The notes under the pieces: generated by a model
Told to the model about the DNA's origin: nothing
The model's input: only the letters and a program-made list of their open reading frames with translations
The model's database searches: none
Shown: one piece after another, positions 1 through 64,000 of the stretch
How positions within the stretch are numbered: the first letter of the stretch is position 1
Layout of the letters: each line of letters begins with the position of its first letter
NCBI GenBank assembly: GCA_963663945.1
Contig: OY760687.1
Coordinates: 3,095,387 to 3,159,386, forward strand
Direction: 5' to 3'
Source: Dehalococcoidia bacterium
GTDB taxonomy: Bacteria > Chloroflexota > Dehalococcoidia > Lucifugimonadales > UBA3495
DNA: 64,000 nt
Position numbers and translations under genes: made by a program

Positions 1-723
1 CCCCATCGGGAAGGTGTAGGTGTTCTGCTCGCCGTTGCGGTAGTGCAGCGGAGCCCCGTGGTTGGCTGCCACGTGGGGCATCGCCAGCGAGTCCAGGAAC
101 ATCAGGCTGTCGATCATGGACAGGTCAATGTACTGGCCCTCGCCCGTCTGCTGCCGGTGAAACAGCGCGTATCCCACCGCCATTGCCCCGGTCATGCCGG
201 TGATGGTGTCGCCGATGCCGCCCCCGATGGTGTACGGCGCGCCGTCCCGTTCGCCAGTGATCCAGTTGAGGCCGCTGACGGCCTGCGCCACCGGATCGGT
301 GCAGACGTGCTCGGGGTTGTGCGCGAATCCCTCCTGCCCGTAGCCCGTCATGGAACACATGATGATGCTCGGGTTGAGCGCGCGCAGGTTGGGGTAATCA
401 AGCCCGTAGCTCCGCACGACGTGGGGCGTGTAATTCTCCACAAGCACGTCGGCCCGCTTGACCAGGGCGTGGACTATCTCCAGCCCGGCCTCCGTCTTCA
501 GGTCGACGCACAGGCTCTTCTTGCCGCCGTTCAGGTGCAGATACGGCACGCCGTTGCGCGTGGGCAGCGACTCCGGCGTGAACCGTTCGTCCTGATCCGC
601 CACCGGACGCTCGATCTTGATCACATCGGCGCCCATATCGGCCATGATCCGGCTGCAGAACGGCCCGACAAACGCCGCCGTAAAATCCAGAACCGTTACC
701 CCAGCCAGCAGTCCTGTAGACAT
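1..723 (-). CDS. Family III CoA-transferase (CaiB/BaiF-like), C-terminal part lies beyond window edge
   Basis: Reverse frame from ATG (rc of 721-723) reads MSTGLLAGVTVLDFTAAFVGPFCSRIMADMGADVIKIERP..., a typical family III CoA-transferase N-terminus. GAGGAGG RBS upstream. The frame stays open to position 1, so it has no stop and is absent from the ORF track. Confidence 0.85.
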   Translation of the reverse strand, partial: MSTGLLAGVTVLDFTAAFVGPFCSRIMADMGADVIKIERPVADQDERFTPESLPTRNGVPYLHLNGGKKSLCVDLKTEAGLEIVHALVKRADVLVENYTPHVVRSYGLDYPNLRALNPSIIMCSMTGYGQEGFAHNPEHVCTDPVAQAVSGLNWITGERDGAPYTIGGGIGDTITGMTGAMAVGYALFHRQQTGEGQYIDLSMIDSLMFLDSLAMPHVAANHGAPLHYRNGEQNTYTFPMG

Positions 724-752
724 GAACAACCTCCTCGTCTGCCGCTCACCCG

Positions 753-758
753 ATTGTA
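753..758 (-). promoter_or_regulatory. Candidate -10 box (TACAAT on minus strand) for the CoA-transferase gene
   Basis: attgta on the plus strand equals TACAAT on the minus strand, about 30 nt upstream of the ATG. No convincing -35. Confidence 0.3.
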
Positions 759-872
759 CACGCCACGGGTGAGCCGGCTCCGCAAGGGTTGGTCCCCAGG
801 GCCCGTTGAGAAGGTCGCCGAAATTACGGTCGAGCTATGGCGGCGCGGGCATTTCGGGAGGCGCCGTCGCCG

Positions 873-1286
873 TCAGATCCCCAATGCGGCTACCCCAGCC
901 TTGGCGATGGCTTCGTCGTCGAGCCCGCTGGGCAGGCCGCCCACGCCGATGGCGCCGACCACCACGCCGTCATGGAACACCGCTACTCCCCCGGCCAGCG
1001 CTATCAACTGGGCGTCACCGAAGGACTCCAGCGACCGGCCCGTGCTGCTGAGTTGCTCGGCGAACGCGGCGGTATCCATGGAGCGGACCGCGGATGTGTA
1101 GGCCTTGCGGAGGGCGAAGGTGGGCCTGAGACACCGGTCCATCCGGGCGTAGGCCAGCAGGTTTCCGGCATCGTCCACCACGGCCATATCGACCTTGCGC
1201 CGGTCCGGATCCCGGTTGAAATCGGCGATCATGGCAGTGATGGCGTTCTGAGCCTGTTCCAGGCTGATCATGGATTTGTTGTACAT
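873..1286 (-). CDS. GlcG/HbpS-like haem-binding protein (DUF336)
   Basis: 137 aa. Contains DDAGNLLAYARMD and GGVAVFHDGVVVGAIGVGG blocks typical of GlcG/DUF336. AGGAGA RBS. Confidence 0.85.
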   Translation of the reverse strand: MYNKSMISLEQAQNAITAMIADFNRDPDRRKVDMAVVDDAGNLLAYARMDRCLRPTFALRKAYTSAVRSMDTAAFAEQLSSTGRSLESFGDAQLIALAGGVAVFHDGVVVGAIGVGGLPSGLDDEAIAKAGVAALGI

Positions 1287-1300
1287 GGTTACGTCTCCTT

Positions 1301-1330
1301 GAAATTGGCGTTAACGAAATTGGCGTTGAC
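1301..1330. repeat. Tandem 2 x 15 bp direct repeat (gaaattggcgttaac / gaaattggcgttgac) just upstream of the glcG-like RBS
   Basis: Read directly; one mismatch between the two copies. Confidence 0.8.
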
Positions 1331-1409
1331 AGATCGCGAGGCTCTACTGGACGGGCGATGGGCGCGTGCAGTCAGACGCCGCCCCGACGAGACCGGCCGT
1401 GAGTTGGAT

Positions 1410-2498
1410 TTACCTCCTCCCATACAGGCGGTTGAGATTACCGAGTCGGTTGGGGTCCAGGTCCCTGCCCCGCAGGGCGGGATGGTCAGGGCCGTACCGA
1501 TGAGCGCGGAATACGGCGTTGGCCATGCCCCACTGGGACGGAACGAAGAAGGGGCTGACATATTCCCACACTATCTCGGTTGCCGGCGTAACCTCGAACA
1601 GCCTTCCTTGCTGACCTTCGGTGATGAGGGTGTTGCCGTTGGGCAGGCGTTGGGCCCCGCCGGTGAAGTGGGTGAAGAACGACACCATCGGCCGGCCCTG
1701 GTATTGCCAAACAATTTCGCTGGTCGAGGGATCCACCTCGACAACCCGGGAATAGCTGAGGCCGCGCCGGTGGGACCCGTTGTCCAGCAGCAGCACGTTG
1801 CCATTGTCCAGGTAGGTGGGATGATGCTGGTGGGATATGTTCCCCGGCCCCCACTTCCAGGTGATCTCCCCGGTTGCCCGGTCCACCATCGCCACGGTGT
1901 CAAGAATGCGAAAACTGACCAGGAATGAACTGCCGTCGGGAGACGCCGTCAGGTCGTTGGCGCTTCCCCAGGCATCCCGCCTTTCCAGGGGGCAGATCAC
2001 GTCCGTCTCCGGGTCCAGGTGGTCGGCGGAATGCCAGGCGTTGACCTCGGTCCCGTCGGGAGCAACCTCCACCACCTGGTCGCCAAGCATTTGCTCCGGG
2101 TCGTTGGCGGTGGCGAAACCACCCGAAACCCTGCGGCTCAGGTCGGTGGAAATCCGGTCGCGCTGGAGCAGCATCAGGTTGTTGCCGTTGGGGAGCCGGG
2201 CGTGGCGTCGCAGGCTGGGGTCGTGGTGCTCCCAGACCAGCCGGCCGTCCCAATCCAACTCACGGATATGGTCAGCGCCCGGCGGGTTGGCCCCCAGGTC
2301 ACGGAATAGCATGTTGCCATTGTCCAGCAGGAAACCGTACGCGATACCGCCGGGATAATGCCAACGATGGACGAAGTTGCCCTCCATATCAATAAGGTAG
2401 GCATCATCCCCGCCGTTGGGAGAGAAGAGCGTGTATCCCCGGTGGGCTCCGGACGAGTCATAACGGATCAATCCGGTGGGACGGTGGGACGTGTTCAT
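1410..2498 (-). CDS. Arylsulfotransferase (ASST)-like beta-propeller protein
   Basis: 362 aa. Repeated blade motifs LLDNGNMLF, LPNGNNLML, LDNGNVLLLDNG and LPNGNTLITEG. GAGGAG RBS. Confidence 0.7.
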   Translation of the reverse strand: MNTSHRPTGLIRYDSSGAHRGYTLFSPNGGDDAYLIDMEGNFVHRWHYPGGIAYGFLLDNGNMLFRDLGANPPGADHIRELDWDGRLVWEHHDPSLRRHARLPNGNNLMLLQRDRISTDLSRRVSGGFATANDPEQMLGDQVVEVAPDGTEVNAWHSADHLDPETDVICPLERRDAWGSANDLTASPDGSSFLVSFRILDTVAMVDRATGEITWKWGPGNISHQHHPTYLDNGNVLLLDNGSHRRGLSYSRVVEVDPSTSEIVWQYQGRPMVSFFTHFTGGAQRLPNGNTLITEGQQGRLFEVTPATEIVWEYVSPFFVPSQWGMANAVFRAHRYGPDHPALRGRDLDPNRLGNLNRLYGRR

Positions 2499-2667
2499 GG
2501 GGCCGCTCCTCTGATGTTGCCCGGACCAATCGTGTCGCCCGGACCAATGCCATCAACCGATTTCGCTGCCGGTTCAATCCGTGAGCCGCTGACAGAGGAT
2601 ACCGGGTGTGTGACCGGTGGTAAACTCGGCGCGACCCCGAGACTCAAACCACGCCCGGCGGCAGGAG

Positions 2668-3603
2668 ATGGTTCGAATGCGCATCGCGGTACCCGACCTG
2701 GTGTCCAACTCCTATTTCCCGGCGGTTGCCGCGGTGGATTTGGGGTTCTTCAAGTCCCAGGGAATGGATGTGGAGTTGGAGATGGTCTTCCCGGTGGGCC
2801 GCGCCATGCAGGCGTTGCAGGACGGCGACGTGGACTTCGTGGCGGGTCCTGCCCACGCCACCCCATCCGCGTTCACAGACTGGCAAGGCGCAAAGCTGTT
2901 GGCCGCGCTGTCCCAGCATACCTTCTGGCTGCTGGTGTTGCGCGCCGACCTGGGAGTTCAACCCGGCGACGTCGCGGCGGTCAAGGGCCTGCGTATCGGT
3001 GCGGCCCCGGGGCCGGATGCTGCCTTGCGCCGGCTGCTGGTCGAAGCGGGTGTTGATCCTGAGCGAGACGGTGTCGCGCTGGGCCCGGTGCCCGGCAGCG
3101 GCGACGCCGGCGTGTCCTTCGGCGTCCACGCTGCCCAGGCCCTGCGAGAAGGGATCATCGACGGGTTCTGGGCCAACGCCATGGGAGCAGAGGTAGCAAT
3201 ACGCAGCGGTGTGGGCGCCGTGGCCCTGGATCCCAGGCAGGGTCTCGGCCCGCCGCCCGCCCGGGACTTCACTTTTGCGGCGCTGGTCGCCACCGAAAGG
3301 TTGATTGAACAATCCCCGGCCGCAGCCCAGGGCGCCGTGCTCGCCATCGTGGCGGCGCAAAGCGCGCTGCGGGCCGACCCGTCGCTGGCCGCCGATATTG
3401 GCCGGCGGCTGTTTCCGCCCGACGAGGCCCAGTTGATCGAGGACCTCGTGCGGCGGGACGCTCCCTACTACTCCGCCGAGATTTCGCCCGACTCCGTGGC
3501 CAGCCTCACTGATTTCTGCCACAGTCTCGGCTCGCTCTCCGCAGACGTGGCCTATGAGCAGGTGGTGGCCGTCGACTTCGCCCATCTCTGGACCCAGAGG
3601 TAG
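2668..3603 (+). CDS. NMT1/THI5-like (NitT/TauT-type) solute-binding-fold protein, cytoplasmic
   Basis: Periplasmic-binding-fold composition with no signal peptide. ATG 2668 (or 2677) preferred over track start 2617 because of the GGAG just upstream. Its stop abuts the next gene. Confidence 0.65.
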   Translation: MVRMRIAVPDLVSNSYFPAVAAVDLGFFKSQGMDVELEMVFPVGRAMQALQDGDVDFVAGPAHATPSAFTDWQGAKLLAALSQHTFWLLVLRADLGVQPGDVAAVKGLRIGAAPGPDAALRRLLVEAGVDPERDGVALGPVPGSGDAGVSFGVHAAQALREGIIDGFWANAMGAEVAIRSGVGAVALDPRQGLGPPPARDFTFAALVATERLIEQSPAAAQGAVLAIVAAQSALRADPSLAADIGRRLFPPDEAQLIEDLVRRDAPYYSAEISPDSVASLTDFCHSLGSLSADVAYEQVVAVDFAHLWTQR

Positions 3604-3610
3604 GTGGGTG

Positions 3611-4603
3611 ATGAGAGTCGATATCAGGGTGCCCGTCGGCCTGCCGCTCCCCGAAACTGCCGATTTCATCGCCAAATGCGAAGAGGCCGGATTCTCGGGT
3701 GTTGGCGTCCATGACCATCAGCACAGCGGGCGGGACGTGTTTCTGACCCTGGCCCTGGCCGCCGAGCGGACCTCCCGGCTCACGCTGTACCCCGCGACCT
3801 CCAACCCGGTCACCCGTCACCCGATGGTGCTGGCCTCGCTGGCCCACTCGCTGGAGGAGATTGCGCCGGAGCGCGTGCGCCTGACCGTGGCCCCCGGCTA
3901 CCTCGCCGTGGGCAATATCGGGCGGCCCCGCGCCACCGTGGCGGCCATGCGCCGGTCCATCCTGACCATTCGCCGCCTGCTGAGAGGCGAGACCGTGGAG
4001 TTCAACGGTTTCGAGACTCGTCTGCGCAATGTCAGCGACCCGACCACGCCAGTGCTCATGACCGCGGCTGGCCCACGGATGGTTGAACTGGCCGGCGAGG
4101 TCGCCGACGGCGCGCTGTTGCTGGTCGGCCTCCATCCTCTAGCGGTCAATGCCGCCCGCCGCCGGCTGGAGATCGGAGCGGCACGGTCGGGACGCAGCCT
4201 CGACGGATTCCAGACGATCTTCATCACCCCGACAACGGTATCGGTTGATGGGCCGGCCGCCCGTCGCTTCCCCCAACAGCGGTTCCGGCCGGATCAGCCG
4301 TACCTGAAATACCCCAGCGACTCCAACCTGGTCTGGCTGCGAGAGGCCGGCATCGACCTGGCCGACAACTTCGTCCCCGAAAGCATCAGCAACGCCCAGG
4401 CCGCCGAAATCTGCGACGCCTTCGGTCTGTTCGGCACACCCGGGGAATGCCTTGCCCGGCTCAAGCGGGCACGCGACGAATCGGGCATCGATCACGTTTT
4501 CATCTTTCCCACCCACACCCAGGAGGGTGGTTACGACATGCCGCAACCCGAGGTGGACGCCTTCCGGGAGACCATCATCCCAGGTTTGGCCACCCAGTCC
4601 TGA
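3611..4603 (+). CDS. LLM-class (luciferase-like) flavin/F420-dependent oxidoreductase
   Basis: TIM-barrel LLM pattern (AEEAGFSGVGVHDH..., LTLYPATSNPVTRHP, FGTPGECLARL). ATG 3611 lies 8 nt after the upstream stop. Confidence 0.8.
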   Translation: MRVDIRVPVGLPLPETADFIAKCEEAGFSGVGVHDHQHSGRDVFLTLALAAERTSRLTLYPATSNPVTRHPMVLASLAHSLEEIAPERVRLTVAPGYLAVGNIGRPRATVAAMRRSILTIRRLLRGETVEFNGFETRLRNVSDPTTPVLMTAAGPRMVELAGEVADGALLLVGLHPLAVNAARRRLEIGAARSGRSLDGFQTIFITPTTVSVDGPAARRFPQQRFRPDQPYLKYPSDSNLVWLREAGIDLADNFVPESISNAQAAEICDAFGLFGTPGECLARLKRARDESGIDHVFIFPTHTQEGGYDMPQPEVDAFRETIIPGLATQS

Positions 4604-4788
4604 CGGCCCTCCGCTCGTCTACCCGGCGCGGAACAAATCGAAGATGATCGCGACGAGGCGCTACAGATCACCCCGCAGGGGATCGTCGTGTCTGTGCGCT
4701 CAATCGCCGCGTTGACAGCCCTATGTACGCGGACTACACTCGCCACCGCTGAACTGCCGGAAAATCCAACGTACCAGATGGGCCGATA

Positions 4789-5820
4789 ATGCTTTCCACC
4801 GACGTTTCTGATGCCATCGAGTTGATGTTCGAGACCGGGTGGACCGATGGCCTGCCGGTCGTGCCGCCATCCGAAGACCTGGTCCGCAAGTTTGTGGAGA
4901 GCGCCGGCCGCAGCGGCGACGAACTCGTCGCGGAACTGCCGCCCCTGGGCGGACGCGCCACCGTCGAGCGCATCGCGGTCAACGCGGTCATGGCGGGTTG
5001 CCTGCCGGAGCATATGCCGGTGATCATCACCGCCCTCGAAGCGATGATGGACGAGCGGTTCAACCTGCGGGGCGTGATGTGCTCCACCGGCATCCACACG
5101 CCGCTGTTGATCATCAACGGCCCCATCGTCAAGGAGTTGGACATCAACGGCGGCTACAACTGCTTCGGCTCCGGTTGGCGGGCCAACGCCACCATCGGCC
5201 GCGCCGTCAAACTGGCCCTCTTCAACCTGGGCGGCGCCATTCCTGGCGAGACCAACAAGGCCACCTTCGGCCACCCCGGCGCCTACACCTACTGCGTCGC
5301 CGAGGACGAGGACGCCAACCCCTGGGAGCCCATGCACGTCGAGCTGGGCTTCGCTCCCACCGACAGCACGGTGTCGGTGTTCCCGGCGGAGGCGCCTCAC
5401 AACATCATGTACCACGCCTCCCACTCGCGGAACTTCCTGTCCGTTCTTGCCGACACCATGTGCACCCTGGGCAACGTCCAGATGTACGTCATGGGCGACA
5501 CCTTCGTGGTCATTGGCCCCGAGCACGCCAAGTTCCTCCACCGCGACGGCTGGAACAAGCGGGACATCCGCCAGTTTCTCTACGAGAACGCCCGCAAGCC
5601 GGTGCGTAAACTCCGCCAGGGCGGCCCGCCCCAGGGAGACTCGCGCCGCGGCCACTTCTGGCCCAGGTACATCGACGCCGATGACGACGACCAGATGGTG
5701 CCGGTGGTCCGCTCCCCGGACCGCATCAACATTTTCGTCGCCGGTGGCGCCGGCGGCCCCCACTCGGCCTACCTGCCCGGCTGGGGCTCGCGCCGGGTCA
5801 CGCGAAAGATCCCGGGTTGA
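4789..5820 (+). CDS. Conserved hypothetical protein (N-terminal GWTDGLPVVPP motif)
   Basis: 343 aa ORF with coding-like composition, directly upstream of the UGSC gene. I cannot name a family. Confidence 0.6.
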   Translation: MLSTDVSDAIELMFETGWTDGLPVVPPSEDLVRKFVESAGRSGDELVAELPPLGGRATVERIAVNAVMAGCLPEHMPVIITALEAMMDERFNLRGVMCSTGIHTPLLIINGPIVKELDINGGYNCFGSGWRANATIGRAVKLALFNLGGAIPGETNKATFGHPGAYTYCVAEDEDANPWEPMHVELGFAPTDSTVSVFPAEAPHNIMYHASHSRNFLSVLADTMCTLGNVQMYVMGDTFVVIGPEHAKFLHRDGWNKRDIRQFLYENARKPVRKLRQGGPPQGDSRRGHFWPRYIDADDDDQMVPVVRSPDRINIFVAGGAGGPHSAYLPGWGSRRVTRKIPG

Positions 5821-5882
5821 TTGCAGATCCAGGACTCCAGACCCCGTATCAAGTGCGGGGTGACGTTATTGCAGAGGTAACG

Positions 5883-6440
5883 ATGACTGTCACAAACTAT
5901 CAGGACCGGATGCGGGAGTTGGGCCTGGCCCTGCCCATCGACCCGGACGCGGCGTCACGCTGGCGGGCCGCGCCCCGGCTGGACACGCTGCACGACAAGG
6001 TCGGCGGCTTCCTGGGCAACCGCAAGGCCAACGCCGACCTCCTGTTGCGAAACATCGGCGAGCGGATGGCGAAAGACCTCGAACTGGGCGACATCCTCGC
6101 GGTGGACAAGTACGTCTATTCCCGGCCGGCCGCCGATGACATCATCAGCGATCTCTCCGAGCGCTGCGACTTCGTGGTCACAGCGATTGCCGATTGAGGC
6201 TCCTGCACCGCGTGCAGTGTGCACGACGCAATGACCCTGGAGAACCTCGGCATCCCCACGGTGGTGCTCTGCACCGACCCATTCCTGAACTCGGCCTTCC
6301 TCCACGCCCGCACCTTTGGCCGCCCCGACTTCCACCCGCTCGGCATTCCCCACCCCCTGGGCGGCCTGACTCCCGACCAGGTCTCGGTCCGCGCCGGCGA
6401 GCTGGAACAGGCGGTTATCGATACGCTGACAACCTACTAA
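5883..6440 (+). CDS. UGSC-family selenoprotein (in-frame UGA at 6195-6197 read as Sec)
   Basis: Track ORFs 5817..6197 and 6219..6440 share a frame. Read-through gives ...VVTAIAD-U-GSCTACSVHDAMTLENLGIPTVV.... ATG 5883 with AGAGGT RBS gives 185 aa. A hairpin follows the UGA. Confidence 0.75.
6203..6225 (+). promoter_or_regulatory. SECIS-like hairpin(s) downstream of UGA 6195
   Basis: Two alternative hairpins: ctgcac-cgc-gtgcag (6203-6217) or cgtgca-gtg-tgcacg (6211-6225). Confidence 0.5.
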
Positions 6441-6494
6441 ACCTACCAACAACCTGACCCCGGGGTCACCGGGCGCGATCAAGGAGACGAGGAC

Positions 6495-7388
6495 ATGGTC
6501 ACCGTCGGCAGTGGCAAGTACACCTACGAGCAGGTCGAGAACTGGGAGAAGTTGCCCGAGGGATGGGTGCTCGGCCAGACGGCCATCGTCACCGACTCCG
6601 AGGACCGAGTATATCTCTTCAACCGCGGCGAACACCCGCTGATCGTCCTTGACCGCGACGGCAACTATCTCGCCTCCTGGGGCGAGGGCGTTCTCACCGA
6701 CGCCCACGGCATGTTCATCGACGACGACGAGAACCTCTACATGCCGGTCAAGAACAGCCACGTGGTCCTCAAGTATGACCCCACGGGCAACCTGCTGATG
6801 ACCATGGGCGAGTGGGATAAGCCCTCGGACACCGGCTGGTCAGGGAACTACAGCGATACGGTCGTCAGGGCGGCCGGGCCGTTCAACAGCCCCAGCGACA
6901 TCGCCATTTCCCCGGACGGCCTGCTCTACATCTCCGACGGCTACGGGAACGCCCGGGTGCACCGGTTCACTCCCGACGGCGAACTGGTGGACTCCTGGGG
7001 CGCGCCAGGTAAAACCGGTCCCGGCGAATTCCACGTCCCCCACGGAGTCTGGGTGCACACGGACGGGCGGGTGTTCGTGGCCGACCGCGAGAACAACCGC
7101 ATGCAGATCTTCGACTCCCAGGGCAACTTCCTGGAGCAGTGGACGGATCTCGCGCGACCCTGCGACATCTACATCGACGACGATCTCGCGGTGTACGTGC
7201 CGGAGTTGGACGGTTTCATGTCCATCCTGGACATCGAGGGCAACGTCCTGGCCCGCTGGGGCAGCCCCCGCGACGCCGGATGGGGCAACGGCGCCCACGC
7301 CGTCTGGGTCGACTCCCACGGCGACATCTACGTGAACCAGAACCTGGAGGGCGAGCGGCTGATCAAGTACCGCCACGTCGGCGGCTAG
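6495..7388 (+). CDS. NHL-repeat beta-propeller (peptidyl-alpha-hydroxyglycine amidating lyase-like)
   Basis: Repeated blades such as PSDIAISPDGLLYISDGYGNARVHRF and PHGVWVHTDGRVFVADRENNRMQIF. AGGAGA RBS. Confidence 0.8.
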   Translation: MVTVGSGKYTYEQVENWEKLPEGWVLGQTAIVTDSEDRVYLFNRGEHPLIVLDRDGNYLASWGEGVLTDAHGMFIDDDENLYMPVKNSHVVLKYDPTGNLLMTMGEWDKPSDTGWSGNYSDTVVRAAGPFNSPSDIAISPDGLLYISDGYGNARVHRFTPDGELVDSWGAPGKTGPGEFHVPHGVWVHTDGRVFVADRENNRMQIFDSQGNFLEQWTDLARPCDIYIDDDLAVYVPELDGFMSILDIEGNVLARWGSPRDAGWGNGAHAVWVDSHGDIYVNQNLEGERLIKYRHVGG

Positions 7389-7417
7389 GGCCCGTTGGCA
7401 CTTCGAAAACTCCCTCT

Positions 7418-7521
7418 CGTCATTCCGGCCTTGAGCCGGAATCCATAGCCTGCGATATGACGAAACAGGGAGGATAGCGTACGATTTTGACCGCTGGATT
7501 CCTGCTTTCTCAGGAATGACG
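7418..7521. repeat. Two inverted REP/MITE-like palindromic units (CGTCATTCC-N10/11-GGAATCCA)
   Basis: Unit 1 is on the plus strand at 7418-7445 (8-bp stem attccggc/gccggaat). Unit 2 is on the minus strand at 7495-7521 (7-bp stem attcctg/caggaat). Confidence 0.7.
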
Positions 7522-7637
7522 GTGACGAATATCGACCAGTCCAGCGTCCGGATTAATAGAAACCGGTCGGCAGGGAAGTTCAGCCGCCTTTTCCGGAGGG
7601 ACAGGCCGCCCGCCTAGGGGCGGGTCAGGGTGAGGAT

Positions 7638-8651
7638 ATGCGCGTTGGTTATCAGGTCGGTCATGTGGTGCAGCGGGACAGCATCGACCATCAGCAACAA
7701 TGGCAGAACCACCTGGAGCAGTTCCGGGCCTCGCGTGACGCCGGGTTCGACATCTATTGCTGGGGCCACCATTACCTGATTGATCCCTTCCAGCACTTCC
7801 AACCCTGGCCGGTGCTGGCGCGGCTGGCCGCCGAGCCGGGGAACATGCAACTGGCCACCTCGGTCCTGTTGCTGCCACTGCTGAATCCGGTGGACGTCGC
7901 CGAGCAGGCCGCGACCCTGGACCACATCGCGGAAGGGCGCTTCATCCTCGGCATCGGCCTGGGCTACCGGCCGGAGGAGTTCGAAGCCTTCGGAACCAGC
8001 CTGTCACATCGCGGCGCCCGCTGCACCGAGGCGCTCGGGCTGATGCGCCGCCTGTGGACCGAGGATGAGGTCACCCACCACGGCCGCCACTTCCACGTCA
8101 CCGGAGCGCGTCCCACCGCCCGGCCCTACCAGCAGCCCCACCCCAAGATCTGGCAGGCGGCGATGAGCGATCCGGCGGTGCGCCGGGTCGGCCGCAGCGG
8201 CGACATCCTCTACGTCGGGCCCGCCCAGTCCAACGCTGCCATCCGGCGCCAGATATCGCTGTACCACGAGACCCTCGAGGAAAACGGCCACGACATCCCC
8301 GAGGACATGGTCATCGTGCGCGAGTTCTACTGCGGCCCGACCCACGATGAGGCGCTGGAACGGGCCAGCGCCAAGCTCGCGAGGAAGTACGAGGTCTACG
8401 CCCAACACGGTCTCCACGGCGCAGACGATGAGCTGACCAGCAAGGTTACCGGCGACCTGGAAACACTGATGGACGACACCTTCCTGGTGGGCAGCCCCGA
8501 GGAATGCGTCGAGCAGATCGCCGCCTACCACGAGATGGGGTTCACCGACGTGGCCCTGCGGTTGTTCTATCCAGACATGTCCCAGGCCGAGGTGCTGGAG
8601 CATATCGACCTGGTGGGGCGTGAGGTCATCCCGGCGTTGCACGCCCTGTAG
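7638..8651 (+). CDS. LLM-class flavin-dependent oxidoreductase
   Basis: 337 aa with the luciferase-like pattern (GRFILGIGLGYRPEEFEAFG, FLVGSPEECVEQI). GAGGA RBS. Confidence 0.85.
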   Translation: MRVGYQVGHVVQRDSIDHQQQWQNHLEQFRASRDAGFDIYCWGHHYLIDPFQHFQPWPVLARLAAEPGNMQLATSVLLLPLLNPVDVAEQAATLDHIAEGRFILGIGLGYRPEEFEAFGTSLSHRGARCTEALGLMRRLWTEDEVTHHGRHFHVTGARPTARPYQQPHPKIWQAAMSDPAVRRVGRSGDILYVGPAQSNAAIRRQISLYHETLEENGHDIPEDMVIVREFYCGPTHDEALERASAKLARKYEVYAQHGLHGADDELTSKVTGDLETLMDDTFLVGSPEECVEQIAAYHEMGFTDVALRLFYPDMSQAEVLEHIDLVGREVIPALHAL

Positions 8652-8858
8652 TCCGCGTCGTAAGCCCGGCATGAAGGCGTCGCAACGTCGCCTGCCTCGC
8701 GGCATCAAACTGCTTCTCGCCCTTCAAGATATCCGGGCTGCTGCCAGGATTGCGTATCATCCGTACCATTGCCCGTGGGCAGCGCCCAATATCCGCAGGT
8801 TCCCGCTGACCCCATCGCCAACGCAACAGATCACCATCCGGTCGCCGTTCTGCTCATC

Positions 8859-8886
8859 TTGACAACCCCATGGCCCAAGTTACAAT
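8859..8886 (+). promoter_or_regulatory. Sigma-70-type promoter TTGACA-16-TACAAT
   Basis: TTGACA at 8859-8864 and TACAAT at 8881-8886, 43 nt upstream of ATG 8929. Confidence 0.65.
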
Positions 8887-8928
8887 CGCCGGAAAGCTCA
8901 CCACCGACGACACCAAGGAGACGCTCAC

Positions 8929-9687
8929 ATGCCGTTCTACACCAGAGGCGATGTCACCATCCATTACGAGGAACAGGGTTCCGGTTTCCCCCTGCTGTGT
9001 ACGCCGGGCGGCGGCCTGAACTCGATCATGAGCGGCTGGCCCCGGCAGGTCATCAACGCGTTCGACGAGTTCAAGAACGACTTCCGTTGCATCACCATGG
9101 ACCAGCGCAACGCCCAGGGCGGCCAGTCCACCGGGCCGGTGCAGGTCGAGGACCCGTGGGGCGCGTTCGCCGACGACCAGCTTGGCCTGATGGACCACCT
9201 GGGTATCGACGAATTCCTCTTTATCGGCTTCTGCATCGGCGGCCCCTTCGCCATGACGCTGATCAAGAAGGCGCCCAATCGTGTTCGCGGTGCAGTCCTG
9301 TGCCAGCCGGTCGGCCACTCCGACGCGACGCCGGATGCCATGTACGACTCTGGGATCGACCCCTGGGGGCCGGCGCTGATCGCCGGCCGGCCGGACATCT
9401 CGATGGATACCATACGACAGTACTTACACAACCTGTACCGAGTGCAGCCGGACTTTTTCTACAGCGTGGACAAGGACTTCGCGCGCAACTGCCAGACCCC
9501 GCTGCTGGTCATGCCGGACGACACGCCGTCCCACTCGCTTCAGGCCGCCATGGACATGGTCGCTTTGGCTCCCAACGCCCAGACGACGGCCTGGCCCTGG
9601 AAGGAAGACCCTGACCTCAAGGCCACCACCATCGAGCAGGTGCGCGGGTTCCTCAAGGCCCATGCGGCGGTGGCTGCTGGCGTTTAG
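8929..9687 (+). CDS. Alpha/beta hydrolase with Cys nucleophile elbow (dienelactone-hydrolase-like)
   Basis: 252 aa. The nucleophile elbow reads G-F-C-I-G-G (compare DLH GYCLGG). AAGGAG RBS. Confidence 0.75.
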   Translation: MPFYTRGDVTIHYEEQGSGFPLLCTPGGGLNSIMSGWPRQVINAFDEFKNDFRCITMDQRNAQGGQSTGPVQVEDPWGAFADDQLGLMDHLGIDEFLFIGFCIGGPFAMTLIKKAPNRVRGAVLCQPVGHSDATPDAMYDSGIDPWGPALIAGRPDISMDTIRQYLHNLYRVQPDFFYSVDKDFARNCQTPLLVMPDDTPSHSLQAAMDMVALAPNAQTTAWPWKEDPDLKATTIEQVRGFLKAHAAVAAGV

Positions 9688-9719
9688 TTCCAGCATCCGC
9701 GGTATACCGAGCCCTTCAT

Positions 9720-9749
9720 CCGCCCCGGTGTTCTTGCCGGGGCGGTTTT
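9720..9749 (+). terminator. Intrinsic terminator
   Basis: ccgccccgg / ccggggcgg 9-bp stem followed by TTTTGTT. Confidence 0.8.
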
Positions 9750-9756
9750 GTTATCA

Positions 9757-10950
9757 CTAATCGCCGCCGCGCTCAGGCTGCGGAACACCCGGCTCCGGCC
9801 CAGCGAAACGACCGGCTGATTCGCCGAATTGCCTGCCGAAGAGTGGAGTCATCAGCGCGCATGCAACCGTTACGGCGAGGCACAGGTAACCGATCCCGGC
9901 GTAGCCAAGGCTCGCCAGCAGGACGCCGGCGATGGCTGCGCCCAGCGCGCCGCCGGACTGGTTGCTCAGCCCCATGAGGCTGGCCCCGGTGGACTTGGAT
10001 TCGCCCGAATATTCGGTGCTGGCTGCGACCATCGCGGGTATCGCCACGCTCAGAAACGCGGCGGCCACCGCGACCACAGCCACCGCGGTCCAGAGCCCCA
10101 AATGGACGGAAAAGAACAGAAACGCACAGACCCCGCCCACGATTGAGGTGCTGGCAATGAGAGCGGCACGGTATCTATTTTTGGCAACATATGCGGCAGA
10201 ATAACTTCCGACAATTTGACCGGCGGCGGTTATCACCAGGGGCACGGCCACCAGTCCCAGGGGCACATCGTAGGTGAGTATCAGATGAGCCGGGAAAAAG
10301 CTGAGCGTCGCCCAGAAAGCGATGCGCTGCGTGGTGCCTACCACTATCGCCACCCGGAAAAACCGCAACGAGAGCAGCGAAACATACCTGGAGACGAACG
10401 CAAACCCCCGAACCCGGTTCCGGCTGTCCTTAGGGAACCAGATCCAGTTGGCCAACAACCCCGACGCCAGCAACAGTGCGGTTGCCATGAACGGAAGACG
10501 CCAGCCGCCCAAGTCCGCCAGCACGGCCACCAATGGTACGGTGGTGGCCGACACCACTGCATTGAGGGCCAATATTGCGGTCACCGCCTGCGCCCGCCTG
10601 GCCGGGGAAATGACGTCGGACACGACCCCCACCGCGGTGGGCGGCAGCGTTCCCCCGGCCAGGCCCGTCAACACCCGAAGCGCCAACAGGGTTTCAATGT
10701 TGGGCGCAAATGCGGAAGCGAGTACGGACGCGAAGAGGATCGACAGGCCTACCAGAGCCACGGGCCGGCGGCCGAAGGAATCGGACAGGGGCCCGACACA
10801 GATCAGCGAAACGGCCCAGGCAGCGAACGTGGCCGTAGCCAACTGTCCCGCCACCGCCACCGATACCTCCAGATCCGTCGCGATTTCCACCAGCAGCGGC
10901 GGCACGATGAAAACCGCGCTCTGGGCGGCAAAAACGGCAAGCGACAGCAC
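9757..10950 (-). CDS. MFS transporter
   Basis: Multi-TM protein with the GPLSDSFGRRP loop signature. The track start is GTG. TM1 seems to begin upstream (KAWFFAV) where no canonical start exists, so the N-terminus is uncertain. Confidence 0.8.
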   Translation of the reverse strand: MLSLAVFAAQSAVFIVPPLLVEIATDLEVSVAVAGQLATATFAAWAVSLICVGPLSDSFGRRPVALVGLSILFASVLASAFAPNIETLLALRVLTGLAGGTLPPTAVGVVSDVISPARRAQAVTAILALNAVVSATTVPLVAVLADLGGWRLPFMATALLLASGLLANWIWFPKDSRNRVRGFAFVSRYVSLLSLRFFRVAIVVGTTQRIAFWATLSFFPAHLILTYDVPLGLVAVPLVITAAGQIVGSYSAAYVAKNRYRAALIASTSIVGGVCAFLFFSVHLGLWTAVAVVAVAAAFLSVAIPAMVAASTEYSGESKSTGASLMGLSNQSGGALGAAIAGVLLASLGYAGIGYLCLAVTVACALMTPLFGRQFGESAGRFAGPEPGVPQPERGGD

Positions 10951-11103
10951 GGCAAAAAACCAGGCCTTGTTTATCCCTTTTTCGCCGCCTCCGGCCGTTT
11001 GCGTCTCGATTTCGTTGATCTCCTCGGTTCGTCGGCGCGGGCCCGAACCAATTGCTGGCGCCCGAAGACTCGCAGCCCCAGCCGGGTCTTACGATCGGTT
11101 GAC

Positions 11104-11856
11104 CTACTGAGCCGTCCGCCCTCCGTCGATCACCACCTCGGAGCCGGTCACGAACGACGACTCGTCGCTGGCCAGATACAGCACGCCGTAGGCGATCTCT
11201 ATCGGCTGGCCCACGCGGCCCAACGGAACCCTCCCCACCTGGGCGGCAACCCGTTCCTCGTCATCCGGCGTCGTGCCCAGCATCGGCGTCTGCACGGGAC
11301 CTGGGTGCACCGAGTTGCACCTGATGCCCTCGCGCGCGTGCTGGATCGCGGTGGACTTGGTGAACAGTCGCACCGCGCCCTTGCTGGCCGCATAGGCTCC
11401 CGAGGTGCCCGGAGCCGGCGCGATGCCGGCGCCGGAGGAGATGTTGACGATGGAGCCGCCGCCAACATCGCGCATCGCCGGTATCACCTCGCGGGTGCCC
11501 AGGAACACTCCCTTCACGTTGATGTCCATGGTGCGCTCCCACTGTTCCGTGGTCATGTCTTCGATGCCGCCCCGGGTGGAGATTCCGGCGTTGTTGACCA
11601 GGATGTCCACCCTGCCGAAGCGCGACACCGCAGCCGCAACCGCGTTGCGCCAGTCCTCCTCGCTGGTGACGTCGAGGTGAACGAAGAGGCACTCGGCGCC
11701 GGTCTCGTTGATCTCGGCTTCGGTCTGGCGTCCCGCGTCGTCCAGCACGTCGCCGATGACCACCTGGGCGCCCTCCGCGGCGAACAGCCTGGCTTCCTGC
11801 GCGCCCATTCCCCGGGCTCCGCCGCTGATGATGGCAACCTTGTTTTCCAGCCGCAT
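11104..11856 (-). CDS. SDR-family oxidoreductase
   Basis: Motifs ISGGARGMG, NNAG and YAASK. ATG at 11856 with a GGAGG RBS is preferred over track start 11916. Confidence 0.9.
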   Translation of the reverse strand: MRLENKVAIISGGARGMGAQEARLFAAEGAQVVIGDVLDDAGRQTEAEINETGAECLFVHLDVTSEEDWRNAVAAAVSRFGRVDILVNNAGISTRGGIEDMTTEQWERTMDINVKGVFLGTREVIPAMRDVGGGSIVNISSGAGIAPAPGTSGAYAASKGAVRLFTKSTAIQHAREGIRCNSVHPGPVQTPMLGTTPDDEERVAAQVGRVPLGRVGQPIEIAYGVLYLASDESSFVTGSEVVIDGGRTAQ

Positions 11857-11980
11857 TGTTCCGCCTCCTGCTACTCGATGGTGCAAAGATTGTAGCGGCG
11901 CCGTGGGGCGGGTCAAGTTGAAGGGCCCCGTTCGCTATAATCTGCGCACTCTGCAATCGCATGACATCGGGGTGATCCAG

Positions 11981-12766
11981 ATGGAAATCAAGGACGGCGT
12001 ATTCATCGTGACGGGATCGGCCACTGGCCTGGGCGCGGCCGTCGCCCAGCGGCTGGCGGCCAAGGGCGGCAACGTGGTCATCAATTACACCAAGAGCGAC
12101 GCCGAGGCGCAGGCCGCCGCGGAGGAGTGCCGCAGCCTCGGCGGCGGGGCCATCCTGTGCCAGGCCGATGTGTCCTCAGACGACGACTGCCGGCGCATGG
12201 CGGCGACGGCGCTGGAACAATGGGGCCGGATAGACGGCCTGGTCAACAACGCCGCCACATCGGTGATCGTTCCGCACTACGACCTGGAGGGTCTGGCCTC
12301 AGAGGACTTTCGGCGCGTCCTCGACGTGAACGTCATCGGAGCGTTCCAGATGGCGCGGGCGGTCACTCCGGCCATGCAGGAGCAAGGTCGCGGCGCCATC
12401 GTCAACGTGTCTTCCGGGTCGGGCTTCAGCGGCTCCGGCAGTTCCATCGCCTACGCGACGTCCAAGGCGGCGCTCAACGTGATGACCTACTCCTTGGCCC
12501 GTGCCCTGGCGCCGGAGATCCGGGTCAACGCGGTCTGTCCCGGCGTGATGCAGACCCGCTGGTGGCGTGAGGGCCTGGGCGAGGAGAACTACCAGGGCTT
12601 CATCGACCGCTACGCCGCATCCGCCCCGCTGGGCTCGGCCGGCACGCCAGAAACCGTTTCGGAACCGGTGGTCTGGCTCATCGAAGGCGCGGAGCACGTT
12701 ACCGGGGAGACCATCCTGGTGGACGCGGGCAGCCACCTGGGTTCCGCGCCGGCGCGTCCACGTTGA
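11981..12766 (+). CDS. SDR-family oxidoreductase
   Basis: Motifs VTGSATGLG, NNAA and YATSK. ATG 11981 is an internal Met of track ORF 11708..12766. Confidence 0.9.
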   Translation: MEIKDGVFIVTGSATGLGAAVAQRLAAKGGNVVINYTKSDAEAQAAAEECRSLGGGAILCQADVSSDDDCRRMAATALEQWGRIDGLVNNAATSVIVPHYDLEGLASEDFRRVLDVNVIGAFQMARAVTPAMQEQGRGAIVNVSSGSGFSGSGSSIAYATSKAALNVMTYSLARALAPEIRVNAVCPGVMQTRWWREGLGEENYQGFIDRYAASAPLGSAGTPETVSEPVVWLIEGAEHVTGETILVDAGSHLGSAPARPR

Positions 12767-12842
12767 TGCTCACATCTGGACACCATCCTCACGGGTCTCG
12801 ATCTGCTGGACGGCACGGTCGGTCCTTCCGCAAATAATTCCC

Positions 12843-12872
12843 TTGACACAGTATTGACGGCAGTAGCATACT
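12843..12872 (+). promoter_or_regulatory. Candidate promoter TTGACA-18-CATACT (or 15-TAGCAT)
   Basis: TTGACA at 12843-12848. The -10 assignment is ambiguous. Confidence 0.4.
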
Positions 12873-12894
12873 GCGGCGCTTAAGGGAGAGGATT

Positions 12895-14427
12895 ATGGCC
12901 ATAGTTAACCTCCGCCCCGATCAGTTCACGCTGATCGGCTATCGCGTCCACTACGCTTGGGCGATAGTCGCCATCACCGCGATGATGCGGCTGGTGTCAT
13001 CGTCGTTCCGGATGTCGTTCCCGGCTATCGTTCCGATCATTTCCGAAGTGTTCGGCTGGAGCGAAGGGGTCATCCTGCTGGCATTCTCTTTGCAGTGGGT
13101 GGTGTCCGGCGTTTTCGGTCCTCCGTCCGGCTGGTTGGGCGATCGTTACGGCGCGCGGTTCACCATGACCCTGGGAGCGTCCCTGTACATCGCCGGGATG
13201 ATCCTCACCGGCTTCATGACGGAGATCTGGCAACTCTACCTGTTCTTCGGTGTGATGCTCAGCGCGTCCATGGGCATCTTCCAGGTCCCGCTGACCGTGT
13301 CGGTTACGTCCTGGTTCCGCCGCCATCTCGGCCTGGGCATGGGCATTTTGCAATCGTCACAGGGATTTGGCCCGGTGATAGCGCCGCCCATCATGCTGGG
13401 ACTGGTGGTGTTCTTCTCCGTGGGGCCCGGACAGCATTGGACCGGTCTGTTCCCGTGGCTGGAACCAGACACCATCGGCATCAGGATGGCCTTCTGGATC
13501 CCCGGGATCCTGGGCGGAATAATCCTCCTGCTCCTGACCCGTATTTTCTACAACTCCCCTGAAGACGCGGGAGTGCGCCAGCTTGGAGCCGATGCTTCCG
13601 AAACTCCCCGGCGTGCGCCCACCACCGGGGCCGGCGCGAAGGAACGCGCGCGCGTGTTCCTCCAGCAGGTGCGCAAGACACCGGCTTTCTGGAACCTGGT
13701 CGGTATCCACTACTGGGGCTGCGCCGGACACAGCATCGTGATCGTCTTCCTGCCCATCATGGTGGTGGAAGCCCTGCGACCCGCCGGCGGCTACCAGGGC
13801 ATCCAGGACCCGGCGCTCCTCGGCGCAACGGCCATCGGAGCCGGCGCGGCGGCAACCATGAGCCTGGTCAGCACCGTCACCCGGTTCGGTGTGCCGATCG
13901 CCGCCGACCTCTTCGGCAGCAAGTGGGTGATGGCAATCTGCTTTGCGTTGCAGGTCTTGCCGGTGCTCATCCTGCTGTTCGCCAACGACGCCTGGATGTT
14001 CTACCTGTTCGCCATCCTGTTCGGCATCGGATTTGGCGGCGAGATGTCCGCGTTCCCGATCATCAATCGCCAGTACTACGGCAACGCGCCCATCGGCAGC
14101 GCCTACGGGTTCCAGATGATGGGAGCCGGCGCCGGCATGGCGTCGGGCGCCGGACTCGGCAGCCTGTTGCTCATCGGCGTGCGGGACCTGGGCTTCCCCA
14201 CCATCCTGGACAACCCCTATTGCTGGACGATCCTGCTGTCGTTCATCATGAGCCTGGGCGGCGTGGTCGCCATCCTGTTCCTGCCCAATACCCACCATCA
14301 CCAGGTGCCCGACTGGGAGGACGAACTGCCGCCGGAGTATCGCACCGGCGCGGAGCCCGCAGCCCCTGCGGCCCCGTCCCCTGCCGGCAGCGCTCCGGCT
14401 CCAGCAACGTCCGGCAACGGCGACTGA
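12895..14427 (+). CDS. MFS transporter (oxalate/formate antiporter-like) with low-complexity A/P-rich tail
   Basis: 510 aa, about 12 TM helices, GWLGDRYGAR motif. GGGAGAGG RBS. Confidence 0.85.
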   Translation: MAIVNLRPDQFTLIGYRVHYAWAIVAITAMMRLVSSSFRMSFPAIVPIISEVFGWSEGVILLAFSLQWVVSGVFGPPSGWLGDRYGARFTMTLGASLYIAGMILTGFMTEIWQLYLFFGVMLSASMGIFQVPLTVSVTSWFRRHLGLGMGILQSSQGFGPVIAPPIMLGLVVFFSVGPGQHWTGLFPWLEPDTIGIRMAFWIPGILGGIILLLLTRIFYNSPEDAGVRQLGADASETPRRAPTTGAGAKERARVFLQQVRKTPAFWNLVGIHYWGCAGHSIVIVFLPIMVVEALRPAGGYQGIQDPALLGATAIGAGAAATMSLVSTVTRFGVPIAADLFGSKWVMAICFALQVLPVLILLFANDAWMFYLFAILFGIGFGGEMSAFPIINRQYYGNAPIGSAYGFQMMGAGAGMASGAGLGSLLLIGVRDLGFPTILDNPYCWTILLSFIMSLGGVVAILFLPNTHHHQVPDWEDELPPEYRTGAEPAAPAAPSPAGSAPAPATSGNGD

Positions 14428-14458
14428 CGCAGCATCCATTTTCAATCGCGCGACCTGG

Positions 14459-14484
14459 CCGGGGCGGTGCAAACACCGCCCCGG
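14459..14484 (+). terminator. Terminator-like hairpin (11-bp stem, no clear U-tract)
   Basis: ccggggcggtg-caaa-caccgccccgg. Confidence 0.5.
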
Positions 14485-14527
14485 TACTCGTTAATTCGGC
14501 TGTGCTATCATCCGGATTGAGGCCGTT

Positions 14528-15346
14528 ATGACGTTCCCGACCGGAACCGCAAACCAAACCGCGAACCCACCAACTGCCGGAGCCGAGACACTGCAGCGCA
14601 TCGCCAGCGCAGCCGGCTGCGCTGTAGACGCCCGCTGCGTCATCCTGTTCGGTTCCCGAGCCAGGGGAGACCATCGCCACAACAGCGACCTTGACCTGGC
14701 AATCGTCGCCGCCGAGGCCGAACTAGATGCCCAACAGCGACACGACCTGCGTGAGCGGGCCCGCGCCGCCGCCCTCTCCGCTGCCGTCGAACTGACCAAG
14801 CATGTCGACGTAATCGTCTGGACCGACGCCGAATACCGCGCTAAAAAACGGTCCATCAACCACGTTGCCGGCCGCGCCTGGCGAGAGGGACTGATACTTT
14901 ATGGCGTTCACGAGGCCCTCCCGGGGGAGGAAATAGTGTCGGAACTGGATAACGCACGCGAGTTGATGCGCATGGCCCGGGGGCAGATTCGCGCCGTGTC
15001 CGCCATGGCCTTTGACGACGAGACTTTCATCGAAAACATTTTCGGTTTCCACGCCCAGCGCGGCGCCGAACTGGCATTCAAGGCGTGGATCACATTGCTG
15101 GGACAACGCTATGAGCGGACGCACAACGCCGCGGACTTGCTGGCTATTCTGGAGAGCAATGGGGTCAGCGAAGCGCAGCCGTTCTCGCACTTGGCCACCC
15201 TGACACCCTACGCCGTCAAGTATGTCTACGAGGAAATCGAGAACCCGACGATGGACCGCCACTTCATCGTCAGCGAGGTCAACGCGTTGGCCCACCTGGT
15301 GGAAGCGTTGCTGCCTCAAGCCGAAACGGCGGACGACATCAGGTAG
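14528..15346 (+). CDS. Nucleotidyltransferase (MNT-type) fused to a HEPN domain
   Basis: N-terminus has LFGSRARGDHRHNSDLDL (GS-x-RG...D-x-D). C-terminus has RYERTHNAADLL (R-x4-H HEPN motif). Confidence 0.75.
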   Translation: MTFPTGTANQTANPPTAGAETLQRIASAAGCAVDARCVILFGSRARGDHRHNSDLDLAIVAAEAELDAQQRHDLRERARAAALSAAVELTKHVDVIVWTDAEYRAKKRSINHVAGRAWREGLILYGVHEALPGEEIVSELDNARELMRMARGQIRAVSAMAFDDETFIENIFGFHAQRGAELAFKAWITLLGQRYERTHNAADLLAILESNGVSEAQPFSHLATLTPYAVKYVYEEIENPTMDRHFIVSEVNALAHLVEALLPQAETADDIR

Positions 15347-15457
15347 CAGCGGGATAGCAAACCTCGCTGTACAGCGTTATCATGTCGCCAAATAAACTGC
15401 ATCCGCAACCCTTGACCCGCAACACATCAAGGTAATCGACGACAAGGAGGCATCACC

Positions 15458-16447
15458 ATGGCAGATGGAATCACTATTCTGGTAGGCACCGCCGGGCAGG
15501 GCGTCATGCGCAGCATCGACAGCGGCGAGTCCTGGCGACGCGTGGGCATCACCCAGGGCATCCATTCGGACGCCGTGGTGCGCTGCCTGACCCCCGTTCC
15601 CGGAACCACGTCCAGCGTGCTGGCCGGATGCGACAAGGGCATCATCCGCAGCGACGACAACGGCGACACCTGGCACGCGGTCAGCACGGCCATGGACGGC
15701 ACCGCCGTCTGGGCCATCGCCTTCGATCCATCCAACCCGCAGGTCGGGTTCGCCGGCACCGGCACACCGGACCCGTGCCAGATCTACCGCACCACGGATG
15801 GAGGCGCCTCCTGGGAACACCGTCCCTGCGAGGTGGCCGCCGAGTGCCCCGCCGTTGGCGTGCCGCGCGTCACCGGAATCGCCATCGACCCGACCAACGG
15901 CAACAGCATCTGGGTGGGCATCGAGGTGGACGGCCTGCGCCACAGCTCCGACGGCGGCGACACCTGGGAGACCGTGCCGCACCAGGAAATCCCCAACATG
16001 GACATCCACAACGTCACCGTGACGGCCGGCCCGCCCCACCGCGTGGTGGTCATGGTCAACGACGACGTGTTCCTGAGCGACGATGACGGCGGCTCGTGGC
16101 GGAACCTCGACGTGCGGCAGAACTTCCCCCTGGGATACCCGCGCGGCATCAAGGTGAAGGCCGACGACCCTCAGACCATCTTCACCACCTTCGGCGACAC
16201 CACACCCGGCTCCACCGGCGTGGTGATGCGCTCCACGGACGCGGGAGCGACGTGGAACAGCCTGCCCCTGCCCGTGGAGCCCAACACGGCAATGTGGGTG
16301 GTGAACTCCCAGCCGCAGAACCCCGACTTCCTGCTTGCCGGAAGCCGCTACGGCTACCTGTACCAGTCGGGTGACGCCGGCGCGTCGTGGAGCAAGTTCA
16401 ACCGCGAGTTCAGCGAGATCTCCTCGGTGGCGTGGTTCCCGAACTAA
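15458..16447 (+). CDS. BNR/Ycf48-like beta-propeller protein
   Basis: Repeated S-x-D-x-G-x-(T/S)-W motifs (SIDSGESW, SDDNGDTW, TTDGGASW, SSDGGDTW, SDDDGGSW, STDAGATW, SGDAGASW). Confidence 0.8.
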   Translation: MADGITILVGTAGQGVMRSIDSGESWRRVGITQGIHSDAVVRCLTPVPGTTSSVLAGCDKGIIRSDDNGDTWHAVSTAMDGTAVWAIAFDPSNPQVGFAGTGTPDPCQIYRTTDGGASWEHRPCEVAAECPAVGVPRVTGIAIDPTNGNSIWVGIEVDGLRHSSDGGDTWETVPHQEIPNMDIHNVTVTAGPPHRVVVMVNDDVFLSDDDGGSWRNLDVRQNFPLGYPRGIKVKADDPQTIFTTFGDTTPGSTGVVMRSTDAGATWNSLPLPVEPNTAMWVVNSQPQNPDFLLAGSRYGYLYQSGDAGASWSKFNREFSEISSVAWFPN

Positions 16448-16473
16448 ACGGCGCCAAATTTCTGACGGTTTGC

Positions 16474-16506
16474 GCGGGTCCGCATTCGATGCGGGCCCGC
16501 ATTTTT
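16474..16506 (+). terminator. Intrinsic terminator
   Basis: 12-bp stem gcgggtccgcat / atgcgggcccgc (one G-U pair) followed by ATTTTT. Confidence 0.8.
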
Positions 16507-16618
16507 GCGCCAGCGCTGCCACGGAACTTAACGCCGCAACGGCATGGGAAATTTCACCGCCGTGATACACTTACCATGCCTGTGCACCAACCCTGAAAAC
16601 GCGTGGAGGCGAACCACC

Positions 16619-17479
16619 ATGCCCATGGACGTAGCGACGAAAATTGCCCTGATCAAGCGGCTGGCCGGTGACATCCACGGCCGCCTTTCGGCGAGTTCCG
16701 CGGACGACCTCAACGCCCAGTCCGCATGTTCCGAGTGGGACGTGGGAACCGTCGCCGCTCACCTCGCCGGCGGCGCCGTTCGCCAGCAGGAAGCCATGCG
16801 CCGGGGGCTGGCCGGCGAGGGTGGCCCACCGGAAGGCGAGACCCGCCTGGCAACGCCGGACCAAGTTCAGGCTGCCAACGCCACGAGCAACGTGCAGATC
16901 CGCCACGATTGGGGCGACGACCTCCTCGATGTTTTCCAGCAGAACTACGAAGACCTTGACGTGCTGCTTCAGGGTTGGAGCGACTGGACCATTGGCTGCT
17001 GGCACCGTCGGCGCGGCACCATGTCCGCTGAGAGTTATGTCGACCTCCGGATCCAGGAACTGGTGATCCACGACTGGGACATGCGCGCCGGCAACACCGG
17101 TGTGGGTAACCTGGACTCCGACGGCATCGTGGCCCTGCTCCCCGCGTCGGAAATGTGGTACCAGCTCTGCTTCCGGCCCACCGCTTCGCTGACCACGCAG
17201 GCCGTCTACCGGTTCGAAATCGGTGGCGGAGGGGAAGGCGCGACCCTGCAGCACGATGTCGTCGTGACTGGTGAAAGCTACACCGTATCCGAGTGTTCGC
17301 CGCAGAACCAGCCGGAGCTGACCATCCGCGCCGACGCCAACACCTACCTGCTCTGCCTCTACAACCGGGTGGACTGGAACACGGCCAAGCGCGCGGGCCG
17401 GGTGCGCGTCTCCCAAACCGCAGACACCATTGCCCACGTATCGTTAAGAAACCTCGGCCGTTGGTTCGGCGGGTTGTAG
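16619..17479 (+). CDS. DinB-superfamily / maleylpyruvate-isomerase N-terminal-domain (mycothiol-type) protein
   Basis: Motifs WDVGTVAAHLAG and RIQELVIHDWD. ATG 16619 with a GGAGG RBS. Confidence 0.7.
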   Translation: MPMDVATKIALIKRLAGDIHGRLSASSADDLNAQSACSEWDVGTVAAHLAGGAVRQQEAMRRGLAGEGGPPEGETRLATPDQVQAANATSNVQIRHDWGDDLLDVFQQNYEDLDVLLQGWSDWTIGCWHRRRGTMSAESYVDLRIQELVIHDWDMRAGNTGVGNLDSDGIVALLPASEMWYQLCFRPTASLTTQAVYRFEIGGGGEGATLQHDVVVTGESYTVSECSPQNQPELTIRADANTYLLCLYNRVDWNTAKRAGRVRVSQTADTIAHVSLRNLGRWFGGL

Positions 17480-17531
17480 ACAAACCATCCATCAAACGAA
17501 CCCGATAGGGTAATTGCAGGTGCGGGACACG

Positions 17532-18383
17532 ATGACTTCCTATGACGAAACGGTAATCCAACAGGAGGTTGCGGTAATCGGGACGCTGGCCCGAGGTCTG
17601 AACGGATTCCTGAAAGGTTTGTCGCCAACTGACCTGCGTCGGCATTCGGCGTGCGACGCCTGGACCGTGCGTGATGTGGCCGGCCACCTGACCAACCGGG
17701 CGGAAAGGCAGATCGCGAGCATGACCCGTGGGCGTCAGGGCGATTCCGCGCCGCCTCCCGACTTCAGCGCACCCACCGACAACATGGCCATGTCCGCCGC
17801 CAACGCCGACGCCGACATCGCCTACTCCATTTCACTGAGCGACGATCTGGTACCCACCTTCGAGCGGAACTACCGGGAACTGCACCTGCTGTTGAGCAGT
17901 TTCTCCGGCGGCGACTGGCGCTGCGACTGCTGGCACCCCCGTCGCGGCACGATGACGGCGCGCGAATACGTCAGCCAGCGCATCCAGGAACTGGCGGTGC
18001 ACGACTGGGACATCCGCAGCGCGTTTGATCCACAGGCCGCCCTGCACCCGGACGCGATCCCGGTGCTGCTGGGCATGTCCGCACGCTGGCTCCGGTCGGC
18101 CTATAACCCGGGCGACGACCCGCCGACCAGCGATATCCGCTACCTGTTTGCGCTATCGGACGCCGACCCGATCGACGTGCTGGTGCAACCCGAAGGCGTG
18201 CAGATCGGCGCGGGCATCCATCCCGATCCGGACGACATTGACATGCTGGTCGCCTGCAACGCCAACACGTACCTGTTGCTCGCCTACGGGCGCATCGACG
18301 TGGATACGGCGGCCAACAGCCTGGTCGCTATTGGCGCGGAAGGGCTGCTGGAGCGCTTCGCCCAGTGGATGGTGGGGTTCTAA
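17532..18383 (+). CDS. Paralogue of 16619..17479 (DinB/MDMPI-like)
   Basis: Shares WTVRDVAGHL, CWH(P/R)RRGTM and RIQELAVHDWD with its neighbour. Confidence 0.7.
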   Translation: MTSYDETVIQQEVAVIGTLARGLNGFLKGLSPTDLRRHSACDAWTVRDVAGHLTNRAERQIASMTRGRQGDSAPPPDFSAPTDNMAMSAANADADIAYSISLSDDLVPTFERNYRELHLLLSSFSGGDWRCDCWHPRRGTMTAREYVSQRIQELAVHDWDIRSAFDPQAALHPDAIPVLLGMSARWLRSAYNPGDDPPTSDIRYLFALSDADPIDVLVQPEGVQIGAGIHPDPDDIDMLVACNANTYLLLAYGRIDVDTAANSLVAIGAEGLLERFAQWMVGF

Positions 18384-18428
18384 CGGCGCGTCACCGCCGC
18401 AACATCCAGGGCGACGAGTCCGGGTGTC

Positions 18429-19904
18429 ATGATGGACGCCACGGTCATCGGCGAGAACCCCCGTATCTGCCTCACCGGCGCCACCGGCTACGTCGGCGGC
18501 AGGTTGCTGGGCGTGCTGCAACGCCACGGCTACCGCGTTCGGTGCCTGGCGCGCCGCCCCGAAAACCTGCGGAGCCGGCTATCCGAAACCACCGAGGTTG
18601 TTCAGGGAGACCTGCTGGACCGCGCTTCCCTCGTCAAAGCGATGTGCGGCCAGGATGTGGCCTTCTACCTGGTGCACTCCATGGGATCCTCGGGAGACTT
18701 CGCCGAGGAAGAGCGACAGTGCGCCCAGAACTTTGCCGACGCCGCGCGTGAAGCCGGAATACGCCGTATCATCTACCTGGGCGGACTCGGCGCCGACGGG
18801 CCGGACCCGTCGGACCATCTGAACAGCCGGCGACGTGTGGGCGACATCCTCCGGGGATCCGGCGTCCCGGTTATTGAGTTTCGCGCCTCCATCATAATCG
18901 GGTCGGGTAGCGTTTCCTTCGAGATGGTGCGGGCCCTGGTGGAGAGGCTCCCGGTCATGATCACGCCACGATGGGTATCGGTCGCCGCGCAACCCATCGC
19001 GATCAACGACCTGCTGGAATACCTGCACCGCGCCATCGCCCTGCCGGTGGATGGCCACCGCGTGTTCGAGATCGGCGGCGCGGACGTGGTGTCCTACGGT
19101 GAGTTGATGCGGGAGTACGCCCGATTGCGGGGCCTGCGCCGGGTGATGCTCCCGGTGCCGATCCTCACGCCACGCCTGTCTAGCCTGTGGCTGGGCCTGG
19201 TGACGCCGCTGTACGCTCGGGTCGGGCGCAAGCTCATCGACAGCCTCCGCAACGCCAGCGTAGTAACCGATCCGGCCGCCTCCGAGGCATTCCCCATCCG
19301 TCCCATGGGCGTCAGCGACGCCATCACGGCGGCCATGCGCAACGAAGACCAGGAGGTCGCCGAGACCAGATGGTCCGACGCGCTGTCATCGGCCGGCAAG
19401 GCAAAGAGTTGGGGCGGCGTCCGTTTCGGCACGCGCCTGGTGGACCGGCGTTCCGTGGTCGTGCCTGCCGCGCCAAATGAAGCCTTTACGCCGGTCCAGC
19501 GCATCGGCGGCGATGCCGGCTGGTATTTCGGCAACGCCCTGTGGCGCGCCCGTGGTTTCATGGATCTGCTCGTGGGTGGAGTCGGCGTGCGCCGGGGACG
19601 ACGCGACCCGTCCGACATGGCCGTGGGCGACGCCATTGACTGGTGGCGGGTGGAAAAATACGAACCGGGCCGCATGGTCCGGTTCTGCGCGGAAATGAAA
19701 TTGCCCGGCCGGGCGTGGCTGCAGTTCGAGGTCACCCCGTCGGAGGACGGCACAGGTTCGGTGATTCACCAGACCGCCGAGTTCGACCCGGTGGGTTTGG
19801 GCGGTTTGGTGTACTGGTATGCGATTTGGCCGGTACACGCCGCAGTGTTCCGGGGAATGATTCGCGGCATCGCGAGGGCGGCGCTCCAATCGGACGCAGA
19901 GTAG
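18429..19904 (+). CDS. NmrA/atypical-SDR domain fused to a DUF2867-like C-terminal domain
   Basis: CLTGATGYVGG Rossmann start, with a C-terminal WWRVE...GRAWLQFEV block. Confidence 0.75.
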   Translation: MMDATVIGENPRICLTGATGYVGGRLLGVLQRHGYRVRCLARRPENLRSRLSETTEVVQGDLLDRASLVKAMCGQDVAFYLVHSMGSSGDFAEEERQCAQNFADAAREAGIRRIIYLGGLGADGPDPSDHLNSRRRVGDILRGSGVPVIEFRASIIIGSGSVSFEMVRALVERLPVMITPRWVSVAAQPIAINDLLEYLHRAIALPVDGHRVFEIGGADVVSYGELMREYARLRGLRRVMLPVPILTPRLSSLWLGLVTPLYARVGRKLIDSLRNASVVTDPAASEAFPIRPMGVSDAITAAMRNEDQEVAETRWSDALSSAGKAKSWGGVRFGTRLVDRRSVVVPAAPNEAFTPVQRIGGDAGWYFGNALWRARGFMDLLVGGVGVRRGRRDPSDMAVGDAIDWWRVEKYEPGRMVRFCAEMKLPGRAWLQFEVTPSEDGTGSVIHQTAEFDPVGLGGLVYWYAIWPVHAAVFRGMIRGIARAALQSDAE

Positions 19905-19941
19905 GATTCGATATGGACTGCGGGTTTATGGGCCGGGTCAC

Positions 19942-20499
19942 TTACACCTCAAAGATATCCCGCACCGGGCAGGTGAAGCCCGGCAGCACGTCACCGCCGT
20001 CCAGCGTGTCGGCCTCCGTTAACGTCCGCGTCGGTCCGGACTGAGGCAACGCCGTAATCGTTCGCGCCTCCGGGTCGGTTAGCCAGACCAGACGGACGCC
20101 GTGGCGCAGCCACATTTGAGCTTTGTCGAACACGGGAATCGGCCTGTCGTTGGGGGACACTATCTCGACTACCAGGTCGGGAACCACCTGAGCATACCGT
20201 CGCTCACGCACATCCAGAGGCATCCGCTCGGCGGATATGAACGCCACGTCCGGCTCCCGAACCGTGTCCGGGCCACGCTCCAGCTGCACGCCGGTATCTG
20301 AGCCGAATACTCGGCCCAACCGGCGCTCCTTCACAAATGATCCCAACAATATTCCCCAATTTATCGCGATTTGGCCGTGTTCCAGTCCGCTCGACACCTT
20401 CTTGTGCAGCACCCCCCTAATCAACTCGCCCTTCACCCCTTCGCTGTGCAGTCGCAGCAGGTCGTCGGCGGTCAGCAGTTGTGGTTTGGTTGTCGTCAT
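19942..20499 (-). CDS. Uma2-family (DUF820) endonuclease
   Basis: Pattern EL(I)xG..., PDVAF(I)..., PDLVVEIVSP typical of Uma2. Confidence 0.85.
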   Translation of the reverse strand: MTTTKPQLLTADDLLRLHSEGVKGELIRGVLHKKVSSGLEHGQIAINWGILLGSFVKERRLGRVFGSDTGVQLERGPDTVREPDVAFISAERMPLDVRERRYAQVVPDLVVEIVSPNDRPIPVFDKAQMWLRHGVRLVWLTDPEARTITALPQSGPTRTLTEADTLDGGDVLPGFTCPVRDIFEV

Positions 20500-20626
20500 A
20501 ACCTTGCCCCTTCAAAATGAAACGGGTGTACCTGGCGAGGATGGTGCGATTATACCAACTGGGCCGCTGTGAACCCGCACCTATATGTCGCCCCATGGCC
20601 CGGCGCCAGGCCAATACCGTTCCCTA

Positions 20627-20635
20627 TGCTAAAAT
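20627..20635 (+). promoter_or_regulatory. Extended -10 (TGcTAAAAT)
   Basis: 55 nt upstream of ATG 20690. Confidence 0.4.
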
Positions 20636-20689
20636 CCGCCCGGTTGCGCACTTCTGCAACTCTCATCCCCTCAAGGAGCGACACCCAGT

Positions 20690-22243
20690 ATGCAGTACGA
20701 CTACATCGTGGTCGGCGGCGGTTCCGCCGGCTGTGTCATGGCCACCCGCCTTTCCGAGATGACCGACAAGTCAGTGATCCTGCTGGAGGCCGGCCCCGAC
20801 TATCCTGACTTCGAGCATCTGCCCGAGGACCTGAAACAGGGCAACAACACCTGGCTTTCCGCCTACGGCCCGCACAGCTGGGACCTGCGCGGGCGCGCCA
20901 ACCCGATGCAGGATGAGCCCATGGTCATCCCGCGCGGCAAGGCCATGGGCGGATCGTCGTCCATCAACGGCCAGGTGGTCTTCCGTGGCATCCCAGAGGA
21001 CTATGACCTGTGGGCCGAGTGGGGCAACGACGAGTGGAAATTCACCGACTGCCTGCCCTTCTTCCGCAAGTTCGAGAACGACTGGGACTACAGCGGCGAC
21101 GACTTCCATGGCTCCGAGGGTCCGCTGCCGGTGCGCCGGCCCAAGCGCCAGGACTGGCTGCCCTTCAATACGGCCTTCTACGACGCCTGCGTCCGCCTGG
21201 GCATCCCCGAGCACCCCGACCAGAACGCGCCCGACTGTTATACCGCCGTCTCGCCGCGGCCGATGAACAACATCGACGGCGTGCGGATGAGCACCTCGTT
21301 GACCTTCCTCAGCACCGCCCGCCACCGGCTCAACCTGACCGTGCGCGGCAACATCCACGCTCGCCGTGTCGTGCTGGATGGAAACAAGGCCGTGGGCGTC
21401 GAGGTGGAGAGCGGCGGTGAGATCTTCACCGTCGAGGGCAGGGAGATCGTCCTATGCAGCGGCACCATCGGCTCTGCGCAGATGCTGCTCCTGTCGGGCA
21501 TCGGGCCCGCCGATCACCTGCGGGAGATGGGCATCCCGGTAAACCACGAACTGCCCGGCGTCGGCATGAACTTCCGCGACCATCCCGCCGCCTACATCCT
21601 GTTCCGCGGCGAAGGCGAGGAGCCTGACACCTTCGCGCCCAACATCCAGGTGGGCCTGCGCTGGAGCGCCGACGACTCGCCGACCAAGTCCGACTTCCAG
21701 ATCACTCCGACGCTGATGACCAGCGAGCACCGGCCCTCGAGCATCAGCTATGACGGCTCCGGCTTCCACTTCGGCCTGAGCGTAGGGCTGCAGAACGCCT
21801 TGGGAGCCGGCCGTCTCTCGCTGCAATCCACCGACCCGGCGGTGCAGCCAGACCTGGATTACCAGTTGTTCAGCGATCCCTACGACCGCCAGCGCATGCG
21901 CCAGGCCATCCGCAAGGCCTTGGAAATCGCCGAAGAGTCGCCTTTCAAGGACTTCATCGTCGAGCGCCTCAATCCGGTGGATGCCGACCTCGTCAGCGAC
22001 GATGCCCTGGACAACTGGATACTGCGCAACGCCTACACCCAGCACCACATCGCCGGCACCTGCAAGATGGGCCCTGCCAGCGACCCCATGGCCGTGGTCA
22101 GCCAGCACGGCCAGGTCCACGGCATCGAGGGCCTGCGCGTCGCCGACGCCTCCGTCATGCCCGACGTGATCCGCGCCAACACCAACGCCACCACCATCAT
22201 GATAAGCGAGCGCGTGTCGGAGTTCATCAAGGCGGACACCTAA
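20690..22243 (+). CDS. GMC-family FAD oxidoreductase (choline dehydrogenase-like)
   Basis: YDYIVVGGGSAGCV N-terminus and a HIAGTCKMGP active-site region. Confidence 0.9.
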   Translation: MQYDYIVVGGGSAGCVMATRLSEMTDKSVILLEAGPDYPDFEHLPEDLKQGNNTWLSAYGPHSWDLRGRANPMQDEPMVIPRGKAMGGSSSINGQVVFRGIPEDYDLWAEWGNDEWKFTDCLPFFRKFENDWDYSGDDFHGSEGPLPVRRPKRQDWLPFNTAFYDACVRLGIPEHPDQNAPDCYTAVSPRPMNNIDGVRMSTSLTFLSTARHRLNLTVRGNIHARRVVLDGNKAVGVEVESGGEIFTVEGREIVLCSGTIGSAQMLLLSGIGPADHLREMGIPVNHELPGVGMNFRDHPAAYILFRGEGEEPDTFAPNIQVGLRWSADDSPTKSDFQITPTLMTSEHRPSSISYDGSGFHFGLSVGLQNALGAGRLSLQSTDPAVQPDLDYQLFSDPYDRQRMRQAIRKALEIAEESPFKDFIVERLNPVDADLVSDDALDNWILRNAYTQHHIAGTCKMGPASDPMAVVSQHGQVHGIEGLRVADASVMPDVIRANTNATTIMISERVSEFIKADT

Positions 22244-22579
22244 CTTTCGCCGAACAAACCATCCAGAAACAGCCGGCCACAAGCCTTTACGTTCGCCTCC
22301 CCTGACGGTAAAGATCCAATGTGCCAAGTCTTCTATTGATCGGACACATTCTGAATAAAGAACGGTCAGTACAAGCATTCCGTCATTCGCCGGCATTTGT
22401 GGTCTTTATAGACAGATCAAAGCCAGCGTATCTCGCGTTGCAATCCGCTATTCTCGCGGAGGGCAAAACCGTGCACGCGTTTCCGCAGATCGATCTCGAG
22501 TTTCGATTTCGATCCACGGTCCACCCAGTCCGCTTGCACCACATTTCCATTCCATGCCTGCGTCCGCATCAGCAGCTAT

Positions 22580-23341
22580 TTATCCCGAGGGTTCTCCGTC
22601 CGGAGGTCCGCCTTGTTTCGGCTCTTCTTTCTTGCGATCCTCGCGCCACTCGATTACCAGAATCAGCGCAAACAACCCTCCGATCATGATCACGACAGAT
22701 CCCGCGAAATATGCACCCGCTCTAGTGAGTTGCACGAGTGGACTTCCCATGAACACTCGCTTCAGGAATCCGATATTTTCGGCGGACAATGTTCGCTCGA
22801 CCACGCTTATTTGACCGAGACCGACGATTTTTCCAATCGGCGATACCGATGGGTCATGGTTTTTGGAGTGCAGCAACAATACTTCTATCGTAAAAGACTG
22901 ACCTTTCTCGAAAATGATTTTCGGGAAAGTTACCATGTCAGGCCCGGTACGTTGAAGCATCACCTGGGACTTCAGATAATCCGTGCTCGCTGCTATCAAG
23001 CGAGCTTCAATCACATCACCTCCTAGGAATTGGATACCCCATTCGTTGTTTTGGTCAAAATCCCCTGCGCGGATGTTGGTTGAGCCTGAATTTTCTACGA
23101 TAATCGTCATTATGCGCAAATTGCGGCCCTGCTGTTGAAGATCTTGACCCCGGAAAACAATGCCCAGATCCTCCACTGGCCTGTGCAAATCTAGGATGTC
23201 GGTCTCTGCAATTTTCGTGAATGTGACTCCGGGATGTGGTTCTTGTAGTGCCAAATACGCAAGGAACGCGCTAAAAACGGTGATCGCCAACGATGTGACG
23301 ACGAGCAGGTCACGCCAAGAAGCGCGCTTTAGAATTGACAT
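22580..23341 (-). CDS. Orphan membrane protein (N- and C-terminal TM helices, charged tail) in a low-GC islet
   Basis: 253 aa ORF. The surrounding DNA (about 22250-23500) is visibly more AT-rich than its flanks. No recognisable family. Confidence 0.55.
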   Translation of the reverse strand: MSILKRASWRDLLVVTSLAITVFSAFLAYLALQEPHPGVTFTKIAETDILDLHRPVEDLGIVFRGQDLQQQGRNLRIMTIIVENSGSTNIRAGDFDQNNEWGIQFLGGDVIEARLIAASTDYLKSQVMLQRTGPDMVTFPKIIFEKGQSFTIEVLLLHSKNHDPSVSPIGKIVGLGQISVVERTLSAENIGFLKRVFMGSPLVQLTRAGAYFAGSVVIMIGGLFALILVIEWREDRKKEEPKQGGPPDGEPSG

Positions 23342-23611
23342 TGGATACTCCCGGGGAAGTTTGAGTTATAGCTACGAACGTATGCGCAATCTTCGCGGTC
23401 TATGCTTGAATTAGGGCGAAGAATGCGAGGCTAGTATGGCCTTTGTGCGACGAAGCAAGTCCCACTTTTTGCATTATAATCGCAGGGCAACCGCGTGGAC
23501 CAAGTGCACAATGGCGGGCACGTTGTGTCGATGCACACGTCTATGTGTTCACTGCGGATGCCAGTCTCTGCATGCTCCATCTTCCTAAATAAACTTGCGA
23601 CCCACGACACC

Positions 23612-24742
23612 ATGCAATTCGAAACCATCGCCGCCCAGGCGGCCCACCAGATCGACGCGGCGACCGGCGCCGTCGCCCCTCCCATCTACCTCTCTACCAC
23701 CTTCGAGCGGGATCCCGACGGCGAGTATTCGCGCGGTTTCGTCTACTCCCGCGTCGACAACCCCAACCGCCGTGCCCTGGAGCAGTGCCTCGCCCTGCTG
23801 GAGGGCGGGGAGGCGGGACACGCCGAGGCATCAGCCTTCGCCTCCGGTTCGGCGGCCACGGCCGCGGTTTTCCATGCCCTCGCCCCGGGCGACCACGTTA
23901 TCGCACCGGACGACTGTTACCACGGCACGTCGAAGATGCTGCGGGAGATTTTCGCTCCCTGGGGCCTGCAAACCAGCTTTGTCGACATGACCGACGTGGA
24001 TTCCGTTCTCGAGGCCGTGCGGCCCAACACCCGCCTCGTCTGGGTCGAAACCCCATCCAACCCGCTACTCAAGATCACTGACATTGCGCAGATGGCCGAA
24101 ATCGCGAAATCCGCCGGCGCGCTGTGCGCCTGCGACAACACCTGGGCCAGTCCCATGCTGCAGCGTCCCTTCGAATCCGGCGCGGACCTTGTGGTGCACT
24201 CAACCACCAAGTATCTCGGCGGACATGAGGACGTGACCGGCGGCGCGGTGGTCGGTCGCGAGGACTCCGACATCTTCCAGCGGGTCCGCCTGATCCAGAA
24301 CCTGTGCGGCGCAGTGCCGTCGCCATTCGACTGCTGGCTCACGCTGCGCGGCATCCGCACGCTTCCGGCGCGAATGCCGATGCATTCCACCAACGCCGGA
24401 CGGTTGGCCCGCTTCCTGCAGGACAACCCAAGGGTGTCGGCGGTGCACTATCCGGGGCTCCCGGACCATCCGGGCCACGACATCGCTGCGCGGCAGATGT
24501 CCGACTTCGGCGGGATGCTGTCATTCCAGGTTGCCGGCGGCAGGGACGCCGCAATGGACGTGGCGGCCAGGGTCCGGCTGTTCGTGCGCGCAACCAGCCT
24601 CGGCGGCACGCAGAGCCTCATCGAACACCGGGCATCCATCGAAGGGCCGGACAGTCCCACGCCGGACGACCTGTTGCGAGTGTCCGTCGGCCTGGAGAAC
24701 GTGGACGACCTGATCGCCGACCTGGCGCAGGCTCTGGGCTGA
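23612..24742 (+). CDS. Cys/Met-metabolism PLP enzyme (cystathionine gamma-synthase/beta-lyase family)
   Basis: PPIYLSTTF and the STTKYLGGH PLP-lysine motif. ATG 23612 is an internal Met of the track ORF. Confidence 0.85.
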   Translation: MQFETIAAQAAHQIDAATGAVAPPIYLSTTFERDPDGEYSRGFVYSRVDNPNRRALEQCLALLEGGEAGHAEASAFASGSAATAAVFHALAPGDHVIAPDDCYHGTSKMLREIFAPWGLQTSFVDMTDVDSVLEAVRPNTRLVWVETPSNPLLKITDIAQMAEIAKSAGALCACDNTWASPMLQRPFESGADLVVHSTTKYLGGHEDVTGGAVVGREDSDIFQRVRLIQNLCGAVPSPFDCWLTLRGIRTLPARMPMHSTNAGRLARFLQDNPRVSAVHYPGLPDHPGHDIAARQMSDFGGMLSFQVAGGRDAAMDVAARVRLFVRATSLGGTQSLIEHRASIEGPDSPTPDDLLRVSVGLENVDDLIADLAQALG

Positions 24743-24922
24743 CCCACCGCCCGGCCGGGACCGGCCATGTGGTACTATCCGCATGGTTACCGACCGACGG
24801 CGATTTTGCTCGTGAGAGTCGATACGCCCTCGGGAAGAGAAGTGCCGAATCGCCGCCACACAGAGTACGGTGCCGATTGACGAGGCAACGAGCGTACCTG
24901 CGCACCACTCAGGAGGCTGACC

Positions 24923-26374
24923 ATGTTTGACTTGCTGATCACCGGTGGAACCGTTGTATTGCCAACCGAAGCAGCCTCCGTGGACGTCGGCGTGCAGGAT
25001 GGGCGCATCGTCGCCATCGGCGCGCCGGGAACCCTCGTTGACGAGGCGGTGCAGACCATCGACGCCACCGGGCGGATCGTCACTCCCGGCGGCATTGAGC
25101 CTCATATCCACGCCGCCGCCAACGTCCAGCCCGGCGTGCATCAGCAGGTGGCGGGCGTGCCCAACGCCGGCCCGATCGACCACTCCCTGGGCGCAATCTG
25201 GGGCGGCACCACCACCGTGGTCGACTTCGCGCCGGCTCCCAACGAAGGGGAACTGGTTGGCGGCATCCTCGATTTTCTGTCGGTTTGGGAAGGGAATACC
25301 TACGCCGACTATTCGGCCCACGTCATCTATCGGACCAGCAATACCGCTGACAGCATCGCCCGCGTTGGCGAGCTGATCAACAACGACTTCCCCAGCGTGA
25401 AGATCTTCACCACCAACATCCGACCGCCTGCGGACCCGCCCCTCAGCCTCACCCCCACCGGACGCATCGACAACGGCCGTCTCGCCGACCTCACCGCCCA
25501 ACTGGCCCGCCACGACGGCGTGCTGGCGGTTCATGCCGAGGACGATGAGATCGTCATGTACAACTACCTGCTGGCTCAGCAGCGCGGCATGTGGGACTGG
25601 TACAACGCCCACCTCATTCACTCCAAGGAAGTGGAGGACGTGGCCTTCCGCGACGTGATCCGCATTGCCGAGCAGAACGGCGCCGGCATGTACTTCGTCC
25701 ACGTCACCGGCAGCGACGGCGTCAACGCCGTGGCCGCCGCCCGCAGTCGTGGTCAGGCGGTATACGGCGAGGTGCTCACTCTTGCCCTGTCCTTCAACGC
25801 CTTCCAGTACCGCGAGCCCGACGGCATGAAGTACCACACCTACCCCTCGCTGAAGTATCCCGAAGACGGCAGCGACCTGTGGAGCGGCCTGATGGGAAAC
25901 AACCTCACCTTCACCGCCACCGACAGCAGCTTCACCACCTACCTGGACAAGACCGCCGGCCTCAACGTGCAGGACATGCGCGGCGGCAACATCGGCATCG
26001 AGATCCGCATGGGCGTCAACTACACCGAAGCCGTGGTCCGGCGGGGAATGCCCCTGACCCAGTTCGCCAACATCACCGCCACCAACGCCGCCCGCCTGCT
26101 GGGAATGTACCCGCAGAAGGGCGTCATCGCCCCCGGCAGCGACGCCGACTTCGCCATCATAGACCCCACCATCCACAAGCGGCTCACCATGGACGACCTG
26201 CATCTGCGCGACTACAGCCCGTGGGAGGGCTGGGAAATCCTCGGCTGGCCGACCACGGTCATCCTGCGCGGCAAGGTGATGGTCGACAACGGGGAACTGC
26301 TGGGCACTCCCGACGACGGCCAGCGCGTCCGCCGCCGGATCGACCCGGCGGTACTCCAACGCCCGGCATTTTAG
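24923..26374 (+). CDS. Dihydropyrimidinase/hydantoinase-like cyclic amidohydrolase
   Basis: IEPHIH metal motif, SVKIF carbamyl-lysine context, GSDADFAIIDP. GGAGG RBS. Confidence 0.8.
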   Translation: MFDLLITGGTVVLPTEAASVDVGVQDGRIVAIGAPGTLVDEAVQTIDATGRIVTPGGIEPHIHAAANVQPGVHQQVAGVPNAGPIDHSLGAIWGGTTTVVDFAPAPNEGELVGGILDFLSVWEGNTYADYSAHVIYRTSNTADSIARVGELINNDFPSVKIFTTNIRPPADPPLSLTPTGRIDNGRLADLTAQLARHDGVLAVHAEDDEIVMYNYLLAQQRGMWDWYNAHLIHSKEVEDVAFRDVIRIAEQNGAGMYFVHVTGSDGVNAVAAARSRGQAVYGEVLTLALSFNAFQYREPDGMKYHTYPSLKYPEDGSDLWSGLMGNNLTFTATDSSFTTYLDKTAGLNVQDMRGGNIGIEIRMGVNYTEAVVRRGMPLTQFANITATNAARLLGMYPQKGVIAPGSDADFAIIDPTIHKRLTMDDLHLRDYSPWEGWEILGWPTTVILRGKVMVDNGELLGTPDDGQRVRRRIDPAVLQRPAF

Positions 26375-26440
26375 ACCGACCAACACCGAAAGCCGTCCCC
26401 ACCGGGTCAGCCCGGCCCACCGGAGGGTGTCGCTGCCACC

Positions 26441-27916
26441 ATGGCAAACGACACACAGGACAACGTTCTATTCTGCCGGTTCTGCGGCCACCTTAACCGG
26501 GCAACCGAGCAGGGCGAAGTCGAAGCTGCCGGCGGCCGCTGCGCCCGCTGCGGCGCGTTCTCGGGTCTGGAGACGATAGCCGAATCGGAAGCCCTTGAAC
26601 GCTCCCGGCGCATCCGGCTGGACTTCCTGCGCAGCCGACTGGTGCGTCTCACCTTGATCGTGCTGCCCGTCCTCGGCCTGGTCATATGGGTCCTGTGGGA
26701 ATACACCGGTCTCCCGCCGGACCCGCCCGCTCCATCAACCCGGATCGGCGACACATCAGCCCCCATACCCCCGGGCGACTGGCCACAGGCCGGCCGCAAC
26801 GCGACCAACCGGGCCTCCGCCGGCGCCCTCGCTCTGCCACCCGAAACGGCACCCCAGACCGCGTGGAAATACATCGCCGGCGCGCCCATAGTTTCCCCGC
26901 CAGCCGTCTCCGGCGATCGCGTATATCTGACCGACGAGGCCGGAAACTTGACAGCGCTGGATCGCCGAACCGGAAACCTCCTCTGGCAGTACGACTCACG
27001 CCTGCCCGCAGGAGTGACCCCGGCGGTGGCGGACGACCTCGTGTTCGTCGTATTCCGCCCCGGCCTCGTGTCGGCGCTTGAGGCAGAAACCGGCGAGGTC
27101 GTGTGGTCGAAGCGACTGCGGACCGCCTCGCTGCCGTCTCCCACCATCGCCGACGGCCGGCTGTATGTGGCCGAAAGCGACAAGAACCGCCTGCTCGCCC
27201 TGGACGCCGCCAACGGCAAAACCCTGTGGCAGTACCGCCTTGGAGACTGGACCATCGCGCCGCCGGCGGTCATCGATGGCAAGGTGATCGCCACGGCCAA
27301 CGACGCCAACGTGCACGTTATCGACGCCGAAACCGGGCGCCGGCGCATGATCTACGACGCTGGCCGGTCTCGCTGGGTGCGCGGCGGCCCCATCGCCACC
27401 GACGACCTGTTCCATTTCAGCAGTTTCAACGGGCGGATTTGGGGTATCGACTACCAGGGCCACCGGTATCCGCTGGAGCGGCAGATCCTTTATTTCAAGA
27501 CGCTGATGTGGTTGTGGGGTTTCACGAATCAGGGACCGGTCCAGCAGGGATTGGCCTGGTCATCCTGGAGTGTCGACGACCAGCCCTACCAGCCGGCGCT
27601 GTCCGGCACGACCCTGATCGTCGCCGACGCTGTGGGCCCGGTCACCGCGCTGGATTCCGGCGACGGCACAATCCTCTGGGAGATCGACGTGGGCGCGGAC
27701 ATCACGGCCCCAGCAACCACCGCCGGGCCCATTGCGTTGGTGGGCGATGAGCGGGGTCGCCTGACCGCTCTTTCCATCGCCGACGGTTCGACCGCATGGG
27801 AAACGCAACTGGACGATCCCATAACGGCGTCCGCTATCGTGGCCGGCGGCATGGTGCTGGTCCCCACTGCGGCCAACGGCGGAACCCTGGTCGCATTGGC
27901 GGCGAACCCCGAGTAA
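26441..27916 (+). CDS. PQQ-like beta-propeller (BamB-like) with N-terminal zinc ribbon and one TM helix
   Basis: CRFC...CARC zinc-ribbon pattern and a TM helix (LTLIVLPVLGLVIWVLW). Repeated blades (LTALD..TG..LWQY and similar). Confidence 0.75.
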   Translation: MANDTQDNVLFCRFCGHLNRATEQGEVEAAGGRCARCGAFSGLETIAESEALERSRRIRLDFLRSRLVRLTLIVLPVLGLVIWVLWEYTGLPPDPPAPSTRIGDTSAPIPPGDWPQAGRNATNRASAGALALPPETAPQTAWKYIAGAPIVSPPAVSGDRVYLTDEAGNLTALDRRTGNLLWQYDSRLPAGVTPAVADDLVFVVFRPGLVSALEAETGEVVWSKRLRTASLPSPTIADGRLYVAESDKNRLLALDAANGKTLWQYRLGDWTIAPPAVIDGKVIATANDANVHVIDAETGRRRMIYDAGRSRWVRGGPIATDDLFHFSSFNGRIWGIDYQGHRYPLERQILYFKTLMWLWGFTNQGPVQQGLAWSSWSVDDQPYQPALSGTTLIVADAVGPVTALDSGDGTILWEIDVGADITAPATTAGPIALVGDERGRLTALSIADGSTAWETQLDDPITASAIVAGGMVLVPTAANGGTLVALAANPE

Positions 27917-27941
27917 GCGCGCAACCGACTTTGCCTTCGAA

Positions 27942-27967
27942 AGGGGCGCCCACCGGTGGGCGCCCCT
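27942..27967 (+). terminator. Terminator-like perfect palindrome
   Basis: aggggcgcccacc / ggtgggcgcccct, followed by CCTGATTT. Confidence 0.6.
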
Positions 27968-28257
27968 CCTGATTTAAGCACCGCGCCGCAGCGATTTCGC
28001 GCGCCGCATCGCTTGGATTGTGCGGTATTTCACAATAAAAACTATTGATTTCGTTGATATTGACATGCCAACTACATAACGGAATTCGTCTTTACATAGC
28101 ACTTGGCAGCGTATTAGGCTTGCCCGATACATCCTGATATCAAGATTCGGTTCGGCATTTGGACTATATGAGCACGTATCTGTAAACGAGATGACTGGCA
28201 ATGATCGGGTTTCCACCCAGCCAGCTGCCTGTCGCAGCGCACACGGAGGTTAGCATC

Positions 28258-30174
28258 ATGAAACGACGCCGCAAAACGACCCCGCGCGCCCTGATCCTGG
28301 TCACTTTCTCGCTCGCCCTGATATTCGTGATTGCCTGCGGTGGCGCGGCCAGCGCGCCGGCACCGGAATCGGATGCTTCTTCTGCTCCCGCCAGCGCGGC
28401 CACCGGGTCGCAATCGGCGCCCGCAGCCGCGCCTTCCGGCAGCTCCTCCCAGGCGAGCCAACCCACCGCTGCCGCAGCACCAGCCCAGCCGGCAGCGTCT
28501 TCCGGTAGCTCCGCCGCCGCGGAACCGACGCCCACAGTCCAGCCGGTGGAGGTCCAGGCCCCCGAAACCGACTGGGTGACTCGCGGGAAGCACGGCCGCA
28601 CCATGAAGTGGGTCGCTCGCAACAACCCAGGCTTCTGGGACGTGCACTACGGCGCCAGCCTGACCACCACCCTCACACCCTCCGGCCCCAGGTTCAACCA
28701 ACTGGTTGAGTACAACCCGGTCAACCCGGAGGAGATCATCGGGGACCTGGCCGAGAGCTGGGACGTCAGCGAGGACGGCACGGTGTACACCTTCTACCTT
28801 GCCGAAGCGAACTGGACCGACGGACAGCCGGTGAAGGCCAGTGACATCGTTTACAGCCTGGACCGCATAACCCTTCCCGACGCGTTCCGCGGCCGCACCA
28901 ACAGCCTCCGCAACTTCTACGAGCACAAGACCGCAGAGGTGATCGACGAACGGACAGTGCGGATGCCCATCAAGTTCCCCGCGGCCACCTTCATGGTCAA
29001 CCTCGCCTCCGACTACATGAAGATGTACCCGGAGCACGTGGCCGGCCAACTGACCCAGGAGGACGTCAACTGCTGTCCGGAGAACATGATCGGCTCCGGC
29101 CCCTTCATCTTCAAGGATGGCAGCTGGCAGAAGCAGGAGGCCTATGAGTACGTCCGCAACGACGACTACTTCAAGGCTCCGCGTCCCTATTTTGACGGGT
29201 TCAAGGTCTTCCTGATCCAGGACGTGGCCCGGGCCATCGCCACCCTGAAAGTCGGGCAGGCCGACGGAACCTACTACCCGGTACTGTCCACCTACACCGA
29301 ATTCGTCGAGCAGTTGGAGCATGACACCGACGGCCGCATGCGCGCCCTGTTCATGGAAAACGTGCAGCGCGCCGGCCTCAACTTCAACTGGCTGGTTGAA
29401 CCCTACGACGACCCCCGCGTGCGGACCGCTCTCTGGATGGTGATCGACCAGGAGGAAATCGTCGAGAAGATCCTGCGCGGCAACGGAACCGTGGGCACGC
29501 ACTTCCACGTCGGGTTCGCCCCCAACGAAAGTGTCGAAGCCCTCTACGAGCTGCCCGGCTACCGCCGGGACGCGGACGGCACCAAGGCGCAGGCGGACCT
29601 GGACGAAGCCCGCCGACTGCTTGCCGAAGCCGGCTTTCCCGAAGGCTTCAGCGGCACCATCACGTCCATCCTGACGGGCTGCACCGCAACCTCCGCCCAG
29701 CTGGTCAAAGACATCTGGAAGCGTGAGCTCAACCTGGAGATGACCATCGAGTCCAGCGACGTGGCGACGCTGTACGCCAAGTGGCGCAGCAACGACTACG
29801 GGGTCATCGTCGGATGCGGCAGCGGCATCGTCCTTCCGGACCCGTCTGACATCCTGAACCAATGGTACGGGCTCGACACCATGCGCAACTCCGGCAACTG
29901 GACCACCACGGAGTTCGAGTCCCTCAAGGCCGCTCAAGCCAAGGAGTTGGACCCGGACAGGCGCAAGGAGCTCTTCTCCCAGATGGTGGAACTCCTGCGT
30001 GACGAGGTGCCTCACTACCTGCCCACGGGTTGGATCCACGCCGGTGGGACCCTCGACTACCGCGTTCGCAACTACCACGTCCCGAGGACCATCCAGATGA
30101 TCCACAAGCTGGACCACATGTGGTGGGACGAGGATGCCGAGAAGCCCCCGATCGGGACGGGATACCAGCCGTAG
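28258..30174 (+). CDS. ABC transporter substrate-binding lipoprotein, family 5 (Dpp/Opp-like), copy 1
   Basis: MKRRRKT...LIFVIACGG lipobox, then an A/S/P-rich linker and a family-5 SBP body. GGAGG RBS. Confidence 0.85.
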   Translation: MKRRRKTTPRALILVTFSLALIFVIACGGAASAPAPESDASSAPASAATGSQSAPAAAPSGSSSQASQPTAAAAPAQPAASSGSSAAAEPTPTVQPVEVQAPETDWVTRGKHGRTMKWVARNNPGFWDVHYGASLTTTLTPSGPRFNQLVEYNPVNPEEIIGDLAESWDVSEDGTVYTFYLAEANWTDGQPVKASDIVYSLDRITLPDAFRGRTNSLRNFYEHKTAEVIDERTVRMPIKFPAATFMVNLASDYMKMYPEHVAGQLTQEDVNCCPENMIGSGPFIFKDGSWQKQEAYEYVRNDDYFKAPRPYFDGFKVFLIQDVARAIATLKVGQADGTYYPVLSTYTEFVEQLEHDTDGRMRALFMENVQRAGLNFNWLVEPYDDPRVRTALWMVIDQEEIVEKILRGNGTVGTHFHVGFAPNESVEALYELPGYRRDADGTKAQADLDEARRLLAEAGFPEGFSGTITSILTGCTATSAQLVKDIWKRELNLEMTIESSDVATLYAKWRSNDYGVIVGCGSGIVLPDPSDILNQWYGLDTMRNSGNWTTTEFESLKAAQAKELDPDRRKELFSQMVELLRDEVPHYLPTGWIHAGGTLDYRVRNYHVPRTIQMIHKLDHMWWDEDAEKPPIGTGYQP

Positions 30175-30235
30175 GCTCGTGCGCCTCAATGTCTAGAGAC
30201 GATTTCGACGATTGCCAGGCCCGGTCCCGGGAGGA

Positions 30236-31204
30236 ATGATGACTACCTATATCGTGAGGAGGCTGCTCCTCTTCATCCCCACGATCCTCATCGTAACCAT
30301 CATCATCTTCCTGCTGATGTGGATCGTGCCTGGCGACACGGCCATGCTCATCCTCACGGGCAACGACCCGAATGAGGGCGGACGGGTCAGCCTGGAGGAC
30401 GTCGAACGGCTGCGCGCCAAGCTGGGACTGGACCGGCCCGTACACATCCAGTACGCGGACTGGCTATGGGACATGCTCCGTGGCGACCTAGGCGAGTCGC
30501 TCTGGTACCAGACACCGGTGATCGACGAGCTTGGAGGACGGTTCATCACCACCGTGCAACTTGCGGTGATGGGCATGGGGCTGGCCTTCATCGTCGCGGT
30601 TCCTTTAGGCATCGTATCTGCGGTCAAACAGGACACCAAACTGGACTACATCAGCCGGCTGTTTGCCCTTCTGGGCATCGCCATGCCGACCTTCCTCATT
30701 GCGATCGTCGTGACCTACCTGCTGGCCTACGTATTCGACTGGCTGCCGCCGCTGGACTACGCCAACCTGTGGGAGCAGCCGCTGACGAACCTGCAGCAGA
30801 TGGTGTTCCCGGCGCTGGCCATCGCCTTCCATGATCTTGCGTTCACCGCCCGGGTCACCCGCTCGGCCATGCTGGAAACCATGCGGGACGACTACGTTCG
30901 CACGGCTCGGGCCAAAGGACTCACGGAGATGGGCGTAATCGGTCGACACGCCCTGAAAAACGCCCTGTTGCCGATCATCACGGTGTCCGGCTACCAGTTC
31001 GGCCGGCTGCTGGGCGGTGTCGTAATCGTCGAGGTGATCTTCCTCGTTCCCGGCATTGGCAACATGCTGATCGACGCAATCATCCACCGTGATTTCGTCG
31101 TGATCCAGGCCGTCGTGGTGCTGGTGGCGGCGGTGGTCATGTTCCTGAACCTGGTTATCGACCTTGTCTACGGAGTGCTCGACCCGAGAATCCGCTATCA
31201 GTAG
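30236..31204 (+). CDS. ABC transporter permease (DppB-like), copy 1
   Basis: YIVRRLLLFIPTILIV N-terminus and the EAA-type loop RTARAKGL. Confidence 0.9.
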   Translation: MMTTYIVRRLLLFIPTILIVTIIIFLLMWIVPGDTAMLILTGNDPNEGGRVSLEDVERLRAKLGLDRPVHIQYADWLWDMLRGDLGESLWYQTPVIDELGGRFITTVQLAVMGMGLAFIVAVPLGIVSAVKQDTKLDYISRLFALLGIAMPTFLIAIVVTYLLAYVFDWLPPLDYANLWEQPLTNLQQMVFPALAIAFHDLAFTARVTRSAMLETMRDDYVRTARAKGLTEMGVIGRHALKNALLPIITVSGYQFGRLLGGVVIVEVIFLVPGIGNMLIDAIIHRDFVVIQAVVVLVAAVVMFLNLVIDLVYGVLDPRIRYQ

Positions 31205-31230
31205 CGCACCGCATATCAACGGAGCAGATC

Positions 31231-32142
31231 ATGGCTACTCGCGACATCACCGCAGAAGGCGGCTCCCAGGCTCGCAATGCGTTGTTGCGTATCCCCGCTG
31301 CGTACCGGTCCACGGTGGACCTCGCTCGGCGGAAACCCCTCGGCGCGGTCGGCGGCGCCATTGCCCTCATCCTCATTTTTGTCGCCATTTCATCCCGGTT
31401 GGCCATCCTGCCGGTTCCGGACCCATACGCCTCCGTCGGCGACATATTCCTCGCTCCCAGCCCGGAATACCCCATGGGGACGGACGTCATCGGAAGGGAC
31501 ATTCTGTCGCGCGTCCTGTACGGCACCTGGATATCCCTGTACGTCGGCCTGGGCAGTGTCCTGATCGGGATCACCGCGGGCTTCGTGCTGGGCATCACCA
31601 GCACCTACGCTGGCGGCTTCGTTGACCTCGCTTTCCAGCGCGTGGTGGATGCTCTGATGTCCATACCCGGCCTGATCCTGGCGCTGTCCATCATGGCGGT
31701 GCTCGGGTCCTCCCTGAACAACGTCATCCTGGCCATCGTCATCGGGATGCTCGCCCCCGTGATCCGCACCGTGCGCTCGCAGGTGCTCACGCTCAAGGAA
31801 ATGGACTACGTGACCGCCGCAAGAGCCATCGGCGCACGCCCCCAGCGCATTGTGTTCCGGCACATCATGCCCAACTGCCTCGCCATCTACATCATCATGG
31901 CGACCTACTACCTGGGCTTCGCCATCATCATCGAGGCGTCGCTGAGCTTCCTGGGCGTGGGCGCGCCGCCGGACGAGCCCAGCTGGGGCGGCATCCTGAC
32001 CGTGGCCAGCCGGGAAGCGCCGGAGACGGGCATCTGGCTGCTGGTATTCCCCGGCATCTTCATCTTCATTGCCGTGCTGGCCTTCAACGTGCTCGGCGAC
32101 GCCCTGCGCGACGTGCTCGACCCCCGGCTCCGCGGGCGCTGA
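31231..32142 (+). CDS. ABC transporter permease (DppC-like), copy 1
   Basis: LGTD..GRDILSR motif and the DYVTAARAIGA EAA loop. Confidence 0.9.
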   Translation: MATRDITAEGGSQARNALLRIPAAYRSTVDLARRKPLGAVGGAIALILIFVAISSRLAILPVPDPYASVGDIFLAPSPEYPMGTDVIGRDILSRVLYGTWISLYVGLGSVLIGITAGFVLGITSTYAGGFVDLAFQRVVDALMSIPGLILALSIMAVLGSSLNNVILAIVIGMLAPVIRTVRSQVLTLKEMDYVTAARAIGARPQRIVFRHIMPNCLAIYIIMATYYLGFAIIIEASLSFLGVGAPPDEPSWGGILTVASREAPETGIWLLVFPGIFIFIAVLAFNVLGDALRDVLDPRLRGR

Positions 32143-32187
32143 TCGCACACCGGAAACTACGCCAACAAGGCCGCACCACTGGTCCTA

Positions 32188-32224
32188 CGCCCCGACGTTC
32201 GTTTCGCGTCGGGGCGATCTTTTG
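32188..32224 (+). terminator. Intrinsic terminator after ABC locus 1
   Basis: cgccccgacg / cgtcggggcg 10-bp stem followed by ATCTTTT. Confidence 0.75.
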
Positions 32225-32308
32225 CATGCGCCTCAATGGGGATGGCGTGTCGGGGCGATCTGGACGTAGTCCCCGATGTTGACCACCACCCGATGTTCCG
32301 CACGCCAT

Positions 32309-32337
32309 TTGACAACCCACAACCTTGTGGGTAGCAT
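32309..32337 (+). promoter_or_regulatory. Promoter TTGACA-17-TAGCAT with a perfect 7-bp inverted repeat in the spacer
   Basis: TTGACA at 32309-32314. Spacer acccacaaccttgtggg contains cccacaa/ttgtggg. TAGCAT at 32332-32337. Confidence 0.65.
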
Positions 32338-32431
32338 CCCCACCGCTGGCCAATTCGGCCGGCGTGACCAGGATGGCCAAAGGCCACCCGGTCACCAGCG
32401 TTCGATTAACATGCATCGGGAGGGTTCGCCA

Positions 32432-34279
32432 ATGAATTTCCGACGAATCGGAAGACCTCAATGGTTCTTGCTCGTGAGCTGCGCGGCCTTGTTGATGGTC
32501 GGGCTGGCCTGCGGAGGAACCGCTGCGCCCGAGCCCGCCGCGCCGAGCCAGGCCGGCCAGTCCCAGCCGGCGGCCTCCGACAGTTCGGCCGCAGCGGGTC
32601 CGACGCCCACGTTCACACCCATCCCGACACGGGTTCTCGACGCCACGCCCACCGCCATTCCCGTGCCAACCGCCGTGGCAATCGACGAACGTCCGGATTG
32701 GTGGCGCGAGGGCGAGAGCAAGCATTACCGGGGGACCTTCCCGATGGTCGGAAACAGCAACCCCGGCTTCTGGGACGTCCACTACGGTGGTTCGCTCAAC
32801 ACCACCCTCATGCCGTCCAGCCCGCGGTTCAACCAACTGGTTGAGTACAACCCGGTCAGTCCCACCGAGATCATCGGCGATCTGGCGACTACCTGGGACG
32901 TCAATGATGACGGCACCGAGTTCACGTTCCACCTGAATGTGGCCACCTGGTCCGACGGCCAACCGGTGACCGCCGAGGACATCAAGTTCAGCCTGGACCG
33001 CATCACGCTGCCGGGCGCGCAACGCGCTCGAACCGGCTTCCTGCGCGCGTTCTACGAGCACCAGTCCGCGGAAGTAGTTGACGACAAGACCGTCAAGGTT
33101 CCGCTGAAATTCCCCGCGCCCACCTTCATGCCCAACCTCGCTTCGGACTACATGAAGATGTACCCCAAGCACATCGCCGAAGATCTGACACAGGAAGAGG
33201 CCAACCAGCCCGAGTCGCTGATCGGCTCCGGACCGTGGCTGTTCGGCGGGTGGCAGAAGGACGTGAGCTACACGTTCGACCGCAATCCCACGTACTTCAA
33301 GTCGGGCCGACCGTTCTTCGACGGGATTATCGTGTACCTGATCCCTGATACCGCCCGGCGGATCGCCGCCCTCCAGGCCGGCCAGGTTCTGGGCACGTTC
33401 AACCCCTTCACCGGCGTGAACCGTCCCGAAGACATGGCCATCCTGGAAGAGCAAACCGACGGCCAGATGCGCGCCCTGATCCTGCCCGACTCCGGCTTCG
33501 AGGCCTACTTCCTGAACAACGCCAAGCCGCCGTTTGACGACGAACGCGTGCGCCAGGCCTTCTACCTCGGCCTCGACCGCGATCTTGGAATTGAGCGGGC
33601 CGTCAAGGGCTTCGGCACGCCGGGAACGTACTTCGCTCCTGGAGTTGTCGAAAACATGGACGACCTGAGGGCCAACAACGCGGCGTTCGCCGAAGACCGC
33701 ACCGCAGCGATTGAACAAGCCAAAGCGCTGCTGGCCGAAGCCGGGTACCCGGACGGCATCAAGGTCAAGATGAACACCCGCAACTCCAACCCCACGCTGC
33801 CGGCCGCCGAAGTCGCCAGCGCGCAACTGCGCCGGGACGTGGGTATCGACATAGAAATCCTGCCCAACGACCTCGCGACCACCTATGCGGTGATGCGTGA
33901 CGGCACCCACGAAATCTCCACGGTGGGCACCGGTATCATTCTTCGGGACCCGGCAGACATCCTGAACCAGTTCTACCTCCAGGATGTGCTGAGGAACCCG
34001 CAAAACTGGCAGGATGACCGGATCGATGAACTCATCGACCTCCAGAACCGCGCCATCGACCAGCGTGTCCGCCAGGATCACCTGGAAGAAATCGCAGACA
34101 TCCTTCACACTGGCAAGAGCCATCTGGTGATCTATTTCTGGGGATCCAACGGCGGAGCGCTGGACTACCGCATCCGGAACTTCCACACTCCACCGACCCT
34201 CCAGCAGGTCCACAAGTGGGACCACGTCTGGTTTGACCCTGACCGCGAACAGCCTGCAGAATCCGGATACCAGCCGTAG
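32432..34279 (+). CDS. ABC transporter substrate-binding lipoprotein, family 5, copy 2
   Basis: MNFRRIG...LMVGLACGG lipobox. Shares long blocks with copy 1 (NPGFWDVHYG.SL.TTL.PS.PRFNQLVEYNPV). GGGAGGG RBS. Confidence 0.85.
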   Translation: MNFRRIGRPQWFLLVSCAALLMVGLACGGTAAPEPAAPSQAGQSQPAASDSSAAAGPTPTFTPIPTRVLDATPTAIPVPTAVAIDERPDWWREGESKHYRGTFPMVGNSNPGFWDVHYGGSLNTTLMPSSPRFNQLVEYNPVSPTEIIGDLATTWDVNDDGTEFTFHLNVATWSDGQPVTAEDIKFSLDRITLPGAQRARTGFLRAFYEHQSAEVVDDKTVKVPLKFPAPTFMPNLASDYMKMYPKHIAEDLTQEEANQPESLIGSGPWLFGGWQKDVSYTFDRNPTYFKSGRPFFDGIIVYLIPDTARRIAALQAGQVLGTFNPFTGVNRPEDMAILEEQTDGQMRALILPDSGFEAYFLNNAKPPFDDERVRQAFYLGLDRDLGIERAVKGFGTPGTYFAPGVVENMDDLRANNAAFAEDRTAAIEQAKALLAEAGYPDGIKVKMNTRNSNPTLPAAEVASAQLRRDVGIDIEILPNDLATTYAVMRDGTHEISTVGTGIILRDPADILNQFYLQDVLRNPQNWQDDRIDELIDLQNRAIDQRVRQDHLEEIADILHTGKSHLVIYFWGSNGGALDYRIRNFHTPPTLQQVHKWDHVWFDPDREQPAESGYQP

Positions 34280-34345
34280 TCTCGCCAGCAGTTTGGCTAC
34301 GTCCACGCGACCGCACCAGACACGACTGTGAAATAAAGGACAAAG

Positions 34346-34385
34346 GCGGCCGGCCCAATAGTCTCTTGACGCTGGGACCGGCCGC
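34346..34385 (+). other. Intercistronic stem-loop between SBP2 and its permease
   Basis: gcggccggccca ... tggg(a)ccggccgc, about 12 bp with one bulge. Confidence 0.4.
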
Positions 34386-34437
34386 TTGTCCATCAATTTG
34401 CCGTTGGCGTTATTCGCTGACGACATGAGGCCAGACC

Positions 34438-35400
34438 ATGTACGCCTACATTGCCCGCCGCGGCCTGCTATTCATACCCACCATTCTCCTGGCAACTATC
34501 CTGGTGTTTGCACTGTTCTGGATCGTTCCCGGAGACGCGGCCATGATGATCCTCACCGGCGAGGAAGGTGACGGCGGCAAAGTTACCCAGGCGGACCTCG
34601 ACAACCTCAAGCGCGAACTCGGGCTGGACCGACCTGTATACATCCAGTACGGGGAATGGCTTTGGAAAATCCTGCAGGGAGACTTCGGCGACTCAGTCTG
34701 GTACGGCACTCCGGTTCTGGATGACCTGAAGGACCGGTTCTTCATCACGCTGGAACTCTCGGTGTTGGCCATAATCCTGGCCTTCATCGCTGCGGTTCCG
34801 TTGGGCGTGCTTTCGGCAGTCAAGCAGGATACGTTCCTGGACCACATCAGCCGGCTGTTGGCCCTTGTGGGCATAGCTCTGCCCACCTTCTGGCTGGGGA
34901 TCCTGGTGATTTATGGGTTGACCTATCTGGCTGGCTGGCTGCCTCCTTTGGGCTATGCCACCTTGTGGGGCGATCCGTTTACCAACCTCCAGCAATTGAT
35001 CTTCCCGGCGCTGGTTCTCGCCTTTCACGACATGGCATTCACGGCTCGCGTGGCCCGTTCCGCCATGCTGGAAGTCATGCGGGAAGACTACATGCGAACC
35101 GCTCGGTCCAAGGGCCTGAACGAATGGATGGTCGTCGGGCGCCACGCGCTGAAAAACGCCCTGCTCCCGGTCATAACGGTTTCCGGCTACCAGTTCGGCC
35201 GGCTGTTGGGCGGCACCATCATCATCGAATCCATCTTCGTGATACCCGGCGTGGGCCGGTACCTGATCGACGCCATCATTCACCGCGATTTTGTCGTCGT
35301 GCAAGGCGTTGTCCTGCTCGCTGCCGGAGTGGTGTTGCTTCTTAACCTGGTCATTGACATCCTGTATGGAATACTGGACCCCAGGATCAGGTACTCGTAG
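34438..35400 (+). CDS. ABC transporter permease (DppB-like), copy 2
   Basis: Paralogue of 30236..31204. Confidence 0.9.
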   Translation: MYAYIARRGLLFIPTILLATILVFALFWIVPGDAAMMILTGEEGDGGKVTQADLDNLKRELGLDRPVYIQYGEWLWKILQGDFGDSVWYGTPVLDDLKDRFFITLELSVLAIILAFIAAVPLGVLSAVKQDTFLDHISRLLALVGIALPTFWLGILVIYGLTYLAGWLPPLGYATLWGDPFTNLQQLIFPALVLAFHDMAFTARVARSAMLEVMREDYMRTARSKGLNEWMVVGRHALKNALLPVITVSGYQFGRLLGGTIIIESIFVIPGVGRYLIDAIIHRDFVVVQGVVLLAAGVVLLLNLVIDILYGILDPRIRYS

Positions 35401-35464
35401 GTTGCAGGCGTATCGGAACACCCTGCGCTTGCTGGCCAGTGTTCCGTGAGGAGTGTTCGTACTC

Positions 35465-36394
35465 ATGGCGAATCAACCCACTCAGCGCGTTGAAGTAGCG
35501 CCCCCGCCCCGCGCGGGGATGCTGCAGCCGGCCGCAGCCGGCCTCAGAGAGGTGAAGCGGTTTGCGCGTCGCAAGCCCCTGGGCGCCATCGGCGGTCTTC
35601 TGGTGCTCGCGCTGGTGATCGTGGCCGTGTTGGCGCCGGTGCTTGCTCCATACGGAGCCCGCGATCTCCCGGACAGCCGCCAGGGTGGTTCCACCGTCTA
35701 CATCCCGCCAAATTCCCAGTTTCTGCTCGGCACCGACCACGTCGGGCGCGACGTTCTCAGCCGGTTGATTTACGGAGCGCGCATCAGCCTGTACGTCGGC
35801 CTGGGGAGCGTCCTCATCGGCATTACCGCCAGTTTCATCATCGGGGTGACCCTGACTTATGCCGGCGGCATCATCGACATGTCGTCTCAGCGTGTGGTCG
35901 ATGCGCTCATGGCCCTGCCCGGCCTGATCATCGCGCTGGCGATTGTCGCGGTGCTCGGTTCTTCTTTGAACAACGTCATCCTCGCCATCGTCATCGGCAT
36001 GATCGCTCCGGTGATTCGAACCGTGCGTTCGCAGGTTCTCTCGGTCAAAGAGCTCGACTATGTGACGGCAGCCGTAGCCATCGGCGCGCCCCCATGGCGG
36101 ATCGTTTTCCGGCATATTGTCCCCAACTGTTTGGCGATCTACCTGGTGTTGGCCACCTACTACCTGGGTTTCGCCATCATCATCGAAGCGTCCCTGTCGT
36201 TCCTCGGCGTCGGGGCTCCGCCAGACCAGCCCAGCTGGGGCGGAATGCTCACCCGGGCCGCCCAGGAGCACGTGCTGACCGCCCCGTGGGTTGGCATCTT
36301 CCCGGGCGTGGCAATCTTCGTTGTGGTCATGGGTTTCAACCTCCTGGGTGACGCCCTTCGCGACGTCCTGGATCCCCGCCTGCGCGGGCGTTAG
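35465..36394 (+). CDS. ABC transporter permease (DppC-like), copy 2
   Basis: Paralogue of 31231..32142. ATG 35465 preferred over the GTG track start at 35453. Confidence 0.9.
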   Translation: MANQPTQRVEVAPPPRAGMLQPAAAGLREVKRFARRKPLGAIGGLLVLALVIVAVLAPVLAPYGARDLPDSRQGGSTVYIPPNSQFLLGTDHVGRDVLSRLIYGARISLYVGLGSVLIGITASFIIGVTLTYAGGIIDMSSQRVVDALMALPGLIIALAIVAVLGSSLNNVILAIVIGMIAPVIRTVRSQVLSVKELDYVTAAVAIGAPPWRIVFRHIVPNCLAIYLVLATYYLGFAIIIEASLSFLGVGAPPDQPSWGGMLTRAAQEHVLTAPWVGIFPGVAIFVVVMGFNLLGDALRDVLDPRLRGR

Positions 36395-36396
36395 CC

Positions 36397-37803
36397 TTGC
36401 CGGCGTCAAACCGCAAACCACTCACCAGGATCGCCGCCGGCCTTCCACTCGCGCTGGCCGGCGTTATTCTGGCGGCCTCTATAGCCCTGGCCTGCGCCCC
36501 GTCTGAAGACACCACGAGCAGCGAGCCGTGGGCGGTCCCGCTGGCTGCAACCGACGCCCCCTTCCCAACGCTGGAACCCGCTGCCGACCTGCCTACCGCC
36601 GCGCTTGCCGACCGCGCAACGCCTTTGCCAACCGCAGCCCTGGCGTCACCTGCCACCGCGCTTCCCGCAGCCACCTCTTTCCCGGTGGCCAACGAGGTCA
36701 GTGTCCAGACAATCACCGCAGACGAGGCCGAGGAGGCCCGCACCCGCTACCAACGCCTCCTTCGGGCCACCTGGGACACCGACTTCACGCGCACGACGAT
36801 AGCCTACGACGAGATCATGACCGGCGGGCCGCCCAAAGACGGTATCCCGTCTATCGACAACCCGCAGTTCGAGTCAATTGCTGATGCGGACCTCTGGCTC
36901 GACGACCTCGAGCCCGTGCAGGTGGTCGATCTCAACGGCGACGTTCGCGCGTATCCGGTCCAGGTGATGGTCTGGCACGAACTTGTCAACGACACCGTCG
37001 GCGGCGAACCGGTAGTCATCACCTTTTGACCACTCTGCAATACCGCCTTCGTGTACAGGCGGACGGTTGACGACACGATCCTGGATTTCGGGACCACCGG
37101 CGCCCTGCGCGACAGCAACCTGCTGATGTACGACCGCCAGACCGAGACCTGGTGGCAGGAAGTGGGCGGCGAGGGAGTGATCGGACATTTCGCCGGCCGC
37201 AAACTGGAGCAACTCTACCTGTCCATCGTGTCCTGGGCGGACTTCAAAGCGGCCCACTCTGAAGGACAGGTGCTTTCCCGCCCCGACTCCGGTCGCGCCT
37301 ACGGGAACAACCCCTACGCCGGGTACGACCGTCCGGGCAGCCAACCGTTTCTGTTCCGTGGCGAGGAAGACCCCCGCTTGCCGGCAGTCGAGCGAGTGGT
37401 GGCGGTTGAACGCGGCAACGAGGCCTGGGCGGTGTCGTTCACCACGCTGGCCGAGGAGCGGGTGGTCACTACATCTGTGGCCGGCGAGGACATCTTGGTG
37501 TTCTGGTCGCCGGGAACCGCGTCCGCGCTGGACTCCGGAACGATATCAAGGGGAAGGGATGTGGGTACCGCCGGTATATTCTCGCCGCGAGGTCCCGACG
37601 GCAACGCGCTGACCTTCGCCCCAGACGCCGCCGGGCGCATCACCGACGTCGAGACCGGGAGCCAGTGGGATATATTCGGCCGCGCGGTCAGCGGGCCACT
37701 TGAAGGCTCTGAACTGACCCCGGTGCCGGGCCGCATTGGTCAGCTCTGGTTCTCCTGGGCGGTTTACCGTCCCGATACCGTCGTGTATCCGGCCACCGGC
37801 TGA
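36397..37803 (+). CDS. DUF3179-family lipoprotein with Sec in the CPLC motif (UGA at 37027-37029)
   Basis: Track ORFs 36397..37029 and 37051..37803 share a frame. Read-through gives DGIPSIDNPQF...VNDTVGGEPVVITF-U-PLCNTAFVY...LMYDRQTETWWQ. Lipobox IALAC. TTG start 2 nt after the upstream stop. Confidence 0.7.
37043..37062 (+). promoter_or_regulatory. SECIS-like hairpin after UGA 37027
   Basis: ccgcc(t)-tcgtgtac-(a)ggcgg, starting 14 nt after the UGA. Confidence 0.45.
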
Positions 37804-37812
37804 GCCACCTGC

Positions 37813-38427
37813 ATGGCGCGGCTTTGCTCGGTCATTGTGACCCTTGCCGTGACGGTCGCCCTGTGCCTGGCGCTGTCGGGCTGCCGTACCCCGACCGACG
37901 ACCCGGGCGCCGGCAGCGCCCAGTCTGATCCAGCCAACATCGAGGCAACCGTGTCGGCCGCGTTGCGCCCCTTGGAAGAAACGCGGCCTGGGGCCGACGG
38001 GGTCGCGCTACGCCCGCCGGCGCCAATGTTCGCGGGAACCTTCATGGACGGCAACGACTATCGGCTCGAGGACACCGTCGGCACCCCGACCTTGTTGATG
38101 TTCTGGGCCCCCTGGTGACCGCATTGCCAGCGGCAGTTGCCAGCTGTCCAGGGTTTCCACGAGGAGTACCACGGCGTCGACGCCGACATATTCGGAATTG
38201 CCATCAGCGCTCCCGAGCCGGAGGTCCGCGCGCTGATGGACAAACAGGGTCTGACCTTCCCCATCGCCCACGACCCGGCAGGGCAACTCGCCACCGTGTA
38301 TGGCGTCTCCGGTGTGCCTTTCTACATCTTCATCGACAAGGCCGGCCGGGTCGCCCATACCATCCCCGGCGCTCCCACCGACGTGAACACGATCCGGGGT
38401 TGGATCGAGGACCTTAACGCGGAATAG
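37813..38427 (+). CDS. TlpA/ResA-like thioredoxin-fold lipoprotein with W-U-P-H-C active site (UGA at 38116-38118)
   Basis: Track ORFs 37813..38118 and 38137..38427 share a frame. Read-through gives TLLMFWAPW-U-PHCQRQLP.... Lipobox LALSGC. Confidence 0.75.
38128..38146 (+). promoter_or_regulatory. SECIS-like hairpin after UGA 38116
   Basis: cagc-ggc-agtt-gcc-(a)-gctg: 7 bp with one bulged A, starting 10 nt after the UGA. Confidence 0.5.
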
Positions 38428-38524
38428 CGCGCCTCGGTCCCGTGGTACGGGCGCCGGCAGAATCACGGATCCCCACGGATGTGATGGCCGTGGGGATCCG
38501 CCAAATACCGGGCTGCGAAGGGAG

Positions 38525-39601
38525 TTATCCGCGCCAGATCCGTCGCATGCGGCGCACGGAATCCAGCCTGCTCTCCGCCAGGATGTCCGCCGCCCGAGCG
38601 GTGGATATCTCCTGCTTCCGCGACGTTGTCAGCACCGCCGACATCTGCTCGTAGATCCGCTCCGTCTGCTGGCGCGAGCGGTCCGGGTTGTAAGGCTGGC
38701 CGATTTCGGCGGCGGCGTTGATGATGCCGCCGGCGTTGATCAGGAAATCAGGGGCATAGACGATCCCGCGCCGATGCAATTCCTCGCCGTCCTCGGCCGT
38801 CATCAGCTGGTTGTTGGCCCCACCGGCCACGATGCTACAACGCAGGCGGTCAATGGTGGCCGAGTTGATGACCCCGCCCAGAGCGCAGGGAGCGAAGATG
38901 TCGCAGTCAACGTCGTAGATCTCGTCGGGACCGACAACCTTGACGCCCATCTGGCGGGCCCGGTCCAGGGCCGACTCGCTGATGTCCGTGACCACGATGC
39001 GAACATCGTCCTCGATCAGATGACCCGCCGTGTGCGTGGCCACCTTTCCGAACCCCTGCATCGCCACGGTGCGCTCACGCAGGTCGTCGGTGCCCCAGAC
39101 GTCGGAAGCGCAGGCCTTCATTCCCATGTAGATCCCGAGGCCGGTCATGACGGATGTGTCTCCGCTGCCGCCCAGCGTAACGTCGAGGCCCACCACGTAT
39201 TCCGTTTCCTGTCGCATCAATTCCAGATCCCGACCCGTGGTTCCAACGTCGGTGGTCGTGAGGTAGCGGCCCCCCAGCGTGTCCACGAACCGACCCCAGG
39301 CGCGCATCAGGGATTCAGTCTTGGCGGTGCGCGGGTCGCCGATGATGACCCCCTTGCCGCCACCCAGATGCAGGCCGGCCGCCGCCGACTTGTAGGTCAT
39401 GGCCCGGGACAGGTTCAGGGCGTCGGCCAGCGCTTCCTGTTCGGTGGCATAGGGCCACATGCGCGTTCCGCCGCATGAAGGTCCCAGGGTGGTGTCGTGG
39501 ATGGCGATGATGCCCCGCAGGCCGGACTCGGGGTCGCTGTACATCGTCACCTGTTCGTGACCCCGGCTGACCATCGTATTCAGTACGTCCATGGTTTCCA
39601 C
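38525..39601 (-). CDS. Leucine (Leu/Phe/Val) dehydrogenase, Glu/Leu/Phe/Val DH family
   Basis: LGGGKGVI catalytic-lysine motif and GFGKVA Rossmann motif. 358 aa. Confidence 0.9.
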   Translation of the reverse strand: METMDVLNTMVSRGHEQVTMYSDPESGLRGIIAIHDTTLGPSCGGTRMWPYATEQEALADALNLSRAMTYKSAAAGLHLGGGKGVIIGDPRTAKTESLMRAWGRFVDTLGGRYLTTTDVGTTGRDLELMRQETEYVVGLDVTLGGSGDTSVMTGLGIYMGMKACASDVWGTDDLRERTVAMQGFGKVATHTAGHLIEDDVRIVVTDISESALDRARQMGVKVVGPDEIYDVDCDIFAPCALGGVINSATIDRLRCSIVAGGANNQLMTAEDGEELHRRGIVYAPDFLINAGGIINAAAEIGQPYNPDRSRQQTERIYEQMSAVLTTSRKQEISTARAADILAESRLDSVRRMRRIWRG

Positions 39602-39628
39602 CTCCTGAGAATATCCTCCGCTACATTA

Positions 39629-39634
39629 ATTATA
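39629..39634 (-). promoter_or_regulatory. Candidate -10 (TATAAT on minus strand) for the dehydrogenase gene
   Basis: attata on the plus strand, 28 nt upstream of the ATG. Confidence 0.35.
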
Positions 39635-39865
39635 TGACACGGCTCGGAAGCCACCGAGCCCCTGACCGTCATCAGGAACTGGAAAACTGGAATCAATCGC
39701 CAACCTGCGCGGCGTTATGTCAATTATTCGTCAGATGGAACCACGCCGGCGCTCGCGAGCGACGAGGGCTGGACTGCCACAAGGCAACATTACACGCGCG
39801 GCGTACGTTCGCAGTTATTGTAAACTTGTTGCCGCTTCCCTGGAACGCAAATCAAGAGCGGCTTG

Positions 39866-40759
39866 TCATTGCAGTCGGTCGAGCGGGCTCGGTTCCACCC
39901 GCGCCGACGGCGTGCGCTTGGAGAGAAACACGAACGCCCCAACCGCCACGCCAGCAGCCCCGATCAGGGCGGCCAACGCAATCGTTGTCCACAACCAGGG
40001 GCCGCTGCCACTCTTGCCGTTGGCATCGTCGGCAAGCGCCAGCACCTCAACTGCGGTCTGCGGGTACCCATCGTTCATCAACTTGGCGGCCAGGTCCACC
40101 ACGGGTTCAGAAGCGGCGCCATTCTCCGCTCTGGTGGCAAGGATCCGGCGCTGAGCATCCAGGTAAGCGACGCTGGCGGATTGCACGCTGACTTCCAGGC
40201 GGTCCTGGCGTCCGTCCGGGGTGATGACCGTAATCTCCACCAGTCGGAACGGGCGCGGAACCTGAACCTCGTGCTCGTACCCGTCGTTGAGACTGCGAAT
40301 TTTGCCGCTGCGCGGCGTGGCGCCGGCGTGCTTGATCTCGATCTCCATGCCCCCGCGCAGTCCGTGAATCTTGTCGTCCGCCGGGTGAAGGTGGAATGTT
40401 TCCCCCATGCCCGGTTTTTGGGTGACGGTGACCTCCGACTTCCAGCCAGTCAGTTCTGAAACCATAACCAGCGTGGACTCGGTCTCGGTGTTCAGCTTGA
40501 ACTCGCAGCCGCCCTCAACTGCGGTTTCCTGCAGGATGTGGCGGTCTGGATGCGCGTCAACCAGATCGTCGCCGTCCTGGTCGCCATCAACGTCGATCCA
40601 AAACGCGCATTCCCTTTCCGAGATGTCAACGGCCTGGCCGTCCTGCGCTGGCCCGGATGCCCCGGCCGGCAGCGCCAGCGCCAGTGATATCACCAATATG
40701 CCAACTGCGGCCAGGACGGTTTTGGTCCGCACCGATCTTGGTGCGACGGTCTCCATCAC
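39866..40759 (-). CDS. Secreted protein with C-terminal membrane anchor, unknown function
   Basis: Signal peptide (VLAAVGILVISLALALPAGASG) and a C-terminal TM helix (WLWTTIALAALIGAAGVAVGAFVF). Its ATG overlaps the upstream stop (ATGA). Confidence 0.6.
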   Translation of the reverse strand: MMETVAPRSVRTKTVLAAVGILVISLALALPAGASGPAQDGQAVDISERECAFWIDVDGDQDGDDLVDAHPDRHILQETAVEGGCEFKLNTETESTLVMVSELTGWKSEVTVTQKPGMGETFHLHPADDKIHGLRGGMEIEIKHAGATPRSGKIRSLNDGYEHEVQVPRPFRLVEITVITPDGRQDRLEVSVQSASVAYLDAQRRILATRAENGAASEPVVDLAAKLMNDGYPQTAVEVLALADDANGKSGSGPWLWTTIALAALIGAAGVAVGAFVFLSKRTPSARVEPSPLDRLQ

Positions 40760-42707
40760 ACGTTTTCCCGCACTACTGTCACCGCGGTTGCCTGGACGGT
40801 GACGCGGGAACCGGACGAAGGCTGATCGCCGTCAGATTCCAACAGTTCCGGCGGCGGCTTGACCCCATAGTACCGGGCGAGCTCACGCCAGCGGGACAGG
40901 CTGGCAGTCAAGTCACGATAGTTTTTCTCCAGGTCTCCGTAGGTGCTGACGTCCCTGAACCCGTCGCTTGCACGAACTCGTCCCAGCACGAGGATGCTGT
41001 ATTCGATGGGAACGTCGTAATCGATATCACTCAACCTCCACTTCATGGCAGAGGGTTGGCGAGGTCGCGGCACAGTGGACTGGGAATCGTCGTCAGCAGC
41101 GGCCAGGTTGGACTCCCCTGAACGTCCGTCCGCCAATTCGTCCGGGGAGATCACTTTGCTGAGATCGAACGTCATCTCGGAGAACGCTCCGGGGATGTTG
41201 CGGCGGTCGGCGGCAACAAAATCCCGGAGTAGTTCCCGGGAAGGCCGAAACGCATCATTGCTCGTGTTGCGGCTCCAATCTCCGATCGATATCGACATGA
41301 TCTCATCGAAAACCGCTCCCGAGTTGACTTCCAGAGATCCCAGGTCCGGTCGTTTCAAAACCTCATTGCACAATTCCGCCAGTCGCTGGCGCACTATGGC
41401 TACACCGGCATCTCCAATGACTTCCGCGACAGGTCCCTGGATGCCGTTATCGCGCGCAATTTCGGCGGCCTCGATACGCTGGTTCTCGGGCAGTTCAATG
41501 TTGATGCAGAAGTGATCGTTCTTGGCCTTGATGCTGTCGATTTCTTCCGTGGCTTCTTTCGCGCGCCTATAGGCGTCTTCATCGTCCGATTTTGCGGCCC
41601 TCAGCAAGGATTGAGCCAGGTCCTGGTTGCTCTTATTTTTGCCGTTCAACATGCCGATCAAACTGGAGGCCAACGAGATCCCGTTCAACTGGTCGACTTT
41701 GTCGACCAATGTTTGGACGTGATTGGCGACAACGGTGTTCTCTTCGCTGTCCAATAACTGTCTGATGCGATGTTGAGTGAGCAGGCGCAGCAACGTTTCC
41801 TTTTGTTGCGGCAGAGATGCTCGATCCCAGGTAGCAGGTTCCCGGAACCAGGGCAAAGCCACTCGATAACGCAGATACCGGCATGCATCGCTGTACGAGC
41901 GTTCGGATATCACGTGGGCCAGATAGGCGTTCCACCGCTTCCCCTGCTTGAGCTGGACTATTGACTCTGCGCGGTCTCCACCGCCCGCCCCGTTGAGCAG
42001 GCAGGCCGTCGCCTGGGCGGCAGCCCGGTCGAGGGCGGCCCACGCCTTTTCGACGTCCCCGGTGTGAACCGTACCGCCGTCAAAGGCGATATTTATGTCG
42101 AAGCATTGGACGCGCTCATCATCTTCAGGATCTTCCGAGAGCGGCACCCCTCCCAGAACCTCCTGCCGAGCCACGTAGCCTCTGAAGGCGTTGTTGACCG
42201 CAGTGCGGTCCATTTCAGCCTCGTTCGAACCGTGGTAAACCGGCGGGCATAGTTCGATACCCCAAACAACTAACTGATCCGACTTGTTCTGCCCCGCAAA
42301 GTAACGTTGCAACGCCGCGCCCAGATACATCCCCACAGTTCCCGAGGTGGGTCCCTCCGGGCAATACGGGATTACCACTGCCAACTGGTACGAAGACGTA
42401 AGGCCTTTCTCTCGTTTGAAGTTTTCCCACATCCGGTCGGTATCCCGGCAGTATTGCCTGATCTGCCCTCGGCACCAAGCGCCCAATCGCGCCGGTGCGT
42501 CCTCAAGCTCTGCCATATCGGTTGCCAGCGGGTTGATCTGGGTCAGGAACCGCTTGGTGCTGGTGCTATCAGTCTGCATGGACGAACCCGGCGGAGTGTT
42601 ACCGAGTTCGTAAATCTTCCGGCTGCTGCCCCAGTTGCCCCGCACCTTTGCCGCGGTAGCCTGTCGCAACCGGTCGAGATGATAGACGACAATAAGGAAT
42701 GCCTCTT
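40756..42707 (-). pseudogene. C-terminal approx. 650 codons of a large gene (possibly tubulin/FtsZ-like GTPase) interrupted by IS21
   Basis: Frame open from the IS boundary at 42707 down to stop 40756. Contains PEGPTSGTVGMYLGAAL and TAVNNAFRGYVARQEV, which resemble tubulin T4 and NNA motifs (weak). Confidence 0.5.
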
Positions 42708-42765
42708 GCGCCGACTATTCTTGCCGGTTGGGATGGTGTAAATCGTCCGGCACGGAGGTGCCGGA

Positions 42766-44268
42766 TTGATCAAGGACCGACAAGTCAGACTTTTGAGGCA
42801 AAAACGTATGGAAGGCAAGACACAGGAGACGGCGGCCGCCATGTCTGGGATGAGCGTGCGGTCGGCGCGCAAATGGCAGAGTGGCCCGTTGCCGTCGGAG
42901 ACCAAACCGGAGCGCTGGTGGCGCACTCGGTCCGACCCCTTCGACGGGGTGTGGGAAGAGGAGATTGAGCCCCTGCTGCGGGACGACCCCAAGGGCAAGC
43001 TGAAGGCAACGACGATTATCGAATGGCTGGAGGAGCAGCATCCTGGCCAGTTCAGCGCCTCCCAGCTGCGCACCCTGCAACGACGATTACAGGACTGGCG
43101 GGCGCTGAATGGCCCGGATCAGGAGGTTTACTTCCCCCAGGAGCATCCGCCGGGTCGGGAGGCCCAGTTTGATTTCACCCACTGCAGCGCCCTGGGGGTG
43201 ACCGTCGCCGGTGAGCCCTACCCCCACCTGCTGTTTCAGCTGATCCTCAGCCACTCGGGCTGGCGCTACGCGGAGGTCGCCGCCGGCGAGACCTTCCTGG
43301 CCCTCAAGCAGGGATTACAGAATGCGCTCTGGGCCCTGGGCGGCGTACCGGAGGTGGTGCGTTCCGACAATACCTCTGCTGCCACCCACGAGATGAAACG
43401 CAGCCGAGGCCGGGCGCTAAACGACAATTACGCCGCCCTGCTGGACCACTACGGTGTCCGATCCACCCGCATCAATCCTGGCAAGAGCCACGAAAACGGC
43501 GTTGCCGAGCACGCTCACTACCGTTTGAAGGATGCCGTGGACCAGGCTTTGATCATGCGCGGCAGCCGCGATTTCCACACCGCCGACGACTACGCCGGTT
43601 TCGTACGGGAGATGGTGGAGAAGCGAAACCGCCTGGTGCGGGGGAAGCTGGAGCAGGAAATGGCTTGCCTAAGACCCCTGCCGCCAGCCCCCATGCCGGA
43701 ATACGCCAACTACCAGTCCAAGGTGCGCCGGTGGAGTACGATCCAGGTGGCGGGACGCAGCTACAGCGTCCCGTCCCGGCTCATTGGCAAGGTGGTACAG
43801 ATCCGCCTCTATTCCGAGCACGTGGAAGTGTACTACAAGGGCCACTTTGTGGAACGCATGGCGCGCGTGCACGGTGATGGGGAAGTAAACGTCAATTACC
43901 GCCACGTGATCAATTCCCTGGTGCGCAAGCCCGGAGCATTCGCCCGGTACCGCTTCAGGGAGCAGCTCTTTCCCACCCTGCACTTCCGGCTGGCCTACGA
44001 TGCGCTCAGGCAGTGGCGCGGTGAGCGCGCCGACGTGGAGTACGTGCGCATCCTGCACCTGGCGGCCACCACCATGGAGGTCATGGTGGACAGCGCCCTG
44101 TCGCTGCTGCTGGAGACCGGTCAGCCCTTCGACTACGCCGAGGTGCGGGAACTGGCCGAGCCCAGGGTGCCCCAGGCTCCGGTGCTGGTCCTCTCTGGGA
44201 AGCCGGACCTGAAGATCTACGACGGTCTGCTCACGAGCAGTACGGCCATGGTGGGGGTGTGCGCATGA
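42766..44268 (+). CDS. istA: IS21-family transposase IstA
   Basis: 500 aa with an N-terminal HTH and a DDE region (SDNTSA...HENGVAEH). Overlaps istB. Confidence 0.9.
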   Translation: MIKDRQVRLLRQKRMEGKTQETAAAMSGMSVRSARKWQSGPLPSETKPERWWRTRSDPFDGVWEEEIEPLLRDDPKGKLKATTIIEWLEEQHPGQFSASQLRTLQRRLQDWRALNGPDQEVYFPQEHPPGREAQFDFTHCSALGVTVAGEPYPHLLFQLILSHSGWRYAEVAAGETFLALKQGLQNALWALGGVPEVVRSDNTSAATHEMKRSRGRALNDNYAALLDHYGVRSTRINPGKSHENGVAEHAHYRLKDAVDQALIMRGSRDFHTADDYAGFVREMVEKRNRLVRGKLEQEMACLRPLPPAPMPEYANYQSKVRRWSTIQVAGRSYSVPSRLIGKVVQIRLYSEHVEVYYKGHFVERMARVHGDGEVNVNYRHVINSLVRKPGAFARYRFREQLFPTLHFRLAYDALRQWRGERADVEYVRILHLAATTMEVMVDSALSLLLETGQPFDYAEVRELAEPRVPQAPVLVLSGKPDLKIYDGLLTSSTAMVGVCA

Positions 44269-45077
44269 TGGACACCGACACCAGCGTGATCCCGGAGCGC
44301 ATCGGTCAGCTCTGCCGCGAATTCAAGCTGCCCACCATGGGCGCTCAGTCGGTGGCCCGTTTCACCGAGGCTGGCCACGGCGAGGCCCTGTCCACCTTCC
44401 TGGAGGTGCTGGAGCAGGAAGCCGAGGATCGCCGCCACCGGCGCATCAACCGGCTGCGTCAGGCGTCCCGGCTCCCCTCGGGCAAGACCTGGGAGACCTT
44501 CGAGCATCACCGGATGCCCCTCGCTCTACGGCAGCAGATGGACCAACTGGCCCAGGGCAGCTTCGTGGATCACGGCGTCAACGTGCTGGCCTTCGGGCTC
44601 CCCGGCACCGGCAAGACCCACGCGCTCTGCGCTCTGGGACACCGCCTGGTGGAGGCCGGCCACTCCGTCCTCTTCGCACCGGCCTACCGTCTGGTGCAGG
44701 ATCTGCTGGCCGCCAAGCGTGACTTCGACCTGCCCCGACAACTGCGCAAGCTGGACAACTTCGACTTCCTCCTCCTGGACGATCTCGGCTACCTGCCCCA
44801 GGGTACTGAGGAGTCCGAGGTCCTCTTCACCCTCATCGCAGAACGCTACGAACGCCGGTCGTTGGGCATCACGTCCAACCTGGTCTTCTCGGAGTGGGAG
44901 CGCATCTTTGCCAATCCCATGGCCACCGCCGCAGCGATTGACCGGGTGGTTCACCACTCCGTCATCCTGGAATTCGACGTCCCCAGCTACCGGACTGACG
45001 CAGCACAGCAACGCGGCGAGACTGCCGCGGCCGACGCCAACGCTGCGCCTGCCAAGGAGGTGAACCGGCAAAACTAA
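44259..45077 (+). CDS. istB: IS21 helper ATPase IstB
   Basis: Walker A GLPGTGKTH and Walker B LLLLDDLGY. Confidence 0.9.
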   Translation: MRMMDTDTSVIPERIGQLCREFKLPTMGAQSVARFTEAGHGEALSTFLEVLEQEAEDRRHRRINRLRQASRLPSGKTWETFEHHRMPLALRQQMDQLAQGSFVDHGVNVLAFGLPGTGKTHALCALGHRLVEAGHSVLFAPAYRLVQDLLAAKRDFDLPRQLRKLDNFDFLLLDDLGYLPQGTEESEVLFTLIAERYERRSLGITSNLVFSEWERIFANPMATAAAIDRVVHHSVILEFDVPSYRTDAAQQRGETAAADANAAPAKEVNRQN

Positions 45078-45108
45078 TCGACGATAAATCGGCAAGAATG
45101 GTTGACGC

Positions 45109-45253
45109 GGGACACGAGATCCTCATCGCTGTGGTCTATGGCCCAGGGAGCCAGCTGTTCGACGCCCTGCGCGAGAAATTCATCCACGAAGTAGGGCAAG
45201 CTCTCAAGTCCCGCCTTGCCAGCCGCCATCACTCGTACTGCTCCAATAGCCAT
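45109..45253 (-). pseudogene. N-terminal 48 codons of the IS21-interrupted gene
   Basis: GGAGG RBS plus ATG (rc 45251-45253): MAIGAVRVMAAGKAGLESLPYFVDEFLAQGVEQLAPWAIDHSDEDLVS. Joins in frame to 42707 if the IS is excised at its IR ends. Confidence 0.5.
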
Positions 45254-45809
45254 AATGCCTCCGCTTCGTTCAGGGGATGCCAGTCAATAACGGAAATAAA
45301 CGACTAATTCACTTGGGGGGTTGACCCGTCAGATCCCAGACGTCCGCTGGAACCGTCGAGGGTCAGGCGCTCACGACACTTTGATCTGCGTGTCGGCGCG
45401 TGATGGGTGTAAATTCCTGCCAGTAGCTGTGCATGCTGCTTCACCCCGGCGGCTAGTGTCTCGAAAACCACACGGCATCGACTCACCACCGATTCCATCG
45501 CCGAGTCGAATCCTCCACCGGAACGAATCCTAGGCAGCCGACCGTGAAAAGTCTGTGCAACTCTGTATTTGCACACGCACCATTTATTCCGTGCACGAAA
45601 TCGAAATTGCAATGGAACCCTTGCATAACTTTTGTTACAAAAATGCGCGCTGCTAACGGCGGTTTGGTCACAAATTGGCACAATTTGAGGCCATTATGTG
45701 ACCTAAAATGCCGACTAAAGACAGGCCGCGTCGGTCACAACCCTACCGAACCCATCCCGCCGCGCTGCTCCCGGCGCCAGCAGATTGCCCGCCCCGGAAA
45801 CGCCGCCGC

Positions 45810-45818
45810 TGCTACAAT
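45810..45818 (+). promoter_or_regulatory. Extended -10 TGcTACAAT upstream of copA
   Basis: 51 nt upstream of ATG 45869. Confidence 0.5.
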
Positions 45819-45868
45819 GAAGACGGTAACAAACGCCCAACCCTCGCGCGCGCTGACGACCCGACACC

Positions 45869-48196
45869 ATGCCACAATCGACCGAAAACACGCTGGTTCT
45901 CCCCGTCGCCGGGATGACTTGTGCGGCGTGCGTGTACCACGTCGGCGAGGCGCTGCGCTCCGTTGACGGGGTGAGCGAGGTCAGTATCAACCTCGCCACC
46001 GAGCGGGCGACGATCAGCCTGGACGACGGCGATGCCGCCGGTACGCCTGACCTGGAGACATTGGCCAGGGCCGTTGCCGACGCCGGTTACCGTCTCGATA
46101 CCAACCCCCAATTGGCGGCTGACGGCGGCAGAGGTGACGGGCCGCGGGCCCAAGAGGAAAAACGCGTCCGGGTCCGGTTCATCTTCGCAGCCCTGAGCGG
46201 GGGCGCGCTGCTGCTTGGCAGCTTTCCCGCGTTGCCCTGGGTCTCCGTATTGTTCGCGATGGGGTGGTGGTACCCGGTGCTGTTGTGGGCAGTAGCCACC
46301 CTGGTGCAGTTCTGGGCCGGCTGGTCGTTCTACACGGCGGGCTGGGCCGGCCTTCGGCGGTTGCGGCCCAACATGCACACGCTGATCGCCCTGGGGACGT
46401 CGGTGGCGTACGGGTACAGCGTAGTTGTCATTGTTTTGACGATGCTCGCTCCGGGCGCGCTGGGTTCGCCGGGCGCGCACCAGTTGCACTTCGATATGGC
46501 CGCCATAATCGTCGCGCTGATCCTGTTGGGACGCTGGCTGGAGGCCCGTGCGTTGTCCCGCACTTCGGGCGCCATCGAGAGGCTGCTGGATCTGCGGCCC
46601 CAAACGGCGCACCTCATGGCCGCGGACGGCTCCATATCAGATGTGCCAATTGATCAGGTTGAAACCGGTGACACCCTGGCGGTTCGCCCGGGCGAGCAGA
46701 TTCCCACTGACGGCGATGTGACCAGCGGCGCAACCATCGTCGACCAGTCAGCGGTGACCGGCGAGAGCATGCCGGCTGAAAAGTCTGTCGGCGATTCCGT
46801 GTTCGCCGGCACCCTGAACGAAACCGGAGCCGTACTCATCCGCGCCACCCGGGTCGGCGCGGACACGACGCTGGCCCAGGTGATTCGGCTGGTGGAAGAA
46901 GCCCAGGGCTCGGCGGCCCCGGTGCAGCGTCTGGCCGATCGGGTTGCGGCCTGGTTCGTGCCGGCGGTGGGTCTGATCGCGCTGGCGGCAGCGATACTCT
47001 GGCTGTTCCTCGGGCCGGACCCGTCGGTGCGGTACGCAATGCTGACCCTGGTCGCGGTTTTCATCATCGCGTGCCCGTGCGCGCTGGGCTTGGCAACTCC
47101 CACCGCCATCATCGTCGGGGTGGGCAGAAGCGCGGAACGAGGCATCCTGATCCGCAGCGCCGCCGCGTTGGAAACCGCCCACCGCGTGGACGTGGTTGCC
47201 TTGGACAAAACCGGAACCCTCACCACCGGTCAACCGGAGGTGACGGAGGTCGTGACCGCCGCAGGCGTCTCACCTACCGACGTGCTGCGTTACGCGGCCT
47301 CGGTTGAAACCCTGTCGGAACACCCCATCGGTCGAGCCGTGCTGCGTCGGGCTCAATTCGACGGTCTGGCGGTCACGCCGTCAACCGATTTCGTTGCCCA
47401 CGCCGGCGCCGGCGTGACCGCTGTGATGGCCGAGAAAGGAATAGCGGTCGGCAACTCAGCACTGATGGAGAAGGTCGGCGCGGCGCCGGACGCCGAGCTT
47501 ACTGCGGCCGCAACACGGCTCGCGGAGAGCGGCAACACGCCCATGTTCGTGGCCCGAGGCGGCCTTGTTGTCGGCGTGATCGCAGTCGCCGACAAGGTCA
47601 AGTCAGGGGCGCCCGCGGCGGTTGCGGCTCTGCATGCGATGGGTGTGCGGACGGTGATGCTCTCTGGAGATCGCCCGGAGGTGGCGTCGGCAGTGGCTTC
47701 AGAGTGCGATATCGACGATTACCACGCCGGCATGATGCCGGCCGACAAGGCGGAAGCCATCGCCAGGATGCAGCACGAAGGCCACACCGTGGCCATGGTG
47801 GGCGACGGGATCAATGACGCGCCGGCGCTGGCCCGGGCCAACGTCGGGGTGGCCATGGGCGGCGGAACCGACATCGCCCGGGAAACTGCGGACGTCACGC
47901 TGATGCGGGATGACCTCATGGGCGTGGCCACCGCGCTGAGGATGTCTCGCAACACGATGCGCACCATCCGGCAGAATCTGTTCTGGGCCTTCTTCTACAA
48001 CACGTTGCTGATCCCGGTGGCGGCGGGAGCGCTGTATCCGGTGTTCGCCGCGCTGGGCGGCGTCCCGTCAGGGCTGCTCTTCTTCTTCGGCGATGCCGGG
48101 TTCCTCAATCCCATCCTGGCCGCGCTGGCCATGGCTTTCAGCTCAGTCAGCGTGGTGAGCAACTCGCTGCGGCTGCGACGGGCCAACCTGGAGTGA
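45869..48196 (+). CDS. copA: Copper-translocating P1B-type ATPase
   Basis: GMTCAACV HMA domain, CPCALGLATP, DKTGTLT, GDGINDAP. Confidence 0.9.
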   Translation: MPQSTENTLVLPVAGMTCAACVYHVGEALRSVDGVSEVSINLATERATISLDDGDAAGTPDLETLARAVADAGYRLDTNPQLAADGGRGDGPRAQEEKRVRVRFIFAALSGGALLLGSFPALPWVSVLFAMGWWYPVLLWAVATLVQFWAGWSFYTAGWAGLRRLRPNMHTLIALGTSVAYGYSVVVIVLTMLAPGALGSPGAHQLHFDMAAIIVALILLGRWLEARALSRTSGAIERLLDLRPQTAHLMAADGSISDVPIDQVETGDTLAVRPGEQIPTDGDVTSGATIVDQSAVTGESMPAEKSVGDSVFAGTLNETGAVLIRATRVGADTTLAQVIRLVEEAQGSAAPVQRLADRVAAWFVPAVGLIALAAAILWLFLGPDPSVRYAMLTLVAVFIIACPCALGLATPTAIIVGVGRSAERGILIRSAAALETAHRVDVVALDKTGTLTTGQPEVTEVVTAAGVSPTDVLRYAASVETLSEHPIGRAVLRRAQFDGLAVTPSTDFVAHAGAGVTAVMAEKGIAVGNSALMEKVGAAPDAELTAAATRLAESGNTPMFVARGGLVVGVIAVADKVKSGAPAAVAALHAMGVRTVMLSGDRPEVASAVASECDIDDYHAGMMPADKAEAIARMQHEGHTVAMVGDGINDAPALARANVGVAMGGGTDIARETADVTLMRDDLMGVATALRMSRNTMRTIRQNLFWAFFYNTLLIPVAAGALYPVFAALGGVPSGLLFFFGDAGFLNPILAALAMAFSSVSVVSNSLRLRRANLE

Positions 48197-48238
48197 CCGC
48201 CCGGGCGCCATCGGTGTGTGCGCCCGTCGTGCTACCAT

Positions 48239-48247
48239 TGGTACAAT
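48239..48247 (+). promoter_or_regulatory. Extended -10 TGgTACAAT upstream of the YHS gene
   Basis: 39 nt upstream of ATG 48286. Confidence 0.45.
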
Positions 48248-48285
48248 CGGCCTGATCGTCAACCGCACACGTCCGGAGAAAAGCC

Positions 48286-48519
48286 ATGGCAACCGCGACC
48301 GACCCCATTTGCCTGATGCAGGTGGATACCGATAACCCCAACGGCGGGACCAGCGAACATGACGGGCAGACCTACTACTTCTGCGCGCCGGGATGCCGCA
48401 TCGCCTTCGAACGAGACCCGGAGGGATGGGCTTCGGGTCGCAACAAGCCCATTTCCATGGAAGAGCCGCAGCCCCAGCCGATCACGTTCGTGCGGCGTCT
48501 GTTCCGCCGCGGCCAATAG
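48286..48519 (+). CDS. YHS/TRASH-domain metal-binding protein
   Basis: DPICLMQV...YYFCAPGCRIAFERDP. Confidence 0.8.
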   Translation: MATATDPICLMQVDTDNPNGGTSEHDGQTYYFCAPGCRIAFERDPEGWASGRNKPISMEEPQPQPITFVRRLFRRGQ

Positions 48520-48540
48520 GCCGCGTCCGCGCCAACCAAA

Positions 48541-48566
48541 AAGAGGCGGGCCGGGGCCCGCCTCTT
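48541..48566. terminator. Bidirectional intrinsic terminator between the YHS gene and secA
   Basis: aagaggcgggcc / ggcccgcctctt 12-bp stem flanked by an A-tract and a T-tract. Confidence 0.8.
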
Positions 48567-48595
48567 GCATTTTCCACCTGGCGTGGATCCGACGG

Positions 48596-51244
48596 CTAGG
48601 CGCCGGCGCCACAGCAGCGCTTGTACTTCTTGCCGCTGCCGCACGGGCACCTGGAATTGCGACCTACCTTGCCACCGGCGCGGGGCGCGCGAGCGGACCG
48701 CCCGGGCGATACCGCGGCCATCGGGCTGACCGGAGCGCGACTGGCGCTGTCGGCCTGGGCGCGCGCCCCAGGAGCTTCCGGCGCCAGGGTCACGTGGAAG
48801 AGGGTATGGGTGACCTCGCGCTGCATCTGTCGCGTCAACTCGGTAAAGGCGCGCTGGCCCTCCGAGCGATAGACGGTGAGCGGGTCCCGTTGTCCCACGG
48901 CCTGCAGCCCCACACCGGTACGCAGATTTTCCATGTGGGTGAGGTGATTGACCCAGTGGGTGTCGATTGACTTGAGGAGCAACAGGCGCACCAGGATCCC
49001 CATGTTGTCGGAACCCAGGGTACGCTCCTTGGCCTCGTACAGCGTCTCCGTGTAGTTGTCCAGGATATCGTTGATATGATCCCGGCGCAGCGCCAGTACC
49101 TTGTCCGGCGAGTCCAGCTCATCAGGTGGCGGGCAGATCTGACGCAGGGCGCCCACGAACCCTTCCGCATCCCAGTCATCGGCATGGCGGGCCTGCAGAT
49201 GGTTGGAAACCAGGCGATCAAACTCAGCGCCCAGCATGTCCAGGATGCGTTCACGGAGGCCATCGCTGGCCAGGATGCGCGACCGCTGCTCGTAGATGAC
49301 GGAGCGCTGTTGGTTGAGCACGTCGTCGAAGTTGAGCAGGTGTTTGCGCATGTCGAAATGGTGGCCCTCGACCTTCACTTGCGCGCTGGAGATCGACTTG
49401 GTGATGAGCTTGTTCTCCAGGGGCTCATCGTCGTTGAGGCCGGTCCAGTTCATCACGTTCTTGATGCGGTCGCCGCCGAAACGCTGCATCAACTCGTCCT
49501 CGAGGGCGACGAAAAACTGGCTGCTGCCGGGGTCGCCCTGGCGACCGGCGCGGCCCCGTAGCTGGTTGTCGACGCGGCGCGCTTCGTGGTGCTCCGTCCC
49601 GATGACGTGGAGGCCACCCATTGCGATGACGCGGTCGTGTTCCTCCCGCCAGCCTTCCCGGTCAGTGTCGGCGCCGCCGAGCACGATATCAGTGCCGCGG
49701 CCGGCCATGTTGGTGGACACCGTGACCGCGCCGGCCCGGCCGGCCTGCGCAACGATGGACGCCTCCTGCTCGTGATTGCGGGCGTTGAGCACCTGGTGCT
49801 GCACGCCACGACGGCGGAGACGGTCGCTGAGGGCTTCAGATGTCTCGACGGAGGTCGTGCCCACCAGGACCGGTTGGCCCGAGTCCGACCGCTGCACGAT
49901 GTTTTCGATAACCGCGTGCCACTTGCCTTCCTCCGTGGGGAATATCAGGTCGCTGGCATCGTCCCGGACCATGGGCAGGTTGGTTGGAACCGCTACCACC
50001 TCGAGGCCGTAGATCTTGTAGAACTCATCAGCCTCGGTGACGGCGGTACCGGTCATCCCGGCCAGCTTACGGTACATCCGGAAGTAGTTCTGCAGCGTGA
50101 TGGTGGCGTAGGTCACGCTTTCGCGCTGGACCTTGACCCCCTCCTTGGCCTCAACTGCCTGGTGCAGCCCATCAGACCAGCGGCGGCCGTATTGCAGCCG
50201 GCCGGTGAACTCGTCGACGATGACGACCTCGCCGTTGCTGATCACGTAGTCCTTGTCCTTCACCTTCTGGATCTGGGCCACCACCGCGTTTTCCACGTAT
50301 TGCACCAGGTGGAAATTCTCGGGATCATACAGGTTGTCGACGCGCATATGACGCTCGGCCTTGCCGATGCCCTCTTCGGTCAGGGAGATCGCCTGGGTCC
50401 GCTCGTCAATGGTGTAGTCTTCGTATTCCCTCAGCCGGGGCGCCAGCCGGGCGCAGTTGGCATAGTGCTCCACCGGCTGCTGGGCCGGGCCACTGATTAT
50501 CAGCGGAGTACGCGCCTCGTCGATCAGGATGTTGTCAACCTCGTCAACGATGGCGAAGTGATGCGTTGGCCGGCCGACCTTCCGAGCCTGGACCTGCAGC
50601 TCGGCTTCCACCGCCATGTTGTCACGGAGGTAGTCGAAACCGAATTCGTTATTGGTGCCATAGAGAATGTCAGCGCGGTACGCCTCGGCACGGGACACGG
50701 GAGTGAGGTTGGGGAACTCGCCACGGCCCACGTCGGTCAGTTCCGGATCGTAGAGGTACGCCGCATCGTGCTGAAGGCAGCCCACGGAGAGCCCGAGCAG
50801 GTGATAAATGGGCCCCATCCATACCGGGTCGCGACGGGCCAGGTAGTCGTTGACGGTGACGATGTGGACGCCGTCGCCGGTGACCGCGTTGAGGAACGCC
50901 GGCAGGGTCGCCACCAGGGTCTTGCCCTCGCCGGTTTTCATCTCGGAGATCTTGCCCTGGTGCAAAACGGCGCCGCCAATGAGCTGCACGTCATAGTGTC
51001 GCTGGCCCAGGGTGCGGCGGGCGGCCTCGCGGACCACGGCGAACGCCTCGGGGAGAAGATCGTCCAGCGAAGCGCCATCGTCCAGCCGTCGGCGAAACTC
51101 CTCGGTCTTCGCTCCAAGCTGCTCGTCGGTCAATGCCCGCAGGGAATCTTCCAGGCGGTTGACCTGTGGCACCAGTTGCCCGCGCAGTTTCTCGGCGGCT
51201 CGCTCGGGCGTATCACCCACTATCTTTTTCAACAATGTAACCAT
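48596..51244 (-). CDS. secA: Preprotein translocase ATPase SecA
   Basis: 882 aa with MKTGEGKTLV and a DEAD-like motor. C-terminal zinc finger CPCGSGKKYKRCCG. Confidence 0.95.
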   Translation of the reverse strand: MVTLLKKIVGDTPERAAEKLRGQLVPQVNRLEDSLRALTDEQLGAKTEEFRRRLDDGASLDDLLPEAFAVVREAARRTLGQRHYDVQLIGGAVLHQGKISEMKTGEGKTLVATLPAFLNAVTGDGVHIVTVNDYLARRDPVWMGPIYHLLGLSVGCLQHDAAYLYDPELTDVGRGEFPNLTPVSRAEAYRADILYGTNNEFGFDYLRDNMAVEAELQVQARKVGRPTHHFAIVDEVDNILIDEARTPLIISGPAQQPVEHYANCARLAPRLREYEDYTIDERTQAISLTEEGIGKAERHMRVDNLYDPENFHLVQYVENAVVAQIQKVKDKDYVISNGEVVIVDEFTGRLQYGRRWSDGLHQAVEAKEGVKVQRESVTYATITLQNYFRMYRKLAGMTGTAVTEADEFYKIYGLEVVAVPTNLPMVRDDASDLIFPTEEGKWHAVIENIVQRSDSGQPVLVGTTSVETSEALSDRLRRRGVQHQVLNARNHEQEASIVAQAGRAGAVTVSTNMAGRGTDIVLGGADTDREGWREEHDRVIAMGGLHVIGTEHHEARRVDNQLRGRAGRQGDPGSSQFFVALEDELMQRFGGDRIKNVMNWTGLNDDEPLENKLITKSISSAQVKVEGHHFDMRKHLLNFDDVLNQQRSVIYEQRSRILASDGLRERILDMLGAEFDRLVSNHLQARHADDWDAEGFVGALRQICPPPDELDSPDKVLALRRDHINDILDNYTETLYEAKERTLGSDNMGILVRLLLLKSIDTHWVNHLTHMENLRTGVGLQAVGQRDPLTVYRSEGQRAFTELTRQMQREVTHTLFHVTLAPEAPGARAQADSASRAPVSPMAAVSPGRSARAPRAGGKVGRNSRCPCGSGKKYKRCCGAGA

Positions 51245-51344
51245 CGGAATCCCTCACCCTACCGTCCCCCTTCATTGACGGGGGATGCCTATTGGGCAGT
51301 TGCGTGTTAGGCAGTATATCAATTCTGCGAGGACGTCTGTGGGG

Positions 51345-51379
51345 CGCGAAAAACCCCGGCCGGAGTCCCGACCGGGGTT
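51345..51379 (-). terminator. Intrinsic terminator (minus strand) after the DUF3800 gene
   Basis: aaccccggtcgg / ccggccggggtt (one mismatch) followed by TTTTCG on the minus strand. Confidence 0.7.
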
Positions 51380-51412
51380 CAATTCAATCTCGGGCGATCG
51401 CAGCCCAGACGC

Positions 51413-52183
51413 CTAATCGAACTGATAGGGGTAAACCACCTGCAGGACCCGCCCCTCCCGCAAGGCGTCGAAGTACCCGTGGGTGATCTGGGGCTGCTGG
51501 AGCCAGCGCCGAATGATATATACGCACAGCGACGCCAGTTGCCCGCCAACGCTGGTGGCAGCGGGCGCCACCATCAGGTCGTCATACAGGTTGGGGTTGA
51601 CGGAATCGTTTTCGTCGCTCAGGAAATCGTTCAGCGCCAACGAGATCGACGTGGACTGCGACCCCGCCATCAGCATCGCATAGTCGTTGACGTTCCACAC
51701 CGACTCCATGATGTCATCCGGGTTCATCTGGGACATGACGTTTTCATCGAGGAACATCGTCAGCGCCAGCAGGAAGCGGCTGAACGCCAGTTGCGAAGGG
51801 TCCGAATTGCCGTAGATTGAGTTGCCCTCCGTTTTGCTGGCGGTGAGATACTGCGCCTTGTCGATGTATGACACCAGCAGCGGGACTTCGCGGCGGATCA
51901 GGATGCTCAGGCAATCCTGGATGAGCTCGCCTCGGCGCTCCGGCCGCCACGAGCGGAAGTACCCTTTGCCCTGATACAAATCGCCGGGGCGCAACTCGGT
52001 CGGCACGCCGTCGGAGCCGGCGGGGGCGCCAAAGTGACGGCGCAGCAAAGCGTCGTACTCACCCGTCATGGAGATGTACTGGCTCTCCTGCACCAGCAGT
52101 CCGGCGTGGACATGGTGCGGCTGGTTGGGATCGTCGGCGCTTAGACCGGTCAGGCCGGATTCACTGAGGAAAACCAGGTACAT
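51413..52183 (-). CDS. DUF3800-family protein
   Basis: N-terminal MYLVFLSESG (compare the DUF3800 y-h-f-h-DESG motif). 256 aa. Confidence 0.65.
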   Translation of the reverse strand: MYLVFLSESGLTGLSADDPNQPHHVHAGLLVQESQYISMTGEYDALLRRHFGAPAGSDGVPTELRPGDLYQGKGYFRSWRPERRGELIQDCLSILIRREVPLLVSYIDKAQYLTASKTEGNSIYGNSDPSQLAFSRFLLALTMFLDENVMSQMNPDDIMESVWNVNDYAMLMAGSQSTSISLALNDFLSDENDSVNPNLYDDLMVAPAATSVGGQLASLCVYIIRRWLQQPQITHGYFDALREGRVLQVVYPYQFD

Positions 52184-52276
52184 GGTAGCCTCCCAGGCTG
52201 GCGCGGCGGGCTCTATCTGCCCTGACTGGGGTTGGCAGTGACGGCGGCGATTGCCAGCGTCAGCGGCTCGGGCCGT

Positions 52277-52585
52277 CTATTGAGCAACGGTCCGAAAATC
52301 GACGTGCAGCACGTCTCCGGTGCGGGGTTGCCACTGGATCTCCGAAGCGACGGCAGTGTACTCGCCGGATTCGCCGGCGATGGTCACGCGCATGGGCTGG
52401 CCGAATTCGCCGCCGGCGCCGCTGATGGCCAACAGCAGGGTGCGAGCCTGGCACTGCAGTGAGCGGGATTCGACGCCCTTGCCGTAGAGATGCACCGGCA
52501 CGATGCCTTCGCGGCGCAGCACTTTGACCTTCTTGCCCAGGGTGTCGCGGGGTTCAAGTTGGACGGAAACCGTCGGGGTGGTCAT
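52277..52585 (-). CDS. rplY: 50S ribosomal protein L25 (short form)
   Basis: LRREGIVPVHLYGKG...VLHVDFRTV. ATG at 52585 with an AGGAG RBS (internal Met of the track ORF). Confidence 0.85.
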   Translation of the reverse strand: MTTPTVSVQLEPRDTLGKKVKVLRREGIVPVHLYGKGVESRSLQCQARTLLLAISGAGGEFGQPMRVTIAGESGEYTAVASEIQWQPRTGDVLHVDFRTVAQ

Positions 52586-52810
52586 CGTAATCGGAACTCC
52601 TGGAAAACATGTGGCGGGGGCAACCCCGATTGGAGCGCATATCATAGCATATGCCATCGAATATGCGGGTTAGCCCCTACGCGACCCCCACGCATCACGA
52701 ACCGCGCCGGTCACCAGCCGAGCCGGGGTCCGCCAAACTCGTAACGGTCGTTGCCCGGTTTGCTCCGAGCCGGCCACCGGCCCATCGGCAACGACCAAAT
52801 GAGGTCAGGG

Positions 52811-53791
52811 CTACCCCACCGCCTCTCCGTTGGCGCAGGCTTCCATGGGCTCGCCCTTGAGGCCGGCCACCAGGTTGCGCGCGGCCAGTTTCATGGTGTT
52901 CAGGCGGGTGGGCAGGGCCGCGCTGCCGATGTGCGGGGTGATGACCAGGTTGTCCAGGGTCAGCAGCGGGTCATAGATTGAGATGGGTTCTGGTGACGTC
53001 ACGTCCAGGGCCGCCCGCGCGATCTGACCATCGCGCAACGCCTCGTAGAGCGCCGCCGGATCAACCACCGGCCCGCGCGACACGTTGATGAGGATGGCCG
53101 AGGGTTTCATCATGGCCAGTTGCGGCCCGCTGATCAGGTGATGCGTTTGCGGGGTCAGGGGCACGCTGAGTACCACGAAATCAGCCTGCGCCAGGACATC
53201 GTTGAACTCGGCGTATCGCAAACCATATTCGGCCTCCGCGTCGCGATAGCGGGTCCGCGAGTGGTAAACGATGTCCATGTCAAATCCGCCGGCGCGTTTC
53301 GCGATCTCCCGGCCGATCTGGCCCAAACCCACGATACCGAGACAGGCTTCGTGCACGTCCTGTCCCAGCCAGTGGGTGGGATGAAACTGTATCTGCCAGC
53401 CGCCGCCGCGCAGCCAGCGCTCGCTTTCCGACGTGCGCCGGGCCGCTCCCAGCAGCAGAGCCATGGCCAGATCAGCGGTTGACTTCGCCAGCACGCCGGG
53501 CGTGTAACCCACGGGAATGCCGCGTCGCGTCGCCTCGGCCACGTCGACATTGTCCAGCCCGACGGCCAATTGGCTGATCGCTCGCAGGCGGGGCGCCGCG
53601 TTCATCAGGTCCCCGTCCACACGGTCCATGATGGTGGTCAGGATGCCTTCGGAATCACTGGCGTGCCGGCGCAGCGCCTCCACCGACGGCGGCGTTTCTT
53701 CCGGCCATACGGTCACTTCGGCAACTTCCCGGATGATGTCCAACGCCTCGGGAAGCAGGGTACGGGTCACGAAAGCGCGAGGGGTCGACAT
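52811..53791 (-). CDS. D-2-hydroxyacid dehydrogenase / glyoxylate-hydroxypyruvate reductase-like
   Basis: GIVGLGQIGREIAKR NAD-binding motif, VSRGPVVD, TPHIGSA. Confidence 0.85.
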   Translation of the reverse strand: MSTPRAFVTRTLLPEALDIIREVAEVTVWPEETPPSVEALRRHASDSEGILTTIMDRVDGDLMNAAPRLRAISQLAVGLDNVDVAEATRRGIPVGYTPGVLAKSTADLAMALLLGAARRTSESERWLRGGGWQIQFHPTHWLGQDVHEACLGIVGLGQIGREIAKRAGGFDMDIVYHSRTRYRDAEAEYGLRYAEFNDVLAQADFVVLSVPLTPQTHHLISGPQLAMMKPSAILINVSRGPVVDPAALYEALRDGQIARAALDVTSPEPISIYDPLLTLDNLVITPHIGSAALPTRLNTMKLAARNLVAGLKGEPMEACANGEAVG

Positions 53792-53943
53792 GGCAACTCA
53801 CCGCCGAATGTAATGGCGACGCCGGAATCGGACGCCGTGTCTCCGATTGTAGTAGCGGGCGGTGTCCGTTGCCAGTATTACGATCCGGACCTTTGGCCGG
53901 ATGTTGCGCCACGGGACGTTGCTGCATCGGAGTTTGCTCCAAT

Positions 53944-53973
53944 GAAAAAGAGCCGTCGCATTTCTGCGACGGC
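53944..53973 (-). terminator. Intrinsic terminator (minus strand)
   Basis: gccgtcgca-gaaa-tgcgacggc followed by TCTTTTTC on the minus strand. Confidence 0.8.
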
Positions 53974-54034
53974 CCCTGCCAACTCTCGGGCAGCGCTGGG
54001 AGGGCGGTGCTACCCGGTGGTCAGTGATGGCTGA

Positions 54035-54316
54035 TTAGGCCAGCTTGGTGAAACCATCGCGGTAACCGCGGGTTTCGGCGATCTCACGCTCCAGGCGCGC
54101 CTGTTCAGTCATGCCAGGGCCGGCCACGACGTTCCAGAGAGCGACGAAGCTCGCGACGATGGTCGCCTGGACCGACGGCTTGCGGTCGGATTCCAACTGC
54201 CCGAGCAGCTCGGCCGGGGTTTCCGGGATCGCGGAAACGTCGACGGCAGCCGGCGCCTCGGCGGTTTCGGCAACCGCGGACTTGGTTTCGGTTTCGTGAT
54301 TGATTGCGGTAACCAT
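54035..54316 (-). CDS. Small hypothetical protein (93 aa, one hydrophobic segment)
   Basis: AGAGGAG RBS before the internal ATG at 54316. Has its own terminator. Confidence 0.5.
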   Translation of the reverse strand: MVTAINHETETKSAVAETAEAPAAVDVSAIPETPAELLGQLESDRKPSVQATIVASFVALWNVVAGPGMTEQARLEREIAETRGYRDGFTKLA

Positions 54317-54491
54317 TTGCTTGCTCCTCTTGGCTAATACTAATAGCCGGTGATCATTTGTAAATATGATAGCGCGCTCGCCGTATTCCGTCAATAGATA
54401 TTGAACGTCCAATTGTATAGGTTTTGTGAATGTTTGTGGGCGGGTTGTGAACCCGCCCACAGCGATGACCCTGACCCTGCCTCTGGATGCG

Positions 54492-55946
54492 CTACAACGT
54501 CAATTTCCCTGGATTCATGATTCCGGCCGGGTCCAGCGCTCGCTTGATATCCAGCATTGCGTCTCTGCTGACGCCCAGCTCACGACCCAACAGGTGGTGC
54601 AGCTTGATGCCCACGCCATGGCAGTATTCCATGATCCCGCCCATATCCTGAGCCAAGGTGAGCACCTCATCCACACCGGCGGCCAGGTTGGCCCGCACGT
54701 CGGGATCATAACCGTCTCGACCAACCACCCGGCGATCACCGTCGGGCACCACCAGCATCGAAAAGAACTCGGGACGGCTCCAAAGGCAGTATTCCACCAC
54801 CTTGATCTTCCGGGCCTCCAGCATCCGGTCGGCGCGGCGCCGGTACTCCAGAACCCGGTCAGTTGGCAGGCTCATGTGCAGGTAGTCAAAGGTGCGGCCC
54901 CATTGCCGCTGCCAGCGCTCTTCGCGGGGGCGTCCCAGGGCCGTCTGCCGATAGTTCACGGCGGAGTCATGACGGTGTTTCCAATAGGACAGCGTCGGCT
55001 CCGGGCCCACGTCCCACCCGCCGGCGGCATCGCAAACGGATATGGTGCGGCGCAGCGCGGCATCCACCCCTTCGCGATAGCCTTCAAAAAGGAGATGCAG
55101 CAGGACGCCTTCGCTGTCCTCGGTCAGGTCCAGGAGCGTAGGGCGGATACCGAGGCCCGAGATTTCCGATACGGCGGCGAAACCGGCATCGAAATCGGCG
55201 AACTCCATGGTCGCGTACTCGGCTGCCTCGGGTTGGCGGAACACGCGCAGCGTAGCCCTGGTTATCACGCCAAAGACGCCCTCGCTGCCGATGAACAGGT
55301 GGTTCAAATCGGGGCCGGAAGACTGCTTGGGAACGGGCCGGGTTTCGATGACGCGGCCATCGGGCAGTACCACTTCCAGCGCCACCACCTGGTCACCCAT
55401 GGGGCCGAATGCGGCGGCACGGTAACCCACCCCGTTGGTCGAGATGGTGCCGGCCACGCTGGCGATGGGAACGCTGTACGGGTCATGCCCCGGCATGAGC
55501 CCGTGCGGCTCCAGCGCGTCGTACAGGTCCTGCAGGATCAAACCCGCCTCGACCTCGGCAGTTTGCGACACCGGGTCAATGTTCACCACCCGGTTTAGTC
55601 TCCCAAGATCCAGGATGATCCCGCCTTGCACCGGCAGGATGCCGCCCATTACCCCGGTTCCTCCGCCGTACGGAATCAGCGGAACCGCGGCGCTCTGCGC
55701 CAGCGCGACGATCTGAGAAACCTGGGCGGTGTCTGCAGGCCGCGCCACAACGTCGGCCAGTCGATCAAACGCGGCGTCGGCGTAATAGGCCCGGTATGGC
55801 GTCAGGGCATCGGCCGAATAGCGATCCAGCTCGGCCGGCTCGGTGAGGACGTGCTCCGTTCCGACTATCGAGGCGAGGCTGGCAGCCAGATCGCCCGACG
55901 GCGGTCGGTCGGTATCGGAAGCGGACTGGCTGGAGGACGACGACAC
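54492..55946 (-). CDS. FAD-linked oxidase (GlcD/D-lactate dehydrogenase-like)
   Basis: PYGGGTGVMGG FAD-binding PCMH motif. 484 aa. Confidence 0.8.
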   Translation of the reverse strand: MSSSSSQSASDTDRPPSGDLAASLASIVGTEHVLTEPAELDRYSADALTPYRAYYADAAFDRLADVVARPADTAQVSQIVALAQSAAVPLIPYGGGTGVMGGILPVQGGIILDLGRLNRVVNIDPVSQTAEVEAGLILQDLYDALEPHGLMPGHDPYSVPIASVAGTISTNGVGYRAAAFGPMGDQVVALEVVLPDGRVIETRPVPKQSSGPDLNHLFIGSEGVFGVITRATLRVFRQPEAAEYATMEFADFDAGFAAVSEISGLGIRPTLLDLTEDSEGVLLHLLFEGYREGVDAALRRTISVCDAAGGWDVGPEPTLSYWKHRHDSAVNYRQTALGRPREERWQRQWGRTFDYLHMSLPTDRVLEYRRRADRMLEARKIKVVEYCLWSRPEFFSMLVVPDGDRRVVGRDGYDPDVRANLAAGVDEVLTLAQDMGGIMEYCHGVGIKLHHLLGRELGVSRDAMLDIKRALDPAGIMNPGKLTL

Positions 55947-55956
55947 GAGGACAACG

Positions 55957-57330
55957 CTATTCCGTCGTCTGCCTCTGCCACTGGGTACCCTGGGCGCCGT
56001 CTTCCAGGGTCACGCCCTGCTCGGCCAGGCCATCCCGGATCTGGTCCGCCAGCGCGAATTGACGAGCCGCCCGCAGTTCGGTGCGTACCGATACCAGGAG
56101 ATCGATGAATGGGGCCGCAGCGAGATCATCCTCCCGAGCCGGCCGGTCCTCGAAGGTGAGGCCCAGCACGCTGCCCAGCTCACGCAGGGCGGTTTGGCCT
56201 TCGTCGATCCTCTGGCCCGAGTCTCGGCCCCGGTTGATATCGCGCGCCAGGTCAAACAGGGCGGCCACGGCCTGGGGCGTGTTGAGATCATCGTCCATGG
56301 CCGCGGCGAATCTCGTGCGGTGCGTTTCCGCATCGACCTCGGGGCCACCCCCATTGCCGGGGATGAGGGCCCGGCGTACCCGCTCCAGGCTCCGCTCCAC
56401 TGCGGCGGCGCCCTCGTCGCTGTAGGCCAGCGGGCTGCGGTAGTGACTGCTCAGGAAGTAAAGACGCATGGCGTCCGGACTGTAGCGTTCCAGGGCCTCC
56501 ACCACGGACACGAGGTTGCCCAGAGACTTGCTCATCTTGTCGGAGCCCAACTGCAGGAGGCCGTTATGCATCCAGTAGCGGGAAAAGGGCTTCGTCCCGG
56601 TGTAGCACTCGCTCTGGGCGATCTCGTTTTCGTGGTGCGGGAACACGAGATCGTGTCCGCCCCCATGGATGTCGAGCTGCTCGCCAAGGTACTCCAGGGA
56701 CATGGCGGTGCATTCGATGTGCCACCCGGGCCGGCCCGGTCCCCACGGGCTCTCCCACGAGGGCTCGCCGGGCTTGGCGCCCTTCCACAGGACGAAGTCC
56801 ATGGGATGTTCTTTGTTCTCGTCCACCTGGATGCGCGCGCCGGCGATCATGCTGTCGAGGGTGCGGTGGCTGAGCTTGCCGTAGTCGTCCTTGCTGGTCA
56901 CGCGGAAATAGACGTCGCCGGCGGCGGGATAAGCGTGGCCACGGTCAATCAGGCCGGCTATGGCATCAATGATGCGGGGGATCTCGCGCGTAGCGCGGGG
57001 ATATTCGGCGGCCCGCTGGATGTTCAGCGCGTCCATCGTCTGGAAGTAATCTCCGATGAACTCCTCGACCAGCTCGTCCTCGGAGACGCCGGACTCCTGC
57101 GCTCGCTGAATTATCTTGTCGTCGATATCGGTGAAGTTCTGGACGTGGCGGACTTCATAGCCCTTGTGTTCCAGGTAACGCCGCAGGGTATCGAATACCA
57201 CGTAGCTCAGGGCGTGACCGACGTGGGTGGAGGAGTACGGGGTGACTCCGCACACGTACATCTTGACCAGGTTGCCGTCGGAGGGAACGAAATCCTCGAC
57301 CTGTCCGCTCAGGGTGTTGTACAGCTTCAT
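55957..57330 (-). CDS. cysS: Cysteine--tRNA ligase
   Basis: HVGHA (HIGH) and KMSKS motifs. 457 aa. Confidence 0.95.
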   Translation of the reverse strand: MKLYNTLSGQVEDFVPSDGNLVKMYVCGVTPYSSTHVGHALSYVVFDTLRRYLEHKGYEVRHVQNFTDIDDKIIQRAQESGVSEDELVEEFIGDYFQTMDALNIQRAAEYPRATREIPRIIDAIAGLIDRGHAYPAAGDVYFRVTSKDDYGKLSHRTLDSMIAGARIQVDENKEHPMDFVLWKGAKPGEPSWESPWGPGRPGWHIECTAMSLEYLGEQLDIHGGGHDLVFPHHENEIAQSECYTGTKPFSRYWMHNGLLQLGSDKMSKSLGNLVSVVEALERYSPDAMRLYFLSSHYRSPLAYSDEGAAAVERSLERVRRALIPGNGGGPEVDAETHRTRFAAAMDDDLNTPQAVAALFDLARDINRGRDSGQRIDEGQTALRELGSVLGLTFEDRPAREDDLAAAPFIDLLVSVRTELRAARQFALADQIRDGLAEQGVTLEDGAQGTQWQRQTTE

Positions 57331-57381
57331 ATCAGAAGGGGTGGACGACGGCGCTTGCGCCCGTTTGATTATCGTGTGATG

Positions 57382-57861
57382 TCAGGGTCGCCACAGCATC
57401 GCCACGGCCAGAGCCGCGATGCCTTCTTCCCGCCCGGTGAATCCCAGGTAGTCCGTGGTGGTGGCTTTGACACTGACCTGCGACTGTTCTACCGACAGAG
57501 CGGCGGCGATATTCTGACGCATCTCCGGCACGTGGGGGGATAGCCGGGGACGTTGCGCGAGCATTGTAGCATCAACATTAGCGATGCACCAACCACCGTC
57601 AGCCAGCGTCACAGCCGTCCGTTCCAACAGTATCAGGCTGCTGATCCCAGCAAGTGACGGGTCGCCCGGAGGGAAGTGCATGCCGATGTCGCCCGCGCCG
57701 GCGGCGCCCAGCAGGGCATCGATCACGGCGTGGCTGAGCACGTCGCCGTCGCTGTGTCCAGCCAGGCCGGTGGGATGAGGGATGTTGACGCCGCCAAGCA
57801 CCAGAGGTCGCCCGTCAGCCAGGGCATGGGCGTCGGCTCCGGTCCCTACTCGATACTGCAC
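57382..57861 (-). CDS. ispF: 2-C-methyl-D-erythritol 2,4-cyclodiphosphate synthase
   Basis: GTGADAHAL...GHSDGDVLSHA...DIG motifs. Confidence 0.95.
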   Translation of the reverse strand: MQYRVGTGADAHALADGRPLVLGGVNIPHPTGLAGHSDGDVLSHAVIDALLGAAGAGDIGMHFPPGDPSLAGISSLILLERTAVTLADGGWCIANVDATMLAQRPRLSPHVPEMRQNIAAALSVEQSQVSVKATTTDYLGFTGREEGIAALAVAMLWRP

Positions 57862-57902
57862 CGAAGGATTCGCCGGAGCAGACCGCTACTCGCGGCCAGC
57901 GC

Positions 57903-58349
57903 CTACCCTCGCTCGATGGACTTGAGAACCTGGTGCGCGTGCTCGATGTCGTTCAGCGGGCCGCTGTAGGCGATGATCGGCGCATAACCGATGATGATCG
58001 CCGCGAGGAACCCCAATGCCGACCCGGACGCGACGAAGTCGGCGTTGGTGGGTTCGTCGCCAATCCTGAGCTGGGAGTACACGACATCGCTTTGGGCCGC
58101 GATCAACTCAGGCGCAGGCAGGCCCATATGGGCGATCAGCAGCATCACCAGCGGCGCCACGCAAACCAGAGCAAGAACGGACCAGATAATGACCCATGCA
58201 AGGAACATATTCCGCTCGGCGTTGACCTTCGAGCGCAAATGCTCCAGACGACCTGGGGCTACCGCCATGTCCAGCCGGTCAGCGCTCAGACGCAGAAATT
58301 GAGCGTACTCCCGGTAACGGGAGCGACGGTTGACGGTGCTGGCAACCAT
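57903..58349 (-). CDS. Hypothetical two-TM membrane protein between ispD and ispF
   Basis: 148 aa, two hydrophobic helices. GGAGGA RBS. Confidence 0.5.
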   Translation of the reverse strand: MVASTVNRRSRYREYAQFLRLSADRLDMAVAPGRLEHLRSKVNAERNMFLAWVIIWSVLALVCVAPLVMLLIAHMGLPAPELIAAQSDVVYSQLRIGDEPTNADFVASGSALGFLAAIIIGYAPIIAYSGPLNDIEHAHQVLKSIERG

Positions 58350-58400
58350 TCTGATCCTCCGCTTGTCGAAACCATTTGTCCAAACGCGCGATCAATATTT

Positions 58401-58421
58401 CCAAAAGCGCACGTCCGTGCG
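58401..58421 (-). terminator. Terminator-like hairpin after ispD (minus strand)
   Basis: cgcacg-ga-cgtgcg followed by CTTTTGG on the minus strand. Confidence 0.45.
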
Positions 58422-58505
58422 TGACAAAGGACGACATTAAATATCCTATGCAAATCAGCCCTTTTGTTGCAAGCAAACCGGTGAGCTATTTGGGACACTT
58501 TTGAA

Positions 58506-59219
58506 TTATCGCCGGCCCAATAGCACGCTGACCATATCCAGATCTTCAGGAGTCGTCACCTTCAGGTTGCGGTAATCGCCCCAGAAAACCGTGACCCGAT
58601 GGCCCGCGGCTTCGACCATGGCCGCGTCATCGGTGTATTCGACCTCAGCCGCGCGATGCGCATCCAGCAGCGTGTGATAATCAAAAGCCTGGGGGGTCTG
58701 CGCGGCCCACAGGGTGGAGCGATCGGGCGTACCTGAAATCACCTGCTGGTCGCCCACGACCTTGATCGTGTCCTTCACCGGCACCGCGGCGATGGCTGCG
58801 CCTGATCCCCGAACTTCGTCGAGAGCGCGTCCAAGGATTTCTGCGGAGACGCACGGGCGGGCTCCGTCATGGATGGCTACCCATCGCCGCTCGCCCATGG
58901 CCACCAGCCCGGCGAGGACCGAATCCTGGCGGCTGGCTCCACCGGCGCAAACCGCCGCAATCTTGGGAATCTCCGACTCTCGTACCATCAGTTCAACATC
59001 GGGCACCGCATCGGCAGCGACCACCAGCACTATGCGGTCCACCACATCCGACGCAGCGATGCGCTTGAGCGTATGTGTAATCAGCGGAGATCCGAGAATA
59101 TCAACGAAGGTCTTGTCTGTGCCGCCCATCCGGGAACTGCTCCCAGCGGCCACCACCACAACACCCAATAGATCGTCAGATGTTTCGTCCACGGCAGTCT
59201 CCAATGTACCACAAGTCAA
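58506..59219 (-). CDS. ispD: 2-C-methyl-D-erythritol 4-phosphate cytidylyltransferase
   Basis: VVVAAGSSSRMGG..DK motif. The track start is TTG and the true start may lie slightly downstream. Confidence 0.9.
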   Translation of the reverse strand: MTCGTLETAVDETSDDLLGVVVVAAGSSSRMGGTDKTFVDILGSPLITHTLKRIAASDVVDRIVLVVAADAVPDVELMVRESEIPKIAAVCAGGASRQDSVLAGLVAMGERRWVAIHDGARPCVSAEILGRALDEVRGSGAAIAAVPVKDTIKVVGDQQVISGTPDRSTLWAAQTPQAFDYHTLLDAHRAAEVEYTDDAAMVEAAGHRVTVFWGDYRNLKVTTPEDLDMVSVLLGRR

Positions 59220-59335
59220 AAATTGCAGGCTTGGCGTGCCAGCCCCTTTAGTTTATGATTTAGCCGTTATCAGGATCAAAATCAAACGAGTGGAACATCC
59301 GCGGAGCGCGTTACGCCCGTTACGCCAAAGGGGGC

Positions 59336-59797
59336 ATGATGGCTGCATTGGAAATGGCCTATCACGTGGAAACGTACAGCTCGGGAACCCACGGCAGAGC
59401 AATCTGCAACGCCCGTACGCATCACTGGGTTGCCGATGATGGCGGCGGTGACGCAGTGGGAGCCGGTGAGCTGTTCCTTTCCGGAATTACCGCCTGCGCC
59501 GTGAATATGGTGGAGCGCATCGCGCTCACCGACGACGCTCCGGTGGACTTCATGGAAGTAACCGCCGAAGCCTTCAGGGACCCGGAAGCGACCCCCGGGG
59601 ACGTGAGCCTTTACGCCGACGTGCGCATCCACTTCAAAATATGGGGCGTCGACGACGATCAGGGCAACTACCTGGTGGACACGTGGAAAAAGCGTTGACC
59701 CCTGTATGGTTCGGTCGCCGTGGCGACCCCCAGCACTTCCGTCACTGCCGAGTTCGTCGGCGAGACTCGCCAGAAGCACGCCGGCCGCGCCGCGTAG
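59336..59797 (+). CDS. OsmC/Ohr-family protein with Sec replacing the C-terminal CP cysteine (UGA at 59696-59698)
   Basis: The track ORF ends at TGA after ...VDTWKKR. Read-through adds U-PLYGSVAVATPSTSVTAEFVGETRQKHAGRAA up to TAG 59795-59797. The first conserved Cys is in LSGITACAVNMV. Confidence 0.65.
59713..59728 (+). promoter_or_regulatory. SECIS-like hairpin after UGA 59696
   Basis: ggtcgc-cgtg-gcgacc (6-7 bp), starting 15 nt after the UGA. Confidence 0.5.
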
Positions 59798-59838
59798 CTC
59801 CCGCGAAATAGTTTGCGCCGCCGAACGGCGAAGAAATA

Positions 59839-59900
59839 CGCCCCGGCCTCGCCGGCGAGGCCGGGGCGACACGCCGCAACGCTGGTATCGAGCGTTGCGG
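59839..59900 (+). terminator. Two consecutive GC-rich hairpins downstream of the OsmC-like gene
   Basis: cgccccggcctcgc/gcgaggccggggcg (59839-59868) and ccgcaacgct/agcgttgcgg (59874-59900). No U-tract. Confidence 0.5.
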
Positions 59901-60074
59901 GAATGCTCATTCAACTCAGCGCATAATTCTTTAGTCGACCAGGCTCGGCGTCCAGGCCGGGCGCACAGGCACTGATCATCGGCAGGGAGATCTGATATAG
60001 AGTTCCCGCTTACCATTTTTGCAGCCGGCCTGTCCGACACATCAGCCGGTCTGCTGAAAGACTTCGCCATCGCC

Positions 60075-62051
60075 ATGGCTATCGCGGCCGTAGGGCTGGC
60101 GCTAGCCCGGCTGGTGTGGCAGCCACCGGTACTCGGTTACCTTATCGCCGGGCTGTTGATCGGGCCGTACACGCTGCCCCACCCGGTTATCAGTAATCTC
60201 GACACCATCGAGTTACTTGCCGAACTGGGATTGATACTCCTGTTATTCGGTATCGGTCTGGAGTTGGGCTGGAGGCGCATCCGCGAGATCGGCCTGCGCG
60301 TCCTGGTCATCGGGGTGGTGGAGATATCCACCCTGACCTACCTCGGTGTTCTGATCGCTGACAAAGTCATGGGCATCTCCGGGGCGAACGCCCTGTACCT
60401 GGGCGGCGCCATGGCCATCAGCAGTTCGGCAATACTGCTGAAGGGGTTGCGGGACAGCGGCAACCTGCGCGCCGGATGGGGCCAAACCATCGTTGGCATC
60501 CTCCTTGTGGAAGACTTCGCCGCGGTCATCCTGCTGACCCTGTTGGCCGGGCTTGCGACCACGGGTTCCACCGACCTGGCGGACGTGGGGTGGTTGGCCG
60601 CAAAGCTGGGCATCTTCTGCATCGCGGCCCTGGCTTTCGGCGCGCTGCTGGCGCCTCGCCTGATGCGCTTCCTCTCCCGGATGCAATCCGATGAGACCCT
60701 GCTGGTTGCTTCACTGGGCTGCTGCTTCGGCCTGGCGTTGACTGCCGAGTTCCTGGGATTGTCGGCGGCGGCCGGCGCCTTCCTGATCGGCGTGGTCATC
60801 GGCGACACCGACGCGGCCGGACGGGTTACGCGCCTGGTCAACCCGGTGCGCGACATGTTCGGCGCGCTGTTCTTCCTCTCCATCGGGATGCTCATCAACT
60901 ACCGGACGCTGGACGACCACATCGTGCCGGCCCTGGTGGTGGTGGGTGTGTTCATGGGCGGCAAGATCTTGGCCAACACCATCGGAGCGGTACTGGCGGG
61001 ACGGCGATCGCGCACCGCAGTGCAGGTCGGGATGACCATGCCGCAAATGGGCGAGTTTTCGCTGGCCATCGGTCACCTCAGCGCCACCAACGCCGCGGTT
61101 GGGCCCGTGGTAGCGCCGGTGCTGGCAATCGCCACGGCCATCACCGCGGTCCTGGCGCCGCTAACCTCCAAGTTTGCGACGCCCATTTACGACTGGTTGG
61201 AGCGGCGCGCCCCGCCGGCGGTCCTGGCGGTCAACCTCGTTGTCTTCCTGGGTATTCAATCTTTCTGGGCCGCGTTCTCATTGCCCGGGGAAACGGGACG
61301 CCTGCTGAAAAACTCGGTGCGCCGCATCATAATCGACATCTGCATCATTGCTGTGCTTACGGCCATAGGCACCGCAGCGGTGTATACCCTGCCCGACCTG
61401 CTGGCGGATCCGGATTCGGTGTCACATGCGTTGCTGGGCGTAATCCTCGGCGGCGCCACGGTGGGAATCAACCTGCCAGCCGCCATTGCCATCTGGCGTG
61501 AATTGCGGGTGGTCGCCAGCCTCACCGTTCGCGCGACGGTGCGTGATACCGCGGGTCAGCCGGCGCGGTACACTCTTCGCACGTTGCTGCGCGATGGAAT
61601 GGCCACAGCCTTCTTGCTCGTAGGCGTCCTGCTGATGATCCCCCTGATAATCCAGCTGTTCTCGCTGGGAAGCCTATCGGTTCCGCTGTCCCTGTTCCTG
61701 CTCCTGGCTTCAGCCGGCGCCCTGGTCTTTGCCGGCTTCCACGTCCACCGCGTCCTGCGGCCGGTGTTCCGGAACACGTTCATTGCTCCGTCGGCTCCCC
61801 GTCGTACCGAACCGCCAGCCTCCAGCGCCTTCGAGGCAATGGACGTGGAGAGCCCGTCCTTCAACCACTGGGCTGACCCGGATGCACAGCCGGTCCAGCA
61901 GGAGCGTGCGGCCGCTGCCGCCGCTAAGGAAGCGGAAGAGTCGACCGAGGATCTGTGGAGATTCCTGGAAGAGCGCATCGAACTGTTCAATCCTACGCCG
62001 GCTCGGCCACCTGAAAGCGCAGAACCGGCCGCCCAACGGGAAGCGGATTAG
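60075..62051 (+). CDS. Cation:proton antiporter (CPA2/Kef-type) with a long C-terminal extension
   Basis: PVLGYLIAGLLIGP and ELGLILLLFGIGLE motifs. 658 aa. Confidence 0.85.
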   Translation: MAIAAVGLALARLVWQPPVLGYLIAGLLIGPYTLPHPVISNLDTIELLAELGLILLLFGIGLELGWRRIREIGLRVLVIGVVEISTLTYLGVLIADKVMGISGANALYLGGAMAISSSAILLKGLRDSGNLRAGWGQTIVGILLVEDFAAVILLTLLAGLATTGSTDLADVGWLAAKLGIFCIAALAFGALLAPRLMRFLSRMQSDETLLVASLGCCFGLALTAEFLGLSAAAGAFLIGVVIGDTDAAGRVTRLVNPVRDMFGALFFLSIGMLINYRTLDDHIVPALVVVGVFMGGKILANTIGAVLAGRRSRTAVQVGMTMPQMGEFSLAIGHLSATNAAVGPVVAPVLAIATAITAVLAPLTSKFATPIYDWLERRAPPAVLAVNLVVFLGIQSFWAAFSLPGETGRLLKNSVRRIIIDICIIAVLTAIGTAAVYTLPDLLADPDSVSHALLGVILGGATVGINLPAAIAIWRELRVVASLTVRATVRDTAGQPARYTLRTLLRDGMATAFLLVGVLLMIPLIIQLFSLGSLSVPLSLFLLLASAGALVFAGFHVHRVLRPVFRNTFIAPSAPRRTEPPASSAFEAMDVESPSFNHWADPDAQPVQQERAAAAAAKEAEESTEDLWRFLEERIELFNPTPARPPESAEPAAQREAD

Positions 62052-62065
62052 CGCCACCGGCACGG

Positions 62066-62074
62066 TGCTACAAT
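62066..62074 (+). promoter_or_regulatory. Extended -10 TGcTACAAT
   Basis: 31 nt upstream of ATG 62105. Same 9-mer as upstream of copA. Confidence 0.45.
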
Positions 62075-62104
62075 GCGCACAACCAACACCAGGCAGGCGA
62101 CAAG

Positions 62105-63037
62105 ATGCGCATCTGTTCTTTCCTACCCTCCGCGACCGAGATTGTTTATGCATTGGGACTGGAGGACCAACTCTACGGAGTAACCCACGAGTGCGATTAC
62201 CCCGCCCAGGCCAAAAACAAACCTTGGGTGGTGCGCAGCGTTTTCGAAGGCACACAGCCCAGCAGCGGCGAGATCAGCCGCGTGATCTCAGAGCGCCTCG
62301 CCGAGGGGCTCGGGATCTACCACATCGACCAGGAAATCCTGGACGCAGCCAACCCGGACCTGCTGCTCACCCAGGCTATCTGCGAGGTTTGAGCGGTGTC
62401 TTCTCGGCAGGTCGCCGAATCCACCGCCAACATGGACAAGGAACCCACCGTTCTGTCGCTGGACCCGCAGTATCTTGGTGACGTGTTGGAAGACGTCCGT
62501 CGGGTGGGCCGGGCCACGGGCGCGGAGTCCGTCGCTGATCAGGTCACCGCTCGCATGCAGGATCGCATCGACGCCGTCACTCAGCGCGCTGAACTGGCCG
62601 ACAGCCACCCGAAAGTCCTGCACCTAGAGTGGACCGACCCGTTGATGTGCGGTGGCCATTGGGTGCCGGAGATGGTGGAACTGGCCGGCGGAACCAATAG
62701 TTTCGGCGACAAGGAGATGGGCTCCTTCCCGCTGGAATGGGACGCGGTCGTTGAGAGCCAGCCGGACGTCATCGTGGTCATGCCTTGCGGTTTTGAGGTC
62801 CCACGCGGCATGGAAGACCTCCCCCTGCTCGCGGAAAAACCGGGCTGGGCTGGGCTGCCGGCCGTGCAGAACGACCGCGTGTACGTGATCGACGCCAGCA
62901 ATTACACCAGCAGGTCGGGGCCCCGGCTCGTCACCGGCCTAGAGATACTCGCGGAGATGATCCATCCCGAACTCTTCGCCGGGATGATCCCGGAGGGCGG
63001 CGCCCGCCGCATTTACGGATCGGGCAAAACCGGGTAG
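62105..63037 (+). CDS. BtuF-like (Peripla_BP_2 fold) cytoplasmic binding protein with a C-E-V-U motif (UGA at 62390-62392)
   Basis: Track ORFs 62105..62392 and 62396..63037 share a frame with only 3 nt between them. Read-through gives LLLTQAICEV-U-AVSSRQV. From memory, homologues carry C-x-V-C-A-V at this position. Confidence 0.65.
62393..62427 (+). promoter_or_regulatory. SECIS-like two-tier hairpin immediately after UGA 62390
   Basis: Outer stem gcggtg/caccgc, inner stem tcggc/gccga, apical loop AGGUC. Confidence 0.55.
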
Positions 63038-63191
63038 GCGCAATCGCGTTCGTCGGGTGTCCGTCCGGTCGGCCTCCACCCACGCCGGTGGGGATGCGAC
63101 CGGGGGACCGCGTTGGGCCCGCCCTGTCGCAGCCGGCGTGTTCGCGCCGCCGAGGCCCAAACGGGGGCTCCGGGCAAACCCGACCAGCGGA

Positions 63192-63881
63192 CTAATTCAG
63201 GCGCGGCCCTTTGAACGGAGTGTTCTGTTCCGCCTGTTCGGCCACGATGCGATTGGCCTGCCGCATCAGCGTCTGCAACTTTTCCAACTGTCCACCGGCG
63301 GTGGGAGTTTCCAACAGGGATTGCCGCACGTCGGGGGGCAGGGGCAGACTGACGGCCAGGGTCGCCGAGGCGGTGCGGGCCAGCGCTATCGGCTCGTCGG
63401 GAACCGTCACTTCGCGGTCCCACCCGCCGGCAATGGCCGTAAGTTGACGCTGCAATTGGATGAATTGCTCGCGCACGCCGGCCACCGCGGTTGCGGAAAC
63501 GTCCCCCTCGTCATCTTCCATGAACCGGACCAACCCGACCAGATGGGGCACGGTCTGCACGGTTTGCAGCAACTCGAACCGGGTTTCGCCGCGGGTCAGG
63601 ATGTTCAGGCGGCCCTCCTGCAGGCGTTGGACCTGCGAGACTCGCGCCGTCGTTCCCACGGTATGCGGTTCGGCGGCTTCGCCCACCTCGTTGCCTTCCT
63701 TGATGAGCAGCACACCGAAGGGCTCGTCCCGTTCGACGCAGTCGCCGATCATCGCTTTGTACCGCTCCTCAAAGATGTGCAGCGGCAGCGGCATGCCGGG
63801 GAAAAGCACCACGTTGTTCAGTGGGAACAGCGGCAGTTCGTGGTAGGTTCCCGGAGGGAAATCGTCAGGATTGATCGCCAT
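63192..63881 (-). CDS. Lon N-terminal (LON substrate-binding) domain protein
   Basis: LPLFPLNNVVLFPGMPLPLHIFEERY motif. ATG at 63881 (internal Met of the track ORF). Confidence 0.8.
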   Translation of the reverse strand: MAINPDDFPPGTYHELPLFPLNNVVLFPGMPLPLHIFEERYKAMIGDCVERDEPFGVLLIKEGNEVGEAAEPHTVGTTARVSQVQRLQEGRLNILTRGETRFELLQTVQTVPHLVGLVRFMEDDEGDVSATAVAGVREQFIQLQRQLTAIAGGWDREVTVPDEPIALARTASATLAVSLPLPPDVRQSLLETPTAGGQLEKLQTLMRQANRIVAEQAEQNTPFKGPRLN

Positions 63882-64000
63882 GATGCCGCAGTATAACCAC
63901 GCGCGGATAGCACAGCAACCCGCCCACCAGAGCGCCCCCGTCCAGAAGGAACGGGGGCTCAATTCATTACCCGTATTTTGCCGCGTTACTTGACCGGTTC

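What the first reader, a model, noticed from the sequence alone, without database searches (positions are those of the whole stretch)
40756..45253. IS21 element splits a large gene; the flanks rejoin in frame at the inverted-repeat ends
A minus-strand ORF with a good RBS begins at 45253 (MAIGAVRVMAAGKAGLES...DEDLVS) and runs into the right end of the IS. The frame of the 637-codon ORF on the left side stays open up to the left IR. Deleting 42708-45108 (IRs match 16/19) joins ...DLVS-Q-EAFLIVVYHLDRLRQATAAK... with no frameshift, giving a 698-aa protein. I could not find a target-site duplication, so the exact ends, or a more complex rearrangement, remain open.
Basis: seen in the sequence. Interest (0 to 1): 0.6.

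Follow-up and report, generated by a model that had tools for sequence, protein, structure and literature searches.

The report
IS21 insertion splits a tubulin-like gene
An ordinary, intact IS21-family mobile element (2,435 bp, with a 5-bp target duplication) has recently jumped into a 685-codon gene of a Dehalococcoidia bacterium. The event is routine, but the gene it knocked out seems to encode an unannotated, very divergent tubulin/FtsZ-like protein.

Summary
The core observation is right. An IS21-family element (istA and istB) sits inside a minus-strand gene, and uninterrupted homologues prove that the two flanking pieces are one gene.

An empty site in a metagenome contig (L001) and 61 complete related IS copies place the element at 42680-45114. 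It is 2,435 bp long, runs 5'-TG...CA-3', and is flanked by a perfect 5-bp target-site duplication, CGAGA, at 42675-42679 and 45115-45119.

The resulting 698-aa protein therefore carries 13 spurious residues (VSQEAFLIVVYHL). Its in-frame join is a coincidence, because 39 extra bases happen to be retained.

Removing the IS and one duplication copy restores a 685-aa ORF. It is 678/685 identical to the intact homologue P0001, which reads ...DEDL|DRLRQ...

This is a simple, recent, strain-specific insertion by a new member of a known IS family, so it is ordinary.

The by-product is more interesting. The disrupted gene has no Pfam, NCBIfam or PADLOC match. A confident AlphaFold model nevertheless hits only tubulins, CetZ and PhuZ. 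Candidate T1, T4 and T7 loops are conserved, and the gene is translationally coupled to a bitopic membrane protein.

The parts
42680..45114 (+). Complete IS21-family insertion sequence, 2,435 bp, with termini 5'-TGATAGACG...GCGGGACA-3'
   Evidence: The empty-site contig L001 lacks exactly this DNA. Homology with 61 complete copies from Dehalococcoidia/Chloroflexota MAGs starts and stops at these bases.
42675..42679 (.). Left copy of the 5-bp target-site duplication CGAGA
   Evidence: It is identical to 45115-45119 and is present once in the empty site L001. Of 61 related copies, 38 have exact 5-bp duplications.
45115..45119 (.). Right copy of the 5-bp target-site duplication CGAGA
42680..42703 (+). 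Outer left terminal repeat L1 (TGATAGACGACAATAAGGAATGCC)
   Evidence: It is conserved in 27 distinct left ends. It shares TG, CG.CAA and TGCC with R1 in the same register.
42708..42729 (+). Inner left repeat L2 (GCGCCGACTATTCTTGCCGGTT).
   Evidence: It is 82% complementary to 45087-45108 and 81% to 45063-45083. Its CG box lies 22 bp after the CG box of L1.
45063..45083 (+). Inner right repeat R2
   Evidence: Its CG box lies 24 bp from the CG box of R1.
45091..45114 (+). Outer right terminal repeat R1, ending in CA
   Evidence: It is conserved in 26 distinct right ends.
42766..44268 (+). istA, IS21-family transposase, 500 aa
   Evidence: NF033546 scores 207 bits (cutoff 160). It also matches PF22483 and rve. 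It is 77-93% identical to 80 copies in MAGs and at most 45% identical to annotated plasmid istA genes.
44259..45077 (+). istB, AAA+ helper ATPase, 272 aa. It overlaps the istA stop codon; an ATG at 44265 forms ATGA with that stop.
   Evidence: PF01695 at 1.4e-49; NF038214 at 222 bits (cutoff 200). The overlap is read from the sequence.
45120..45253 (-). 5' piece of the interrupted gene: the start codon and the first ~45 native codons, including the candidate T1 loop AAGKAG. In the window the frame runs on into the IS and stops at 45074.
45258..45262 (-). GGAGG ribosome-binding site, 4 nt upstream of the ATG
   Evidence: read from the sequence
40756..42679 (-). 3' piece of the interrupted gene, native codons ~46-685 plus the stop. 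It has no credible start codon of its own; the ORF list begins it at TTG 42669, which is native Leu49.
39866..40759 (-). Downstream, translationally coupled gene (GTGA overlap) of 297 aa. It has an N-terminal signal-like hydrophobic segment and a C-terminal membrane anchor. The insertion probably has a polar effect on it.
   Evidence: Hydropathy and the start/stop overlap. The same gene pair is conserved in L001, L082 and L084.

Best explanation
A single, intact copy of an unnamed IS21-family insertion sequence (2,435 bp; istA transposase plus istB helper ATPase) transposed into codon 46/47 of a chromosomal 685-codon gene.

It inserted by the usual staggered-cut mechanism and duplicated 5 bp of target (CGAGA).

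The insertion separates the first 46 codons, with promoter, RBS and the candidate nucleotide-binding T1 loop, from the remaining 639 codons. Those codons have no start signals of their own. The gene is therefore inactivated, and the co-translated downstream membrane-protein gene is probably silenced by polarity (inferred).

The event is recent and strain-specific. Both duplication copies are identical, the IS genes are intact, and the restored ORF has no frameshift or stop. A 98%-identical contig from a metagenome carries the unoccupied site.

For: - IS identity: (both NCBIfam equivalog cutoffs passed).
- Exact ends and duplication: blastn of empty-site contig L001, junction print-out, and end alignment of 80 loci.
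- 38 of 61 complete copies have exact 5-bp duplications and 5 have 6-bp duplications.
- The L1/L2 and R1/R2 repeats are 22 and 24 bp apart, the element ends in CA, and the duplication is 5 bp. This matches what PMC10122671 describes for IS21/IS5376.
- One gene, not two: 103 homologues, most of them full length. P0001 to P0006 all read ...DHS..(L/I)D.L... across the junction.
- Restored ORF: 685 aa, 678/685 identical to P0001, with 7 synonymous and 7 non-synonymous codon differences.
- Conserved synteny (SecA, YHS, Cu-ATPase | gene | 296-aa gene | ELFV dehydrogenase) appears in L082 and L084 without an IS.
- None of 80 other IS copies lies in this gene.
Against: - Loss of function is inferred, not shown. 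One sigma-70-like match (TTTACA-17-AATAGT, 42742->42714, minus strand) points out of the IS left end towards the 3' piece. However, one such match is what shuffled sequence gives, and no RBS precedes any in-frame start.
- The source genome's other IS copies were not available, so activity in this strain is not shown.
- The terminal inverted repeats proper match only 12/26. The ends are therefore defined by comparison with other copies, not by their own symmetry.
Confidence: 0.95

Rival explanations
1. One reading: the IS spans 42708-45108, bounded by the 16/19 (18/22) inverted repeat. Its removal rejoins the flanks into a 698-aa protein, and no target duplication means a possibly complex rearrangement.
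For: The repeat is real, and deleting 42708-45108 leaves an open frame.
Against: - The empty site L001 and all close homologues lack the 13 extra residues.
- 61 other copies extend 28 bp further on the left and 6 bp further on the right.
- A perfect 5-bp duplication flanks the true ends.
Confidence: 0.02
2. The 59-codon and 637-codon ORFs are separate genes that merely flank an IS. The apparent continuity is chance.
For: None beyond the ORF list, which calls them separately.
Against: The N-terminal 46 residues are the best-conserved stretch of a family of ~650-720-aa proteins, and they are contiguous with the rest in every intact homologue.
Confidence: 0.01
3. Assembly artefact: a repeated IS was placed here wrongly by the assembler, and the gene is intact in the real genome.
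For: The IS family is highly repeated in related MAGs, with at least 22 loci in OZ253486.1 alone. Contigs often break at its ends, as in L014 and L018.
Against: A misjoin would not create a perfect 5-bp duplication of the target exactly at both conserved termini. Both junctions are base-precise relative to the empty site.
Confidence: 0.03
4. The insertion is tolerated or functional: the 3' piece is still expressed from an outward promoter in the IS left end, as an N-terminally truncated protein.
For: One promoter-like site in the IS left end faces the 3' piece. The 3' ORF is still open.
Against: - The promoter match is at chance level (1 found, 0.8 expected).
- No Shine-Dalgarno sequence precedes TTG 42669.
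- The truncated product would lack strand S1 and the nearly invariant AAGKAG loop.
Confidence: 0.05

Closest known systems
IS21 / IS5376 (IS21 family; IstA transposase and IstB AAA+ regulator)
   Same: - istA and istB are two overlapping genes.
- Length is about 2.4 kb, with terminal TG...CA.
- Each end is built of two direct repeats about 23 bp apart, each repeat having two GC-rich boxes separated by AT-rich DNA.
- The target duplication is 5 bp and there is no strong target consensus.
Sources: compared with PMC10122671.
   Different: - IstA is at most 45% identical to any istA annotated on PLSDB plasmids. By the usual ISfinder convention (my knowledge) it would be a new IS.
- Its 80 closest copies are all in Dehalococcoidia, SAR202 or Chloroflexota MAGs.
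- The outer repeats L1 and R1 are unusually dissimilar (12/26).
SSO1376, the FtsZ-like gene of Sulfolobus solfataricus disrupted by a transposon (Makarova & Koonin 2010, PMC2875224)
   Same: It is a divergent FtsZ/tubulin-superfamily gene found interrupted by a recent transposon insertion while keeping its motifs.
   Different: It is a different organism, a different protein family and a different element. SSO1376 was recognised by sequence, whereas the gene here is recognised only by predicted fold.
FtsZl1 (Pfam Tubulin_2, PF13809) and FtsZl2 families (Makarova & Koonin 2010)
   Same: They are long, highly divergent tubulin/FtsZ-like proteins with an N-terminal GTPase-like domain and non-canonical C-terminal regions. 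They occur alongside membrane proteins and are proposed to act in membrane remodelling.
   Different: - None of 60 family members hits PF13809 or PF00091, even at E<=1.
- There is no vWA, P-loop GTPase, kinase or OmpA neighbour. The unit here is two genes, paired with a bitopic membrane protein.
- The T4 loop reads CPEGPTSGT rather than GGGTG(S/T)G.

Membership tests
IS21 family of insertion sequences | Two consecutive genes: istA (DDE transposase) followed by istB (AAA+ helper ATPase) | tested here: met
   NF033546 scores 207.4 bits (cutoff 160). NF038214 scores 222.3 bits (cutoff 200). PF01695 matches at 1.4e-49. The genes overlap at 44259-44268.
IS21 family of insertion sequences | Termini 5'-TG...CA-3', with the 3' CA cleaved by IstA | tested here: met
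   The ends TGATAGAC...GGGACA were defined by the empty site and 61 copies. The feature is described in PMC10122671.
IS21 family of insertion sequences | Each terminal region is made of two or more direct repeats (L1/L2, R1/R2) about 23 bp apart, each with two conserved GC-rich boxes | tested here: met
   L1 is at 42680-42703, L2 at 42708-42729, R2 at 45063-45083 and R1 at 45091-45114. The CG..A and TGCC(G) boxes are conserved across copies, with spacings of 22 and 24 bp.
IS21 family of insertion sequences | Short target-site duplication (5 bp for IS5376; 4-8 bp in the family, from my knowledge) | tested here: met
   CGAGA is present on both sides. Among 61 copies, 38 have 5-bp and 5 have 6-bp duplications.
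IS21 family of insertion sequences | Catalytic DDE triad intact, and transposition activity | not tested
   IstA is full length relative to 80 homologues. The rve match is just below Pfam's cutoff (30.2 vs 32.6 bits). The residues were not mapped, and activity cannot be tested here.
Tubulin/FtsZ superfamily (for the interrupted gene) | Tubulin/FtsZ fold | tested here: met
   The AF2 model has pLDDT 88.6 and pTM 0.89. In Foldseek against PDB, all top 50 hits are tubulins, gamma-tubulin, CetZ, OdinTubulin or Asgard tubulin; the best E is 1.9e-5, probability 1.00, TM (target) about 0.5, and 158 hits have E<=1e-3. Seven of the eight BFVD hits with E<=0.01 are phage tubulin/PhuZ, where a name is given. 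This compares a predicted structure, not a solved one.
Tubulin/FtsZ superfamily (for the interrupted gene) | Signature T4 loop GGGTG(S/T)G and glycine-rich T1 loop | tested here: inconclusive
   At the topologically equivalent places, after strands 3-11 and 143-150, the family has the nearly invariant AAGKAG and the invariant C-P-E-G-P-T-S-G-T. Remote relatives have GQAG and DGQTSG. These are similar to the canonical signature but not identical.
Tubulin/FtsZ superfamily (for the interrupted gene) | Sequence-detectable homology (Pfam PF00091 Tubulin, PF12327 FtsZ_C, PF13809 Tubulin_2) | tested here: not met
   No such hit was found for any of 60 members at E<=1 or for 5 remote relatives. An HMM search against PDB sequences found nothing.
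Tubulin/FtsZ superfamily (for the interrupted gene) | T7-loop acidic residue after core helix H7; GTP-dependent polymerisation | not testable with these tools
   A candidate D280-x-x-E283 (nearly invariant and invariant) sits in the loop between helices 254-273 and 281-291. It was assigned by eye only, and biochemistry is needed.

The most novel reading that the evidence does not exclude
The gene knocked out by the IS founds an unrecognised, narrowly distributed branch of the tubulin/FtsZ superfamily.
- It is found only in about 50 representative clusters among 1.84 billion, all where named from Chloroflexota/Dehalococcoidia.
- It is invisible to Pfam, NCBIfam and HMM searches.
- It has divergent T1, T4 and T7 loops.
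- It works with a co-translated bitopic membrane protein, whose short cytoplasmic tail would tether the filament.

The window would then hold a natural null allele, showing that the system is dispensable.
Probability: 0.5. Interest if true: 0.6.

Novelty: new member of a known kind. Interest (0 to 1): 0.3.

Why it matters
As an IS insertion it matters little. It is a textbook gene disruption by a new but typical IS21-family element that has multiplied in marine and sponge-type Dehalococcoidia MAGs. It is useful mainly for annotation: the true ends, the duplication, and a pseudogene call instead of two 'hypothetical proteins'.

The wider value lies in the target. It is a conserved two-gene unit whose large protein is predicted, with high confidence, to have a tubulin-like fold, yet it escapes every sequence-family library tested.

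If confirmed, it adds a bacterial lineage to the FtsZ/tubulin superfamily. Surveys seeded with PF00091 would have missed it. The insertion also supplies a natural knock-out for comparison with the intact allele in L001.

Tried and rejected
- Other copies of the IS or its ends inside the window: none.
- Pfam, NCBIfam and PADLOC on the interrupted protein and its neighbour: no hits.
- phmmer/hmmsearch against PDB sequences: only noise.
- A whole-library profile search to bridge the family to known tubulin families. It found only 51 clusters. The four remote relatives also lack Pfam domains.
- Recurrent disruption of the same gene. Split cluster members (P0120/P0121, P0129/P0132) turned out to be frameshifts in 2x-10x long-read contigs, not IS insertions. 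None of 80 IS loci contains the gene.
- Target-site preference: there is no consensus around 38 sites.
- Outward promoter from the IS: one match, at chance level.
- Literature search for a described Dehalococcoidia tubulin-like family of this kind: nothing found. The CetZ-like Chloroflexota proteins in PMC9871819 were collected with PF00091, which this family does not hit.
Full report
**What is in the sequence**

Between 42680 and 45114 the window carries two overlapping plus-strand genes.
- The first (42766-44268, 500 aa) passes NCBI's equivalog model for IS21-family transposases: NF033546, 207 bits against a cutoff of 160. It also hits Mu-transposase C-terminal and rve domains.
- The second (44259-45077, 272 aa) passes the model for the IS21 helper ATPase IstB: NF038214, 222 bits against a cutoff of 200, and PF01695 at 1.4e-49.

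On the minus strand, an ORF with a GGAGG site 4 nt before its ATG starts at 45253 and runs into the element. A 637-codon ORF ends at 40756.

**Are the two pieces one gene?**

Yes. The closest, P0001 (685 aa), and the next five all read straight through the junction as ...PWAIDHSDEDL-DRLRQATAAK... or close variants of it.

**The exact ends**

The contig that encodes P0001 (L001, an ENA metagenome scaffold of 4,249 bp) is an empty site.
- Its bases 1-1123 match window 46236-45115 at 93% identity.
- Its bases 1118-4249 match window 42680-39568 at 98% identity.
- The two matches overlap by six bases, and nothing corresponds to the DNA in between.

A scan of species-representative genomes with IstA gave 80 loci, all in Dehalococcoidia, SAR202 or Chloroflexota MAGs, at 77-93% protein identity.

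Aligned to the window, their similarity begins at the T of TGAT(A/T)(A/G)ACGACAAT and stops at ...GTTGACGCGGGACA, whatever the flanks are. That resolves the one-base ambiguity of the empty-site comparison:
- The element is 42680-45114, 2,435 bp, 5'-TG...CA-3'.
- It is flanked by a perfect 5-bp duplication, CGAGA, at 42675-42679 and 45115-45119.

Among 61 complete related copies with distinct flanks, 38 have exact 5-bp duplications, 5 have 6-bp duplications and 18 have none that is exact. The insertion sites show no sequence consensus.

Each end of the element holds two direct copies of a roughly 20-bp motif, CG.C(A/G)A, then 8-10 AT-rich bases, then TGCCG.
- L1 is at 42680-42703 and L2 at 42708-42729.
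- R2 is at 45063-45083 and R1 at 45091-45114.
- The spacings are 22 and 24 bp.

This is the architecture reported for IS21/IS5376: terminal repeats made of L1/L2 and R1/R2 about 23 bp apart, each with two GC-rich boxes; a terminal CA; 5-bp duplications; and no strong target specificity (PMC10122671).

The outer repeats L1 and R1 are poorly alike (12/26), whereas L2 resembles R1 well (18/22).

That left 28 bp of the left end, 6 bp of the right end and one duplication copy inside the 'restored' gene. This is 39 bp, or 13 codons, which happen to contain no stop. The in-frame join is real arithmetic but it is a coincidence.

Removing 42680-45119 instead gives a 2,058-bp ORF of 685 codons. It is 678/685 identical to P0001, with 7 synonymous and 7 non-synonymous codon differences and no frameshift.

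**Interpretation**

This is a simple insertion by staggered cleavage of the target, and no rearrangement is needed.
- It is recent: the duplication copies are identical, the IS genes are intact, and the gene fragments are undamaged.
- It is strain-specific: the empty allele exists in L001, related contigs L082 and L084 carry the same neighbourhood without an IS, and none of the other 80 IS copies lies in this gene.

The insertion falls after codon 46, so the promoter, RBS and first 46 residues are cut off from the remaining 639 codons. The 3' piece has no Shine-Dalgarno sequence. The single promoter-like match that points out of the IS left end is what shuffled sequence gives.

I therefore infer a null allele. 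I also infer a polar effect on the next gene (39866-40759), whose start overlaps the stop codon (GTGA). Both inferences are untested.

An assembly artefact is unlikely, because a misjoin would not create a base-precise duplication at both conserved termini.

**Comparison with known elements**

All sequence-testable defining features of the IS21 family are met (see the membership table). IstA is at most 45% identical to any istA annotated on PLSDB plasmids. The element is therefore a new member of a known family.

It has multiplied in some MAGs, with at least 22 of the 80 retained loci coming from the single chromosome OZ253486.1. ISfinder itself could not be queried.

**The interrupted gene**

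The interrupted gene is the more interesting item. It has no hit in Pfam, NCBIfam or PADLOC, and none to PDB sequences. Its homologues are named only 'hypothetical protein'.

An AlphaFold2 model built on 60 homologues is confident: pLDDT 88.6, pTM 0.89.
- In Foldseek against the PDB, every one of the top 50 matches is a tubulin-family protein: beta, alpha or gamma tubulin, CetZ, OdinTubulin or Asgard tubulin. The best E is 1.9e-5, the probability 1.00, TM normalised to the target is about 0.5, and 158 hits have E<=1e-3.
- Against viral models, the best matches are phage tubulins and PhuZ.

The most conserved residues sit where tubulin's nucleotide loops are.
- AAGKAG follows the first strand, as the T1 loop would. 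Remote relatives have GQAG, as tubulin does.
- CPEGPTSGT follows strand 143-150, as the T4 loop would. Compare the signature GGGTG(S/T)G.
- D280-x-x-E283 lies in the loop after the long helix 254-273, a candidate T7 loop.

The T7 assignment is by eye only.

Profile methods do not see the relationship. I therefore say that the protein has a predicted tubulin-like fold and do not file it as a member.

The family is small: 51 representative clusters at E<=1e-3 among 1.84 billion.

It is always followed by a ~296-aa protein with a signal-like N-terminus, a ~220-residue external domain, a C-terminal membrane anchor and a 17-residue cytoplasmic tail.

This differs from the FtsZl1 and FtsZl2 families of Makarova and Koonin (PMC2875224). 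FtsZl1 is Pfam Tubulin_2 and sits in vWA/GTPase/OmpA operons, while FtsZl2 has no conserved neighbours. The same paper notes a Sulfolobus FtsZ-like gene that is also split by a transposon, which is a close parallel to the present case.

**Verdict**

- Novelty: a new member of a known kind.
- Interest for the insertion alone is low.
- The overall score is raised somewhat because the insertion marks, and naturally knocks out, a probable new tubulin-like family.

Noticed in passing
window 40756-42679 and 45120-45253 (restored 685-aa protein = P0001): The interrupted gene has no family annotation anywhere, but a confident AF2 model matches only tubulin-family structures (PDB and BFVD). Candidate T1 (AAGKAG), T4 (CPEGPTSGT) and T7 (DxxE at 280-283) loops are conserved. 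The family has only ~51 representative clusters among 1.84 billion proteins.
   Followed up: partly
window 39866-40759 (-): A conserved, translationally coupled partner gene of 297 aa. It has a signal-like N-terminus (AGA|S), an external domain, a C-terminal transmembrane anchor and a 17-residue cytoplasmic tail. It has no family hit. It may be a membrane tether for the tubulin-like protein.
   Followed up: partly
L036 5501-7308 (also ends in L010, L037, L063, L067): A second element of ~1.8 kb carries the same outer termini (L1 TGATAGACGACAATAAGGAATGCC... and ...GTTGACGCGGGACA). Its inner repeats are different (CCTGTTGCCTCA..GAATGTTACCG), and it holds a fragmented integrase-like gene on the opposite strand. 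It may be a relative or a chimera that shares IstA recognition ends.
   Followed up: no
L012, L035-L053, L066-L074 (chromosome OZ253486.1): The IS family has expanded massively in some Dehalococcoidia MAGs. At least 22 of the 80 retained loci come from one 4.5-Mb chromosome, in two or three subfamilies with distinct L1-L2 spacer sequences.
   Followed up: partly
L083 4685-6726; L084 4006-6044: Homologues of the tubulin-like gene are called as two pieces in some long-read metagenome contigs. Neighbouring genes (for example aconitase in L083) are fragmented too, so these look like low-coverage frameshift errors rather than real pseudogenes.
   Followed up: partly
window 45869-48196 (+), 38525-39601 (-), and L082, L084: The neighbourhood (SecA, YHS protein, copper P-type ATPase | tubulin-like gene | membrane partner | Glu/Leu/Phe/Val dehydrogenase | DUF3179 genes | peptide ABC transporter) is syntenic in contigs whose tubulin-like protein is only 61-67% identical. 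This is a stable chromosomal locus, not a mobile island.
   Followed up: partly
window 42714-42742 (-): A sigma-70-like site (TTTACA-17-AATAGT) inside the IS left end points outward towards the 3' gene fragment. One such site is expected by chance in this region.
   Followed up: yes

What the first reader, a model, noticed from the sequence alone, without database searches (positions are those of the whole stretch)
59336..59797. OsmC/Ohr-like protein whose C-terminal catalytic Cys-Pro appears to be Sec-Pro
The track ORF stops at TGA 59696-59698 right after ...YLVDTWKKR. That would remove the conserved C-terminal C-P-x segment of OsmC-family peroxidases. Read-through adds U-PLYGSVAVATPSTSVTAEFV... 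(32 more codons to TAG 59795). A 6-7 bp hairpin (ggtcgc-cgtg-gcgacc, 59713-59728) lies 15 nt downstream. The other conserved Cys (GITACAVNMV) is present.
Basis: partly seen in the sequence, partly recalled or inferred. Interest (0 to 1): 0.6.

Follow-up and report, generated by a model that had tools for sequence, protein, structure and literature searches.

The report
Selenocysteine-containing OsmC/Ohr-like peroxidase gene
The 'stop' codon that appears to cut this small antioxidant-type gene short almost certainly encodes selenocysteine, at a different active-site position from the only OsmC-type selenoprotein described so far, and public databases annotate the gene as a truncated protein.

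Summary
The ORF 59336-59698 ends at TGA 59696-59698, the frame stays open for 32 more codons to TAG 59795-59797, and the hairpin lies at 59713-59728.

The TGA very probably encodes selenocysteine (Sec).
- All 80 related genome loci, all Dehalococcoidia/SAR202/Chloroflexota MAGs, carry TGA at this codon. So do 51 metagenome loci and a gammaproteobacterial MAG.
- Full-length homologues have Cys there, in W-K-x-R-C-P-L-Y-G-S-V-A-T-A-T.
- Sequence downstream of the TGA shows the same codon-position conservation as upstream.
- In 105 distinct TGA forms the 7-bp stem is always paired and the apex is always GU. Compensatory changes occur at all three wobble-wobble pairs. In 29 Cys forms those pairs hold only 24-48% of the time and the GU is absent.

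The protein has the OsmC/Ohr fold. Cys54 aligns with Ohr's peroxidatic Cys, and Sec121 aligns with the resolving Cys of the C-P motif.

The one described OsmC-like selenoprotein (NF041052, motif UxxT) has Sec at the first Cys. This protein scores 16.7 bits against that model's cutoff of 95.

Three more in-frame-TGA genes lie in the window, and a close relative (bin87) encodes SelA, SelB and SelD.

Verdict: a real selenoprotein gene, a new variant of a known kind.

The parts
59336..59797 (+). Full selenoprotein gene: 153 codons plus the TAG stop, OsmC/Ohr-like. The start is ATG 59336 or ATG 59339.
   Evidence: Translation. Pfam OsmC scores 35.7 bits when read through. Full-length Cys homologues are 145-152 aa. 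The codon-position conservation pattern is the same on both sides of the TGA.
59696..59698 (+). In-frame UGA read as selenocysteine (residue 121). It aligns with the second, C-P, redox Cys of the family.
   Evidence: TGA in 80 of 80 genome loci, in 51 metagenome loci, and in L082, L092 and L093. Cys occupies this column in full-length homologues. It aligns with the Ohr CPYS Cys.
59708..59730 (+). SECIS-type hairpin. The 7-bp stem pairs 59713-59719 with 59722-59728. The apex is G59720 U59721. Two lower G-C pairs join 59708-59709 to 59729-59730 across a 3-nt bulge.
   Evidence: MFE fold. RNAalifold predicts the same helix. All cells are paired and three pairs show compensatory changes, with 0 of 500 shuffles reaching the observed covariation. 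Control: in Cys forms the wobble pairs are paired only 24-48% of the time and the apex GU is present in 3%.
59699..59794 (+). C-terminal extension of 32 codons (PLYGSVAVATPSTSVTAEFVGETRQKHAGRAA). It supplies the last helix and strand of the OsmC fold.
   Evidence: The extension is conserved in all loci. Mean pairwise amino-acid identity is 75% downstream against 66% upstream. The AF2 model places helix 121-129 and strand 133-140 here.
59495..59497 (+). Cys54 codon (ACAVNM). It aligns with the peroxidatic Cys of Ohr.
   Evidence: Invariant in the alignment. Aligned to Ohr 'AACF/SACF'. It lies in the long central helix of the model.
59468..59470 (+). Glu45 codon. It aligns with the catalytic Glu of Ohr (P-E-Q-L-F) and sits 9 residues before Cys54.
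   Evidence: HMM alignment. Nearly invariant. The role of the Glu in Ohr comes from PMC5962072.
59396..59398 (+). Arg21 codon. This invariant Arg lies in the first loop after strand 1 and is the candidate counterpart of the Ohr catalytic Arg.
   Evidence: Invariant. Its position matches the Ohr-type Arg loop described in PMC5384416. The HMM alignment is offset by 3 residues, so this assignment is inferred.
59405..59407 (+). Cys24 codon (GRAICNAR). This third Cys is conserved in the close clade only.
   Evidence: Invariant in A1 and A3. It is replaced by N, V, S, A, M or T in the wider family and in L070.
59231..59259 (+). Promoter-like site (TTGGCG-17-TATGAT) in the divergent ispD/osmC intergenic region.
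   Evidence: Consensus scan only. Function is not shown.

Best explanation
The gene 59336-59797 encodes a 153-residue OsmC/Ohr-fold selenoprotein.

Recoding. UGA 59696-59698 is decoded as selenocysteine by the bacterial SelB/tRNA-Sec pathway. The signal is a SECIS hairpin inside the coding sequence: a 7-bp stem at 59713-59728 with an apical GU at 59720-59721, 24-25 nt after the U of the UGA. This part is shown by comparative evidence.

Catalysis. By analogy with Ohr, the protein most likely works as a thiol/selenol-dependent hydroperoxide reductase. Cys54 sits on the central helix and would be activated by Glu45 and an Arg, probably Arg21. It attacks the peroxide and becomes a sulfenic acid. 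Sec121, at the position of the Ohr resolving Cys, condenses with it to form an intramolecular selenenylsulfide, which an external thiol reductant then reduces. This part is inferred.

Without selenium, or if the UGA is read as stop, a 120-residue product is made. It lacks the last helix and strand of the fold and is presumably inactive.
For: - UGA/Cys pair. TGA is at this codon in 80 of 80 Dehalococcoidia/SAR202 genome loci. It is also there in 51 of 79 metagenome loci, in a gammaproteobacterial MAG and in two relatives from the 50%-identity representative library. Full-length homologues have Cys there within CP[LIV]Y.
- Translation of the extension. Codon-position entropy is 0.53/0.41/1.22 downstream against 0.54/0.31/1.21 upstream in 124 distinct TGA forms. 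The Pfam OsmC hit passes its cutoff only when the gene is read through.
- SECIS. RNAalifold finds the helix independently. All cells are paired. Compensatory changes occur at 18:33 (GC52/CG8/GU1), 21:30 (CG50/UA11) and 24:27 (CG48/AU8/GC5), and 0 of 500 shuffles reach the score. L082 adds an A-U pair at 18:33.
- SECIS control. In 105 distinct TGA forms all seven pairs and the apex GU are present in 100%. In 29 Cys forms the three wobble pairs hold 48%, 28% and 24% of the time and the GU is present in 3%.
- UGA is an ordinary stop elsewhere in the window, ending 23 of 50 long ORFs.
- Sec trait. Three more in-frame-TGA genes in the window match thiol-redox or selenoprotein families across the TGA. 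Each has a hairpin with GU in its apical loop at a similar distance. SAR202 bin87, whose orthologue L002 is 97% identical, encodes SelA, SelB and SelD (PMC5649159 Table S4).
- Fold and active site. AF2 gives pLDDT 77.9, and the top 48 Foldseek PDB hits are all OsmC/Ohr. Cys54, Glu45 and U121 align with Ohr Cp, Glu and Cr (roles from PMC5962072 and PMC5384416).
- Context. Some Cys homologues sit next to glutaredoxin, the ferredoxin-thioredoxin reductase catalytic subunit, DsbA or rhodanese genes.
Against: - No experimental evidence of selenium incorporation exists.
- No tRNA-Sec, selA, selB or selD was found in the 64-kb window, which contains no tRNA gene at all. The machinery is inferred from a relative and from the other UGA genes.
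- Four of the seven stem pairs are forced by the V-A-V-A-T codons, so only three pairs are informative. The compensatory cells are not independent events.
- Single-sequence folding is unremarkable, and no Rfam family matches.
- The assignment of catalytic roles is by homology at about 15-20% identity to solved Ohr/OsmC proteins.
- The Arg assignment is offset in the alignment, and the model is poor for residues 24-39.
- Peroxidase activity is unknown. Many OsmC-superfamily branches are uncharacterised.
- The conserved neighbours here (ispD, ispF, a cation/H+ antiporter) say nothing about function.
Confidence: 0.88

Rival explanations
1. The recoding is the same (UGA read as Sec via the SECIS), but the catalytic roles are swapped relative to Ohr. 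Sec121 is the peroxide-attacking residue and forms a selenenic acid. Cys54, or Cys24, resolves it.
For: In most redox selenoproteins Sec occupies the attacking position. In the only described OsmC-like selenoprotein, Sec is at the peroxidatic-type first Cys. In Ohr the two Cys are adjacent in the active site and form a disulfide (PMC5962072), so a swap is sterically conceivable. An extra Cys24 is conserved in this clade.
Against: Cys54 and Glu45 are invariant or nearly invariant, as in Ohr, and an Arg is invariant in the first loop. This points to a conserved Cp site at Cys54. In Ohr the Cr is deeply buried and inaccessible (PMC5384416). Families with Sec in the second position of a redox pair (CxxU: AhpD-like, SelW-like) are known (PMC1088965 Table 3). 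Cys24 is not conserved in the wider family or in L070.
Confidence: 0.3
2. The TGA is a genuine stop. The gene makes a 120-residue truncated OsmC-like protein, and the downstream conservation belongs to something else, such as a decaying remnant or a separate small ORF.
For: Every public annotation examined calls a 118-120-aa product: MCY4559632.1 'hypothetical protein', 'OsmC family protein', and the JGI name 'uncharacterized OsmC-like protein'. TGA is a normal stop in this genome.
Against: A remnant would not keep the same frame, 75% amino-acid identity and a 3-periodic substitution pattern across more than 120 distinct sequences. It would not keep wobble-position complementarity only when TGA is present. 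The truncated product falls below the Pfam cutoff and lacks the second redox Cys and the last helix and strand of the fold. No start codon or separate ORF explains the extension.
Confidence: 0.03
3. The UGA is read through as a standard amino acid, either by Cys or Trp near-cognate suppression or by a reassigned code, rather than as Sec.
For: Rare database relatives show W, R or T at the column. Strain-level variants with TGC exist (P0001 in L081, and P0288).
Against: TGA terminates many ORFs in the window, so the code is not reassigned. A conserved GU-apex hairpin at a fixed distance is the SelB signature and is not needed for near-cognate read-through. Close relatives carry SelA, SelB and SelD. 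Three other UGA codons in the window fall on Cys-type redox motifs: UGSC, UPLC and UPHC.
Confidence: 0.05

Closest known systems
OsmC-like selenoprotein of the Sargasso Sea/GOS surveys (Zhang et al. 2005, PMC1088965; NCBIfam NF041052 'OsmC-related (seleno)protein'; motif UxxT)
   Same: Both belong to the Pfam OsmC superfamily and are marine bacterial proteins. Both have an in-frame UGA paired with Cys in homologues and a SECIS hairpin just downstream.
   Different: In that family Sec replaces the first Cys (AGIGF-U-LLTQL), which aligns with our Cys54. Its second Cys stays Cys. Here the first Cys stays Cys and Sec replaces the second, C-P, Cys. Our protein scores 16.7 bits against NF041052 (cutoff 95), whereas the Sargasso protein scores 157.4. 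The reviews of 2008, 2022 and 2026 list only the UxxT form.
Ohr (organic hydroperoxide resistance protein; XfOhr 1ZB8/4XX2, PaOhr 1N2F)
   Same: Same fold. There are two redox residues about 60-67 residues apart, and a Glu 9-10 residues before the first Cys. An Arg lies in the first loop, and the second redox residue starts a helix with a Pro after it.
   Different: Only about 15-23% identity. The Ohr model TIGR03561 scores 15.3 bits against a cutoff of 88.85. The resolving residue is Sec rather than Cys. The clade has its own invariant GRAICNARTHH...DD segment. The reductant is unknown, whereas Ohr uses lipoylated proteins.
E. coli fdhF-type bacterial SECIS (SelB-binding hairpin with an exposed apical G and U)
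   Same: A hairpin inside the ORF immediately 3' of the UGA, with a small apical loop carrying GU. The G is 25 nt from the U of the UGA here (U = 1), against G23 U24 in fdhF. The fdhF numbering is from my own knowledge. [quoted passage not shown]
   Different: There is no bulged U in the upper stem, and the GU lies 2 nt further from the UGA. The flanking loop positions covary as a Watson-Crick pair (C..G, A..U, G..C). SelB binding was not tested.
CxxU-type redox selenoproteins (AhpD-like, SelW-like, CMD-domain proteins)
   Same: Sec occupies the second member of a redox pair rather than the first (PMC1088965 Table 3).
   Different: These have unrelated folds, and the pair is a contiguous CxxU motif. 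Here the two residues are 67 positions apart in sequence.

Membership tests
Bacterial SelB/SECIS-dependent selenoprotein gene | In-frame UGA aligned with Cys in homologues (criterion used in PMC1088965) | tested here: met
   TGA in 80 of 80 genome loci and 51 metagenome loci. Cys in 29 distinct TGY forms and in all full-length homologues aligned.
Bacterial SelB/SECIS-dependent selenoprotein gene | Protein-level conservation on both sides of the UGA | tested here: met
   Entropy by codon position is 0.54/0.31/1.21 upstream and 0.53/0.41/1.22 downstream. Amino-acid identity is 66% upstream and 75% downstream.
Bacterial SelB/SECIS-dependent selenoprotein gene | Stem-loop immediately downstream of the UGA with a small apical loop containing G | tested here: met
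   A 7-bp stem with apical GU is present in 100% of 105 distinct TGA forms. Three pairs covary. The feature is lost in Cys forms.
Bacterial SelB/SECIS-dependent selenoprotein gene | selA, selB, selC (tRNA-Sec) and selD present in the same genome | not testable with these tools
   None is in the 64-kb window, which has no tRNA gene. Indirect evidence: SAR202 bin87 (L002, orthologue 97% identical) has SelA x3, SelB x1 and SelD x1 in Table S4 of PMC5649159. Three other UGA-containing redox genes lie in the window.
Bacterial SelB/SECIS-dependent selenoprotein gene | Selenium demonstrated in the protein | not testable with these tools
   Requires 75Se labelling or mass spectrometry.
Ohr/OsmC superfamily (Pfam PF02566) | Pfam gathering score | tested here: met
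   35.7 bits against 27.5 when read through with Cys at 121. Only 25.1 bits when truncated.
Ohr/OsmC superfamily (Pfam PF02566) | OsmC/Ohr fold | tested here: met
   AF2 model of the 94%-identical Cys variant P0001: pLDDT 77.9, pTM 0.76. The top 48 Foldseek PDB hits are all OsmC/Ohr proteins, with TM about 0.45-0.6.
Ohr/OsmC superfamily (Pfam PF02566) | Pair of redox Cys about 60 residues apart (hallmark, PMC5384416) | tested here: met
   Cys54 and Sec121 are 67 residues apart. They align with Ohr Cp and Cr.
Ohr/OsmC superfamily (Pfam PF02566) | Catalytic Glu and Arg | tested here: inconclusive
   Glu45 aligns with the Ohr Glu and is nearly invariant. Arg21 is invariant in the first loop, but the HMM alignment is offset by 3 residues and the model is poor at residues 24-39.
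Ohr/OsmC superfamily (Pfam PF02566) | Thiol-dependent peroxidase activity | not testable with these tools
   Requires an enzyme assay.
Ohr subfamily (TIGR03561) | Curated score cutoff | tested here: not met
   15.3 bits against 88.85.
NF041052 OsmC-related (seleno)protein (the described OsmC-like selenoprotein) | Curated score cutoff | tested here: not met
   16.7 bits against 95. The Sargasso reference protein scores 157.4.
NF041052 OsmC-related (seleno)protein (the described OsmC-like selenoprotein) | Sec at the first Cys (UxxT motif) | tested here: not met
   Here the first Cys is Cys (ACAVN) and Sec is at the second Cys (U-P-L-Y).

The most novel reading that the evidence does not exclude
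This is an unrecognised and widespread selenoprotein family. It spans SAR202/Dehalococcoidia, including sponge-associated MAGs, with outliers in other phyla. It is the first case in the Ohr/OsmC superfamily where selenocysteine sits at the buried resolving position rather than at the peroxide-attacking one. Catalysis would then run through a Cys-S-Se-Sec bond. Its SECIS appears to have been built on the inherently palindromic codons of the conserved V-A-x-A-T peptide: a Thr-to-Val change supplies the apical GU, and the wobble bases are tuned to pair. The host carries at least four UGA-Sec genes in 64 kb, which points to a selenoprotein-rich lineage.
Probability: 0.45. Interest if true: 0.62.

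Novelty: new variant of a known kind. Interest (0 to 1): 0.52.

Why it matters
- **Annotation.** Hundreds of database entries for this protein are truncated at 118-120 residues and named 'hypothetical' or 'OsmC family protein'. They lack the second redox residue and part of the fold. Neither NCBIfam nor the selenoprotein catalogues consulted has a model for it.
- **Enzymology.** Close natural Sec and Cys versions exist, including strain-level TGC variants. They offer a test of what selenium contributes at a resolving position: faster resolution, protection from over-oxidation, or easier reduction. It could equally show whether the two residues have swapped roles in this branch.
- **Ecology.** It adds to evidence that sponge-associated and marine SAR202 bacteria invest in selenium-dependent redox proteins. 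SelA and SelB are enriched in sponge symbionts (PMC5649159).
- **RNA evolution.** The Sec-versus-Cys contrast at wobble positions gives an unusually clean example of a SECIS element overlaid on a constrained coding sequence.

Tried and rejected
- **Rfam.** The scan at gathering thresholds over the whole window, and the permissive scan of 59600-59850, found nothing relevant. Rfam has no general model for bacterial SECIS elements, so this is uninformative.
- **Single-sequence folding.** The z-scores (-1.66 and -0.73) do not distinguish the hairpin from shuffles. I therefore did not rely on thermodynamics.
- **hhalign against the Sargasso OsmC-like selenoprotein.** This gave only a weak alignment (probability 0.3). 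I used it only to place the first Cys. The decisive evidence that the families differ is the pair of NCBIfam scores.
- **GC3-based scan for other read-through TGAs.** The scan is noisy in this 64% GC window (310 candidates). I kept only candidates then confirmed by Pfam or NCBIfam.
- **Gene neighbourhood.** ispF, ispD and the antiporter are syntenic in about 54 of 80 loci but give no functional link. I rejected neighbourhood as evidence for function in this clade.
- **Cluster look-up with 'U' in the sequence.** I could not check directly whether any record stores a full-length Sec product. None of the 119-aa cluster members read carries a selenoprotein name.
- **Cys24 as an obligatory third redox residue.** Rejected as a family feature, because it varies in the wider family and in L070.
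- **Genome-wide TGA reassignment.** Rejected.

Full report
**1. The observation**

- An ORF starts at ATG 59336, with a second ATG at 59339.
- It ends ...YLVDTWKKR at TGA 59696-59698.
- The same frame stays open for 32 more codons (PLYGSVAVATPSTSVTAEFVGETRQKHAGRAA) to TAG 59795-59797.
- GGTCGC-CGTG-GCGACC lies at 59713-59728, 14 nt after the TGA.
- The first conserved Cys (GITACAVNMV, Cys54) is present.

Taken alone the hairpin is not exceptional. It folds at -16.8 kcal/mol with z = -1.66, and 12 of 200 shuffles fold as well.

**2. Is the TGA read through?**

Pfam OsmC (PF02566) matches profile positions 1-94 of 100 at 35.7 bits (cutoff 27.5) when residue 121 is read as Cys. The truncated product matches only positions 1-67 at 25.1 bits, below the cutoff.

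A search of 5.8 billion proteins gave 419 relatives. Most are exactly 118-120 residues long, ending at the same spot. About a quarter of those listed are 145-152 residues and read W-K-x-R-C-P-L-Y-G-S-V-A-T-A-T, with Cys aligned to the TGA and the extension conserved.

At the DNA level, all 80 best genome loci carry TGA at this codon. All are Dehalococcoidia, SAR202 or Chloroflexota MAGs, and several come from sponge metagenome projects (for example SAR202 bin87). In every one the TGA is followed by PLYGSVAVATPSTSVTAEF or a near variant. The same holds for:
- 51 of 79 metagenome loci;
- a MAG labelled Gammaproteobacteria (L082);
- two more distant relatives from the 50%-identity representative library (L092, L093).

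Among the 150 best 50%-identity representatives, 48 end exactly at the site and 39 are full length. Nearly all of the full-length ones read CP[LIV]Y at the site.

In 124 distinct TGA-bearing sequences, the mean entropy at codon positions 1/2/3 is 0.54/0.31/1.21 for the 20 codons upstream. It is 0.53/0.41/1.22 for the 20 codons downstream. Amino-acid identity is higher downstream (75% against 66%). The extension is therefore under the same in-frame purifying selection as the body of the gene.

TGA ends 23 of 50 long ORFs in the window, so the code is not reassigned.

**3. The RNA signal**

RNAalifold recovers the hairpin independently. Number positions from the U of the UGA as 1. The stem pairs 18-24 with 27-33, and the apex is G25 U26. 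Two further G-C pairs (13:35 and 14:34) lie below a 3-nt bulge.

All 549 cells form standard pairs. Three pairs show compensatory changes:
- 18:33 – GC 52, CG 8, GU 1;
- 21:30 – CG 50, UA 11;
- 24:27 – CG 48, AU 8, GC 5.

No shuffle out of 500 reaches the observed covariation, and no slid register shows any. L082 adds an A-U pair at 18:33.

One caveat matters. The other four pairs are made of first and second codon positions of V-A-V-A-T. GTN-GCN...GCN-ACN is inherently palindromic, so those pairs are fixed by the protein sequence.

The Cys-form genes provide the control for this.

| Feature | 105 distinct TGA forms | 29 distinct TGY (Cys) forms |
|---|---|---|
| Four protein-forced pairs | 100% paired | still paired |
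| Wobble pair 18:33 | 100% paired | 48% paired |
| Wobble pair 21:30 | 100% paired | 28% paired |
| Wobble pair 24:27 | 100% paired | 24% paired |
| Apical GU | 100% | 3% |
| Peptide | V-A-V-A-T | mostly V-A-T-A-T |

The single Cys form with the GU is a strain-level TGC variant of a Sec gene, L081. Selection on the hairpin therefore exists only where the UGA exists. The Val that distinguishes Sec forms supplies the GU.

This matches what the field requires of a bacterial SECIS: a hairpin immediately 3' of the UGA with a small apical loop containing G (PMC1088965). In E. coli fdhF the exposed bases are G23 U24 (my own knowledge). Here they lie 2 nt further from the UGA.

**4. Can the organism make selenoproteins?**

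The window holds no tRNA gene, and I found no sel genes in it. Two lines of indirect evidence support the trait.

First, the 120-aa part of the window's protein before the TGA is identical to that of SAR202 bin87 from Aplysina aerophoba (L002). Over the read-through product the identity is 97%, and neighbouring genes are 90-97% identical. Table S4 of Slaby et al. 2017 lists SelA (3), SelB (1) and SelD (1) for bin87 (PMC5649159).

Second, the window contains three more genes with an in-frame TGA on a Cys-type redox motif.

| Gene | TGA position | Motif | Family evidence |
|---|---|---|---|
| UGSC family (seleno)protein | 6195 | AD-U-GSC | NF041046 127.8 bits (cutoff 125); PF24696 153 bits |
| DUF3179 protein | 37027 | F-U-PLC | PF11376 317 bits, profile 1-292/292 spans the TGA |
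| ResA/TlpA-like thioredoxin-fold lipoprotein | 38116 | WAPW-U-PHC | AhpC-TSA/Redoxin domains span the TGA |

Each gene has a hairpin with GU in its apical loop 20-25 nt after the U of the UGA.

**5. What the protein is**

A profile of the family hits only OsmC/Ohr structures in the PDB. An AlphaFold model of the 94%-identical Cys variant P0001 has pLDDT 77.9 and pTM 0.76. Its 48 best Foldseek hits are all OsmC/Ohr proteins.

In the HMM alignments:
- Cys54 aligns with the Cys of Ohr 'AACF/SACF';
- Glu45 aligns with the Glu of 'PEQLF';
- residue 121 aligns with the Cys of 'CPYS'.

In Ohr these are the peroxidatic Cys (Cys61 in XfOhr, on the central helix), the catalytic Glu51 and the resolving Cys125. 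After peroxide reduction, Cp-SOH condenses with Cr to give a disulfide, which lipoylated proteins reduce (PMC5962072, PMC5384416).

An invariant Arg21 sits in the first loop, where Ohr has its catalytic Arg. The alignment there is offset by 3 residues and the model is poor for residues 24-39, so this assignment is inferred.

The most economical mechanism is an Ohr-like cycle in which Sec121 resolves the Cys54 sulfenic acid into a selenenylsulfide. The alternative is that Sec is the attacking residue in this branch. I cannot exclude it and give it about 0.3.

Cys24 is conserved only in the close clade.

Neighbourhood gives weak hints for the Cys forms: glutaredoxin, the ferredoxin-thioredoxin reductase catalytic subunit, DsbA and rhodanese. 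The L082 Sec form sits beside a molybdenum-oxidoreductase-domain gene (Pfam Oxidored_molyb plus Mo-co_dimer) and a cytochrome c gene. In the SAR202 clade the conserved neighbours are ispF, ispD and a cation/H+ antiporter, which gives no hint.

**6. Comparison with what is known**

An 'OsmC-like' selenoprotein has been listed since 2005 with the motif UxxT (PMC1088965, PMC2398784, PMC9312934, PMC13188914).

I recovered its sequence from the 2005 supplement (AACY01145085...AGIGF-U-LLTQL...QGCFAENL...). It scores 157.4 bits against NCBIfam NF041052, 'OsmC-related (seleno)protein'. Its Sec aligns with our Cys54, and its second Cys remains Cys.

The window's protein scores 16.7 bits against that model (cutoff 95) and 15.3 bits against the Ohr model (cutoff 88.85). 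It is therefore a member of neither. It belongs to a separate OsmC-superfamily branch in which Sec sits at the other redox position.

None of the catalogues I could search lists such a form. NCBIfam has no model for it. Public records annotate it as a truncated 'hypothetical protein' or 'OsmC family protein' (MCY4559632.1 is the window's exact product).

I cannot exclude a report in literature outside the searchable library. That is why I call it a new variant of a known kind and not a new kind.

**7. Verdict**

The recoded residue corresponds to the resolving Cys of Ohr/OsmC, not the peroxidatic one.

| Claim | Confidence |
|---|---|
| UGA 59696 encodes Sec | about 0.9 |
| Ohr-like cycle with Sec as the resolving residue | about 0.5-0.6 |

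Interest is moderate (0.52). New bacterial selenoprotein families are found regularly by this same logic. Against that, the position of the Sec, the clean Sec/Cys contrast in the SECIS, the systematic mis-annotation, and four UGA-Sec genes within 64 kb of a SAR202 genome all make it worth following up.

Noticed in passing
window 5883-6440 (+), TGA at 6195-6197: UGSC family (seleno)protein with an in-frame TGA at the U of the AD-U-GSC motif. NF041046 scores 127.8 bits (cutoff 125) and PF24696 scores 153 bits. A hairpin with an apical GUG lies about 22 nt after the U of the UGA.
   Followed up: partly
window about 36421-37803 (+), TGA at 37027-37029: DUF3179 protein split by an in-frame TGA at F-U-PLC. 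PF11376 scores 317 bits and covers profile positions 1-292/292 across the TGA. A hairpin places GU at 24-25 nt after the U of the UGA, the same spacing as in the OsmC gene. I did not check whether DUF3179 is a listed selenoprotein family.
   Followed up: partly
window 37813-38427 (+), TGA at 38116-38118: ResA/TlpA-like thioredoxin-fold lipoprotein with the motif WAPW-U-PHC (UxxC). The AhpC-TSA and Redoxin domains span the TGA. It lies directly downstream of the DUF3179 gene, so two UGA genes sit in tandem.
   Followed up: partly
L081 (P0001) and P0288: Strain-level variants are 94-100% identical to Sec forms but carry TGC (Cys) at the site. The V-A-V-A-T peptide and the hairpin are unchanged. 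Each is on a single short contig. They are either very recent Sec-to-Cys conversions or assembly errors.
   Followed up: partly
window 59839-59868: A 13-bp, almost pure G-C inverted repeat lies 42 nt after the TAG of the full-length gene. It scores as terminator-like only on the minus strand, where a T-rich tail follows. Its position fits a gene end at 59797 rather than 59698.
   Followed up: no
L082 1-6920 (MAG labelled Gammaproteobacteria): The Sec form of the OsmC-like gene lies directly downstream of a molybdenum-oxidoreductase gene (Pfam Oxidored_molyb plus Mo-co_dimer, the domains found in sulfite oxidases) and a cytochrome c gene. This may hint at a link to sulfur-oxidation chemistry.
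   Followed up: no
P0134, P0158, P0159, P0171, P0196, P0201, P0209, P0217, P0227, P0246, P0269: Multidomain relatives of 325-714 aa carry two to four matches to this OsmC-like profile, with the motif CP[IV]YTT. Their architecture and origin were not examined.
   Followed up: no
L070 6001-6440: One Sec-form orthologue has Asn in place of Cys24 and U-A-L-Y in place of U-P-L-Y. Neither Cys24 nor the Pro after the Sec is therefore strictly required.
   Followed up: no
L091 2708-6074: Next to a Cys-form homologue there are genes whose Pfam matches (Fer4 and Molybdop_Fe4S4; Complex1_51K; Molybdopterin and Molydop_binding) suggest a formate-dehydrogenase or NuoF-like cluster, and the molybdopterin-related matches are spread over several short gene calls. 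The reason for the split was not examined.
   Followed up: no

What the first reader, a model, noticed from the sequence alone, without database searches (positions are those of the whole stretch)
62105..63037. BtuF-like binding-fold protein split by an in-frame UGA inside a C-x-x-U motif: possible new selenoprotein family
ORFs 62105..62392 and 62396..63037 are in the same frame, separated by TGA plus a single codon. Each half alone is only a fragment of a Peripla_BP_2-type fold. Read-through gives ...DLLLTQAICEV-U-AVSSRQV..., a CxxU redox motif where I recall related cytoplasmic cobalamin-binding-like proteins having C-x-V-C-A-V. Directly after the UGA is a two-tier hairpin (gcggtg ... tcggc-AGGUC-gccga ... 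caccgc, 62393-62427). Its GU-containing apical loop resembles bacterial SECIS elements. I am not aware of this fold being listed among selenoproteins.
Basis: partly seen in the sequence, partly recalled or inferred. Interest (0 to 1): 0.8.

Follow-up and report, generated by a model that had tools for sequence, protein, structure and literature searches.

The report
Known BtuF-like selenoprotein gene with SECIS
The two adjacent ORFs are one gene for a cytoplasmic, vitamin-B12-binding-protein-like protein whose internal UGA almost certainly encodes selenocysteine, but this selenoprotein family is already in published catalogues and its function is still unknown.

Summary
ORFs 62105-62392 and 62396-63037 share one frame, and the read-through product is a single Peripla_BP_2 domain.

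The UGA is not an error, a split gene or a pseudogene:
- The same codon is TGA in all 84 loci fetched from related genomes (80 species-level Dehalococcoidia/SAR202 genomes), and in 11 more metagenome variants.
- More distant homologues all carry Cys there, in an invariant C-x-x-C.
- A 6-bp hairpin with an AGGU(N) loop lies 10 nt after the UGA in every TGA form. It is held by unusual synonymous codons and one compensatory pair change.
- The hairpin is missing from Cys forms that encode the same peptide.
- The loop matches that of the E. coli fdhF SECIS.

The window also holds three other known selenoprotein genes with in-frame TGA (UGSC, DUF3179, ResA-like redoxin), so the organism decodes Sec. 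The sel genes themselves could not be examined.

The novelty claim fails. [quoted passage not shown]

The protein has no signal peptide and no transporter partner. Sec lies in a family-specific cleft insertion with three other invariant Cys. Its function is unknown; I infer cofactor or metal binding, or redox.

The parts
62105..63037 (+). Complete coding sequence of the selenoprotein: 310 residues, Sec at residue 96, a cytoplasmic BtuF/heme-binding-protein-like class III binding fold.
   Evidence: Pfam PF01497 spans residues 8-264 across the TGA. Differences between orthologues peak at codon position 3 on both sides of the TGA: 0.44 upstream and 0.45 downstream, against 0.06 and 0.12 at position 2. 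There are no other internal stops in 78 orthologues. The AF2 model of the 69%-identical Cys homologue P0002 has pLDDT 96, and its best PDB matches are heme and B12 binding proteins. Residue 2 aligns with residue 25 of the E. coli BtuF precursor, so there is no room for a signal peptide.
62390..62392 (+). In-frame UGA read as selenocysteine (Sec96).
   Evidence: The codon is TGA in 84 of 84 related loci and never TAA, TAG or a Cys codon. It is also TGA in 11 further distinct metagenome variants. It aligns with an invariant Cys in full-length homologues.
62381..62392 (+). C-E-V-U motif (Cys93 ... Sec96), the counterpart of the family's invariant C-x-x-C.
   Evidence: The alignment of 149 cluster representatives has C95 and C98 (P0002 numbering) invariant. 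Profile alignment places the motif in an 8-residue insertion directly after the position of E. coli BtuF Trp85.
62403..62419 (+). SECIS core: a 6-bp upper stem (CUCGGC/GCCGAG in relatives; the window has GCCGAA, so 5 bp plus a C.A mismatch) closing the apical loop AGGUC (62409-62413), starting 10 nt after the UGA.
   Evidence: This is the RNAalifold consensus of 54 distinct sequences. Pairs are 92% kept, with one G-C to A-U compensatory change. Synonymous codons are frozen (TCT, CGG, CAG, GCC, GAG) while the wobble base of loop codon 103 varies freely. Cys-form genes encoding the same peptide lack the stem. The loop resembles the AGGUCU loop of E. coli fdhF.
62393..62398 (+). 5' arm of the lower stem (GCGGTG), lineage-specific.
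   Evidence: It pairs with 62422-62427 in the window's own clade. Across 54 sequences only 76% of cells pair, and the stem is absent from the RNAalifold consensus.
62422..62427 (+). 3' arm of the lower stem (CACCGC), lineage-specific.
   Evidence: Same evidence as for the 5' arm.
62387..62389 (+). Val95 codon GTT directly 5' of the UGA, invariant at the nucleotide level.
   Evidence: The codon is GTT in 78 of 78 orthologues, although it is four-fold degenerate and T-ending in a 64% G+C genome. Its role is not established. An effect of codon context on recoding versus termination is my inference.

Best explanation
Positions 62105-63037 are one gene. The UGA at 62390-62392 is recoded to selenocysteine, giving a 310-residue protein.

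Recoding mechanism (inferred from the established bacterial pathway). The hairpin at 62403-62419, with its AGGU(N) loop, lies 10 nt after the UGA. It is bound by SelB carrying GTP and Sec-tRNA(Sec), which delivers Sec to the ribosome in competition with RF2.

The protein. It is a cytoplasmic member of the BtuF/heme-binding-protein (Peripla_BP_2, class III) fold, with no signal peptide and no ABC transporter partner. It belongs to the already catalogued 'cobalamin-binding protein BtuF, CxxU' selenoprotein family, here in SAR202/Dehalococcoidia (Chloroflexota).

Where Sec sits. Sec96 replaces the second Cys of an invariant C-x-x-C. That motif lies in a family-specific loop insertion at the interdomain cleft. 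Two further (near-)invariant Cys sit nearby in the fold: C30 in the N lobe and C228 in the C lobe.

Biochemical role (inferred, unproven). I think the most likely role is to hold or process a thiophilic ligand in the cleft through a Cys3Sec site. The ligand could be a metal ion, an Fe-S cluster or a corrinoid cobalt. A thiol/selenol redox role for C-x-x-U is the main alternative.
For: Shown directly:
- The TGA is conserved at the same codon in 84 of 84 loci from 80 species-level genomes at 71-95% amino-acid identity, and in 11 more metagenome variants.
- Cys occupies that column in all full-length homologues, and the column is invariant in 149 cluster representatives.
- There is coding-type purifying selection on both sides of the TGA in one frame.
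- The upper hairpin is conserved with one compensatory pair.
- Synonymous entropy is 0-0.44 bit at stem codons 100-102 and 104-105 and at codon 95. The mean at other four-fold-or-more sites is 1.37, and the loop wobble codon 103 has 1.41. The fixed codons include the T-ending GTT and TCT, so codon preference does not explain the pattern.
- Cys-form genes encoding SSRQV[T/A]E pair at only 0-4 of the 6 stem positions, against 6 of 6 in every TGA form.
- The loop AGGUC at +19..23 compares with AGGUCU at +20..25 in E. coli fdhF.
- TGA is an ordinary stop for other genes in the window.
- Three more in-frame-TGA genes of known selenoprotein families lie in the same window. These are UGSC (NF041046, 127.8 bits against a cut-off of 125; PF24696, 9e-45), DUF3179 (1.7e-94) and a ResA-like redoxin. 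Each has a hairpin with a GU-containing loop about 19-29 nt after its UGA.

From the literature:
- The family is catalogued (PMC9312934; PMC13188914).
- Dehalococcoidia MAGs are among the ten bacteria with the most selenoprotein genes in BSepDB, which counts a species as Sec-using only if it has at least two Sec pathway genes (PMC13326102).
Against: - No selA, selB, selD or tRNA-Sec is present in the 64-kb window or in the 20-kb flanks of the related loci. The whole genomes could not be scanned.
- There is no Rfam match to the hairpin.
- On the window sequence alone the hairpin energy is not exceptional (z = -1.8). The window's copy also has a C.A mismatch at the base of the upper stem, unique among 54 variants.
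- Covariation is thin because the stem hardly varies. Only one pair shows a two-sided change.
- There are no protein-level data.
- The Cys3Sec cleft site rests on sequence alignment to BtuF and on conservation.
- Gene neighbourhoods give no consistent functional clue.
Confidence: 0.9

Rival explanations
1. The UGA is a true stop. The locus is then a split gene, with a 95-residue N-terminal piece plus a C-terminal piece made by restarting at the nearby GTG, or it is a pseudogene.
For: Gene callers annotate every close relative as two ORFs or as a C-terminal fragment of 196-215 residues. A GTG lies two codons after the TGA in the window.
Against: The GTG at +2 is present in only 34 of 78 orthologues. 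In the others the first in-frame start codon lies 7-38 codons downstream, which would leave the conserved AVSSRQVAE segment untranslated. The stop is always TGA, never TAA or TAG, across 80 species. It aligns with an invariant Cys. The hairpin co-occurs perfectly with TGA. Purifying selection acts on both parts, which argues against a pseudogene.
Confidence: 0.03
2. The UGA is read through without the Sec machinery, for example by a near-cognate or suppressor tRNA inserting Cys, Trp or Arg, or UGA is reassigned in this lineage. The hairpin would merely slow termination.
For: The Sec machinery was not seen directly. Stimulatory hairpins downstream of leaky stops are known in other systems (my own knowledge).
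Against: TGA ends many well-formed genes in the window, 19 of 63 coding-like ORFs, so there is no global reassignment. The site is a catalytic-type Cys column. The loop sequence and spacing match the SelB-binding fdhF element. Three classical selenoprotein families carry TGA at their known Sec positions in the same window. Published surveys count Dehalococcoidia MAGs among the selenoprotein-richest bacteria (PMC13326102).
Confidence: 0.05
3. This rival concerns function only. C-x-x-U would be a thiol/selenol redox centre of the thioredoxin-like type, acting on a small-molecule thiol or disulfide bound in the cleft. It would not be a metal or cofactor ligand set.
For: Most CxxU and UxxC selenoproteins in the published catalogue are redox proteins (PMC13188914). 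Some family members are fused to a DCC1-like thiol-disulfide oxidoreductase, to gamma-glutamyl cyclotransferase or to CoaE. One member lies next to CoaX and CoaBC. These hint at low-molecular-weight thiol metabolism.
Against: Four Cys from both lobes are (near-)invariant, not two. The fold is a ligand-binding clamp with no known redox members. The fusions and adjacencies are single cases, and neighbourhoods are otherwise unconserved.
Confidence: 0.35
4. The TGA is a sequencing or assembly error at 62390-62392.
For: None beyond the a priori possibility.
Against: The same TGA occurs in independent assemblies from 80 species and in several metagenome projects.
Confidence: 0

Closest known systems
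[quoted passage not shown] 2022 (PMC9312934) and Zhang et al. 2026 (PMC13188914) and attributed there to Peng et al. 2016
   Same: BtuF-type fold, a CxxU motif and a single Sec. NCBI names the Cys-form homologue P0017 'cobalamin-binding protein'.
   Different: I found no contradiction. However, I could not retrieve the reviews' representative accessions (RUA21600.1, MDE0719563.1) to compare sequences. The cited 2016 paper does not name the family in its main text or in the supplementary files held; its Table S3 was read in full. The catalogue gives no function, hairpin or distribution.
E. coli BtuF, the periplasmic vitamin B12-binding protein of the BtuCD-F importer
   Same: Two-lobe class III binding fold. 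hhalign gives 98% probability over 237 columns. The conserved LPSATE and DYP motifs align with BtuF's ligand-contacting region.
   Different: No signal peptide. Only 36 bits against the BtuF equivalog model, whose cut-off is 234. No permease or ATPase neighbours. An 8-residue CxxC/U insertion follows the Trp85 position, and there are four conserved Cys that BtuF lacks.
E. coli fdhF SECIS element, the archetypal bacterial SECIS bound by SelB
   Same: A hairpin directly downstream of the UGA within the coding sequence. The apical loop is AGGUC(U), with the GU at nearly the same distance from the UGA: +20..25 in fdhF and +19..23 here.
   Different: The stem sequence is unrelated, there is no bulged U, and the loop lies one nucleotide closer to the UGA. 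Binding by any SelB is untested.
SaoB and SaoX, the ABC-transporter substrate-binding selenoproteins of Haft and Gwadz 2023 (as listed in PMC13188914)
   Same: They are selenoproteins annotated as ABC-transporter substrate-binding proteins. Whether they share this protein's fold was not checked, because the paper was not available.
   Different: No match to NF040727 or NF040735 at E < 0.01. The motifs differ (CUxxT and UxP against CxxU). The Sao proteins sit in transporter operons, and this one does not.

Membership tests
Bacterial selenoprotein gene (Sec-UGA plus SECIS) | In-frame UGA conserved among orthologues, with coding conservation on both sides | tested here: met
   84 of 84 loci plus 11 metagenome variants carry TGA. 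Differences between orthologues peak at codon position 3 upstream and downstream of the TGA.
Bacterial selenoprotein gene (Sec-UGA plus SECIS) | Cys-containing homologues with Cys aligned to the UGA | tested here: met
   AICEVCA[VI]SS in all full-length homologues. The column is invariant in 149 cluster representatives.
Bacterial selenoprotein gene (Sec-UGA plus SECIS) | Stem-loop shortly downstream of the UGA with a conserved G (GU) in the apical loop | tested here: met
   A 6-bp stem with an AGGU(N) loop at +19..23, conserved with frozen synonymous sites and absent from Cys forms. No Rfam model matches it.
Bacterial selenoprotein gene (Sec-UGA plus SECIS) | selA, selB, selC (tRNA-Sec) and selD present in the same genome | not testable with these tools
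   They are absent from the 64-kb window and from 84 flanks of about 20 kb. Weak SelD-like hits turned out to be ThiL. Whole genomes could not be read. Indirect support comes from three other known selenoprotein genes with TGA in the window and from the BSepDB listing of Dehalococcoidia MAGs.
Bacterial selenoprotein gene (Sec-UGA plus SECIS) | Selenium actually incorporated at the UGA | not testable with these tools
   This needs 75Se labelling or mass spectrometry.
Catalogued 'Cobalamin-binding protein BtuF' CxxU selenoprotein family | BtuF-type (cd01144 / Peripla_BP_2) domain | tested here: met
   PF01497, E 5.8e-25. Foldseek best matches are heme and B12 binding proteins. hhalign to BtuF gives 98% probability. 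CDD itself was not run.
Catalogued 'Cobalamin-binding protein BtuF' CxxU selenoprotein family | Single Sec in a C-x-x-U motif | tested here: met
   C93-E-V-U96 is the only in-frame TGA.
Catalogued 'Cobalamin-binding protein BtuF' CxxU selenoprotein family | Sequence relationship to the catalogue's representatives RUA21600.1 and MDE0719563.1 | not testable with these tools
   Proteins cannot be fetched by accession. Looking up the clusters of ten relatives returned other accessions only.
BtuF proper (periplasmic B12-binding subunit of BtuCDF) | Reaches the curated equivalog score | tested here: not met
   NF002894 scores 36.1 bits against a cut-off of 234.
BtuF proper (periplasmic B12-binding subunit of BtuCDF) | Signal peptide and export | tested here: not met
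   Residue 2 aligns with BtuF precursor residue 25. Most of the best-scoring family representatives start within a few residues of the query's residue 1-2. The 30 in-frame codons upstream are not hydrophobic.
BtuF proper (periplasmic B12-binding subunit of BtuCDF) | Genomic association with a FecCD-type permease and its ATPase | tested here: not met
   None in the window or in relatives' flanks. Isolated ABC_tran genes near two distant homologues have no permease beside them.
BtuF proper (periplasmic B12-binding subunit of BtuCDF) | Binds cobalamin | not testable with these tools
   This needs biochemistry.
SaoB / SaoX substrate-binding selenoproteins | Match to NF040727 or NF040735 | tested here: not met
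   Neither is among the NCBIfam hits at E < 0.01.

The most novel reading that the evidence does not exclude
Sec96 is not a generic redox residue. It is one of four (near-)invariant cleft-facing ligands (C30, C93, U96, C228) that clamp a metal centre between the two lobes of a binding-protein fold that has left transport and become cytoplasmic. The centre could be an Fe-S cluster, a corrinoid cobalt or a soft metal. That would be a selenolate-ligated cofactor site in an SBP scaffold. The family is large, with more than 1000 clusters at 50% identity scoring E < 1e-30, and it has never been characterised.
Probability: 0.3. Interest if true: 0.6.

Novelty: already known. Interest (0 to 1): 0.3.

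Why it matters
For annotation, public gene calls split this gene into fragments in essentially every SAR202/Dehalococcoidia genome examined. The same window holds three further selenoprotein genes that cannot be called intact unless UGA is read as Sec. Selenoproteome-aware annotation therefore changes the predicted proteome of an abundant marine and sponge-associated lineage.

For biology, the family is catalogued but uncharacterised. It is a widespread cytoplasmic BtuF-fold protein with four conserved Cys, one of which is upgraded to Sec in one clade. That points to a reactive or thiophilic site worth biochemical study.

It does not add a new kind of recoding or a new selenoprotein family.

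Tried and rejected
- Rfam scans of the hairpin region at E up to 10, and of the whole window at gathering thresholds, gave no hit. Bacterial SECIS elements are too short and varied for this to count as evidence.
- tblastn with E. coli SelA, SelB and SelD, and ARAGORN for tRNA-Sec, on the window plus 84 flanking loci found nothing. The four weak SelD-like hits are ThiL genes next to tsaE.
- Gene neighbourhoods of Sec forms and of four Cys-form homologues are not conserved and contain no cognate transporter.
- I tried to trace the family to its cited source, Peng et al. 2016. The main text and Table S3 do not mention it.
- I tried to match the reviews' representative accessions through cluster look-up, without success.
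- The Haft and Gwadz 2023 paper and the BSepDB supplements are not held.
- Literature searches for SAR202 with selenoprotein, and for a cytoplasmic BtuF-like Cys protein, returned nothing.
- Global covariation statistics are weak because the stem is almost invariant. I therefore relied on synonymous-site constraint and on the Cys-form control instead.
- A second patch of low synonymous entropy at codons 263-269 was checked. It consists entirely of C-ending preferred codons in a highly conserved motif, so I read it as codon preference rather than RNA structure.

Full report
**1. The observation**

The sequence is as described. An ORF starts at ATG 62105 and reaches TGA at 62390-62392. After one codon (GCG) the ORF lister starts a second ORF at GTG 62396, in the same frame, which runs to TAG 63035-63037. 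The read-through translation is ...DLLLTQAICEV*AVSSRQVAE....

With the stop replaced by Cys, the 310-residue product matches Pfam Peripla_BP_2 over residues 8-264, across the stop, at E 5.8e-25. It also gives weak, sub-threshold NCBIfam matches to BtuF, IsdE and other class III binding proteins.

The hairpin is present: lower stem 62393-62398 with 62422-62427, upper stem 62403-62408 with 62414-62419, loop AGGUC. On this sequence alone it is not statistically striking (z = -1.8).

**2. Is the UGA real and conserved?**

A protein search gave a clear two-class result. Full-length homologues of about 313 residues, at 55-69% identity, all have Cys at the stop column (AICEVCA[VI]SS). The closest relatives, at about 77-92% identity, are annotated only as C-terminal fragments of 192-220 residues.

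Fetching DNA showed why. In 80 species-representative genomes, all Dehalococcoidia, SAR202 or Chloroflexota MAGs at 71-95% identity, and in four further contigs, the codon is TGA in 84 of 84 cases within QAICEV*A[VI]S. It is never TAA, TAG or a sense codon. A metagenome scan added 11 more distinct TGA variants.

Differences between orthologues concentrate at third codon positions on both sides of the TGA: 0.44 upstream and 0.45 downstream, against 0.06 and 0.12 at second positions. No other in-frame stop occurs in 78 distinct genes. This excludes a sequencing error and a pseudogene.

A stop-and-restart split gene is also unlikely. A start codon two codons after the TGA exists in only 34 of 78 genes. 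In the rest the first possible in-frame start lies 7-38 codons downstream, which would leave a conserved protein segment untranslated.

**3. The hairpin as a SECIS**

Across 54 distinct sequences, RNAalifold predicts only the upper 6-bp stem, CUCGGC/GCCGAG, closing the loop AGGU(N). The stem is almost invariant. There is one compensatory G-C to A-U change: CGG to CAG, which changes Arg to Gln, paired with GCC to GCT, which is synonymous.

Because the stem barely varies, classical covariation statistics are weak. Two other tests are more informative.

- *Synonymous-site constraint.* Codons 100-102 and 104-105 (TCT, CGG, CAG, GCC, GAG) and codon 95 (GTT, 78 of 78) have 0-0.44 bit of synonymous entropy. 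The mean for 142 other sites of four-fold or higher degeneracy is 1.37. Codon 103, whose wobble base is the last loop nucleotide, has 1.41. The frozen codons include the T-ending GTT and TCT in a 64% G+C genome. That differs from the only other low-entropy patch, codons 263-269, which uses C-ending preferred codons throughout.
- *A natural control.* Cys-form genes encoding the same peptide, SSRQV[T/A]E, use TCC CGC or CGT. They can form only 0-4 of the 6 stem pairs, most often 1-2. Every TGA form makes 6 of 6.

The loop sequence and position resemble the E. coli fdhF SECIS: AGGUCU at +20..25 in fdhF, AGGUC at +19..23 here. Rfam has no matching model.

**4. Does the organism decode Sec?**

No sel genes or tRNA-Sec lie in the window or in the fetched flanks, and whole genomes were out of reach.

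TGA is an ordinary stop for many window genes, so UGA is not globally reassigned. A frame-aware scan found three more in-frame TGAs at the known Sec positions of established selenoprotein families:

- a UGSC-family protein, TGA at 6195, which passes the NCBIfam cut-off and hits Pfam UGSC at 9e-45;
- a DUF3179 protein, TGA at 37027 in F-U-PLC, Pfam 1.7e-94;
- an adjacent ResA/TlpA-like redoxin, TGA at 38116 in WAPW-U-PHC.

Each has a hairpin whose GU-containing apical loop lies about 19-29 nt after its UGA. The BSepDB paper lists two Dehalococcoidia MAGs, with 49 and 46 selenoprotein genes, among the ten richest bacteria. It requires at least two Sec-pathway genes to count a species as Sec-using (PMC13326102).

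**5. What the protein is**

An AlphaFold model of the 69%-identical Cys homologue P0002 is confident (pLDDT 96). Its best PDB neighbours are periplasmic heme-binding proteins and BtuF, with query-normalised TM-scores of 0.65-0.71.

A profile alignment to E. coli BtuF has 98% probability. It shows that the family begins where mature BtuF begins, so there is no signal peptide. It also shows that AICEVC/UAV is an 8-residue insertion immediately after the position of BtuF Trp85, and that Cys30 sits one residue after the position of BtuF Tyr50. That these two BtuF residues contact B12 is my recollection of the BtuF structure papers, not a result obtained here.

The wider family is large: 1058 clusters at 50% identity score E < 1e-30. 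In 149 representatives the invariant residues are Q, C, C (the last being the Sec column), P, W and a C-lobe Cys, with Cys30 nearly invariant.

There is no conserved neighbourhood and no cognate permease or ATPase. Occasional fusions to CoaE, to a DCC1-like thiol-disulfide oxidoreductase and to GGACT, and one adjacency to CoaX and CoaBC, hint at thiol metabolism. These are single cases.

**6. Mechanism**

The recoding step follows the established bacterial pathway. SelB with GTP and Sec-tRNA(Sec) binds the apical loop of the hairpin 10 nt downstream and delivers Sec at the UGA. This is inferred from the anatomy and not shown here.

For the protein, I infer a cytoplasmic clamp whose cleft carries a Cys3Sec site that holds or processes a thiophilic ligand. 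A C-x-x-U redox centre is the main alternative. Neither was testable here.

**7. Comparison with what is known, and novelty**

[quoted passage not shown] DUF3179, UGSC and redoxin selenoproteins appear in the same tables.

The fold, the motif and the single Sec all match. NCBI calls a Cys-form homologue 'cobalamin-binding protein'. I could not compare sequences with the reviews' representative accessions. The 2016 paper they cite does not itself name the family in the text and supplements held.

The protein is not BtuF proper. It fails the equivalog score, lacks a signal peptide and has no transporter context. It is not a SaoB or SaoX family member either.

**8. Verdict**

It is not a new family.

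What this analysis may add beyond the catalogue entry, as far as I could see:
- the extent of TGA conservation across SAR202/Dehalococcoidia;
- the definition of the SECIS core, with its synonymous-site signature and the Cys-form control;
- the cytoplasmic location;
- the four-Cys cleft architecture.

Interest is modest.

Noticed in passing
window 5883-6440 (+), TGA at 6195-6197: A UGSC-family selenoprotein gene with an in-frame TGA in ...AIAD-U-GSCTAC... It scores 127.8 bits on NCBIfam NF041046 (cut-off 125) and 9e-45 on Pfam PF24696. A hairpin with a GUG loop follows the UGA.
   Followed up: partly
window about 36397-37803 (+), TGA at 37027-37029: A DUF3179 protein (Pfam E 1.7e-94) with an in-frame TGA in VVITF-U-PLCN. 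This is the Sec position of the catalogued DUF3179 UxxC selenoprotein family. It has an N-terminal lipoprotein-like signal and probably starts at TTG 36397.
   Followed up: partly
window 37813-38427 (+), TGA at 38116-38118: A ResA/TlpA-like redoxin lipoprotein with WAPW-U-PHC, starting 10 nt after the DUF3179 stop. The two selenoprotein genes are adjacent and probably co-transcribed. A 7-bp hairpin with an AGUU loop lies at +19..22.
   Followed up: partly
window 62387-62389: The Val codon directly 5' of the Sec UGA is GTT in 78 of 78 orthologues, with zero synonymous variation at a four-fold site, although it lies outside the hairpin. It may be a context requirement for recoding versus termination. 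This is unexplained.
   Followed up: partly
window 62419: The window's own SECIS has GAA where 53 of 54 distinct relatives have GAG. This creates a C.A mismatch at the base of the upper stem. It is the only such variant seen.
   Followed up: no
window 62891-62911 (codons 263-269): A second patch of very low synonymous variation (GAC GCC AGC AAC TAC ACC AGC) in the conserved DASNYTS motif. All are C-ending preferred codons, so I read it as codon preference rather than RNA structure.
   Followed up: partly
P0173, P0235, P0130; L089 7040-8936: Distant Cys-form family members are fused to CoaE, to a DCC1-like thiol-disulfide oxidoreductase or to gamma-glutamyl cyclotransferase. One lies next to CoaX and CoaBC. 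This may link the family to CoA or low-molecular-weight thiol metabolism, but the evidence is single cases.
   Followed up: partly
Literature: PMC9312934, PMC13188914 versus PMC5029168: Both reviews attribute the BtuF CxxU selenoprotein family to Peng et al. 2016. That paper's main text and Table S3 do not mention BtuF or a cobalamin-binding protein.
   Followed up: yes
L001, L002, L003, L004 flanks (e.g. L002 1156-1854, 10645-11367, 12532-13128, 15027-15620): Several Uma2-family (PF05685) endonuclease genes are scattered around the locus in related genomes, including one that overlaps the 3' end of the BtuF-like gene by 4 nt. The window has no counterpart at that position.
   Followed up: no
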